This document shows positions 1 to 64,000 of a stretch of 64,000 nt of DNA, one piece after another (within the stretch, counting starts at the first letter, position 1; each line of letters opens with the position of its first letter). The DNA is from the human T2T-CHM13v2.0 reference genome, Homo sapiens. The position numbers were made by a program, and so were the translations under genes. The DNA lies in assembly GCF_009914755.1 (NCBI RefSeq), contig NC_060932.1; one strand, given 5' to 3'. The notes beneath the pieces were generated by a model. The model was not told where the DNA came from. It saw nothing but the letters and a program-made list of their open reading frames with translations, and ran no database searches.

Positions 1-419
1 AAAAGATTTAAAAGCCTCCTACTGTAGAGGAGGGCTGCCAGGCCTGTGCTACATTCCAATCAGGAAGGGTGCAGGAGCCACTCAATGGAGCCTAATCCTA
101 AACAGCTGGCTAGTACAGTAATTTCACTGAGAAGCTGTAGTTCTTCATTTTGAAAGCCATTTGATCTGGCAACTCAGACAAGTTTTAGGGAAAGGCCCTT
201 GAAATAACATTGATGGCTAATGAAGTGCTTTCTCAAGTTCAAAAGCAAAGCAAAGCTAACAGGCTCTAATTTTTTTTCTGAACAAATCTATACATGTATT
301 TCTCCTTTCCTAATTAATTTTCATGTGCAGCTCATCTCCCAACAAAATGCTAAAGCTGAAGAGTCCTGAATAATATGTTTCCATATACATTCCTTTGATA
401 CTTGTCTCATGTGTACCCA

Positions 420-1260
<841 letters not shown>

Positions 1261-1503
1261 AATAAGAGACAATTAATACAATGCTTCCATCTGGACAAAT
1301 AAGTTGTGTGAGTTGGAGGGTGCTGGGGCATCAGACGGTCATGTAGGGGTCAAAGTTTCCTTCAGCCTCCCAGTGCTGCTTGTCAGTGACCAGGGTCAGC
1401 AGGTGGCCACTGGTGACCAAGGACATGGCAGAGACAGTTCTCTTTCAGTCTCCAGGTGAGTGAGCAGATGAAGTGATGATAAAGTCTCAAAGTCTGATTG
1501 TTA

Positions 1504-1839
<336 letters not shown>

Positions 1840-2304
1840 TTATTCTCTGGTCCTATTTATGAGGTTTCCCCTATACATTCTTAAAACTTCGTTGATACAC
1901 TGATGTGAAATTAATAACCTTAGCAAAGAATAATAAAACACGTTTTTCTTTTTTTTTTCGTATAGCAGAAAAAGAATGCCAGACACAGCTGAAATCTTTC
2001 AGGTTTTATACACTATTTGTAGCTTTAATATATTTGGTTGAAGTATTTGATCTTTTACATTAAAAACATGTTCTTTTTCAGATTCTTTATCCAGCTATGC
2101 CCAGAATATTTGTAGACTCAGAATTTTGAGGCAATATTTTTATTAGATATTTTACAGTGTATTATCATTTTATATTTAATTGTCTCTGGGCATGGTATCT
2201 AGAAAAATGAAGCATGTTATAGGGAAAGTAAGTTATGACTAAATATTAAGTATTTGGAGGAACCAGTAAAGAAGGGTGAGGAAAGAAAATGGTGTCAGTT
2301 TCTT

Positions 2305-2348
2305 TGTGTGTGTGTGTGTGTGTGTGTGTGCATGCACGTGTGTGTGTC
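2305..2348. repeat. (TG)n microsatellite
   Basis: Direct reading of the sequence. Confidence 0.95.
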
Positions 2349-2845
2349 TTAGGAATCATCAGAAGGAAGCAACTATAACATTTCTTTGAGTTAAAATATA
2401 TGTTGACACAAAATAAAGACTTATTTGCAAAGGAGACTCATACCCCATAAAAGTCCAAAGTTTAACATGAGTTAGAGTAAGTGGAGTAATGCATATCCCT
2501 CATGTTGTTTCATTTATGTGACTCAAAACTTTCTCTTTAGCCACTGGTATACTCAGCCCAAATGAGATTACTTCAGAATGGCTGACAAGTCCGCTGGTAG
2601 GAGAAGGGTAAATAAGAACTGTTAACAGTTAGGCAGAGTCAATTAATTCATTTTCCCCACTAGCTATTGGGTGGGATGTTTGCATGGCACTTATATGCAG
2701 AAGGTGTAAAGACTTCTCAGTTTTTGAAAATTATTACATCCAGCTAAAATTTTCTATAGCCTCGCTTTGATGAAGATACTATTGGAAACCTGCTAAATAA
2801 TTTTCTTATTTATATTTAAATAGTACTTGTTGGTAAAAAAAAATC

Positions 2846-3103
2846 GCAGTGGCTCACGCCTGTAATCTCAGCACTTTGGGAGGCTGAGGTAGTTGGATCA
2901 CGAGGTCAGGAGTTCGAGACCAGCCTGACCAACATGGTGAAACCCTGTCTCACTAAAAATGCAAAAATTAGCCGGGCATGGTGGTACGTGCCCGTAATCC
3001 CAGCTATTCAGGAGGCAGAAGTTGCAGTAAGCTAAGATTGTACCACTGCACTCCAGCCTGGGTGACAGTATAAGACTCTGTCTCAAAAAAAAAAAAAAAA
3101 ATA
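2846..3103 (+). mobile_element. AluS (Sg-like) with internal right-arm deletion
   Basis: ggatcacgaggtcaggagttcgag; jumps from cagctattcaggagg directly to cagaagttgcag; poly-A tail. Confidence 0.92.
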
Positions 3104-4024
3104 ACAAAGAGGAAATTTGTTTTTTTCTTTCTGATTTCCAAATGTTTATAGTTTTAAAAGGTGACAATTCGCCTTATCTATCTTCCACTGGAGGATTAAA
3201 GGAAGAGTTTTATTGATTTGTTTTAAGGACATCTAGTTTAGTTTTTTTTCATTAAATATTAATAATTTGCCATATTTGATTTCATGAATCATTCACTTCT
3301 GTCAATATTCTATATACGCAAATTAACTTTGTTGAGTTTAATCCCACCTGCATTATCTATATTCCCTGAGACTAATTTTTCTAGGGTCTGTGTATGATTT
3401 ATTATTATTGCTGAATTTATTTTATATTTTTGTGAGGTACAAGGTTGAACTGTGAATGGGGGTAGATAAAATCTTTTTTTTTTTTTTTTGGCAGAATTTT
3501 TTTTAGTCTTCAGGCTCCATGAATAAGCAACTTCCAAACCACATAGTGGTATTGCTTAGTTTAACTTTGCTATTGTCCATAGTAATCTTCAGGAGACATG
3601 TAGAAGGCTGTGCCATGCTTACTGTGGTGGGAAGTTAAGCATAGGTGGCTAATGTTCTCTGCTATTTGGTAATGGGAATGAAAGGAGCTTCAGTGTAATA
3701 TGCTACCAGGCATTTTTTCATGGATGACTCAAATTCTAAATGACTGATCTTTAATGCCACACTTTAGATAATACCAAACTGTTGTAGAAAGATGACAACC
3801 ATTCTAAATCGAGGTTATGGTTAGATTATCCATGTGTATTTGGGGGCCTCTTCAGAGTAGAAGATTGTTTTCAGTACTATTGAGTGCAGATGAGGAGGCG
3901 GGGCTCATGAACTGTGTCTAGTAAGCATTCACTGAGGGCTATTCCATGGCAGAAACTTTGCTGAGCATTGGTAATTACCCATGGGGTAGCACAATCCTTG
4001 CTTTCAATAAATGTGTAGTCTGTA

Positions 4025-4068
4025 TGTACACATATATATATATACACACACACACATATATGTATATA
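4025..4068. repeat. (TA)n/(CA)n compound microsatellite
   Basis: Direct reading of the sequence. Confidence 0.85.
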
Positions 4069-4249
4069 AAATAAGTACCATGCAGTATAGTATGTACTAT
4101 AAAATGCAGGGTACAGTGCAAATATTAAATAGAATGGCTGAAGCAGTTTTTGAGCCTACAAATCTGAAAAATCAGCAAAAATATATATCAATTCCCTAAA
4201 ACTTAGAATGCAACATACAAGTAGGCACAAACATCATCAAATAAAAGCT

Positions 4250-4395
4250 AATGATCATTGTACCAGGCACAGGACTGAGTCATTTCCATGCATTATCTAA
4301 TTCCATGAAAACCAGAGGAGGTAAACAGTATAATTATTTATTATTTATATGTGAGGAAACTGAGGCTTATTGAGATGAAATATCTTGCTCCAGAT
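4250..4395 (-). mobile_element. MIR fragment
   Basis: MIR core gaggaaactgaggct...cttgctccagatc. Confidence 0.65.
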
Positions 4396-5341
4396 CGGTG
4401 CTACTCAAAGTGGTCCCAAAAATGATGCTGGTTAGTGAACTGTCACTAACTGATCCATAATGGTCACTGATCCATAATGAGTTAGTGTTAGAAACATTTG
4501 TGATTGTTGAATTGAATAATAAAAAAAATGCTTGCATTTTGTGTGTCTTTTTAAAAAAGCTTGTGGGAAAATATATATAAAATGTATCATTTTAACAATT
4601 TCTTAGAGTACAATTCAGTGACATTAAGAATGCTTACAATGTTATACAACTATTACCACCTTCTATTTACAGAATATTTTCATTGTCTCAAATAGAAATT
4701 CTCCACCCACTGACTCCCCATTTTCCCTTTTCTTCAGCCACTGGCAACTTCTGATCTACTTTCTTTCTCATGAATTTGCCTATTCTAGGTATTTAATATA
4801 AATGGAGTCATATAATATTTGTCATTTTGCATCTGGCTTATTTCATTTAATGTAATTTTTCAGGGTTCATCCATATTGTTGCATGTCAGAACTTCATTCT
4901 TTTTATTGCCGAATAATACTCCATATAGAGTGCACTTTGGTTATTCATGTATCTGTTGATGGACATGTGATATTTCTACCTTTTGGCTATTGTGAATAAT
5001 CCCATTAGGAACACTGGCATACAAGTAACTGCTTGAGTCCTTGTTTACAATTTTGTTGGGTATGTATCAAGGAGTGGATTATTGGCTTATACAGTAATTC
5101 TATATTTAACAGTTTTAGAAACCAGCAAATTGTCTTCCACAGTGGCCACACAATTTTGCATTACTACCAGCAGTATACAAAGGTTCCAAGTTCTCCACAT
5201 CCTCACCAACACTAGTTCTTTCTATGGTTTTTATTATAACCATACATGTTGGTATGAAGTGATACCTCATTGTGGTTTTGATTTTCATTTCCCTAATGAC
5301 TAACGATTTTGAGCATCCTTCAATGTGCTCCTTAGCCATTT

Positions 5342-5637
5342 TTTTTTTTTTTTTTGAGAAGGAGTCTCGCTGTCGCCCAGGCTGGAGTGCAGTGGCGACA
5401 TATCGGCTCACTGAAGGCTCCGCCCCCCCGGGTTCATGCCATTCTCCTGCCTCAGCCTCCCGAGTAGCTGGGACTACAGGAGCCCGCCACCTCGCCTGGC
5501 TAATTTTTTGTATTTTTTTAGTAGAGACGGGATTTCAGCTTATTAGCCAGGATGGTCTCGATCTCCTGACCTCGTGATCTGCCCGCCTCGGCCTCCCAAA
5601 GTGCTGGGATTACAGGCGTGAGCCACCGCGCCCGGCC
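5342..5637 (-). mobile_element. AluY, Ye5-like
   Basis: Reverse complement has ggggggcggagcc, gacagcgagact and gcgaggtggcggg diagnostics; TSD gctccttagccattt at 5327-5341 / 5638-5652. Confidence 0.92.
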
Positions 5638-8093
5638 GCTCCTTAGCCATTTGTATCAAGTTATTTGCCATTTTTTACTTTTTTTGTATTTTGTGGTTGA
5701 CTTACAGTTCATATGTATTTTGGATATTAACCCCTTATCAGATATGTGACATGCAATTATTTTCTCCCATTGTGTGGATTGTACTTCACTATCTTTATAG
5801 TGTCTTTCCATAGATAAAATTTTTTAATTTTGATGAAATTTAATTTATCTTTTTTGTTGTTGTTGCCTGTTTTTAATATCATATTTTAAAAACATTGCTA
5901 AATCCATGATCATGACGATTTGCCCCAGTTTTCTTCTGAGTTAATAATTTGTGCTCTCAAATATAGGTCTCTGATCCATATTGAATTAGTATCTGTGTAT
6001 GGTATAAGGTAAGAGTCCAACTTTATTTTCTTGCGTGTAAAGATTCAGTTGTCTCAGCACCATTTGTTGAAAAGACTGTTCTGTAGGATCTTGGCATCAT
6101 TGTCACAAATCAATTGGCCATGGATTTGAGGGTTTATTTCTGGGCCCTCAATTCTATTCCATTGGTTTATGGGTCCATCCCTATGCCAGTACCACATTGC
6201 TTTTTTAAGTTATAGCTTTATATTAAGTTTTGAAATCAGAAAATTTGAGACCTCCTATTTTGTTCTATTACAAAATTGTTTTAGCTGTTCAGGGTCCCTT
6301 GAAATTCTATATAAATTTTAGAATGGGTTTCTTTATTTCTACCAAAAATGCTGTTGGAATTTAGATAGGGATTGCATTAAATCTGTCAATTATTTGAGTA
6401 ATATTGTCATCTTCACATTATTAAGCTGTAGGAGTTTATATATATTCTGGATATTAACCCCTTTTCAGATATATGAACAAAATCATGATATATGATTCTG
6501 ATTCATGAATCAGGTTTCAGTCTTCCAATTATTTAAGCCTTCTTTAATATCTTTCAACAATGGTTTATAGTTTTCAGTATACAAGTCTTATGCCTCCTTT
6601 GTTAAATGTATTCCTAAGTATTTTATTTTTATTAGGTTATTGTGAGTGCAATCATTTTTTATCTCCATTCAATTTATTGTATATAGGAATCCGACTAAAT
6701 TAGTTGTGTAATAATTTAATATCTTGAAATTTTATGTGTTCATGTATTGGTTTTGACAGCTTTGTGTGTATGTATGTACATATGTGTGTATTCTTTACAG
6801 TTTTTTACATATAAGATTGACTTCCAATTTGGATATTTTTACTTCTCTTTCCTGCATATTTGCTCTGACTGCAAATATTATTTGAGAAAAATCCCAATTG
6901 GTCATAGTGTATAATCCTTTCAATAATCTGTGAATTCAGTTTATTATTTTGAGGACTTTTGCATCTATATTCATAGGAATAATGGTCTGTAGTTTTCTTT
7001 TCTTGTTAAGGCTTTGTCTGTATTAGGATAGTGCTATTTTCACAGAAGGAGTTAGGATGTGTTTCCTCCTCTTCTATTTTTGGAAACGTTTGAGGATTGG
7101 TGTTAACTCTTCTTTAATTGTTTGGTACAATTCACCAATAAAACCTTCTGGTCTTGAGTTTTTCTTTGTTAAGAGGTTTTTGGTCATTGATTAAATCTCT
7201 TTATTTACTTTAGGTCTATTCATATACCCTATTCTTCCTGAGTAGGTTATGGTGGTTTATGGTTCGTTTCTACCTTAATTTATTTCTCATTTCCATTGTG
7301 ATTTCTTCTCTGATCTAATGTTAAGAGTGTGTTTTTTAAATTTCCACATATTTGTGAGTTTTTCAAAAGTTTTCTTTCTGTTATTGATGGTAGTTTCATT
7401 GCACAGCAGTCAGAAAAAAACTTTGTATGATTTCAATCTTTTTAAATTTATTTAGTTGTTTTGTGGACTAACATACGATCTATCTTAAAGAATGTTCCAT
7501 GTGCATTTGAGAAAAACGTATACTCTGCTACTGTTGAGTGAAGTGCTCTCCCGAGTTTTAGATACAATTGGTCTATGTGTTGTTTAAGTCCTGTACCCTT
7601 ATTAATCTTCTGTCTGGTTATCCTATTCACTATTGAAAATGGAGTAATGAAGTCTCCAGATATTATTGTAAAACTATCCCTTCAATTTTGTCAATTTTCA
7701 ATTCTTATGTTTAGGGGGTGTTGTCATTAGATGCGTATGTAATTGTTATATTTTCTTGAGGTAGGGCACTTTTTATCAATATATAATGTCTTTATTTGAC
7801 TCTTGTAAACTTTTTGATTTGAATTCTATTTTGTATGATAGTAATTTAGCCACCCAACTCTCTTTTGGATGCAATTTGCATGAAATATATTTGTCCATTG
7901 TTTTCATTCAAAATTTTCATGTTTTTGTATTTGAAATGACTCTTTTGCAAACAATATGTAGATGGATCTTTTTTTTGATCATTCTGCCAATTTCTGCCTC
8001 ATAAGTAGCAAAACTTGTAGAACCTAGTTTTAATAATAAATCAATTTATAACCAACTTAGTTTCAATAGTATAGAAACATTCTTCTTCTATCC

Positions 8094-8100
8094 ATTTTTT

Positions 8101-8198
<98 letters not shown>

Positions 8199-8199
8199 T

Positions 8200-8216
<17 letters not shown>
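8094..8216. repeat. (TTTC)n/(TC)n polypyrimidine tract derived from an Alu tail
   Basis: About 120 bp of C/T only, contiguous with the minus-strand Alu. Confidence 0.95.
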
Positions 8217-8492
<276 letters not shown>

Positions 8493-8789
8493 CCATCTCC
8501 TTTCCTCCCCTCTATATTGTTATTGTCACAGATTATGTCGTTATATATTGGCTACTCATTAACATGGATTTATAATTATTGTTTTATGCATTTGCACTTT
8601 AAATCATATAGGAAAAAAGTGCAAACCAAAAGTGCAATAATAGTGGCTCTTATATGTGGTTACTTTTACCGGTGTTCTTTATTTCCTCTAATGGCTTTGA
8701 GTTCCTGCTGGTGTTCTTTCATTTCAGCCTGAAGAACTCCTGTTAGCATTTCTTGTAGGGAAAATCTGCTGGCCTGTTTAGCCAGCCTG

Positions 8790-9100
8790 ACAGAGAAGAA
8801 TGGGCTGTTCCACAAACCATTTCCTTTTCCTCCCGGCCACTCAGCTAGATTCCCCTTGCCAGCCTCTTTTGCATGTGTTAGATAAAATAGTAGAATGTTA
8901 GTGGTATATGCATGGCCAATCAGACCTCCCACATGATTCTTGATCTCTGCTGCATGGAGGCTGAGGATGATCTTGGCAGCCACACGTGGAAGATAGAAGA
9001 ATCTCTGCCAGTCTGAGTCACTGGATAGCTTCATGGGAACTGGACATTTTCTAACTGCCCCTCCCCATATAATCCTTATTGGATGTTATTTTGTTAACAT
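8790..9100. mobile_element. MaLR (MLT1-like) LTR fragment
   Basis: MLT1-like segments ttccccttgccagcctctttt and gaatctctgccagtctgagtcactgg. Confidence 0.45.
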
Positions 9101-10474
9101 TTGTTGACACTTAAATTTTTATTGTTATATTTTTGAGTTCTGGGAGTTTTCATTATAGCAGGTAGCATTACCTTTACTATTCATACAGCCATTTCACTCA
9201 TTTATTCAATGGCTCATGTTTTTCCTGATTTCCAATTTCAGAGCTTCGAACATATAGCCTTATGTGACTTCTCTGAACTTCCTAACCCTTATCCAGGCTT
9301 TTGTCAAATTCAACTGATTTCCCAGCATGAAATTGTTCTTTTTCAATGGCTATCATTTAAGTCTACCAATAAATATTAAGTCACTCAGTAAATATGTAAG
9401 CATTTGCATGTTACTCCAGGTTTTGTGCAGAGGTTATACGGATTAAGTATGAAAGACATGCTTTCAAGCTAGAAGCTGCTGAGCCCACAACAGTGTTTTA
9501 ACTAAACTTTCTCTTCTGGGTCATCCAGGCCATTATATGCACCTTTCCAAATAAATCTTTCTTATATTCTTTATTTTGTATGTTCCTATCACTCATCAGA
9601 TACAACCCAAGTCTCCTGGCTTAAGGCCAAGCCCCTCCCCATATTTATTAATCATACATTTTCTCCCAGACTCCATCACAATACTTTGAAATTCTTCATG
9701 ACACTCTCCTTCTAGTTTTGACAGGAAAGAGCAGGAGTCACTATACTTATATTAGACAAAGTAGATTTCAAGACAAAAACTATAAGAAGAGATAAAGAAG
9801 GTCACTGTATAATAATAAAGGGGTCAATTCAGCAAGAAGATATAACAATTTTAAATATACCTGCACCCAATACAGGAGCACCAGATATATAAAAAAGATA
9901 TTATTAGAGATAACAGCAGAGATAGGTCCCAATACCATAATAGCTGGAGACTTCGACACCCTACTTTCAGCATTGGACAGATCTTCCAAACAGAAAATCA
10001 ACAAAGAAACTTCAGATTTAATCTGCACTATAGATCAAATGGATCTAACAGATATTTATAGAACATTTCATTCAAGAGCTGCAAAATATGCATTCTTTTC
10101 CTCAATGCATGGATCATTCTCAAGGATAGACCATATATTAGGTCACATAAAAAGTTTTAAAACATTAAAAAAATATAAATAATATCAAGCATCTTCTCTG
10201 ACCACAGTGGAATAAAACTGGAAATTAATAACGAGGAATTTTGGAACCTGTACACATACATGGAAATTAAACAATATGCTCTAATGACCAGTGGGTCAGT
10301 GAAAAAATTAAGAAGGAAATTGAAAAATTTATTGAAACAAATGATAATGGAAACACAACATACCAAAACTTACGGGATACAGCAAAAGCAGTATTAAGTA
10401 GAAAGTTTATAGCTGTAAGTGCCAACATCACAAAACTGGAAAAACTTCAATTAAATAATCTAACAATGCATCTT

Positions 10475-11359
10475 TTAAAAAAATTTTCAATAGGTTTTGG
10501 GGGAACAGGTGGTGCTTGGTTATACCTAATGAGTTCTTTAGTGGTGATTTCTGAGATTTTGGTGCACCCATCACCCATCACACTATACACTATATGCAGT
10601 GTGTAGTCTTTTATCCCTCACCCACTCCCGCTCTTTCCCCCAGGTCCCCAAAGTTCTTTGTATCATTCTTATGCCTTTGCATCCTCATAGCTTAGCTCCC
10701 ACATATCAGTGAGAACATACAATGTTTGGTTTTCCGTTTCTGAGTTACTTCACTTAGAATAATGGTCTCCAGTCCCATCCAGGTCACTGAAAATACCATT
10801 ATTTCATTCATTTTTATGACTGAGTAGTATTCCATTTTATATATACACACATATATGTATATATACATATACATATATATATATCACAATTTATTTATTC
10901 ACTCTCTGATTGATGGGCCTTTTGGCTGTTTCCATATTTTTGCAGTTGTGAATTGTGCTACTATAAACATGCGTGCACAAGTATCTTTTTCATATAATGA
11001 CTTCTTCTACCTCACCCAGTAGTGGATTGCTGGATCAAATGGTAGTTCTACTTTTAGTTGTTTAAGGAATCTCTACACTGTTTTCCATAGTGGCTGTACT
11101 AGTTTACATTCCCACCAGCGGTGTAAACGTTTTCCCTGATCACCACATCCATGTCAATATCTATTATTTTTTGATTTTTTGATTATGGCCATTCTTGCAG
11201 CAGTAAGGTGGTATCAAATTGTGGTTTTGTTTTGCATTTCCCTGATCATTAGTGATGTTGAGCATTTTTTCATATGTTTATTGGCCATTTGTATATTTTC
11301 TTTTGAGAATTCATGTCCTTAGCCCACTTTTTGATGAGATTCTTTGTTTTCTTGCTGAT
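10475..11359 (-). mobile_element. L1PB-type 3' fragment nested antisense inside the older L1
   Basis: Reverse 3'UTR (gttctttagtggtgatttctgagattttggtgcacccatcacc); 16-bp TSD tctaacaatgcatctt at 10459-10474 / 11360-11375. Confidence 0.9.
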
Positions 11360-14125
11360 TCTAACAATGCATCTTAAGGAACTAGGAAAGTGAGAGCAAA
11401 TTAAACCCAGAATTAGAGAGAATAAAATAAATAATAAAGATCAGAGCAGAAATAAATGAAATTAAAATGAAGAAAACAATACAAAAGATCAATGAAACAA
11501 AAAGTTGGTTTTTTGAAAAGTTAAACAAAATTGAAAAATGTTTAGTCAGACTAAGAAAAAAGAGAGAGCAGATCCAAATAAATAAAATCAAAAATGAAAA
11601 AGCAGACATTATAACTGATACGGCCAACATTTAAAGGATCTTTAGTGGCTACTATGAGAAACTATATGCCAATAACTTTGGAAATCTAGAAGAAATGGCC
11701 AAATTCCTAGACACATACAACCTTCCAAGACTGAACCAGGAAGAAATCCAAACTCAACACAGACCAATCACAAGTAATGAGATTGAAGCCAGAATAAAAA
11801 GTCTTCCAGTAAAGAAAAGTCTAGGACCCGATGCCTTCACTGCTGAATTCTACCAAACATTTAAGAACTAATACCGATCCTACTTAAACTACTTCAAATA
11901 CCAGGGGGAGGGAGCACTTCCAAACTTATTCTACAAGGCCAGTATTACCCTGATACCAAAACCAGACAAAGACACATCAAAACAAAAACAAAAACAAACA
12001 AGAAAAACTACAGGCCAATATCTCCAATGAATACTGATGCAAAAATCCTCAACTAGCAAAAATACTAAGAAACTGAATTCAACAATACATTAAAAAGATC
12101 ATTCATCATGACCAAGTGGGATTTATTCCTGGGATGCAAGGATGGTTCAACCTATGCAAATCAATCAATGTGATACAATCAACAGAATGAAGGATAAAAA
12201 CCATATGACCATTTCAGTTGACACCGAAAAGGCATTTGATAAAATTCAACATCCCTTTATGATAAAAATCCTCAAAAAACTGGGCATAATAGGAACATAC
12301 CTCAACATAATAAAAGTCATATACAACAGACCCACAGTTAATAACTTACTGAATGGGAAAAACTGAACACCTTTCCTTTGAGACATGGAACATGTCATAG
12401 ATGTCCACTGTCACCACTGTTATTCAACATAGTATTGCAAGTCCTAACTAGAGCAATCAGACAAAAGAAAGATATAAAGGACATCCAAATAGAAAAGGAA
12501 GAAGTCAAATTATCCTTGTTTGCTGATGATATGATCTTTTATTTGGAAAAAAAAACCTAGACTCCACAAGAAATTAGAACTGATAAGCAAATTCAGCAAA
12601 GTTGCAGGATACAAAATCAACATACAAAAATCAATAGCATTTTTGTATGACAACAGTGAATAATGTGGAAAAAGAAATTAAAAAGTAATCCTATTTACAA
12701 TAGGCACATGTAAAATTAAATACCTGGGAATTAATTCAGTCAAAGAAATGAAAGATCTCTATAATGAAAACTATAATAACTGATAAAGGAAATTGAAGAG
12801 GACACCAAAAAATGGAAAAATTCATGAATTGGAAGAATCAATATTGTTTAAACATCCATAATACCCAAAACAATCTACAGATCAAATGCAATCCCTATCA
12901 AAATGCCAATGAAATTCTTCACAGAAATTTTTTAAAATCCTAAAATTTAAATGTAACCACAAAGGACCCAGAATAGCCGAAGCTGTCCTAAGCAAAAAGA
13001 ACAAAACTGGAGGAATCACATCACCTGATTTCAAATTATACTATACAGCAATATTAACCAAAACAGCATCGTGCTGCCATAAAAACAGACACATAGGCCA
13101 ATGTAACAAAATAGAGAACCTGGAAACAAATCCACATAGCTACAGTGAACTCATTTTTTAAAAAGGTGCCAAGAACATACTATGGAGAAAAAATAGCCTC
13201 TTCAATAAATGGTGCTGGGAAAGTTGGATATCCATATACAAAAGAATGAAACTAGAACCCCATCTCTCGCCATAATCAAATCAAAAGAGATTAAAAGCTT
13301 AAATCTAAGGCCTCAAACTATGAAACTACTACAAGGTAACATTAGGGAAAATCCCCAGGACATTGGTCTGGGCAAAGATTTGTTGAGCAATACCCCACAA
13401 GCACCAAAGCAACCAAAGCAAACATGGACAAATGGGATCACATCAAGTTAAAAAGCTTCTGCACAGTGAAGGATAAAATCAACAAAAGGGAGAGACAACC
13501 CACAGAATGGGAGAAAATGTTTGCAAACCAAGCTGTTGACAAGGGAATAATAAGCAGAATATATAAGAAGCTCAAACAACTCTACAGAAGAAACCTAATA
13601 AACCAAACAAAAAAATGTGCAAAATATTTGAAGAGACATTTCTCAAAGGAAGACATACAAATGGCAAAGAGGCAAATGAAAAGCTGCTGAACATCATTGA
13701 TCATCAGAGAAATGCAAATTAAAACTAAAATGAGGTATCATCTCACTCCAGTTAAAATGGATTATATCCAAAAGACAGGCAATAACACATGCTGGCAAGG
13801 ATGTGGAGCAAAGGGAACCCTCATACACAGTTGGTGGGAATACAAATTAGCATAACCACTATAGAGAACAGTTTGGAGGTTCCTAAAAAAACTGAAAATA
13901 GAGCTACCATATGACCCAGTGATCCCACTGCTGGGAATACCCCCAAAAGAAAGGAAATAAATATATTTAAGAAATATGTGCACTCCTATGTTTGTTGCAG
14001 CACTGTTTACCATAGCTAAGATTCGGTAGACACCTAAGTGCCCATCAACAGATGAATGGATAAAGAAAATGTGGTACTTATACACAATGGAGTGCTATTC
14101 AGCCATAAAAAAGAATGAGATCCAG

Positions 14126-14434
<309 letters not shown>

Positions 14435-15739
14435 TCATTTGTAACAACATGGATGGAACTGGAGATCATTATGTTAAGTGAAATTAGCCAGGCACAAGAA
14501 CATTGCATGTTCTCACTTATTTGTGGGATCTATAAATCAAATAAACTGAACTCATGAACATAGAGAGTAGCAAGAAATTACCAGAGGCTGGGAAGGGTAG
14601 TAGAGGACTAAGGGAGAGGTGGGGATGGTTAATGGATACATAAAAAATAGAAAGAATGAGTAAGACTTACTATATGATAGCACAATGGGTGACTATAGTC
14701 AACAATAACTCAATTGTATATTTTTAAATAATTTCAAGAAGGTAATTAAATTGTTTGTAACTCAAAGGACAAAGGCTTGAGGAAATGGATACCCCATTCT
14801 TCACATTATATCCCTGTATCAGAACATCTTATGTACCCCATAAATATATACGTCTACTATGTGCCCACAAAACATTTTAAAAATAATTTAAAAATTTTTT
14901 AAAGAAAATAATTGTGAATAAATTTCACAATTACAATAATGATACTACCATTTAAAAATGTACAATACAGTTCTTTCACTGATCTCTTGGCTCATCATTT
15001 AAATAATTTTAATGATACAGTACTTCTTGAAACTCTAAAGGTACAAATGGGACATGCCCTATGCTCCCTACAAGTATGCAAGGTCAACTGTAAATGACAA
15101 AGAGGTAGCAAGAGTGTCAGCATCAGTGCACATAAATTCATATATCAAAGTATATTTTTCTTTCTTGTCTCTTAATTGATGCACTTAATGAACTCTTATG
15201 GACACTGCCCATTGCATAAAGTCAAAGATGGCTGGTTAGGTGATAATAAGTGTAAGCTATTATGTGAAGTTCAAAGGAAGTTGTATTGCACTGAAAGTGT
15301 TCCTCTGTGAAATCTATATTTTTATTTTATGTTTAGGAAAATTAAAAAGAAAAAAATGCACCACAGGAATCATTGTCATGACATGCTTTTCATATTCTTT
15401 TAAAAAACAATCCATCTGTTTTGGCTTCCAGAAAATCTGCCAAGAAATAAAGATGTTGTAATTAACTGTAATGAATATGTTAACAGGAAATATCCACTAA
15501 GCTAACACATCATCTTGTCATGCCCTAATGTAATGTACTCCTGGCATTAATGAGAAAGCATTCAAGGAAGGCAGATAAGCTTGAATGCACTTTTAACTGG
15601 TCATGCAGCAGTTTTTAACTGCTTGAATTTTGAGACCTTCTTTAAACTTAGACCAAAAGTGTTCTAAGGACTGTTGTTTGGCAGCTGCATTCCTGTAGCA
15701 TACTATTGATAAAATAGACCAAAAAACATAGGATATTCT

Positions 15740-15950
15740 GTCCAGGGGATCTCAGTATTTGAATACTGGCTCGATTACCTACTAGTTATATGATAGGGTA
15801 AGTTATTTAAACTTTCTGAGGTTTAATGACCTCATTTGAACCATAGGGAAAGTAAAAGTTGTCTTAGAGGGTTTTGTGAAGATTACAAGCAATTAGTGTA
15901 TGTGAAATGAAGACTCATTAGATCTATTCAGTAAATATTACTTTCCTTTT
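15740..15950 (+). mobile_element. MIR fragment
   Basis: tttgaatactggctc...gtaagttatttaaactttctgag...gttttgtgaagatt. Confidence 0.65.
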
Positions 15951-16661
15951 TCTATATAAGACTATTTATGCATATTTAACCATAGCACCAAATCAACACT
16001 CGGCGCAACTTAATATTTTTTTGACAGTATGGAGTTGAAAGGGACTATAGGGCTCTTCTTCCTGGGCAGCTCAGTGGTTCTGCTGTGCTCCCATATAAAC
16101 AAATGACAATCTAAAAATTACACTAGGGACAATTATCTCTAACTATGTTGGGTTTACTCAGAAGTAAAAATAAGGATTATAATCTGAAATGCACGAAATG
16201 GCAAGCCACCAGTCCATTCAGTGAGAGGGTTGTATGGGGACCTTTCACCAGCTAAAAAGAGATTTACTAAGCTGCTTAGAATCAGAGTCCATTGGTTCCA
16301 GAGGTTCAAAGCCAGACTGGTTGTCAGTTCATTGGCGGAGATGCCCTTACTGGGCAAGTGTTCTAAGAAAATCTTATCTGAATACTGCAGTTCTAATGTC
16401 TAGTGATAAAGCTTATCCAAACAAAATATGCATGAAGGACATGAAAGAGTTTTTAGAAAGTCCTTGGTTCACATTTCAGACACATAAACATGAGTCTTCC
16501 CTCTTTTGGGCCTTCCCAGACCTATATTTTCTGGATCTGATGAAAGGGATTCCATCCTGGTATATGCAACTTTCACGCAGACGTTAGAAACCAATACAGT
16601 GCAGGTGTTATGAGCCTTTGTTACCACTGAGGGCAGCATGTGGATCCCACAGGTAGGGCAC

Positions 16662-17195
16662 TGTAGTGGTTTGCTATTGTGAATAACTAATTGTCATAAA
16701 TTCAGTGCTTATAAAAACACTCATTTAATTTCCTGTTTCTATGGGTCAGGAATGGGCCTGGCTTGATTGGGTCATCTGCTCAGGGTCTCCCAAAGCTGCA
16801 GTGAAGGTGTCAGCTGCACTGTCGTCCTTGCCTAGAGTGTGGGGTCTTCCTCCAAGCTCATTTTCATGTTGGTGGACTTAAGTTCTTTGTGGTGATACAA
16901 TTGAGGCTTTCAGCCTAGACAAAGCCCCTCTCCATAGGTGGTTTATACCATGGCTGTTTGCTTTCTTCTCTGAGGCCCCCAGGAGAGTGTGTCTTGGATG
17001 CTTCACCTTCTCTCAAAGGCTCCTTTCATTATGCCAGTGTTATCCAGGATTATACTGCTTTTGAACTCAAAGCTAATTGATTATTGGTTAAATCATAATA
17101 CTGATACTCCAATATAGTCCATTCCACACTCAAGGCGAGGGGATTCTCAGTACATGTGCAAGACAGGCACACATCTTGGAATTCTGCCCACTACA
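16662..17195 (-). mobile_element. MaLR MLT1-type LTR
   Basis: gtttctatgggtcaggaat...tctgctcagggtctccc...gctgcagtgaaggtgtcagct; ends attctgcccactaca. Confidence 0.75.
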
Positions 17196-17489
17196 GTCAT
17201 GTGGCCAGGGCCAGTGAGACATCTTCAGAAAAAAGGCAATCTTCAAAGTGATCTTAGGCTGTGATTCTCAAAGAAGATCTGTGCTTTTTGCTGATAAACT
17301 ACATTTAATCTGAAACGGCCACAGCATTCTCAGTGTTAGTTGACTGGTGGCTATAGACGCTGGAATTACCAGACTGACTGATTTGATATGCAACCATCAG
17401 GAGCAAAATTTTCATTTTGAGTAAAGTTTAAAGAGCTGAGCTAGAGGAGAAAAATCTGTACACCAGATATACTCTTAGACATTCGCTAT

Positions 17490-17660
17490 ATATGATTTGA
17501 TTTTAAATCCACCACCATCTGAGACTGGTTTTATTTAAGAGGAGGAAATCAAATCTCAGAGGGAGTGACTTATCAAAGGCCATGCAGCAAGTTAGTCAAT
17601 GTGAGAGATGGGGTTTGAACATGTGTCCTCTTTCCTCAGCCCAGGATTTTCCAAGATAAC
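17490..17660 (-). mobile_element. MIR fragment
   Basis: gaggaaatcaaatctcagag...gtgacttatcaaaggccatgcagc...gggtttgaac. Confidence 0.6.
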
Positions 17661-17814
17661 ATCTACTTTTCCTGTTAACAGCAGGGTTAGCTGCACATAG
17701 AATAATTTTTTTTTTGCATGCATGCTTCTTACTATAGACATTGATCGTTCTTCAAAGTACTCTTCAGCTCTTCATGCACATGTAAAGTGCACAAAAGAAA
17801 AATAAGATAGTTAA

Positions 17815-19898
17815 GCAGGAAACATTCCCTCTGAAAACCGGCACAATACTATAGTATTGCACAACATAGTATTGCACAACATGGTATTGCAAGTTCTGGC
17901 CAGGGAAATCAGGCTACAGAAAGAAATAAAAGGTATTCAAATAGGAAGAGAGGAAGTCAAATTGTTTCTGTTTGCAGGCAACACGGTCTTATATCTAGAA
18001 AACCCCCTCATCTCAGTCCGAAAGCTCCTTAAACTGATAAGCAACTTCAGCAAAGTCTCAGGACACAAAATCCATGTGCAAAAATCACAATCCTTCCTAT
18101 ACACCAACAATAGACAAGCAGAGAGCCAAATCATGAATGAACTCCCATTCACAATTGCTACAAAGAGAATAAAATGCCTAGGAATACAGCTAACAAAGAG
18201 GACATGAAGGACCTCTGCAAATGGAACTACAAACACTGCTCGAGGAAATAAGAGAAGACTCAGACAAATGGAAAAACGTTCCATGCTCATGGATAGGAAG
18301 ACTCAATATAGTAAAAATGGCCATATTGCCTAAAGTAATTTATACGTTCAATGCTATTCCCGTAAAACTACCATTGACATTCTTCACAGAATTAGAAAAA
18401 ACTACTTTAAAATTCATATAGAACAAAAAAGAGCCTGTATAGCCAAGACAATCCTAAGCAAAAAGAACAAAGCTGAAGGCATACTGTTATCCCACTTCAA
18501 ACTGTACTACAAGGCTACAGTAACCAAAACAGCATGGTGCTGGTACAAAAACAGACACATAGACAAATGGAACAGAATAGAGCTCTCAGAAATAAGACCG
18601 CACATCTACAACCAACTGATCTTCCACAAACCTGGTGCAAACAAGCAATGGGAAAAGGATTCCCTAGTTAATGAATGGCTAGCCATATGCAGAAAATTGA
18701 AACTGGACCTCTTCCTTACACCTTATACAAAAATTAACTCGAGATGGATTAAAGACTTAAATGTAAAACCCAAAAGCATGAAAAACCCTAGAAGAAAATC
18801 TAGGCAATACCATTCAGGACATAAGCATGGGAAAAGATTTCTTGACTAAAACATCAAAAGCAATTGCAAGAAAAGCAAAAATTGACAAATGGGATCTAAT
18901 TAAACTAAAGAGCTTCTGCACAGCAAAAGAAACTGTCATCAGAGTGAACAGAAAACCTATGGAACGGGAAAAAATTTTTGCAATCGATCTGCCTCACAGA
19001 GGTCTAATATCCAGAATCTACAAGGAATTTAAACAAATTTACAAGAAAAAACAACCCCATCAAAAAGTGGGCAAAGGATATAAACAGACACTTCTCAAAA
19101 GAAGACATTCATGCAACTAACAAACATATGAAAAAAGCTCAACATCACTGACTCTTAGAGAAATGTAAATCAAAACCACAATGAGATACCATCTCACGCC
19201 AGTCAGAATGGCCATTATTAAAAAGTCAAGAAACCACAGAAGCTGGTGAGGCTATGGAGAAATAGGAACACTTTTACACTGTTGGTGGGAATGTAAATTC
19301 ATTCAACCATTCTGGAAGACAGTGTGGTGATTCCTCAAGGATCTAGAACCAAAAATACCATTTGACCCAGCAATCCCTTTACTAGGTATATACCCAAGAG
19401 AATATAAATCATTCCATTATAAAGATACATGCACACATATGTTTACTGCAGCACTATTCACAATAGCAAAGACATGGAATCAACCCAAATGGCCATCAAG
19501 GATAGGGTAGATAAAGAAAACATGCTATATATACACCATGGAATACTGTGCAGCTATAAAAAGGAATGAGATCATGTCCTTTGCAGGAACATGGATGAAG
19601 CTGGAAGTCATTACCCTCAGCAAACTAACACAGGAACAGAAAACCAAACATAGCATGTTCTCACTCCTAAGCGGGAGGTGAACATTGAGAACCCATGGTC
19701 ACAGGGAGGGGAACAACACACACTGGGGCCTGTCAGGGAGATCATCAGGATAAATAGCTAATGCATGAGGGGCTTAATACCTAGGTGATGGGTTGATAGA
19801 TGCAGCAAACCACCATGGCACATATTTACCTAGTTAACAAACCTGCACATTCTACACATGTATCCTGGAATATAAAATTAAATGTATAAAAAAAAAAG
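17815..19898 (+). mobile_element. 5'-truncated older L1PA (about PA13-16)
   Basis: ORF2 C-terminal peptides ([49 protein letters not shown]); L1PA 3'UTR; poly-A at about 19887-19898. Confidence 0.93.
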
Positions 19899-20719
19899 AT
19901 AACATAGTCACACTGAACTTCAGTATCTTGAGAGAACACCAGCATGATCGTTTTTGATTTTTTAAAAAAAATCAGGAAAAAGATTATTCTAGAAGTAGTC
20001 ACTCTTGGTTAGGAGGATAAAATTATACTGCCTTCTTCAGAACTAAGATTTATAGATTTGAGTTAGCTACAAATGTCATCGATGAAATATTTATTTGGGC
20101 TTTTTAACTTCAAAACTGAGTCTGTCACAGTTAATCCTGTAATTAGAATTTACACAGGATCACTATTTTTTATTTGATTAAAATTGCCTTTTTTGTATGT
20201 CCTCAAGTTCTGCTTTACTTCCACATTATTATGCCACAGAAAATGGCTTTGCTGGGGTTTTTCCAGAGTTTTAGGAGTCTAAACTTACAAACCACGTAAT
20301 GATAAAAATAATTGTTTAGTAATTAAGACATGGAATGTAATATGAAACTTAGTAAAGAAACGACTGAGTATAAAAAGCCAATAGTTTTTTGGGGGTAAAA
20401 TTATTCACACAAAGTAAGAGACCGTGGATATATGCACCTCCAAATGATGTAGGAAAAACTTTCACCCAGTGAAAAAGCGAAGTGAAAAGAATGCATTAAG
20501 GTTTTTTTCTGAGCTCTAGATGTGTGAATGGAGGGGGTAGGGATATGGGGGCCCCCCTCTTTGGAATCAGAAACTATTGGCTTGCTTCTCCAGGAATTTG
20601 AGGATTGTTATTTATACTGCCTGTGGATTCAGAAACAAGCAAGCCAAGAAACTATCATACAGATTTCACTTGGGCTGGTGATATGCCCAGATTTACAAGC
20701 AAAACTGCTTTTGGAGGTT

Positions 20720-21106
20720 GTTAATAGGCAGAATTATGTCCTCAATCGAAATGCATATGTTGAAGTCATATACTCCCCAGTACCTCAGAATGAGACCTTA
20801 TTTGGAGATCAGGTCTTTATAGAGGTAGCTCAATTAAAATGAGGTCGTTAGGATGGGCTCTAATTCAACATGACTGGTGTCCTTGTAAGAGGATATTTGG
20901 ACACAGACAACACATAGAGAAAAGATTGTATGAAGGCACAGGGAGAAGACCGCCATCTACAAGCCAAGGAGAGAGGCCTCAGAAGAAAACAACTCTGCCA
21001 ACACCTTAATTTCAGACTCTGGCCCTCAGATTATAAGACATAGACGTCTGTGTTTAAGCCACCTGCTCTGTGGTACCTTGTAATGGCAGCCCCAGCAGAC
21101 TAATAC
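20720..21106 (+). mobile_element. MaLR MLT1A/B-type solo LTR
   Basis: cctcagaatgagaccttatttggaga...gccatctacaagccaaggagagaggcctcagaagaa...cagactaatac. Confidence 0.85.
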
Positions 21107-21149
21107 GGGGGTTGATTCCACAACACAAACCACAGTGGGTTCTCACAGA

Positions 21150-21960
21150 AAAATATAGCCTTACTAATTTTCATATCTCAATTTACAAAATATACAACAA
21201 ATGAGGGAATGATCTACCATGAATGAGAGCATTATTAGAACTTTGAGAAATTAAAAAATTAGAATAGCAATCGGAAGTAGAACATAATATAAGCATGTTT
21301 AAAATGGTTAAGATGTAAATGAAGGCACTGGTATATTAAGAAAAGATTAACATACTATGAAAAACAAATAGGCATAAATTTAGCAATGAAAGAATTTGTA
21401 GAAACTAAAAACGTAGTCTTTGAAATTAAGAAAACAAATGGATCAATTAAATGGCAAATTAGAGATGGCAAAAAATTAAAGCTTAAAGATAAGTACGTGA
21501 AAATTATACAGCTTTTAGTATCAAGGGGTAATAAATGAAAACTGTAAAAGTGATGTTAAGAGACATGGGTGATAGAATGAGAAGAACCCGTATACATCAG
21601 AAATGCTGGAAGGGGAAAATAGAAGGAATGGAGGAGAAACTATAGTCAAAAAGTAATGACTGAAATGTTCTATATGGTTCAGATTCATAAAGTGAAATAT
21701 GAAATGTCTCCTGAGCAGAATACATAAAAAAATACAATGACACCCAGCACAGTGTAATGTGGTTGCAAAATATCAATGACATAGATAACATCTTGGAAGC
21801 AACTAAAGATAAATGATGATACAATGACTAGATTTACATTAATCTTCTCAACAGCAATAATAGAGGTCAGAAGACAACAGAATAATATTGTTACATTTCT
21901 GAGGGAAAACTGCAGTGAAATGAAAATTTTAATGACATTAACTAAAATAATTTATTCAGA
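21150..21960 (+). mobile_element. Ancient L1 (L1ME-like) ORF1-region fragment
   Basis: A-rich sequence with degenerate ORF1-like motifs (cttctcaacagcaataatagagg...agaagacaa). Confidence 0.55.
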
Positions 21961-22249
21961 ATTTTTAGCTTTCTTGTTGACTTTATGAAAATTAGACATT
22001 CCATGAAATCTGTATCTCTTTTGATACATCTCAATTTTTTTAAAAGCTGGTTTTGTAATAAACTCCATATAGCTTACCTTCTGTCACTAAGGATGGTAAT
22101 CACCTCTATTTAGTACTCATTTGAGGAGGTGTTGATGTGGTTGAAGAGCAAAGTGGTAACTTCTATCTTCTAGTCTTCAAGGAGCTTTCTTCCTTTGGAC
22201 AATTTATTCAGCCTCTCAGATATTGTAAAAGAAAGAACTGCAGGGTCAT

Positions 22250-22460
22250 ATACAGACAAACACAAACTTTCGCATCAGACAGACCTCAATGTCAAGCCAG
22301 CTTGCCCACTGACTTGCTGACATGTCTTTTGTGTTTAATAAATACTTGTTAGTGGGAGTTACTTAGTCTCTCCAAGGCTCAGTTACCTAATCTGGAATAT
22401 GGGAGTGGCAATACCTGGCTCAACTGGTTGTGAAAGGATCATTGAGATGTTCTATGTGAT
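22250..22460 (+). mobile_element. MIR fragment
   Basis: gttacttagtctctcc...ctcagttacctaatctggaatatggg...ggttgtga. Confidence 0.6.
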
Positions 22461-22809
22461 TTGGTTCCTGTTGCGCTCATCACAAAGAAAGCAGAAAATC
22501 AAGCAGCTGGTGCTCTTCAAATCTCTAACATCCCTTCTAGTTCTAACATTCTCAGAATTCATGATTTGATTTCATAAGAGTAAACCAATTTTTAGGAAAT
22601 GTGGAAGGTAAGTGCTTTTTGTTTTTGTTTTGTTTTTATTGTTTTTTCAGTTCCATGGATCTTTATTTGACCAAGACATTGCAGTAAACTCATAAACATA
22701 AAATGGAGGGTTCTATTTTTTCTTGGAAGCTTTTACTTAATTACAGTAGATGCAAAGGCTGACCCCTTGTGGCAAAGAGTGGTGGCTACAGGCTATAACT
22801 CTTTGCTAG

Positions 22810-23127
<318 letters not shown>

Positions 23128-23742
23128 GACTACTTCAGCTTTAAACATTTGCTGCAGACCCAGCAGTCTCCTGGGTGGAGGCAATGCTGACAGTGAGGGG
23201 GTTGATGGAAGCTGTGCACAGAATGTGTTTGTATATGTTGACCACATTAGACTATGTCATTCCAGAGAGCCGCTGCTGTTCCTCGGTAGTGGCAGCTTCA
23301 CCCCAAATGTATTTTTAAAGTAGTGTATGAGTAATATAAGAACACTGCTGTTACATGGTAAACTTTCAATCAGTGTGTCTTCTCTCCCACCTTTTCTTTC
23401 TGAAGCTATGAGATAAAAGGTTTGATAGATGAACTTTAATGCCCTGTTATTCTAGTTGTAACAGCCTTGTGAAAATACAGTCTGTATACCTCGTAATTTA
23501 TTTATTTATAGTTAAAACGAAATCCAAACATTTGCCCCCCCCGCCCCCATCCAAATTCAAAATTCTCTGATAACAAAGTAACACTGCAAATATTCTCTTA
23601 TGTTGCAAAATCTTATAGGAGGTATAAAAATGAAGGGAAGAAAGTATGTAATTCCTGGTTCAGATGGTGCAACAGAAGTTTCCCTGTCATTTTCTCAGTG
23701 TGCTTCCCATTTGGTGTGGAAGTCATGCGGGAAAGTGGGGAT

Positions 23743-24080
23743 TGTAGGTCAGTTCTCTAGACACAAGCACTGAGGGAATTTGGAGTGCAAGATGTTTGTT
23801 AGGGATCAATACATACGAAGAGAGGAAATGAGATGATGCAGGATTGGGCAGAAGGAGAAGCCCACTGACAGATATAGGACCAAGAAAGCCTCACCTACTC
23901 CAGCAAGGAGCTCTAAATAGAGGATAACCCAACTCATGTCCCAAGTTAGGCCCAAATGGCTGGACCTTTATGCTCCTGCCTGGCCAAGGGGCTTTCTACA
24001 GCTGAGGCTAACTGTGAAGGAGCCACAGCAACTCTTTCTTTGGAAAGAAGTCTGGGGGCAGGTCTCTATGTCTACCACAG
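23743..24080 (-). mobile_element. ERVL LTR16-like relic
   Basis: tgtaggtcagttctc...tgcaagatgtttgttaggga...ggattgggcaga; similar to the element at 41139. Confidence 0.55.
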
Positions 24081-24916
24081 TGTCTCGAAGACAAGGGAAC
24101 AAAGAAACTCAATCCATTTCCACCTTTCATAAACAATCTTCTTGCTGATCCCAAAATGTAGCTTCGTCACAGCTCCAGCTATTTCTGCTGAAAGTATTGC
24201 TCTCTACTGTCTTTGTCTCCTACAAATCCACCCAGAGCAGTGCTGTTCTTTCTTACACAATTTCCTCTCCTGCTCAGGCCTTCAGCTTGGCCTTCTCCCA
24301 GAATCAATGCTAGTCTGTATTACCAAATTGGACGTATAACTATTCTGCCTTGCATTTTTAACATATGCATGTTCTGTTTTCTTAACTAAATTATAAGCCA
24401 GGGGCTGCAAGAAAAGTTTTATCTTGTACTCAGTGATGTTCATTTGTTAATGGCTACCTGGAGGAGATTTGTGTTGAGAAGGATTCTGAGTCTGAATCCA
24501 AGCGCAGTGAAAAGTACAACCATCATTGATGACCTTCACACTCACACCAGGGAGAGAGGTGACATCCTCTTTTATGTTTGACTTCCAACTCTGTTCTCAA
24601 GTCTCCACTTGATGAGATACATATATACATACATCAAATATAATTAAAAATCAAATATATACAAATATATATATGATCTTTACTGTTTAAATGTAGAAAT
24701 AAATTACTGTAAGTGTCTCAAGGGATCTTCAGTTGTGGAGCATAAGCCCCTTACAGAGAAGCTCCTATGATATATACCCAGAAGTGAACCGGCTGGATCA
24801 TCAGGTTTTTTACTTCATTAAATATTACCCTATTCCTTTCTAGCTTTACATGAGGAGTTCTAGATCTCTCTACAATCTCTAAGAACTGCTGTTTAATCAC
24901 TTGTAACTCTTACATT

Positions 24917-25785
24917 TGTTGACAAAAAAGCTGAACTCTATATGATATTTAAAGAGGTTTACCCTGAGCCACATATGAGTGACCATGTCCCAAAGCACAG
25001 TTTCAAGAGGTCTTGAGAACATGTGCCAAAGTTTGTTGAGATACAGCTTGTTCCTGTATGTTTCAGGGAGACAGAAGACATCCGTCAATACATATGAGGT
25101 ATACGTTGGTTTGGTCTGGAGTGCCAGACAACATGAAGTGGGGGAGGGGGTGCTTGCAGGTCATAAGTGGACTCAAAGATTTTTCTGATTGGCAATTGAT
25201 TGAAAGAGTTAGGTTATTATTTAAATACCTGGAATACAAGGGAGTATCTGGGTTGAGAAAAAGGGTTGTGGAGACTAAGGTTCTAATTATGTAGATAAAG
25301 TCTCATAGTTGGCTGTCTTTAGAGACAATAGATGGCAAATATTTCCTATTTAGACCTTTAAACGGTGCTAGACTCTTAATCTCTTCAAGATTAGGAGGGC
25401 CTGAAAGGTGGAAGATCTAATTATGTTAATAGAGATTCTTTACAGATGTAAATTTTCCCCCACAAAAGATGGTTTTGCAAGGCCATTTTAAAATTTGGCA
25501 AAGAAACATATTTTGGGGTAAAATATTTTTGATTTCCTTCATTATTTTTCATGTGATGTTTTGCTAGAGTCAGTCTGGAATTTGATATCTTTTTGCAGAT
25601 CTCTGTTTTCATGTATATGCTGGACAATTGGGTCTGTACTCCAAAAGAAGAGTATAATGAGGCATGTCTGACACCCTCATTCCATCATGACTTTAACTAG
25701 TTTTCAGGTTTCTTTGGGTCCCCTTGGCCAAGAGGGGGGCCCGTTCAGTCAGTCAGGAGGCTTAGAAGTTTATTTTTGGTTTACA
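24917..25785 (-). mobile_element. ERV1 MER4-group solo LTR
   Basis: TG...CA termini, 4-bp TSD catt at 24913-24916 / 25786-25789, MER4-like ends (ctgagccacatatgagtgaccatg; tttatttttggtttaca). Confidence 0.85.
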
Positions 25786-26274
25786 CATTGAACAAGCATG
25801 ATTCTTAGAATGAAATCAGTAGCACATTCAGCTTTGCCTCCCATTGTACTTTGAAATACTCTGTGCGGCTCTTTCCCTGTCTCTACAAGGGAAGTCCAGT
25901 AGATATCCTAACTTTTCTGTACCCCTTAGGAAATAAATATCGCATTTCAAGTCATAAAAGATAGTTTTAATTAGAGAATTAAATGCCCAGCCCATGAAAG
26001 AATCAAATTTTAATCTTGATTTAAAATTGAGTCTTCTCCCTCTCCCTCAGCTTGATCCTGTTGCAATCTGGAAGAATGCACTTAATCAATGTCTTTCCTC
26101 ATTTTCCACACTGTGCTTCTATCATTTCTCTTTCATCTAGCTGCAAGGGACTCTGGCCCCTTTAGGAATAGAGCAAGGTAGGGTGAGAAGTGGTAGGGGA
26201 AACAGGAGAGTTGGGGTTGACTAGTTCTGTTGTGGCCATCTAGCAGCTGAGCTCTCTGGACTTGGGTGTTTTTT

Positions 26275-29180
26275 TAAATACTTTGAAAAATTGAGTTATA
26301 ACTCTTATATCATAAAATCACCACTTGAATGTGTAAACTTTAGTGCTTTTTAAATTATATTAATAAGGTTAAGCAACCATCACCACTATCTAATTCCATA
26401 ACATTTTCATCACCCCCAAAAGAAGCCCTGCCCTGTATCCATTAACAGTCATTCCCACTCACTTAGTCCTTGAAACCAGTAACCTACTTTCTGTCTTTGG
26501 ATTTGCCTGTTCTGAATATTTCATATAAAGGGAATCAATAACAGGTGACTTTTTGTGATTGGCTTCTTTCATTTAGCACAGTATTTTCACAGTATGTTGT
26601 AGTAGTATGTATCAATACTTTATTCCTTTATATGACTGGATAGTATTCCATTGTGTGGTTATACCACGTTTTGTTTATACATTTATCAGTTATTAGACAT
26701 TTGAGTTGCTTCCAGTTCTTGATTATCATGAATAATATCATTAAAATAATGCTGCTATGAAAATTCATGCACACGTTTTTTTTAATGTAGATATGTTTTA
26801 AATTCTCTTGAATATATACCAAGAGTAGAATTGTTCAGCAGTATATGAACTCTATATTTAACATTTTGAGAAACTTCCAAGCTATTTTCTACAGTGCCTG
26901 CATCATTTTAGATTCCCACCAGTAGTGTATGAGGGTTCCAATGTCTCCACATCCTCACCAACACATGCTATTTTCTGTTTCTTTGATTATAGCCATCCTA
27001 GTGGCTGTAAAGTATCAGATATATGATTACAAGTATTTTCTTCCATTCTGGAGATTGTCTCTTCAATTTCTTATTCACTTATTTATTTATTGGAGACAAG
27101 ATCCCCCACTCTGTCACCCAGGTTGGAGTGCAGTGGCACAATCATACCTCACTGCAGCCTTGAACTCCTGGGCTCAACTGATACTCCTGCCTCAACCTTT
27201 CCAGTAAGTGGGACTACAGGCATGAGCCATGATGCCCAGCTAACTTATTTTTATTTTATTTTGGTAGAGACAGGGTCTTGCTTTGTTGCCCAGGCTGTTT
27301 TCAACTCCTGGCCTCAAGACATCCTCCTGCCTTGGTCTCCCAAAGTCCTAAGATTACAGGCATCACTGTGCCCAGCCCTTCTTCATTTTCTTGATAGTAC
27401 CCTTAGACAAACAAATGTTTTCAACTTTAATGAAATTTTATTAATATGTTTTTCTTCAGTCACTTGTGCTTTTAATGTCACGTATAAGAAACTACTGCCT
27501 AATGCAAGATCATGAAGACTTACTCCTGTATTTCCTTCCAAGAATTTCATAGTTTTATCACTGACCTTTAGGTTTTTGATCCATTTTTTAGTCTATTTTT
27601 TTTAATTTTTGTGGGTACATAGTAGGTGTACATATTATGGGATACATGAAATACCCTGATTTGATCCCTTTTAAATTAATTTCATCATATGATGTGAGAT
27701 AGTGGTAAAAATTCTTCTTTACCTGTGGATATCCAGTTGTCCTAGAATCATTTGTTGAAAGTACTATCATTTTCCCATTGAATGGTCTTTACATCATTGT
27801 TGAAAATTGGTTGACTAGAGATGTATGAGTTTATTTCTAAACTCTCAATTCCATTCCATTTGTCTACATGTCTATCTTTATGCCATTACCACACTTGATT
27901 GACTAGTGTAGCTTTGTAGTAAGTTTTGAAATTAAGAAGTGTGAATCTTTCAACTTTATTTTTCTTCTTCAAGATTATCTTTGCTATTCTGAGTCCCTTT
28001 TATTCATATCAATTTTATGATCAACCCTTCCGTTTTTGTAAAAAAGGGTAATTGAAATATTGTTAGGTTTTCCATTGAATCTGTATCTCAATTTTGAAAA
28101 ATCTTGCCTTCTTAACAGTATTCCTTTTTTAATTCATAAACAAGGAATATATTTCTGTTTATGATTCTTTTATTTTTCTCAACAATGTTTTATAGTTTTC
28201 AGTGTATAAGCATTTCACTTCTTTAGTTACATTCATCCCTCAATATTTCATTATTTTTGATACTATTACAAATAAAAGTATTTCGTTAATTTTATTTTCA
28301 GATTATCATTGCTAATGTATAGTAATACAGTTGATTTTTGTATATTGACATGCATTTTGCATCCTTGGTGAATTTGTTTATTAACTCTTTTGTGTGTGTG
28401 TGTGTTCTTTGGGGTATTCCACATATAATCATATCATCTGTAAATAGAGGTAGTAGTTTTACTTCTTCCTTTCCAAACTTTATGACTTTTTTTCATTTTC
28501 TTGCCTAATTGTGTGGATAGAACCTCTACCACAGTGTTGAATAGAACGGGAAAAAGTGAACATTCTTTTCTTGTTCTTGGTCTTAAGGAAGACGGAAGCT
28601 TTCTTTTCACTATTAAATTTTTAAGTTTCCTTTCACTATTGCTATTGGTTTGTCTTAAATGCCCTTTATCATATTAAGGATGTTCCTCTTTATTCCTGGT
28701 TTTATGATGTTTTTTATCATGAAAAGGCACTGGATTTTGTCAAATGATTTTTCTCTATCTGTTGAAATGATCATGGTTTTTTCCTTTATTTTATTAATAT
28801 AATTGATTGATTTTCATAGGTTGAAACACGCTTGCATTTCTGGGATAAATCCCACTTGGTTGCAGTGCAAAATCCTTTTTATATGCTGCTGGCCTCTCCT
28901 AGTATTTAGGTAAGGATTTTGACATCTATATTAATAAAAAAAATTGGTCCATAGTTTTTTCCTTGTGATGTCTTTAGTTTTGGTATCAAGCAAATATTGG
29001 CCTTATAAGTTGAGTTAAGAAGTGTTCCCTTCACTACTATAGTTTGGAAGAATCTGTGACAAATTGATGTTAATTCTTTATTAGGTTTATTTTGGTACAA
29101 TTCACAGGTAAAGCCACTTCATCCTAGGCTTTTCTTTGTGGGAAGTTTTCTGATTACTAACTCAATCTCTTTATTGAGTC
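26275..29180 (-). mobile_element. Old L1 (L1MB/MC-type) 3' end plus ORF2 remnant
   Basis: Reverse L1 3'UTR; minus-strand peptides WYNHTMEYYPVI and NICLIPK...NYGPIFFINIDVKILT. Confidence 0.85.
27080..27377 (-). mobile_element. AluJ
   Basis: AluJ diagnostics cactgcagccttgaactcctgggctcaa and agacagggtcttgctttgttgcccagg. Confidence 0.9.
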
Positions 29181-32179
29181 TTAAAAAGATTAGTTTCCCC
29201 ATCTTGTAAGTGGTAGTAGCAGGACACAAACTCAAGTAATTCTCACACCAAAACCTTTCTTTTGAGCCTCTGTTGACTAAAATCCATACTTGCATTTATA
29301 TATGTTATACTGCTACTATGAAGACAATACGTTCATGTTAAAACATTTTTTAATGGTAGAAAAGTACAAAGAAGAAAACAAAAATAATTCATTATGCTGT
29401 TCAATATGTTAGTATATTTTCTTTCAGTACATTTTCTAACTATTCTCTCTATGCATATATCTAATTTATATTAGATGTGATTGCTATCGTATTTCTTACA
29501 CATTTTATTTTCTTCTTTACTCATTCAATTCTGTCCTCTCAATAGGTTCCTATGTTTCTAGCAGTTTTTCAAAAACATTATGTTAAATGACGGCCTAAAA
29601 TTCTATGGTATGATTCCTTTAATTACAAAATAGTTTTCCTTTTTCCTGCTAAATATTCAGGTTATTTCAATTTTGTTCTTTACCGTTATAAATAATGCTC
29701 TCTGGATCATCTTGGATTTTGTTGCATCTCTAATTTTTTCCAATATTATTCCTCAAAGTGGAATACTGGATCAAAGACTGAGAGGAACATTTTTAAGGTT
29801 CTTCATCTGCTTGGTAAGCCAAAAAGTTTACGAAGTTTATACTTCTGCTTGTATAAAATAAATTTTTGTTTATTCCTCTCTGATGCTATTGTTGATTTTA
29901 AAATATTTCCTAATTTGTTAGGTTAAAAAATTGTCTTCTAGATATAATATTCAAAGTGGGCTGCTCTTCTAAGAGAACTGCAGAGGAGCAAACACTGGTG
30001 GCACTGGCATCTTTCCTCTTCATCTGCTTTAGTCATTATAAATGAGAGACTTCTCGCCATTAAACTCTTCATTCCATGCTAGAAATAATGGTGAAAACCA
30101 GCACATGAGCTCAGCTGTATGGTGGAGCCATGCACCTGTTCAGGATGTCTTTGAGCTTTGCTTTAATTCTCAGCTTAATAATAAAATGTAAAACCACTAG
30201 GGGCAGTCAGTTTAGCATGTTGGATATTCTCAGCAAGTGGTAACTAATGGAATTTAACATAGAAAATTGTATCATTATCCAAAAGATAATAATATCCATA
30301 TTCCAATTTATCCTAAAAAACAACTATAACATATAAAATAAAATAACTAAAACGGTTAACCTAAAAGAGATTAGGCTTTTCTTGTATCTAATTACAATGA
30401 ATATATATAATTTTACATAACAGAAAGTAGCAAAACAATTTTAATCAATATTTTCAAATCTTCTACCCTGCCTTCTTCACCCTACAAAACTTCAACAACA
30501 AAACTAAATAAACAAGGAATTAAATAAAATATATATTAGAACTATGTAAAGTAGCAAACTGGGCTCATTTTATTTTATTTCCTTTCTACCCTGGTACACT
30601 GCAAACAAAGTCACATGCACTGAAATTGCAAAATACTTCAAACAGAAGATGGAAAGGACAGAACCAGTGGCCTGGATAATCCACAAACTTGAGGAGCAGC
30701 CCTGGGATCATTGAAAGCTGACTGGAATGAAACAAACAAAAAAACAAAAAACAAAGAATGACTCTCTATACACAAATAAGCAATCAGTCTTCCGAACAAT
30801 TTTAAAACTGTATGGTGGTATGTGGATCACTCCCTTGTAAGAAGACATTTCAAAGATTGAAGCGTGCTTGGAGAGCAACAGAAACGATTGCAAACACAGG
30901 CTTCTGGGACAAGAATGCTTTAGATGTCCTCTGCATCATTCTACAGAGAGTGAAACTTCCCATATGATGGCTGAGGGTCACCTGTTAGTGAGAGATGCAG
31001 GCTAAGTGTAGAAAATCCAAGTCCCATTGAGAAGTTATTTGATGGAATCACTAGAAAATCCTGCCATCAGTAGGTGTTGATGTTAAACTGGGAGAAATCT
31101 TTTTAACTATTTTACAAAAACTTTAGAAGAATAAAATACAATCTTGACTTGGAGACAATAAGCCCTGTCACTTACTGATAAGGTAATCCAAGGCAGTTCA
31201 CATAGCAATCCTGGGCTTGGTTTCCAAGATGGACTTTATAGGGAAGCAAATCAGGCAAATAATCAGAAATAATTTTATTGTGGAGGACTACAAAAATGAT
31301 TAACATTTTACCTATAGTATTTTGATTGTGTGTATATATAGCCTGTGCTTGGTGAATGGGAAAGAGTAAAACAACAGTAAAAGCACAGACTGCTATACTG
31401 AGTAGAAAGTCTGAATGACACAAATCACTTTTCATAAACTCAATGCTTACATGCAATGGGGTAGACATTTTTCTTGGGAAACTATTGTGTTCCCACTAAA
31501 ATCCAAGAAAATCTACTTAATATCTTCACAGCATCAAAGCATAGAAGGTTTTCATTAAGAGGAAGAGGAAAAGAGAGAAAGAAAAATAGTGGAGGGAGGG
31601 CAGTTATTTTGCAGAGAATACTTTGAAAAGGAAAGACACCTCTGTGAAGCAGCAAATTAACTAGAACAAGAGAAATGAGTCAGTGAGATCAGGGATAAAT
31701 CTGGTCCAGTTTTCAAAATAACTTTTGAAATGTTTTTCCAATTAGTGTAAATATAAAAATGGAAGCATCCTTTCAAATAAGGATAGGCATAGCCCTCGGA
31801 GTAGCAGAGAGTATAGCAGAATATCAGTAATGACACAGGCTGATGAGGGCTCAGATAGAATCAGAGCATAGACAACAGTCACAGTTAGCACAGGGTTCTC
31901 CCCACCTCTTTAATAAGAAGACATTGCAAGTCAACACTGAAACCTTGCTGAACGCTATGTGTAAGTTGTTATATTATTGCATGTAAATATCTCTGTGAAA
32001 AAAAATGAATAACTACATATACATGGAGAAGTTAATGGTTAGTAAATTTTATGTAATTTCCATCTTATACTTTTCAGAATAAATCTCAAAAGATTTCTTG
32101 CTGTCTGAGTTTGTCTCCTGTAACAGCTAACACTTCTAGCTAATTAGCGACCTCTATTTGACACACATATATCACACAT

Positions 32180-32330
32180 ACCTCATTTATTCATTCATTC
32201 AACAAGCATTTATTAAGCACTCCCTATTCCCTAGGCACTGTGCTTGGCTCAGGAAGATTAGTAACTAAAGAAGAACATTGTCTTTAAGAAATTCAGCATC
32301 TTATGGAGGAAGAATGCCATTAAAATAGGT
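32180..32330 (-). mobile_element. L2 3' end
   Basis: attcattcattcaacaagcatttattaagcac...ctaggcactgtgc. Confidence 0.75.
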
Positions 32331-33319
32331 ATAGCTGTAAGTAATCATTATCCCTATCTCTATTACTATCTTGTCCAACTGATTCCAGAAGGATTTCACC
32401 TAACTTACTCACTGGTTTGGATCCCATGAAGAATATATCAATCTTCATAGATTCATCCATTGTTTATTGAATATGAAATGCTGGGCTGGCTTGATAGATC
32501 TAGTTACTCAATATTTAACCCCAAGTTGCGTGTCTTTTATTTAACTAAGCATAAAATGAACACGATTGAGTCAGTTCTGTCTTCAAATATCAGTTGGCCA
32601 GCTGGAATGTAAGAAGTCTATTTGTAGGACAAAAATAATGACAACAGAATTAGCCCCTGGCTATCCAAAATGGTTAATTTGATTTAGTGAGGGAAATTAT
32701 GAATAAATATTAAAATCCAGAAGAAACTGCTGGTTATTGTACAATTAGCAATTACATACTAGCCATAGCTTTTAATTATATTGCTTGGACTATAATAGGG
32801 CAATACATTCAAAACAGCTTGGATTTGGCTTCCAAAACATGGCATGATGCATGCAACTTGTAAATGCCCACAATGATATTTTCTTCCATTTCACTATGGG
32901 AACTGAATTATCCTTCAGCAAATCAATCCATCTCTCACATTTGCACATAGTGGGCTAAAGTAGAGGAAACAGAAAAAAGCATTAGCCAGCTATCCTGTAT
33001 CAGCCTATGTGCCCAGGACCCATGAGTGTCCCATGAGTGCTCCCCGTCACTGTCCATTAGCCATTCACATGAAAGACCATCACCTTCACTACTGCATCTG
33101 CTCTGAACAGAAGAAAAGAAGGACCATCACATATACTCTGCACCAGACTTCTGATTCTGCCAGATGGCAGTGGTCTTTAACCATATGTTGTACGTGATTA
33201 GAGAATGGATATTTCTATCTGCGTGACAAACTGTGGATTCTGGACAACCCTCAAGGGCCACCCCCAGATAGTAGAGCAGCAGCTGTCTGCCTGGATGTTT
33301 TCCCAACAGCCATGAAGAT

Positions 33320-33700
33320 TACAGGTTTTGGCTCTGTCAACCCCAGGCTCAAATTGCAGCACCTTCACTGTGGGATCTTGGGCAAGCCACTCTCTCTGGG
33401 CCTTAATCGTGTCCTCTGGAAGCTTCAGGTTTGTAAATCTGTGATATTGAAATGGACATAGAGGTGGATGGCATCATACTGGAGGGTGTGGACTCTGGGA
33501 CCAGCCTGGGATCAAAGCCTGCTCCTCCACTTAACAATTGTTAGACTGCAGGCAATTACTTATTCACGCTGTGCTTCATGCTCCTCATGCTTTACACAGG
33601 AATATGTATAGTGCCTCCAGAGAGTTCCTGTGGCAATTAAATGAGTTAACAAATAATTGCCCCTGGCAGATAAGTGACTATGCAAAGTGTTTGCAGTTGT
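33320..33700 (+). mobile_element. Two MIR fragments
   Basis: atcttgggcaagccactctctctgggcct; ggactctgg...cagcctgggatcaaagcctgctc...ggcaattactta. Confidence 0.6.
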
Positions 33701-34521
33701 TATTATCTCTCAGTGATAATTGAGATGAATTAATTTTAAAAATTAAAACAGTCTCCAGCACACAGAAATCATTCAACGGTGGTGGCAGTTGTTATTGTAT
33801 TGTTATAACTTGTAATAGTGTTTTCCATAACTACTTCATTCCAGTCTAGCAGAGATGTATTTGTCCCTTGACTACCAGGTAAATTATAGCTGCATACCTG
33901 TTGCTACTGTGAATGCAGGGTAGGAACAACTACTTGGATCAAGCACAATGGTACCCAGGACTGGACTTTTTTCCCTTCCATTAGTCCAGATTTTAACATT
34001 CCTAAACAGCAATAACATTCCTAAGTATTTTTGTGACTTCCATGTGCAACTGAGGTCTTGGGCAATGTGAAATGTCCAGATTGAGATGGTGAAGCCCCAG
34101 TGTGCCAGGATCAACTCCTCCCTGGGGTGCAAAGATTAAGCTTTCTTAGAATTACGCTTGAAGTCAAGGTGCTAATTTTTTTTTGTCTTTGACAAATTAT
34201 TATGGAAATGCTGATCTCTGAGTTCTTTGCTCAGAGGAAGCATAAATGAGTGCCAAACAAGAACTTAAGTTATACTTCTGGCATTCTGAAGATGTCAGGT
34301 AAAGGGCCAAGGAAAGGAGTATGCCACTTTTCCTATAAGCTGAAGAGGATATGAAATATATGATTCTCTTATATGATTTTATTGATTTAAAAGGTACACT
34401 AAGCCACAGAACTAATGGCATTTCTAAAAGTAAGCTTTTGGTTTATTCCCTTTGTCACTGTAGAATACTAGCCATGGGTATATTTATATTTTATTTTATT
34501 TTACTTTATTTTATTTTAGAC

Positions 34522-34746
34522 AAAGCTGAAAGAGCACACTGTAACACACATCACACCACTTGGGCAGCCACCCACTCCTAGATGCTACCATGGGACCGGA
34601 GCCCCACAGCACGTGCCCCGGCTCCTGCACCTGCCCATCTGCTTGCTCCCCCTCCCATAGGGGGTTTGAGCACACGGTGGCTGAACACAGTAGCCACACC
34701 TCTGCCACATGTCCTGCATGGAATATCAGGGAATTCCCCCATCTCA
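34522..34746 (+). mobile_element. ERV1 LTR 3' fragment (LTR9/MER50-like)
   Basis: aaagagcacactgtaacac...cctagatgctaccatggg...ggagcccc...tttgagc...agggaattcccccatctca. Confidence 0.7.
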
Positions 34747-34759
34747 ATAATAGTGTGGA

Positions 34760-35720
34760 TTATAACTTATAGAATAAAACAGGTATCCATGACCCCATGT
34801 GGATATAAATAAGTGATTGAATAAATACATATATGGGTGAAAAGAGAAGGCTTTCCCTTACAGAATAATTCTAATTAATATATGAAGAAGATATGGAGGA
34901 AATACAAAATTACTATTAGGCAAATACCACAAGAATAATTGCTGTAGGCAAGATTCACCAATGGATACTAAAATTAATGTTGGGGAGAAACAGCATATGT
35001 AGTCTCAAATTATTTCTCACAAAATATTGGTGAATTATAAAAGAAAAATAGTAATTTTACAGTGGAGAAACTGCACACACTGTCTTAATCAAGTGTTCAA
35101 GGTTAGAAATATCAGTAATAAGGCACATTGACAGCATGTATGACCTGATATACTGCACTAAGAAAGGCACAACATCACTTCTGTGCCATTCTCACATAAA
35201 ATGCATAATCTCAGTCTAATCAATCTCAGTCTAATCATGAGAAATCTAAAGTAAGGACCATTCTATGAAATAACTGATCAGCAATTATCAAAAGTATTAA
35301 GGTCATAGCAAACAAGGAAAGAATGAGGATTGGAGGAGGTATTGCCAATTGGAGGGGACTAAAAAGATATAACTGAATACACTGTGGGAACAGAAAAGAA
35401 GATTAGCAAAAAACTGGTGAAGTTTGAACAAAGTCTGGCTTGAAGTTTAGTTAATAGCATTATATTAATGTTAATTTTCTGATTTCATTAACTGTGCTGT
35501 GATTATGCAAGATGCTAGTATTAGGGAAGTTGGGTGAAGTGTATATGAGAACTCTTTCATCCAAGTGCTAACCAGACCAAACCCTGCGTAGGTTCCGAGA
35601 TCAGACAAGATCAGGTGTGTTCAGAGTGGTATGGTAGACTATGAGAACTCTTTGTACTATGTCTGTGACTTTTCTATAAATCTAGAATTATTTAAAAGTA
35701 AAAAGTTTTTAAAAATTCCT
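34760..35720 (+). mobile_element. Old L1 (L1MC/ME-type) 3' end
   Basis: ttttacagtggagaaact...aacatcacttctgtg...aatgttaattttctga...gaactctttgtacta...ctagaattatttaaa. Confidence 0.75.
35553..35639 (-). pseudogene. 5S rRNA pseudogene, 3'-truncated and tailless
   Basis: Reverse complement gtctaccataccactctgaacacacctgatcttgtctgatctcggaacctacgcaggg...ggttagcacttggatg matches about nt 1-90 of mammalian 5S rRNA; 14-bp TSD tatgagaactcttt at 35544-35557 / 35640-35653. Confidence 0.93.
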
Positions 35721-35894
35721 GGCACCTCACTTTGATTATTTCAAAACTTGTTTTAAGCTTTGCTAAGGTTAGTCTATTCCAGTTTTGTCCTTAGTTTTAA
35801 GGTTTTGGTCCTTAATTAGTCCTGGGATTAATTAGCACAGGTGTTTTCCCTTTTTTTGTTTGTTTTTAGATTTGAAGGATTTAAAAAATCTTTT

Positions 35895-36322
35895 TAAATT
35901 TAAATCGTTGTTTGGGTACAGGTGGTTTTTGGTCACACAGGTAAGTTCTTTAGTGGTGATTTCTGAGATTTTATTGCAGCCATCACCCGAGCAGTGTACA
36001 TTGTACCCAATATGTGGTCTTTTATCCCTCACTCTTCTTCCAACCTTCCTCCCTGAGTCCCTAAAGTCCATTATGTCATTCTTATGCCTTTGCGTCCTCA
36101 TAGCTTAGCTCCCACTTATAAGTGAGAACATATGATATTTGACTTTGCATTCCTGAGTTACTTCACTTAGAATAATGGCTTCCAGCTCCATCAAAGTTGC
36201 TGCAAAAGACATTATATCATTTTTTTTTAATGGTGAGTAGTATTCCACGGTGTATATATACCACATTTTTTTTATTGACTCTTTGGTCAATGGGTACTTA
36301 GGTTGATTCTATATCTTTGCAC
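35895..36322 (-). mobile_element. L1PB-type 3' fragment
   Basis: Same reverse 3'UTR type as 10475-11359; minus ORF KKMWYIYTVEYY...MELEAIILSEVTQE. Confidence 0.88.
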
Positions 36323-36689
36323 TAGTGTTTTCTATTATGTATTTGAACTACAGCTATAAAATAGTGAACTTGTCCTTATTATGTGAACTTTTTGGGGCTT
36401 CAATGAAAAGTCTGAATTCCTCTAACTAAGTATTTCTAACTTGGTGAGGCTTTTCCTTTTAACAGTAGGGTGAGCCACATATAGAAGAATTACTTTTCAT
36501 GCAGCAAGCCTCCCCAGCATCAGGCTCACAGCTGGGCTCCTGGCATTCTCTTCTCACACATGCAGTTTTGTCTTTGATCAGTCATCTCTAAAAATCACCT
36601 GTTTGTCAATCTCTGTCCTTTTCCTCTACTTTGTCTTTTTCTTCCTATTGGTTATCACTACCTTATTACATTTCTTGTACAACAACATC

Positions 36690-36995
36690 ACATTATGTTA
36701 TACTGTGTTACTATAATCTCTTTCCTAGAAAATAAGCAACAGGAGCACAAGAACTTAGTTTTTTCCCCATTGCTGTATTTCCAGCACCTGGAACAGTCCC
36801 TGGCACTCAGTAAGAATTCAATAATATCTGTTCAGTGAATAAATGGATTATTACAATATTTTTTCAGGATTATCATTTTTATCCTCATTGAACAGACAGC
36901 AAAACTGGAGACTGGAAATACAGACAAAGTCATAAAACAGGTGGTGGATCTGGATTAAAATTCAGTGTTCTGAGTCTGAGCCCATTGCTGTTTCC
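36690..36995. mobile_element. L2 3' end (+) followed by MIR fragment (-)
   Basis: gaacagtccctggcactcagtaag...tcaataatatctgttcagtgaataaatgga, followed by a MIR-like core. Confidence 0.65.
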
Positions 36996-38093
36996 AGAAA
37001 AGCAGAAAGTGAAGTCAAGGGTCTGGTGCTCTGGCTTGGGGAGAAGGACTAAGGGGATGACACTGTGGGCAGGTGACTTTTGCTGGGTGTCTCTTTACCA
37101 TGTATCTGAGTCACTTCTTTTAGAGGTTGACCTGGCTGCTTTTTGTTTCTGATTATGTCCTATGCTAGCAGCATATGTATGGTGACCCTCAGCTGCAAAA
37201 TGGAGCTAGGTTAACCCCTTGGTCTGGGGTCATCCACCCTGCCAGCTCCCCCTTTCTGAATTTGTTTGCTGAGCTTCTAGATTGTGAGTGAAATAGTTAA
37301 GGAAATGCCCCAAGAAGCTAGAAAGCTAAATAAGATCAGCATATACGTGCTTGTTTTTATTATATAGAATTCTTCAAATAACAATGACTTACTTAGGGCA
37401 GATTATTCTCTAAATACCTACCTTCTCTGCTACTGACTACTAGGTAGACCAAAACTGGGAAGATATTTGCGAAGCAGTTCTACGTGATGTCACTGAAAAG
37501 ACCAACACAATTAAAATGTAATTCATTTCACATATTAACCAAAGAAGTGGGGACAGAAGAAAAGAAATGTCACTTTGAAAGCATTCGAAACAAAACATTT
37601 AGGAAATATACTCTCTGAAGATACTTTTCTAAAATCTGTTTATAGATATAACGAAAAAGTTCACATATTTTTGTAAATATGTTATAGCCACAGAATGTAA
37701 ACCATGGATTTGTACAGTTTAGATTCTGCAGTTCATGGGGACATGTGCAATACAATTTTATTTCAATTTGTTACTATGTATAGCCCCAAAGTACTGAGAA
37801 AAGTCTGGCAAGATGAAATGGGTCTGTTCTGGATTGTGTAACTTAACTTGCTGATATCTTGCCTTAACCAGAAAAGCGATGTGTAGGAGAATAATACCAG
37901 GGAATAGTTTTTTCTTTTTCTCTCCCTATGTTTATAAATAAGTACATTTATTACTTGAGGGATGATGCTCTAAGATATTAATCTCAAAGCCCTTAGACTC
38001 TGATGCTCAGTGTGTTGGAAATTGCATTCCCAATTTCTCACTGCTTTTGCCAATTTTGCAACTCAAAAGTTGCATTAGTTTACATTGTAAGCA

Positions 38094-38096
<3 letters not shown>

Positions 38097-38129
<33 letters not shown>
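38097..38129. repeat. (TG)n microsatellite
   Basis: Direct reading of the sequence. Confidence 0.95.
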
Positions 38130-38132
<3 letters not shown>

Positions 38133-38979
38133 GTGTTTTGAGACTGAGTATTTGAAATCTGTGGTGTTAGCTCCAAGCCAGACATTCCCATTTAGTCATA
38201 TAGCAAAGTCCTTTCCCTTAAATCACAGAAGTGAATAGGAAAAAAAAAAAAAGCAAAATGGAAAAATGAACCAGTTGGCATGATTTACTCACTTTTCCCT
38301 CAGGTGACAGAGCAGGGTGCCCTCCCATGCTTCATCTGGGTCAGGGGGTGCGCACACACCAGAAGGGCCAGGTGGGACTGTGAAGGGTGATCCCTCCTCT
38401 ACAGCAGCAGTGGCTACTGGTGTCTGGCTGAGTGCTGTCATTCTAGAATTTGGGCTTGATATTGTCATTAATAGGTTTATAAAAGCCAGAAATCTCAATT
38501 TCCATTGAAACCTCATGATTTTCCAATATCAGCAACTAATTACAATTTTTAAAAACACAAACTGACTCCAAAACACGATATCCCAGCCATGAAATAAAAT
38601 CCAACAGGAGTACAACGTTTGACATGCTGGCCCAGGTGCTGAACAGTCCATCCCAAGAAGGAGCTGTGAGAAGCAGCCAACTTCCTCACCCTGGAAGGGT
38701 CGGCTTCTAATCTGTTTGTGAAAGGAAGATGGTCTCATATCTGCTTCAAGGTGTTTCCAGCTATTTCTTTTCTCACTTTATCCTCACTTGTCCACTAGGA
38801 ACCACTGTCCGGAGCTGTTGGCTATCAGCCACCTTGAGAGGATGCTGCAGCCCCAGGGCAACTATGAGGCCACCACAACCTCACTTTCCCTTCCTTGACT
38901 CTCCTCATTGTTACCACCCAGGTACGTGACACCCAATTGTACTGGAGAGAGGTGATGGACTAAAGGGATTAGAATTTAG

Positions 38980-39339
<360 letters not shown>

Positions 39340-40556
39340 TTATTTATGTACATATTTTTATAAACTATACACTTGTATGAATGCCTTCATAGTTCAAAGA
39401 GCAAATGCAAGACAGTGAAATGCACCATGGAATGGCTTGCTATTTCATCTGCTGTATCCTCAGCGGGTGCTCTCGTCCAGAACTTGATGGTGGGACTCCC
39501 ACTCAGGGAAGCCTCTCCTTTCTTCCACAGATCCCATCTTCCCTGCTCCTTCCCCTCCCTCAGCAAGCAAAGTGAGGTGAGAATCCTGCTGTGGATTTCC
39601 CCATGTCTGGGTCATTCTGACAAGATCCTATTCAGAGACCCCTGTGGGGAGAGGAGGAAATGAGAGACTAGATTAGAGTGCTGCTTGGTGGGGAGTGGGA
39701 AGGGAAGGCCTTCAGCAGAATGCTTCCAAGTGGGCTTCAGCAACACAGTTTTAAGTCAGTGCAAAGCTCCCAGGAGGCTTTTACAATCCAGTTCAGGATC
39801 CTTTGAAGAAGATGCATCTCTTCATTCTTCAGGGTCACCTAGGAGGTACGTATCAATTAAACAACACACTCACATCTAAAGACAAGCTGTGCTTCTCAGT
39901 GGGCAGTGTGGACTAATCCACATGAAGGAAGCAAAACCTTTCTCTAATTGGGATGAAATCTGCCAGGATGGCCTCCTCCACAATGAGGGAGGGATCCCTG
40001 ACTCAGAGCGGGGCTCATTCACCTTGGTTCTTCTGCCAGCTCTCCGTTGCCTACAGGTCTATTAGACAATAAAAAATGGGATTCATTAAAAGTGTCCTAT
40101 CCATTAACCTTTAATGTCTATCACTTTGTGGGAAAAATCCCAGAAGAGTTTTTCAAATTATTTCGTTTCATTTTCTAGCTAGGTCGAATTCTTGGTAAAG
40201 GGTTTTCTGTAATCTTTGTACACAGAGAGGTCATTTCTAAGTAGCCCTAAGGGTTGAAGACGGTCTGGGTTGGTGGTTTTTCCTGCTTTTTTCCCATCAG
40301 TTTTAGGGTCTGAATTTTTCAGCATTAATAAAGCAATAACTTGTGGGAAGCTGTTAGTATAATTTTTATTTGGAATTGAGATTAAAATGTACTATATCAT
40401 ATATAGGTATATTTTGCAGCAATAATGGAAATGTAGAACACCATTTCTTTTCACAAATGAATTAATCTGTCTTTGCAGTCCATGGGAATCATTACAGAAT
40501 AAGTCTTTCATTTTCCAGTTTTGGATTTTATATATTTAGAAGAGTATTTTCAGTAA

Positions 40557-40880
<324 letters not shown>

Positions 40881-41138
40881 TGTTTTTTTTTACAAATCTC
40901 AAAGAGCTCGCTTTCTGGGATAACTGAGAAAAAGATGGCATTTCCATTGACAAAGCAAGCATTGTGACATTGTGAATGAAATAGTTATGACTCAGTTTCT
41001 CAATAATTTTGTACAGATGTATTATATATACTATGGCTAGCACAATGGAAAAATATATTTACGTAGGGTCAGAAAGACGAATCTATGTTCCAGTTATGTC
41101 CTTCCTGGCTGGAGGAACTTGAATAATTCAATTGGTAT

Positions 41139-41870
41139 TGTAGGTTGGGTTTCCCAGGACACAGACTCTAAGACAGATGTTAGTGTTCAGGCGTTTATTA
41201 GGGAGCACGTTGGGATGAGCAGCTGTGGAAGGGAGGGGAAGGAAACAGGATTGGGCAGAGGAGCAATTCAGCTGAGATGTACCTGATAGCCTCAACTACC
41301 CCACTGCAGCTCTGGAGCTACAACGTTCCCGCAGATTTATCCTATGTTGGACCTTTATACCTCTTAGTCAGTTACTGGGTGCAGGATACAAACTGGGAGG
41401 GTGTGACCTCAGGAAGGCAGCTTTTTGCACCTGAGGCTATTTCTTTTTTCTTTTTTCTTTCTTTTTTTTTTGGAGACAGGGTCTTGCTCTGTCACCCAGG
41501 CTGGAATGCAGTGGCACAATCTCGGCTCAATGCAACCTCTGGCTCCTGGGTTCAAGTGATTCTCATGCCTTTGCCTCCTGAGCAGCTGGGATTACAGGTG
41601 CCCACACCAGGCTAATTTTTGTATTTTTAGTAGAGACGGGGTTTCAGCATATTGGTCAGGCTGGTCTCAAACTCCTGACCTCAAGTGATCTGCCCACCTC
41701 GGCCTCCCAAAGTCCTGGGATTACAGGCATGAGCCACCATGCCTGGCCTGCATCTGAGGCTATTTCTGAAGGGACCCACAGCTGAACATCGCTTGCTGAC
41801 AAATTCCCTCTGAAGCTGGGGTGAGTCCTTTCTTGACGGTGGACCCAGGTAGGGGAATATCTATCCATCC
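41139..41870 (-). mobile_element. ERVL LTR16-like element interrupted by Alu
   Basis: tgtaggttgggtttccc...cagactctaagac...gtttattaggga...ggattgggcagaggag. Confidence 0.6.
41445..41749 (-). mobile_element. Alu (J/S)
   Basis: Reverse dimer; TSD gca(c/t)ctgaggctatttct at 41427-41444 / 41750-41767. Confidence 0.93.
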
Positions 41871-42219
41871 CACTTGACTTCCGTGAGCTTCAGTTTTCTT
41901 ATAAATACTGTTTGAAGACTGAATTCGATGCCTGTAATATACATAGCCTAGTGCTTAGAACTTCATTACCTTACAAAAAACACTATGATTATTGTTACTC
42001 AAAAGGTAGCAGTTGGGACAGGTACTTTCACAGTATCTGCTCAGACAGAAATGCTTTCAGCATCAAAAATTATTCAGAAGTGCTTCTTAAATAACTTATA
42101 GCTGTAACAACTTCTTGAATACCTAGTATTTTGTTTGTTTGCTTAGATAGAAAATTCCAAGGTAGAGTTGCTGTGGTGAATTAGGGAAGGCAGAGTTGGT
42201 ATAAAGATACAAAGATACT

Positions 42220-42712
<493 letters not shown>

Positions 42713-42832
42713 TCACTTCTTTGGTCTCCCATGGCAGAAGAGATGATAGTGACAGTGTCCAAGCTTTACATATTAGATCCAGCATCCAAGCAGTTCTGAA
42801 ATCCCTGGAGGGCTCCGACTGGTTCAACTTAG

Positions 42833-43242
<410 letters not shown>

Positions 43243-44149
43243 AAGAGCAGTGGAGTTTCAAGAAAAAGCCATGAAGGTACTGAGCAGATAAAACAATAGG
43301 CAGCCACATGCTTGGAAAGCCAGGGAAAATGCTTTTCTTAGATGTTACTTTAGGAGAACAAAGACAATGTGGATCACTAAGAAAAGTAGATTATGGATCA
43401 GAGGGTAACAGGATTTATATCTGCTGGCAAAAGTGCTTCATAAGCTCTAAAATAGCATTTCAGTCTCAATAGATACAACATTTCTGCCAGCTCAACAAGG
43501 CTCACCTGAGTTGTTATAGTTACATTGGGTTTTTGGAGTTAAGTGGAGTTTCTAAAAACTCTTTTCTGAAACTGCATAGTTATTCTCTGTTCTCTGTTAC
43601 ATTTTCTGATCTAATGCCAATATGACAGTCCTAATGTCCTTGAAATTGTCAAGGATAAAAGAGATGAATGAAATCATTTTGAAAATGTGTTTCCTCACAT
43701 TCAATATCCAATTCACTTATCTGGGTGAATTTTCTCTCTCTGGTAAGCAACATGCTCCAGCTTGGGAGTCACACACACTTGAGTTTAAATTCTGACCAAT
43801 CTGCTTACTAGCTCTCTCGTCTTGAGCAAGTAACTCTTACTCTTCAATGAGTAACTGTCCCTACATCCTTAAAATCTTCAGCATCTTCTTCTTCTTCAAT
43901 GAAACTTCTCACCATCTTCTTGCCTGAAAGCCAGATTGTTTCTAAGAACATTTCCCCTGAGGTCTTCTGAAGATTGGCTTGTGTTCTTTTTCTCATATCC
44001 CACTTGTCTTAGATGTTACCCCCCTCCCCAAGTTCTCATCCCCAACTGTTATTGTCAGATACTAGGTATCCCTTTTCCCTTGAAATGAAAAAATAACAAA
44101 ATAAAATGGAATTTAAAAAATAAAATGAACCTTGCTTTTGTGAAACTTA

Positions 44150-46200
44150 CACATTCATTTGTATAAGCTTCTTCTCCCCTTTAACAATCAAAATTCTGTG
44201 GACATGCCTTTATTCATTGATCCCTTTGTCAACAATCTAGGTATCCCCAGAGTGCAGCCTTCTTTTCCCACCCAAACTCTTGCCATCATTTCAGATGACT
44301 TCAACAACCATGAAGATGCCTTAACATTTTTGTCTCTCCATTCCTAGACCACCTCATTTTCAATTTTCCTCTTTACAATTGTACTATATCCACCCATCTC
44401 CCATAGTCAAGTCTTGGGCTGTGTCATCACTAGAAATGGCACCATCTCTGAAATCCTGAATTAAAACCATTAAAAAACCATTATTAAACCATTAAAAAAA
44501 CATTATTAAACCATTAAAAAACCATCTCTGAAATCCTGAATTAAAACTATTAAAAAATGATGATTTTAAAACCATTAAAATCACAGCTTCCTATCATTTC
44601 AGCTCACATGTTGAGTACTGTTGCAGCAACAATTTTTCACCCTCATTATGAATTCTGATCCATTAACCCCACAATGTTCTATTTACTAGCCCCCTGCCCC
44701 TTGTTATCATTCTTTGACTGATTTACTTTCTATAATTCCCTATCGCGATCACCCTTTTGCAAATATCATCACCTCTATTGACTTCCTCTGCTTTTTTTCC
44801 CCACCTACCCATAAAACTCTAACCTTGAATGCACTCAACCACACACATTCCTATTACCTGTATCCAGTCAGCAGAGGGTTGCTGGAGAAAATCTTCCAAT
44901 CATCTTGATAGTACTAAAAATTAGTGTTCACTAGCTCCATTTGGGATCTCACTCTTGCAACCCTAGGTATTCATATATGTAAATCCTTCCTACCTTCTCC
45001 AAATCTCCAATACTTCCCCCCGCTACTCTTCAGAGGTGGCAATATCCTTTACTTCATTGAGAAAACAGAAGCTTTCAAATGGCATTCTCCTCATTTTCCA
45101 GTGCCATGTCAACAAATCTACCTCCATGTTCCCATTCTCTCCTTCTACCCTCCTGATAATGCAGAAAATATCCCTTTTTCCATAGGCCAGTCCTTCGACA
45201 CCAGCTCTGGGTTCCATTCCATCAACTCTCAGGGGCTCCATTCATCTGTAATCCTTTCTAGTTTGTACCTTAGTTTCTTGTTCTCAACTTGAGTCTTCCT
45301 ATAAAAATTCAACATGCTCTGATATAAAATTCTCCCTGGACCCCATGTTTCTCCCCACTTACTGCTGTATCTATTTCCTTTATAGCCAAACTTTTAAAGT
45401 AAGTTGTTGACACTTGATTTTTCCATTTCCTCTGATTTCATTCATTCTTCAATCCATATTTTCACATTACCAAAAGCAAAGGGTGATTTTGAGTCCTCGT
45501 ATTATTTGATCTCTTAGCATCCAACCCCAACGTCAGTTTTGCTACCTCTTAGGTTTCCTTGCCAAACCTATCTTGATCTTCCGTGATATCTTCATTCCCT
45601 AATCACAAATATTTAACATCTTTTTTTTTTCCTCAAAGTTTCAACATCCAGCAATTCAGCAAAGCTTGACTTTTTTTCCTTCTCAAAATCTAACTCCATC
45701 TGTTCTTTCCATTCCCTGCAATGATCTCTACTCAGTCACTGAGTACCTCTCTGTTCTTAGTTTCCTGACAGCTACATTAAACCCAGTGGGTACTGCTCAG
45801 TCTTCATTTTTCTTGCCTTACCAGCAGCATTGCTACTCCTAATGCCAGCTTCACCTCATGCTGGCCATTCACTGAAATATCCTCCTAACTGACCTGCCTG
45901 ACTTAGATATGTACGTTCCACACCACTTTAATTTCCACTGTCAGTCCAACTTCCTAATACACAATTTGTACACAGTACAACTCTATAGCTCTTTCTCCAA
46001 CCCCTCTTCCTCTCTTTGCCACATACTCAAAAAATAATTAGTTGCTTATTTTGTCTACAAAAAAAATCTCTGTGCCAACAATCAAATTCTATATAATAAA
46101 GTTCTTATTCACTCATAGAACTTCTTCTCCTGTAGCTTTTCACATATTTATTCTAACCGCATTTCACTATCCACAGTTACCTAAGAACTTCATGCACATC
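44150..46200 (+). mobile_element. Degraded L2 fragments
   Basis: C/T-rich L2-like body (gatgacttcaacaaccatg; ttacttcattgagaaaacagaagc; tcagtcttcatttttcttgccttaccagcagcatt). Confidence 0.55.
44441..44580. repeat. Complex local tandem duplication
   Basis: accatctctgaaatcctgaattaaaac(c/t)attaaaaaa at 44441 and 44521, separated by repeats of cattattaaaccattaaaaaa. Confidence 0.9.
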
Positions 46201-47985
46201 CTATTTTTGCACATCATATTGTCTCTCTGATATGACTTTTTTTCTCTTTTTTGCAGAATAAGACCTGTACTATTACTCTCCTGTGGTATGATGATGAGAA
46301 AAACCCAGAAATGTACAGTTTTGTTATCAAACTGTAGGCATGTTTATGTTATGGTAGAAACTGTGTGTTAAGGGTGGATAGTTAATTAACAGAAAAATCA
46401 GGCTGAAGGGAAAAATTAAAAGTAAACACACACATACATCTTAAACATTTTATTTTAATTTTATACATAGAAAATATATTTATTTACAATCTTGGGATGC
46501 ATAGCCACAGCCATTACTTAGATTAGGCAGATTTTAGTTCCCCATCATCTTTTTGTAGTGGCTTAGGTTTCTCTTTTATGCAACTAAATTCTATGATTTC
46601 CAGTCTCCATTTTTTTAAGATAAATAACTAGCTAATTTTTTTCAAATAACCTGTATTTAGAAGAGAATGTTTTTTGTTTTTCATATTTTTTTCTCCAAAC
46701 TTAGAGAATGATCTTGTCCACACCAAATAAACATGTTTTTAAATGTCTTGCATTCATTCAGTCTTTCCAATGCATTCAGTTTCATTAGAAACATCTCTCT
46801 TTTCATCCTCATAATTCATGGATTATGTGCTAATTTTTAAGTTTACATAACTATTATCAAAAGCATAACTGGTATAAGCAGATATCAGAACAAACACCAC
46901 TGTCTCTGGATGTGCACAGAAATCTGCTGGTGAGATCCTAAATGTATGTTGGTCAATGTTCTCTAGTATATGTAAACCCTGTGCTCATTATGATCTTTTT
47001 CCTTTCAAAGGGCAGCAGATACCTTTATGTTTAAATAGTACAAAATGGGCATTGAAATAAGGAGAAAAATACTATTTGTAAGTTTAAATCATTACAGCAA
47101 ATGAGTCATTTATTTTTAGTGGTAAAATTTAAATTACTTTTAATTAAAATATCTTCACTAAGGGTCAATTATCTAATTAGTATTTTTCAAAAACTGTTAA
47201 CTAAATTTACTATTAATGTAATTGTGTTATTACTTCTTTTAGTTGAATATATAGATGGACATTTGCCGGTCAGCTAAGTTAGAGCACTCTTTAAAGCTAG
47301 TGACATCTCAGATTTTCTTAGTACATGCAGTATATATATAACAACGTTGCTTCCGGTATAAAGTTTATTTAAACAGATGCTGTTTATTAATACTATTAGT
47401 CACATTTTTACAGTATGACATAGTAGGAGGCAAAAAAATGAGATCCTTTAGCATGTAATATTGCTTACACTTTCACTTTTTGAAAGCTATAAGAGGAATT
47501 TAAAAAAAATTCTTTTGCAGGTTATGAGCACATTTATACAATTGTTCATTTCACTGGTGATCATTTTTCACTTCAAATATTAAAGAAGATGGAGCCATCT
47601 CTCTGGCAATGAAATTGTTATAAATGTAATCGACACTGGTCTAAGAGATCAAACTCAACTATTCTCAAGAGAGAGAAAGACTTTATGGTTCTTAACTAAT
47701 ATCTGCCTTCTTAAGGATTATGAATTGCTAGTAATACACTTCCAGATAGATGGTATTCTTTCTCAGTATATGCTGTTTAGAGTAGATACTACGGTAGAAT
47801 GCAGATATGAGTCATAAGAGTCCTGGTTACTATTTCTAACTCTGAAATCACTGCCATTAAAATAGAAGTAGTTGTAGAAAATTTAGTAAAATATTATTTA
47901 ACTACATATTTATAGATACTAAATTTATGTTGTTTCTTAATAATCAGTGGTTAGACTCAAGTTTATTTATAACACCTAAATTTAA

Positions 47986-48373
47986 TTTTTAAAAAAAGAT
48001 TTTATTATCAAATATCTGTACATATTTTGGGGGTACATGTGATATTTTGATAGCTATATAGGAGGTATAATGAAGAAATCAGGGTAACGGGAATATCCAT
48101 CACCTCAAACATTTATCTTTTATGTGTGTGTGGAATATTAATATTATAATTCTTCTTTTTTAGCTATTTTGAAATACAAAATAAATTATTGTTAACTATA
48201 ATTTCCCTACTGCACTATTGAAGACTAAAACTTATTCCTTCTGTATTTTTGTGCCCCTTAACCAACTTCTCTTCATCCCCCTCTTCCCTTCCCAACCTTA
48301 GGTAACCACGTTTTACTCTCTGTCTCCATGAGATTTACTTTCTGAGTTCCTACATATGAATGAGAACATGTGA
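47986..48373 (-). mobile_element. L1MA-type 3' fragment
   Basis: ggggtacatgtgatattttga...atatccatcacctcaaacattt...atgagaacatg; TSD acctaaatttaa at 47974-47985 / 48374-48385. Confidence 0.85.
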
Positions 48374-50109
48374 TACCTAAATTTAAATATTATGCTGAAA
48401 AGAAAATATTTGCATAGACTCCTCCAACTCATTCCTGTGCTCATGCAGGTGTTCTCCCTTGAGGAATATTTATCTTTCTGCATCAGTCATCACTCTTGCC
48501 TCGGCCCTCATCTTCCCTGAGAGCTAAGTCCAGTGGATGAACTGAAGAGAAAGAAGGGAGTGCAGTATAATTGGCAAAAAGGTGATTAAGAGGCAGCAAT
48601 GGAACCAAGATGAAAATGGTTCTGTGAACTGAGGAAGTGGAGGCTCCTCTCCTCCAACCATGAGCTGAGATAAGTGAGGGCATCTTCTCTGGATAGACTG
48701 GCAAGGGTGCTGGGTCAGTTTCTGCAAAGTTGGAGAAGGCAGAGACCATGATGGTGTGTTACAGGGTCAGCCAGGGCCCTGCAAGCTCACAGTGGGGCAT
48801 GGGCTGTTAACAGCAATATAAAAAGGAGGGTGTTTGCTGACGTCTCTTATTTATATCTCTTATTTTTCTTCTAATGTCTATCCATGTTACATACATTAAG
48901 AATTATCATTTAGGAACATAGTGACTATGTTTTTTACAAATACAAGATTGAAAAGGCTGCATATTTCCCTTTCTACACTTGTCATTCTTATTCAGCTTAT
49001 TTGTATCTGTAGAGTATGCGTAATTTGTCCATGTGCAAAGATGCTGTGCGTGTGTAATAGACTATTGACTTTATCATATATTTGAGTAAAACTGAAGAAA
49101 TAATAAGCAACATTTTCAAAATTGTCAGAGTAATAATTTTAAATGTGCTACAAAGTAATACTGTATTCCAAATAAGTTATGCATTCATTTGCTTAACTTT
49201 CACCCATGAAATCTTTATATAATTACTGCTTGTACTTTTGAAATCCTTTCCTACTATGTAGTTTGTAAAAGCTCAAAATAGATACTGACAGCTAAAAGTA
49301 AAATAATCTAACCACGGTATATTTCAGCATTTAAGAAGGAAAAGTTCAAAACTAGTTGTTATCCTATTTATTTCTGTAAATGCAAAACTCTGTTAATGCT
49401 TTTAGGTGAAGTAGGCCCAAATAATAGGCTATGTTCTGTCATGTCTGACTAAAATAAAAATTCAGCCTAAGGAAACTCCTTTTGTAGACATTATTTGTTC
49501 TACAAAAAGTACAAAAGTTAGCCGGGCGTGGTGGTGCGCAGGGATTGTATCTCCATGCTGCTTACTCTAGGTTGCAGTATGTTCCCAACATATTTTAATG
49601 GTTTTAAAATGGTATTTCAATTTTTCCATCAGTTTGTATGCTCAGCCACCTGTATGTTTCCTCTGCAAGTTTCCAAAGTGAAGGAAAGGAAATTTTTTTT
49701 TTCTAATATTGTATTAATAGAGAAATCTAGATTTTTGGATTAATATTCTTTAATAAACACCGAGTTGAACAGAACGGGTTGCTCTCTAATTGATTATAAT
49801 TCCCACTGGAACACTTCTCCAGGTTGAATGAAGGTCCAGGTTTTTTTTCTAATTCTTCTTTCCAACCTCTATTCAGTTTCAGTTGAGAATCTAAGATTAC
49901 AGTGACCAATCAATTTTAGGCAGGAAGGGACTGCACTGATTAGCTCAACTGCCTCCTTTTCAGAGAAACGAAAGCTCACGGGCCGATTTAGCAAAGAGGG
50001 TGTATTCTTATCCGTGCTGTCTTATTTTTCAAGATTCCAGACTAGTCATAAAGCAAATGGTATAACTGCTAGCTGATGGGAATTTCTGGAATGGATTTAA
50101 GTGTGAGGA

Positions 50110-50305
50110 AGACAAAGGCCTAGTGGTAAGGTCAGCTCTGGAGGTAGATTACTTGGATTCCGATCAACTTAGTTTGTGTTCTTAGGCAAATTACATAACT
50201 TTTCTGTGCCTCAATTTCTTTGAAAGAGGGTGTGTAATAGTATCTATCTCACACTGTAATTGTGAGGATTAAGTGAGCTATTCTACCAAAAGTATTATAA
50301 CATGC
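50110..50305 (+). mobile_element. MIR
   Basis: ggcctagtggtaag...ttaggcaaattacataacttttctgtgcctcaatttc...ttgtgaggattaagtgag. Confidence 0.8.
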
Positions 50306-50310
50306 AGTTA

Positions 50311-50554
50311 AACTCTCAGTGAACAGTATTTTTACCCAAATTACAAATTGCGAAACCCTTAAGTCTTGAGCTTTCAAGGAGAGTTAGGAACCCTCCTATG
50401 GCATTGTCTTCTAAAAATCTGCTGCACAAAGTTGATGTTTGCATCAACTTTGGAGCTCAAATGGATTACTTTAATGAAGTTTGGGGCAAATGGATTATAT
50501 ATACATAGGAAGCCCTCCCCCAACACACAGAAAGTATGTGGACACGCAGAATTC
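50311..50554 (+). repeat. Left arm of 244-bp inverted repeat
   Basis: Reverse complement of 51904-52147 with 8 substitutions and no gaps. Also visible as paired ORFs MSFQGELGTLLWHC... on opposite strands. Confidence 0.97.
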
Positions 50555-50614
50555 AAAAGTCTGAGGGTGGCTGTGCTCAAGGGGTAAAGGGATGCTTAGG
50601 AAACTGCCGTTTCT

Positions 50615-50909
50615 GGCCGGGCCCGGTGGCTCACACCTGTAATCCCAGCACTTTGGGAGGCCGAAGCGGGTGGATCACGAGGTCAGCAGTTCAAGACTCA
50701 GCCTGGCCAAGATGGTGAAACCCCGTCTCTACTAAAAATACAAAAATTAGCCGGGCGTGGTGGTGGGCGCTTGTAATCCCAGCTACTCGGAAGGCTGTGG
50801 CAGATAATTGCTTGAACCCGTGAGGCGGAGGTTGCAGTGAGCCGAGATCTTCCCACTGCACTCCAGCCTGGGGAACAGAGCGAGACTCCGTCTCAAAACA
50901 AACAAACAA
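50615..50909 (+). mobile_element. AluS (Sg-like), CpG-rich
   Basis: ggatcacgaggtcagcagttcaagac; (CAAA)n tail; imperfect TSD aaactgccgtttct at 50601-50614 / aaactgcctttttct at 50910-50924. Confidence 0.95.
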
Positions 50910-51067
50910 AAACTGCCTTTTTCTCCTAGGAGGAAGGCGGGACCTTCAATGAGGGTGGCTGGCTACCAAAGAACTAAACTTTAACACAGAAAAGGTGAGT
51001 CGGTCTCCCTGAGACCACAGGCGTCCAACCCAGGCCCACCTCCCACCGCCTGGAAGGCCCAGGTGTG

Positions 51068-51119
51068 ACTGGAGGGCGACTGAAAGGGTCAGACCATGTG
51101 ACTGTTCTCAACTTTGGGC
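51068..51119 (+). repeat. Left arm of inner 52-bp inverted repeat
   Basis: Matches reverse complement of 51646-51696 (in exon 1) at 45/52 positions: 6 substitutions and 1 gap. Confidence 0.85.
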
Positions 51120-51539
51120 TTTTACACAGCAGTTTCAAAGACAAAGGGGCTTTTCAGCTAGGTTTGGTTTGCCGCCCTCCTCTTCCCAGGCCCAAGCTTG
51201 TTCCCCAATGTCCCCAGCGATGCTTGGGACGTCCCTTAGTTCTCCCCTTTCTTGGGGGGACCACCCCGCGCCTCTAGGTTGTCTTCCGTCCCTCCTAGAC
51301 AGAGGTGGATTGCCGCGACATTTCAGGGAGGAGAAATGGAGGGGCGAGGAGGGCAAAGACGCCCTACTAATCTCCCATCTTCAGAACGCGTCCCACCACG
51401 CCCGCGAGGCCCCCTCTGGCTACAGCCCTCACCGCGCTTCCTCCTCGTGCCGCATCCTCGGCAGGGGGGAGGGGCGCGGTGCGGCCGGCGCTCTCTGATT
51501 GGCTGCCGCGTCGGCGATCCACGCCACAATTGTTCCCTA

Positions 51540-51765
51540 AGACCGTCTGCCGCCAGCGAGCGCCAGGTGCGGAGCGGGCGTTAGAAGTTGCTGGCAGTCA
51601 GAGGCAGGGGAGCTGTCACTCGCGGCGAGCCGGGCGGCGGCCAGGGCGCAAAGTTGAGAGCAGTCTCTAGTCTGAGCCTTTCAGTCGCCTTCCAGTATCA
51701 TCAGTACCACGGGCTCCACCTTGCTGCGGCCCCTCAGCAACCCAGTGCACCTGCCACTCGACCAG
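51540..51765 (+). other. Probable non-coding first exon of an unidentified + strand gene
   Basis: Directly downstream of the CCAAT/GC boxes; no ATG; ends at donor CAG|gtaggt (intron starts 51766). The TSS is an estimate. Confidence 0.65.
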
Positions 51766-51903
51766 GTAGGTAGGCCGAGGCACCCGGGCGTCGGTCATCG
51801 CGCCTTCGCCGCCCTTTGCGGCCGCGGTACTGCCAGAGCAGGGGGGCCTGGGAGAGGTGTGGGGATTGGGGCCGGTCTCTCGGTGCCCTCCTCCCGCCGC
51901 CGG

Positions 51904-52147
51904 GAATTCTGCGTGTCCACGTACCTTCTGTGTGTTGGGGGAGGGGTTCCTATGTGTATATAATCCATTTGCCCCAAACTTCATAAAAGTAATCCATTTG
52001 AGCTCCAAAGTTGATGCAGACATCAACTTTGTGCAGCAGATTTTTAGAAGACAATGCCATAGGAGGGTTCCTAACTCTCCTTGAAAGCTCAAGACTTAAG
52101 GGTTTGGCAGTTTGTAATTTGGGTAAAAATACTGTTCACTGAGAGTT
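51904..52147 (-). repeat. Right arm of 244-bp inverted repeat, inside the CpG island / intron 1
   Basis: Abrupt drop in CpG content; inverted copy of 50311-50554. Confidence 0.97.
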
Positions 52148-52189
52148 GAACAGGGAGGCGAAGACAACTTTGTTTTTTCCCGGGAGAGC

Positions 52190-52527
52190 CCTCGCTCGGA
52201 AGTGCCTCCTCCCTCCTTCTGCGGCTTGCGCCCCAAGACCTTCATCCGCCGCCGGGGCCGGGGTGGGCCGGGCGTTGGTGCCGGCGACAGCCCCCGGGGA
52301 AGGTCTTCATACAGACTTGAGGGTGTGCGTGCTGGTCCCTGCCCTCCGCCGCAGCGGGGCTGGGACTCAGCAGTCGGGTCCCGGAGCTGCCTTTGGTGCG
52401 CACGGGCGCGCACGGGCTGGGGTGTAGACGGGGCGCGGAAGGCTGTGCTTCGCGGAGGCCTGCGTGGTGGTGCCTGCCCGGAGCGTGGCTCTGAGCGACC
52501 ACTGGAGAGGCTGATGCATGGGTCTAG
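52190..52527 (+). other. Candidate alternative first exon in the downstream half of the CpG island
   Basis: ETS-like cggaagtg at about 52197; donor TAG|gtgaga at 52528. Start unknown. Confidence 0.35.
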
Positions 52528-54009
52528 GTGAGAACGGTGCATTAGCGATGGCGTTGATGGGTGCGAGGGGGCACAGAGAGGCCTAAGTGCTGCTGCACTT
52601 TGGGGACAGTTTGCATTGGAGTGTGGTTTAAGGGACACAGAGGCAACAGTTTCGAGGAGGGCAGAGAGGTTATGAAGAAAAGTCAGAGGGATTTATTCCC
52701 AGGATTCTAGCTGAGAAAGTTGCATCCTTGTAGATAGAAGCAGCCACTTTTACCTCCTGGCCCAACCCTCAAAAAAGCACTTGGCAGTGTCTATGGAAGG
52801 GTGGCATTTAAATGAGGCCAACGAGTCTGATGGTGAAAGGGCCTAACGGTTACTGAGAAATCAACAGTATTGTGATGGGAAAAGCAGCGCCATTTTTATT
52901 CAGCAAAGAAAGTTTGGAAGTATTTTATTGTGAGAACTGAGGATAAGATTTAAGGAAGTTGTTGATGGGGTGTGTGGGGGTAGAGTTAGGTGATTGCTGT
53001 AGCCTCAGGCTAAAGCTAGTTGACTTTGGAAATTTTGCTTACAATTATTTCAAGCATACTTGCACTTTACACGGGATACTGGTTCAAGGTCCTTAGCTAG
53101 AATGTGCTCCTGTTGTTTAATCTTCAGGGATTTCATTTATAATATAGGATTCCCCCTTGTCCAGACGACTTTTCCTAGCAGCAAGCTGGAAACCTGACAT
53201 TAGGGTACAGGTTGCCGTGTGCTTTACTGTTTAAAATAAAATAAAGTATGTGGAAGGAGTGTAAAATAATTCTGCCTTCTGTTGAAATCTCATATTGCTG
53301 TCATAACTTCCAGTTAAATAGTAAAGTACCTATCCCCACCTACCTTCAACAGCAGTTATAATGTGTATCATGCAAATAAAGTATTGGTAATGAAATTAAT
53401 CGTGTATTTGAAGAAAACACTATTCTCTGTTTATTAATAAATTGATCAGAATTTAGAGTTTTTCATCTTCTCAGCACTGTGGAGGATCCTCTTTGTTTTC
53501 CACACTGACATGCAGTGTATGACCTTTTAGCATATCACACTCCTGATTAAATAGGCTGCTGACAATGTATCAGCAAATGCAAACATTTTGCTGATGAGGG
53601 GCAAGGGAGATAGGCGTATATATTTACATTTCTTTTAGGGAGACAAGCATATATTCACATTCTGTCTTTCTCTTCCCCCTCTTACTTTCCCTTCTCCCAA
53701 CCCCACGTCTGCCATAGGCTTACCCTCCGTCCCATGCCGAAATATTTTCTTGACTGTGCTAATAACACCTTTTAATTTATATAATGTGTATAAGTTTTTA
53801 AAAGTGATTTGATAGTAATGAACTCATTTAAACATATCAGCAACCAGAGAAAGTTCTTTTTCAGTACTGAAATAAGCAGGAGAATCAAGAGAAGGAGACA
53901 GGACTTAAAAATTTTTGACATCCTTCTTTATTTAGTCAAAGGTCTTGAGTTGGTACCTTGGGACTACTATAAATTTGTACAGCCACGTATAGCCCTAATT
54001 TGTGTAGTA

Positions 54010-55510
<1,501 letters not shown>

Positions 55511-56506
55511 TATTTTCAGTTGTTTTCTATTTGAGCAAGTCTTGGGAATATTTGATTAATACCACTCAAGCCTTAACTTTTCATACCGATAATAAATTGT
55601 TTCTTTGACGCACCTAAGAATTGACTTTCTAGTTGATGAAGTTCTTGGAATAACTGAAAACTCACATTGTAAAATTGGATGAATAAAATCATTTAGCTAT
55701 CATTTTAAAGTTGAGCATTTTATAGAACATAGAACATTTTTATAATGTAAATAGTCCAGGTTGAGAGAAAGCTTATGAATTTGTTGTAATCAGATAGTGT
55801 GAGTTAACAGGAAAAAGACACATCAGGAAATGAAAAGTGCAAAAATATAACATCAGTTTATTAATTTGGTATGAGCAAATTAACAGTGTTTTGAAAAATT
55901 AGGAAATTATAAAAGTAGTTATTTGATGTCAGATGAAGAAAAGAACTTTAGTGTAAGAAAAACAGTTAACTTTTTACTAGAGTAAGTGTAGAATTTATGA
56001 GATGATAGAAATTAATGGTCTGTGTGGAATGTAAGAATATGCCTTGCAGGGCCAGGTAGCAGAAAGGAGGGAGTGTTTTGCAATAAGCCTGAGGCCGGGG
56101 AAGGAAAAGGAGCAAAAGATCTTGCCATAGACTCCTGGATTGTTTAATCATTACTGAGAAGTCCAGAGTGACCTTGAGGTAGCCATAGTATTTGTTCATT
56201 AGGCCTTAAATCTTAAGAAAAATATAGAATCTATTATTAAGTGAGGTTACACCATGCTTTAAGATAGGAAGTATCTAGCATCTGAGGTTTGCCTTTGTAG
56301 GCCTTGCTTTCCAGATGATTTTATTTCTAGGGTAATGTTTAGTAGGTGGTTATGATTAAAGGAATATATGGAGAGAAGGTTTTGAGGAAGGAATTGGACT
56401 AAGGGAGACCTGTGCCATGAAAAAGGGCCAGATATGCAATTTAGAAGACACCAGTATCATTGAACATATTTGTATTTTTTATTAGTTTCTGATGTGCTGA
56501 TGTTCA

Positions 56507-57032
<526 letters not shown>

Positions 57033-57907
57033 TTATGAAATAAAAACATATAACTGAAAGTTTAAAAATCACTCATTTTCCTTCACTCCAGAGAAAACTT
57101 TTGTTAATTTTTTTAGAATGCGTGTGTATATTGAAACAAAATTAGAGTCACACTGAATATAAAGTTTCTGTAATACAGCCACCATATTGTGAGGAACCTC
57201 AGGGCATAAAAAGATGCCTTGTATAGGTGTTTGAACCTCCAGGCCCCACCAAAGTCTCAGGTGACAGCCAGCATCCATCATCTGATATATGAGTTAGTGA
57301 GCCTTTAGATAATACCAGTCCCTGGCTGATGGCAAATAGAGAAGCAATGAGTTATCCATGCTGAACCATGCCAAATTGCAGATTCCAGAGCAAAAGAAAT
57401 GTTAGTGTTTGCGGCCACCAAATTCAAGGGTATTTCTTAGGTCATCAGAGTATTCATTTTGCAATCATATATTTTAAAATAATTGTAATTGAATTATAAC
57501 ATATATGGTGAAATGCATAGACCTGAAGTGTGTAGTTTGATCAATTTTGACAAATGTGTACACTTGCGTAACTCACACTTTGTAACCCTTGTAAAGGTGA
57601 ACATAGTAGACCAGAGTGAGCAAGGTGTAAGTATTAGATGATGAGTGAAAGAGATTGGGAGGCCTTTGGTTATAATAAAAATATCATAGGAAGCCATCGG
57701 ATTTTTAGAAATACACGTTGTATTTTAGAAAAGTTTTAAATTTACAGAAAGTTGTGAAAATAGTAGAGAGACTTCCCAAATAACTTACATCCAGTTTTTG
57801 CTGTTGTTAACGTGTTATATTAGTATTGTCATTTGTCGCAACTTGTGATACATTATTATTGACTAAATTCTATACTTGATTGATTTCTTTAGTTTTTACT
57901 TAAGGTC

Positions 57908-58286
57908 TGTATTAGTTAGCTGCCGTAACAAAATACCATAGACTGTGTGGATTAAACAACAGAAATTTATTTTTTCACAGATCTGGAGGCTGGAACTCTG
58001 AGATCTGGGTGCCAGCATGATTGGGTTCCAGTGAGGACTCTCTTCCTGGCTTGCAGAGGGGCACAGTCCCCTTTCCTAGGTGTGTTCTTGCTGAAAGAGA
58101 GAAAGAACAAGGTCTCTGTGTCTCTTTATAAGGGCACTAATCCCTTCAGGCCAAGGCCCTGCCCTCAGGACTTTATTGAATCCTGATTACCTCCCAAATG
58201 CCCTATCTCCAAATACCATTACATTCGGGGTTAAAGCTTCAACATATGAAGATTCTGGGCGGGCCACAAACATGCAGTTTATAACA
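57908..58286 (-). mobile_element. MaLR MLT1A-type solo LTR inserted in an old L1 fragment
   Basis: tgtattagtt...gccgtaacaaaataccatagactg...ggaggctggaa...ttataagggcactaatccc...gcagtttataaca; flanked by aggtc on both sides. Confidence 0.85.
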
Positions 58287-58620
58287 AGGTCCTTTTTGTG
58301 TTCCTGTATCTTATGTAGGTTACCATATTACATTTAGTCGTTGTGTCTCCTTAGCTTCCTTTAGACTGTGGCAGTTTCTCAGACTTTCCTTTCTTTTTTG
58401 TTAACCTTGTCAGCTTTGAGGACTACTGGTCATGCATTTTGTAGAATGTCCCTCAAGTGGGATTTATCAAATGTATTTCTTATGATGTGTCTGGTCTTAT
58501 GGGTGTTTGGGAGGAAGACCACAAAGATGAAGTGTCGTTTTCATCACATCATACAAAGGGTATGTGCTTTCAGTGTGACTGATCATTGTTGATGTTAATT
58601 TGGTCACCTGGCTGAGGTAG

Positions 58621-58912
58621 TGAAGCAGGATAATTTCCCTGACCCCTTTGCTGGTGGGAACTGAGATGTGGGTGCCGGAAGTAGCCGGCCACTTAGGTGC
58701 TGGTAGGGGCAGACCCCACTAACTGGAACCCCCTGTGCTCAACCCCCCGTGGGAGGGAACACACAGGTAAGTGAGCATAGGAGCCGGGTTGAGTGCTTTT
58801 GGGTGCCGGCAGGAGCAAAACTCTGTGTGGGCCCCGTGGCCCCAGAAGGAGTGTTACAGTCAGTGCTCTTTTAGCTTTGCCATCCATGGACAGTTTAAAT
58901 GTTAACAGCTTA
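58621..58912 (-). mobile_element. ERV1 LTR fragment (MER48/MER50-like)
   Basis: tgaagcaggataatttccctgacccc...gtgttacagtcagtgctcttttagctttgcc...aatgttaacagct. Confidence 0.65.
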
Positions 58913-59480
58913 GTGGAAGGTAAATGTGACAGCCTTTTTGCACCTGCCTGGAAGAGAAGTGGCTGTGGAATATGGGAAAGGGTGAATATGAAAGATTTTC
59001 CTTTCGACTGTGTTAAGTTTCAGATGCTTGCTATACTCTGAAGTAGAAATGTGGAGACCATTGAAAATGTGAGTCTGGAGTTCAGGGTATGGGGCAGGAC
59101 TCAAGATTCTATTTGGAGGTTGCACATTTTATCTTTAAAGGATTCTGTTGTATTTTTCAGAGTAAGAATTTCGTTTGATAGAATAAAGAGCCTGTGGTCA
59201 TTTGAGTAGAATGATGAGAAAAATTTAAATCAAACTTGTTTTTTTCCTGAAAGCATTGTGAATAAAGATAACAGTAAAATATAGGTGATTTTCAATCAGC
59301 ATCAGTGACCCATCTGTATCTGACCTGAGTCCCAGCTGATATAGCCAGTTGAATAGCAGAAAATTCAGAATTTGATTTGCATGTCTTAAAGCTATTGAGA
59401 AGAAAAATTAGACATTTAATTTTTTCCCCCTAAGGAACTATGTGCATATATTTTTGAGCCTTACCATTTTTTTTTCTTAG

Positions 59481-59646
59481 AGGGAAAGCAGTCAGGAGTG
59501 GGAGGCCTCTGAACAAGCTGTATTTTGTGTAGCCGCCAGCTTCCATCTTTCTCCAGGCAGAACGCTGGCCCTCAGCACATCTTTCTGCTTCCCCTCGGTC
59601 AGACCACCGAGAACTGCCGCTGTCCTGTCTGACTCCTCCTGTTTTG
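59481..59646 (+). other. Probable internal non-coding (5'UTR) exon, 166 nt
   Basis: Acceptor (t)9cttag|A and donor TTG|gtgagt; GC-richer unique sequence within AT-rich intron; no ATG; possible internal acceptor tttctccag near 59556. Confidence 0.65.
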
Positions 59647-60124
59647 GTGAGTAATATAGGGAGGCTGAGGGTTTGATATTATTTGGCTCCATATTTTAAA
59701 AAGATATTTGGTAGTTTATGTAAAATTACGTCTAATTTGATCAGTACCACTTATAACTTTAAGTTGTTGTACAGAAATTGATCCTTTATTATTTAGAAAA
59801 TAGACTTTAAAGTTAATAATATTGGGAGAATTCCTGGTTCTTTCCTTTTCCCTTCCCTCTCTTTTAGTTCTTTATTTATTTTTAGAGCTCTTTGTACTGG
59901 TACATCTTCCCTTTCCTGGGGAGTTGATTTTAAAAATTAGATTTGCAAGAGGTATCCTTTTAGAGGATGATGTAAGCCACTTGTACTCAAACTTAAGGAA
60001 AATAATTTTTTAAGTTCCCTGTGTGCCCTTTTTAGATCCCATCCCAGAGAGGAGTGACTTCTGCTAGATTGTGTTATTTCCTTTCTTTCTTCATAGTGTT
60101 GTCAACAAATATATATATGTATGT

Positions 60125-61540
<1,416 letters not shown>

Positions 61541-61681
61541 TAGCTAATCTATGGGGAGTTTTATTCTTCCTTACCTTATATAGACATATTTTCAATGAAA
61601 AGATAATCTGATTTATGTATTTATAAAAATAAATGTATATTTTATATCTATATCATATAATTTTACATCTATATCATATAA

Positions 61682-61993
<312 letters not shown>

Positions 61994-62369
61994 TGTATCA
62001 TATAATTTGGATCAAACTCTAAATGTAGCCAGGACATCAGTGGCAGGCTATATTCAGCACTGATGGGAGTCTCAGTGACCTGTAAAGCCTATGTCTCTCT
62101 ACACACTTCCTAGTTTGCTCTGCATGAGTCTCTGACCATGCAAATAGCTATATTGTGGCTATACTGTGCAGACAACTCATTCTATTTCAATTTTTTTCCA
62201 TGACTTATTATTCAAAATAATGTGATACAATAAAAATCAGATTTGCTATGGTCCCTGACCTCAGGTTTGCTTAGAGTCTCTGCAGGGGTTACAGAGAAGT
62301 AATTAGGAAATCAGAAATCAGTGTGGTTAATGTTCTGATGAGGAGGCAACAGGTCCTCATGAGAACAGA

Positions 62370-62470
62370 GAGAAGAGGTATCTGTTTTATTCTCTGCATC
62401 TCTAGTACCTAGTACAGGACCTGGCACATAGTAGGGTCTCACTAAATCTTTGTTGAATGAATGAATAAAC
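62370..62470 (+). mobile_element. L2 3' end
   Basis: acctagtacaggacctggcacatagtagg...tgttgaatgaatgaat. Confidence 0.8.
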
Positions 62471-62979
62471 TCAGCTGGGTGATCACAGGGTCACTTTTGG
62501 GGAAAACTTATGTCTGAGCCAAGTTATTGATATCTACAGGCAGTAAATGAATGGAGGGAATTCTCTCATGTGGATGCAATAAAATTCAGTGTCATAGAAG
62601 AACACAAAGCTTAGCAATCTAAATAGTTATCTAAAGCTGTCTTATTTGCAAGTGGGGAGTGGTTTTCAAAAGTGATTGCAGACTGAAGGCTAAGCAGAAG
62701 TAACTCTGACTAAAGTATGTATTGGACAAGGTTAGATGAGAACCGGAATTGATTTTATGAATTAGCATTTTTGGTTCTGGCTGTTGTATTTACCATTGCT
62801 AAGTTTAGTTTTTAACATATCTTAAAAATAATGATCTTCAAATGAATGAGAAGTATTTTTTGTGAAGCATGGTACAGCTTTCTCCAGGTCTTAACTACTA
62901 GTCTTATTCATATTATCTTTGCTTTAAAACAAAACTTTTCTATGTTCTAAATATATCTGTGATAAATCATGAGTTTACC

Positions 62980-63225
62980 ACTAATAATGGTGGGTCATAT
63001 ATTTGTGTTTTCATATGCCAGGTACTGTATTTAGAGCCTGCCATGGGTTATCTCATTTAATCCGGACAGTGGCCTGTGTGTAAGGAAACCAAACCTAGGG
63101 CTCCCATTTTATAGAAGAGGCAACTAAGTTTTGGGGAAGTTAGATAGTGTGTACCCAAGGTCACTTAGGTAAGCCTAGGACTCACATTTGAATCTAAGTC
63201 TGTCTGACTTCATTTAACCACTAAG
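62980..63225 (-). mobile_element. MIR
   Basis: tatgccaggtactg...atctcatttaatcc...cccattttatagaagaggcaactaag...cccaaggtcac...tttgaatctaagtctgtctgact. Confidence 0.8.
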
Positions 63226-63804
63226 CTATATGTGCTCTTTCCAATGTTTCATATGTCTTATTGTTAAACAAAAAAGGCCCAGGATTTCGTTTTACTTGTG
63301 TATAGATCCTTAGAAAGTTCATCAGTTAAATGAGGAAAGAGTTTGTTGTGAAATAACATATTAAGACTCCCCTAAAGGCAAATTACAGAAACCCACTTTA
63401 AACTAGCCGGCATGGCTGGATGCAGATGCTCCAACAATAAATACTGTGCTCTTCTTCTCTGTGTCTCCTCCTTTCTCCCCTTCCTCTTTCCCCCTCCCTC
63501 CTTATCCCACTGCCCCATTCCCTCTCTCATTCTGCTTTTCTTTGAGTGTTGGCCCATTCTTTCTTGTAACAGAAGCAGCCCCAATTGAAACCAGCTCCAC
63601 CTGTGATCCTAGGAAGAGAGAGCATCTTCTCTGGGAAGAAATGCCCTGGGGAAGACTCTTGGTCATGGGGACTGGGCGCTGTGACAGGACTTCGTGAACT
63701 ACATGGATTGTAGCTGTTGGGGTGACAACATATCCATACTTCATCTTGATAAGACATATCATTTGATGGTTGAAAGCTGTAATTATTTTAAGATAATACA
63801 CAAT

Positions 63805-64000
63805 AGATTTTAATAGCTTTATCAAGATATAATTCACATACCATAGGACTTACCCATTTAAAGTGTACAGTTCAATGGTTTTAATGTATTCACAGTTGTG
63901 CAGCTATCACCACTGTCTAATCTGTAACATTTCCATCACCAAAAGAAACTTTGCACCTATTAGCAGTCACTCCCCATTTTTCCCAAGCCCCTCAGCCTTA
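63805..64000 (-). mobile_element. L1MB-type 3' end, runs off the window
   Basis: agctttatcaagatataattcacataccat...aaagtgtacagttcaatgg...cagtcactcccc. Confidence 0.85.

What the first reader, a model, noticed from the sequence alone, without database searches (positions are those of the whole stretch)
51068..51696. Second, older inverted repeat nested on nearly the same symmetry axis
Seen: 51068-51119 is an inverted copy (45/52) of 51646-51696, which lies within exon 1. The gap between inner and outer arms is 207 bp on the right. On the left it is 513 bp, or 203 bp after removing the Alu plus one TSD copy (310 bp). The two repeats are therefore almost concentric around about 51382. The two roughly 205-bp intervals show no similarity that I can see. 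Inference: either the remains of an old promoter-centred palindrome, or repeated copying between arms in a fold-back configuration. The different divergences (about 13% and 3%) suggest separate events or ongoing arm conversion.
Basis: partly seen in the sequence, partly recalled or inferred. Interest (0 to 1): 0.7.

Follow-up and report, generated by a model that had tools for sequence, protein, structure and literature searches.

The report
Nested inverted copies in MBOAT2 duplicate
In an old, unannotated partial copy of the MBOAT2 gene on chromosome 8, two upstream stretches were pasted back-to-front on the far side of the promoter, one of them in place of the start codon, likely by DNA-repair template switching, and the older pair likely guided where the younger one formed.

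Summary
In detail: inner arms 45/52 (0 of 2000 shuffles reach the score), outer arms 239/248, Alu-less spacers 204 vs 207 bp, spacers unrelated. The locus is the 5' end of an unannotated ~53-kb, 17%-diverged duplicate of MBOAT2 (chr2), which serves as outgroup. The chr2 copy has both left arms and both spacers but lacks both right arms and the Alu. So this is not a decayed palindrome: both right arms are inverted insertions copied from 0.5 and 1.35 kb upstream. The inner one replaced the ATG. A third such insertion lies 15 kb downstream (3 of 11 chr8-only stretches, 0 of 15 on chr2). The outer copy is about one-fifth the age of the duplication; the inner cannot be told from the duplication's age. 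No sign of arm conversion was found. The 3-nt register match has a chance of about 0.5-4%, but it needs the Alu to be younger than the outer copy, and that order is unresolved (Alu 1.8-4.3% diverged, arms 1.8% each). Verdict: a known mutational class (templated insertion) in an undescribed locus, with a plausible but unproven 'one inverted repeat seeds the next' geometry.

The parts
49112..64000 (+). 5' part of an unannotated, unprocessed partial duplicate of MBOAT2 (chr2:8.96-9.035 Mb, minus strand); continues outside the window to about T2T chr8:57,575,900
   Evidence: parent named
50307..50554 (+). Outer left arm = template; ancestral, present in the chr2 parent
50601..50921 (+). Alu (body 50615-50896) with 12-bp TSD 50601-50612 / 50910-50921; absent from chr2; closest relative at chr14:97,318,745
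50555..51067 (+). Left spacer: 204 bp of parent sequence plus the 309-bp Alu insertion
51068..51119 (+). Inner left arm = template; ancestral, present in the chr2 parent
51120..51645 (+). Loop: duplicated MBOAT2 promoter, with GC-box-like 51466-51475 and inverted CCAAT 51498-51502 kept in both copies; about 250 bp of parent 5' UTR missing between 51611 and 51697
   Evidence: motif names are from my own knowledge
51646..51696 (-). Inner right arm = inverted templated insertion that replaced the MBOAT2 start codon and codon 2
51697..51765 (+). Remnant of MBOAT2 coding exon 1 (codons 3-25), followed by a GT donor at 51766
51697..51903 (+). Right spacer, 207 bp, collinear with chr2
51904..52151 (-). 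Outer right arm = inverted templated insertion into intron 1, with almost no loss of target sequence
51350..52600 (.). CpG island (GC 63%, CpG o/e 0.78), drifting towards AT relative to the parent

Best explanation
Both right-hand arms are inverted copies of upstream sequence inserted into an old partial duplicate of MBOAT2, likely made by two separate template-switch repair events, and the older inner repeat likely tethered the fold-back that placed the younger outer copy in register. Shown: the chr2 parent has the left arms and both spacers but not the right arms or the Alu; the inner copy sits where the ATG was; the outer copy is a clean insertion. Inferred, step 1 (old): a stalled or broken 3' end in the GC-rich 5' UTR annealed about 530 nt upstream on the opposite strand through 3-4 bases of imperfect homology, copied about 50 nt, and returned at codon 3 (switch order 3-2-1-4). 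Inferred, step 2 (about one-fifth the age of the duplication): an end at 51904 was held near the mirror position because the inner arms paired, primed on 3 shared bases, copied about 245 nt and rejoined. The Alu would then have inserted into the left spacer at about the same time or later. No selected function is implied.
For: The BLAST match to chr2 has holes at exactly the two right arms. Alignment shows the empty sites. The right arms carry left-arm states that differ from chr2: 7-8 columns inner, 30 substitutions plus 43 bases with no chr2 partner outer. Junction homology: 3 bp at the first outer junction, 3 of 4 at the first inner junction, like the microhomology and microhomeology of germline templated insertions (PMC8421209). 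The same signature occurs a third time in this duplicate: 3 of 11 chr8-only stretches vs 0 of 15 chr2-only. Ages: outer 9/248 vs source-chr2 34/204, p=3e-6; inner 7/52 vs 10/51, p=0.44. Register offset is 3 nt; chance 0.5-4% for template ranges of 1-3 kb, tolerance 3-10 nt, counting both Alu states. The inner stem forms in the predicted DNA minimum-energy fold of the pre-insertion strand, with or without the Alu.
Against: The register holds only without the Alu, and the Alu is at least as diverged as the outer arms: 5/282 private changes vs 9/496 per arm (p=1.0), and up to about 12/282 if it was the source of its chr14 sister. It may therefore be older. The fold does not pair the spacer ends in register. 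With a 500-bp range and 10-nt tolerance the chance rises to 8%. 3/11 vs 0/15 alone is p=0.063, and some chr2-only stretches are chr8 deletions. The age gap weakens to p=0.06-0.39 with a doubled local rate or clustered changes counted once. The second junction of each copy shows 0-1 bp homology in today's sequence. The size of the deletion at the inner event (about 18 or about 250 bp) is unresolved (p=0.19). There is one outgroup only and no other primate genome.
Confidence: 0.55

Rival explanations
1. Both right arms are templated inverted insertions, but independent of each other; the Alu was already present when the outer copy formed and the shared axis is a coincidence in a break-prone CpG island.
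For: The Alu's divergence (1.8-4.3%) equals or exceeds the per-arm outer divergence (1.8%). A third, unrelated inverted insertion exists 15 kb away, so such events recur here without a seed.
Against: It needs a 0.5-4% coincidence on top of the two events being nested within about 2 kb of a 53-kb duplicate. The Alu has no private CpG transitions while its sister has about 7, which fits (weakly) a young insertion into the island's edge.
Confidence: 0.26
2. One complex multi-switch event (fold-back copy, return, fold-back copy, return) made both arms at once; the long outer arms were later homogenised by conversion or inversion, the short inner arms were not.
For: It explains the register directly. 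Complex germline events with several switches are described (33 of 103 and 26 of 99 events, PMC8421209). The age gap is not significant under a doubled local rate.
Against: No divergent edges or gradient in the outer arms. Junctions are sharp and match the parent's empty site. The raw divergence difference has p=0.010.
Confidence: 0.1
3. The outer pair arose from a staggered-break inversion of the promoter segment that later re-inverted by recombination between the new arms.
For: Staggered breaks leave inverted duplications of unique sequence at inversion ends (PMC1885836). Human inversions with 140-285-bp repeats are listed as polymorphic (PMC13629690 Table S1). The outer insertion loses almost no target sequence.
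Against: It needs two events. The interior is in the parent's orientation. It does not explain the register. No matching candidate was found in that table with six number terms.
Confidence: 0.07
4. The arms are the surviving parts of an old promoter-centred palindrome whose middle decayed.
For: Only the concentric layout.
Against: Both spacers align collinearly to unique parent sequence at 74-79% and not to each other; the parent lacks both right arms.
Confidence: 0.02

Closest known systems
MMBIR-like templated insertions (MMB-TI; Osia et al. 2021, PMC8421209; passages and section 10 part 1 read)
   Same: Insertion copied in reverse from a nearby template, short junction homology or homeology, return to the original template, fixed in the germline.
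   Different: These copies are fixed and old, one is 248 bp from 1.35 kb away, and two share an axis; no such nesting appears in the passages read.
Short-range template switches, four-point model type 3-2-1-4 (Walker et al. 2021, PMC7954356; passages read)
   Same: Same order of switch points; leaves a single inverted repeat; one of the two commonest patterns there.
   Different: There the copied length has median 12 and maximum 128 nt within tens to hundreds of bases; here 51 and 248 nt at 0.5 and 1.35 kb.
Fold-back templated inversions at double-strand breaks in yeast (Yu et al. 2024, PMC11724301; abstract read)
   Same: A 3' end folds back on microhomology, synthesises, and is captured by end joining.
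   Different: Mostly 5-34 bp and adjacent to the break.
Small human inversions mediated by inverted repeats (PMC13629690; passages and Table S1 part 1 read)
   Same: Geometry of the outer pair (248-bp arms, 96%, 1349 bp apart) is in the size range of listed polymorphic inversions such as HsInv0045 and HsInv0147.
   Different: The arms are unique sequence, not SINEs; no inverted allele is known to me or was found in that table.
MBOAT2 (lysophospholipid acyltransferase 2), chr2p
   Same: Parent of the whole segment: promoter, exon 1 and an exon-3-like piece.
   Different: The copy lacks the ATG, most of the 5' UTR and exon 2; no later exons were found nearby; it has no row in the RefSeq table supplied.

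Membership tests
Templated inverted insertion (MMB-TI / 3-2-1-4 template switch) | Inserted sequence absent from the ancestral state | tested here: met
   chr2 parent lacks both right arms
Templated inverted insertion (MMB-TI / 3-2-1-4 template switch) | Insert is the reverse complement of a nearby template that is retained | tested here: met
   45/52 and 239/248; templates present in the parent
Templated inverted insertion (MMB-TI / 3-2-1-4 template switch) | Return to the original template after the copy | tested here: met
   Collinear alignment resumes at 51697 and about 52152
Templated inverted insertion (MMB-TI / 3-2-1-4 template switch) | Microhomology or microhomeology at junctions | tested here: inconclusive
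   3 bp and 3-of-4 bp at the two first junctions, 0-1 bp at the two second junctions; this much is common by chance and the junctions are old
Templated inverted insertion (MMB-TI / 3-2-1-4 template switch) | Enzymatic route (MMBIR, polymerase theta, fork switching) | not testable with these tools
   Sequence alone cannot separate them
Decayed palindrome | Sequence between conserved blocks is related across the axis or derives from one arm | tested here: not met
   Spacers unrelated to each other and each collinear with the parent
Inverted repeat under arm-to-arm gene conversion | Identity patches or divergent edges along the arms | tested here: not met
   KS p=0.62, longest run p=0.20; low power with 9 mismatches
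Inverted repeat under arm-to-arm gene conversion | Arms group by species across primates | not testable with these tools
   No other primate genome is held
IR-mediated polymorphic inversion | Inverted repeats of at least about 140 bp and over 90% identity | tested here: met
   248 bp, 96%; size range
IR-mediated polymorphic inversion | Both orientations observed | not testable with these tools
   One assembly only; no entry found in Table S1 of PMC13629690 with the terms used
Transposon terminal inverted repeats (MITE) | Interspersed copies elsewhere in the genome | tested here: not met
   50930-52300 matches only itself and the chr2 parent, 7 matches in all
Unprocessed (duplicated) pseudogene | Parent promoter, introns and exons in genomic order, with disabling lesions | tested here: met
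   Collinear chain of 39 blocks over about 53 kb; ATG and exon 2 missing

The most novel reading that the evidence does not exclude
Inverted repeats beget inverted repeats: a 51-bp scar fixed early in primate history later acted as a tether that aimed a second, 248-bp templated copy to the mirror position within 3 nt. The result is a concentric cassette around a retained MBOAT2-derived promoter that has lost its ATG, may now start a lncRNA, and may flip as an uncatalogued 1.35-kb inversion.
Probability: 0.3. Interest if true: 0.65.

Novelty: new member of a known kind. Interest (0 to 1): 0.4.

Why it matters
It is a dated natural record of repeated inverted template switching in one germline locus, readable because an in-genome parent preserves the ancestral state. 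If the shared axis is causal, it shows that one small repair scar can steer a later, larger one. That predicts an excess of concentric unique-sequence inverted repeats genome-wide, which can be tested with existing primate assemblies. It also identifies an unannotated ~53-kb MBOAT2 duplicate and the event that removed its start codon while sparing the promoter and splice donor, a possible route from a coding gene to a lncRNA promoter. If the axis is chance, it is an ordinary set of mutational scars.

Tried and rejected
Old palindrome: rejected by the parent. Transposon ends: rejected, no interspersed copies. Extension of the inner match inward with lenient scoring gave only a gapped 170/255 alignment adding little score; not counted. 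A scan of 15 chr8 and 9 chr2 small divergent clusters for inverted templates found none beyond the outer arm itself, so my idea of an extra event at 50371-50391 is dropped. The perfect hairpin at 50427-50452 is not counted: 3 such hairpins on chr8 (two being this one, copied) vs 4 on chr2. The three-way MAFFT alignment of the outer arm was poor in the middle (69 'shared' columns); the projection replaces it. Tandem repeats: none near the arms. PDB search of an out-of-frame peptide and the Pfam MBOAT genome search (no chr2 hit among 11) did not name the parent; searches did. None of the 17 of 64 homologous proteins I read came from the chr8 copy. A link to LINC01606 could not be shown: two promoter primers from PMC9052012 have no match on chr8. 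Earlier scan findings were not available, so nothing here rests on them.

Full report
Observation. The inner inverted repeat is real at the stated coordinates: 45 identities, 6 mismatches and 1 gap, with a score of 65 that none of 2000 dinucleotide shuffles approached (max 31). The outer pair is 50307-50554 / 51904-52151, 239/248. The Alu plus one 12-bp TSD is 309 bp, so the spacers are 204 bp (left, Alu removed) and 207 bp (right), and the two axes lie at 51382-51382.5 and 51383.5. The spacers are unrelated.

An outgroup inside the genome. A search of the window's own genome with 50930-52300 returned 7 matches: itself, its own arms, and one paralogue on chr2 at 9,027,049-9,028,344. That match has two holes, and they cover the two right arms. 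The chr2 locus encodes a 25-residue first exon whose named relatives are MBOAT2 / lysophospholipid acyltransferase 2, and the other MBOAT2 exons follow on the same strand. The duplicate starts at window 49112 and runs about 53 kb to about T2T chr8:57,575,900 as a collinear chain of 39 blocks with several large deletions, 34,600 aligned columns and a Jukes-Cantor distance of 0.168. None of the 12 chr8 Alu hits in this span lies inside an aligned block. From my own knowledge of primate divergences and Alu ages this points to an early-primate event; the date is inferred. Exon 2 falls in a deletion and an exon-3-like piece is kept. The supplied RefSeq table has no row for it.

What the arms are. 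The parent has both left arms in collinear position, both spacers, no Alu and no right arms. The outer right arm is a clean insertion at the start of intron 1, with 3 shared bases at its first junction. The inner right arm sits where the ATG and codon 2 were; the parent reading resumes at codon 3, position 51697. About 250 bp of 5' UTR is also missing. The best alignment puts 51624-51649 next to the parent's ATG, which would make the inner event an 18-bp replacement plus a separate deletion, but that placement is not significant (p=0.19). Unnamed mammalian translations keep a long stretch between promoter and ATG, so the loss is likely on the chr8 side. The right arms carry left-arm states that differ from chr2. 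In the four-point notation both events have the order 3-2-1-4, one of the two commonest patterns in great apes, though larger than the maximum of 128 nt reported there (PMC7954356, passages). They match the description of germline templated insertions with microhomology (PMC8421209, passages and section 10 part 1).

Recurrence. Of 11 chr8-only non-Alu stretches of 25-700 bp in the duplicate, 3 are inverted copies of sequence within 2.5 kb and 1 is a direct copy; of 15 chr2-only stretches, none is (p=0.063 for inverted, 0.022 for both). The L1-containing stretch 67440-73530 was left out of that chain. The third inverted copy is 91 bp at L031:2517-2607, from a template about 570 bp downstream. 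So the process recurs in this locus and does not need a seed.

Ages. Arm-to-arm versus template-to-chr2 differences are 9/248 vs 34/204 for the outer pair (p=3e-6), 7/52 vs 10/51 for the inner (p=0.44) and 14/89 vs 10/89 for the third (p=0.51). The outer copy is about one-fifth as old as the duplication; the inner and third may be nearly as old as it. Inner versus outer gives p=0.010, but p=0.06-0.39 if the island mutates twice as fast or the clustered changes are one event; divergence from chr2 is 22-25% in the island against 15-18% outside. Outer mismatches are uniform and evenly split between arms, which gives no sign of conversion, with low power.

The Alu. Only one other place in the genome matches its diagnostic 37-mer exactly, on chr14 (2 exact of 221 matches within 2 mismatches). 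Against 31 other Alus it has 5 private changes and no private CpG transition; the sister has 10, about 7 at CpG; about 7 more are shared by the pair and few others. Its age is therefore 1.8% if it is a daughter and up to 4.3% if it was the source, against 1.8% (0.8-3.4%) per outer arm. The order is open, and the concentric geometry depends on it.

Is the shared axis causal? Under independence, a register within 3-10 nt has probability 0.5-4% for template ranges of 1-3 kb, and up to 8% for 500 bp, counting both Alu states. The inner stem forms in the predicted fold of the pre-insertion strand, but the spacer ends do not pair in register. The tether is thus inferred: paired inner arms would hold the two spacers side by side and bring an end at 51904 near the mirror position. 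I put this at about 0.55, coincidence at 0.26, one complex event plus conversion at 0.10, and staggered-break inversion with reversion (PMC1885836, passages) at 0.07.

Consequences. The inner copy removed the start codon but left the CCAAT and GC boxes, the CpG island and the donor site. I recall that GENCODE's LINC01606 model starts near here; no call confirmed it. LINC01606 is described as testis-selective and as covering hg38 chr8:57,209,886 (PMC7735420 and PMC13684657, passages). A differentially methylated region at chr8:58,055,876-58,056,175 is listed in PMC4121369 (passage); that it is this island is my recollection, not tested. The outer pair has the size of repeats that flank listed polymorphic inversions; no entry for this locus was found among the 612 candidates with six number terms based on a recalled hg38 position.

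Novelty. The mutational class is known. I found no description of this locus: 0 papers hold both MBOAT2 and LINC01606; of 15 listed from 830 for MBOAT2 with duplication terms, only a sheep genome preprint names the gene (listing only); 15 of 38 listed for nested repeats and fold-back showed nothing on concentric pairs (listing only). Subscription journals and bioRxiv supplements were not searchable and may bear on this. Verdict: real, explained as templated insertions, new member of a known kind, with one open and testable twist. Interest 0.4.

Noticed in passing
L031:2517-2607 (T2T chr8:57,540,517-57,540,607), template L031:3180-3268: Third inverted templated insertion, 91 bp, 84% identical to its template and absent from chr2; as old as the duplication within error.
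   Followed up: yes
L031:2055-2216: Complex chr8-only cluster: a direct local duplication plus a 24-bp piece inverted relative to chr2.
   Followed up: partly
window 49112-64000 and L031-L034: Unannotated ~53-kb unprocessed partial MBOAT2 duplicate with deletions of about 4.9, 11.5 and 6.7 kb relative to chr2; exon 2 lost, exon 3-like piece at chr8:57,564,543-57,564,674.
   Followed up: yes
window 50615-50896 and G000:C14:97318745-97319039: The Alu and a chr14 Alu share rare changes and a (CAAA)n tail; the chr8 copy keeps 15 CpGs and has a T-run about 8 bp past its tail, so it may have been a source element.
   Followed up: partly
window 49499-49539: About 40 bp of Alu-internal sequence inserted relative to chr2, close to the 4.9-kb deletion junction at 49417; no significant local template.
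   Followed up: partly
window 50427-50452 and 52006-52031: Perfect 11-bp hairpin in both outer arms, absent from chr2; possibly a short template switch older than the outer copy, but not above background.
   Followed up: partly
window 51766-51773: A 4-bp duplication at the exon 1 donor gives two possible GT donors.
   Followed up: no
window 50910-51903: Strong AT-ward difference from the parent in the island (80:25 and 25:5 base exchanges) against near balance at the far end of the tested segment (62:60).
   Followed up: no
L031:3509-8760: A 5.3-kb element 92.5% identical to one inserted at a different site in the chr2 copy, likely two independent L1 insertions.
   Followed up: no
window 48017-48375: Interspersed repeat of about 360 bp with many 75-81% matches, partly outside the masked list supplied.
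   Followed up: no
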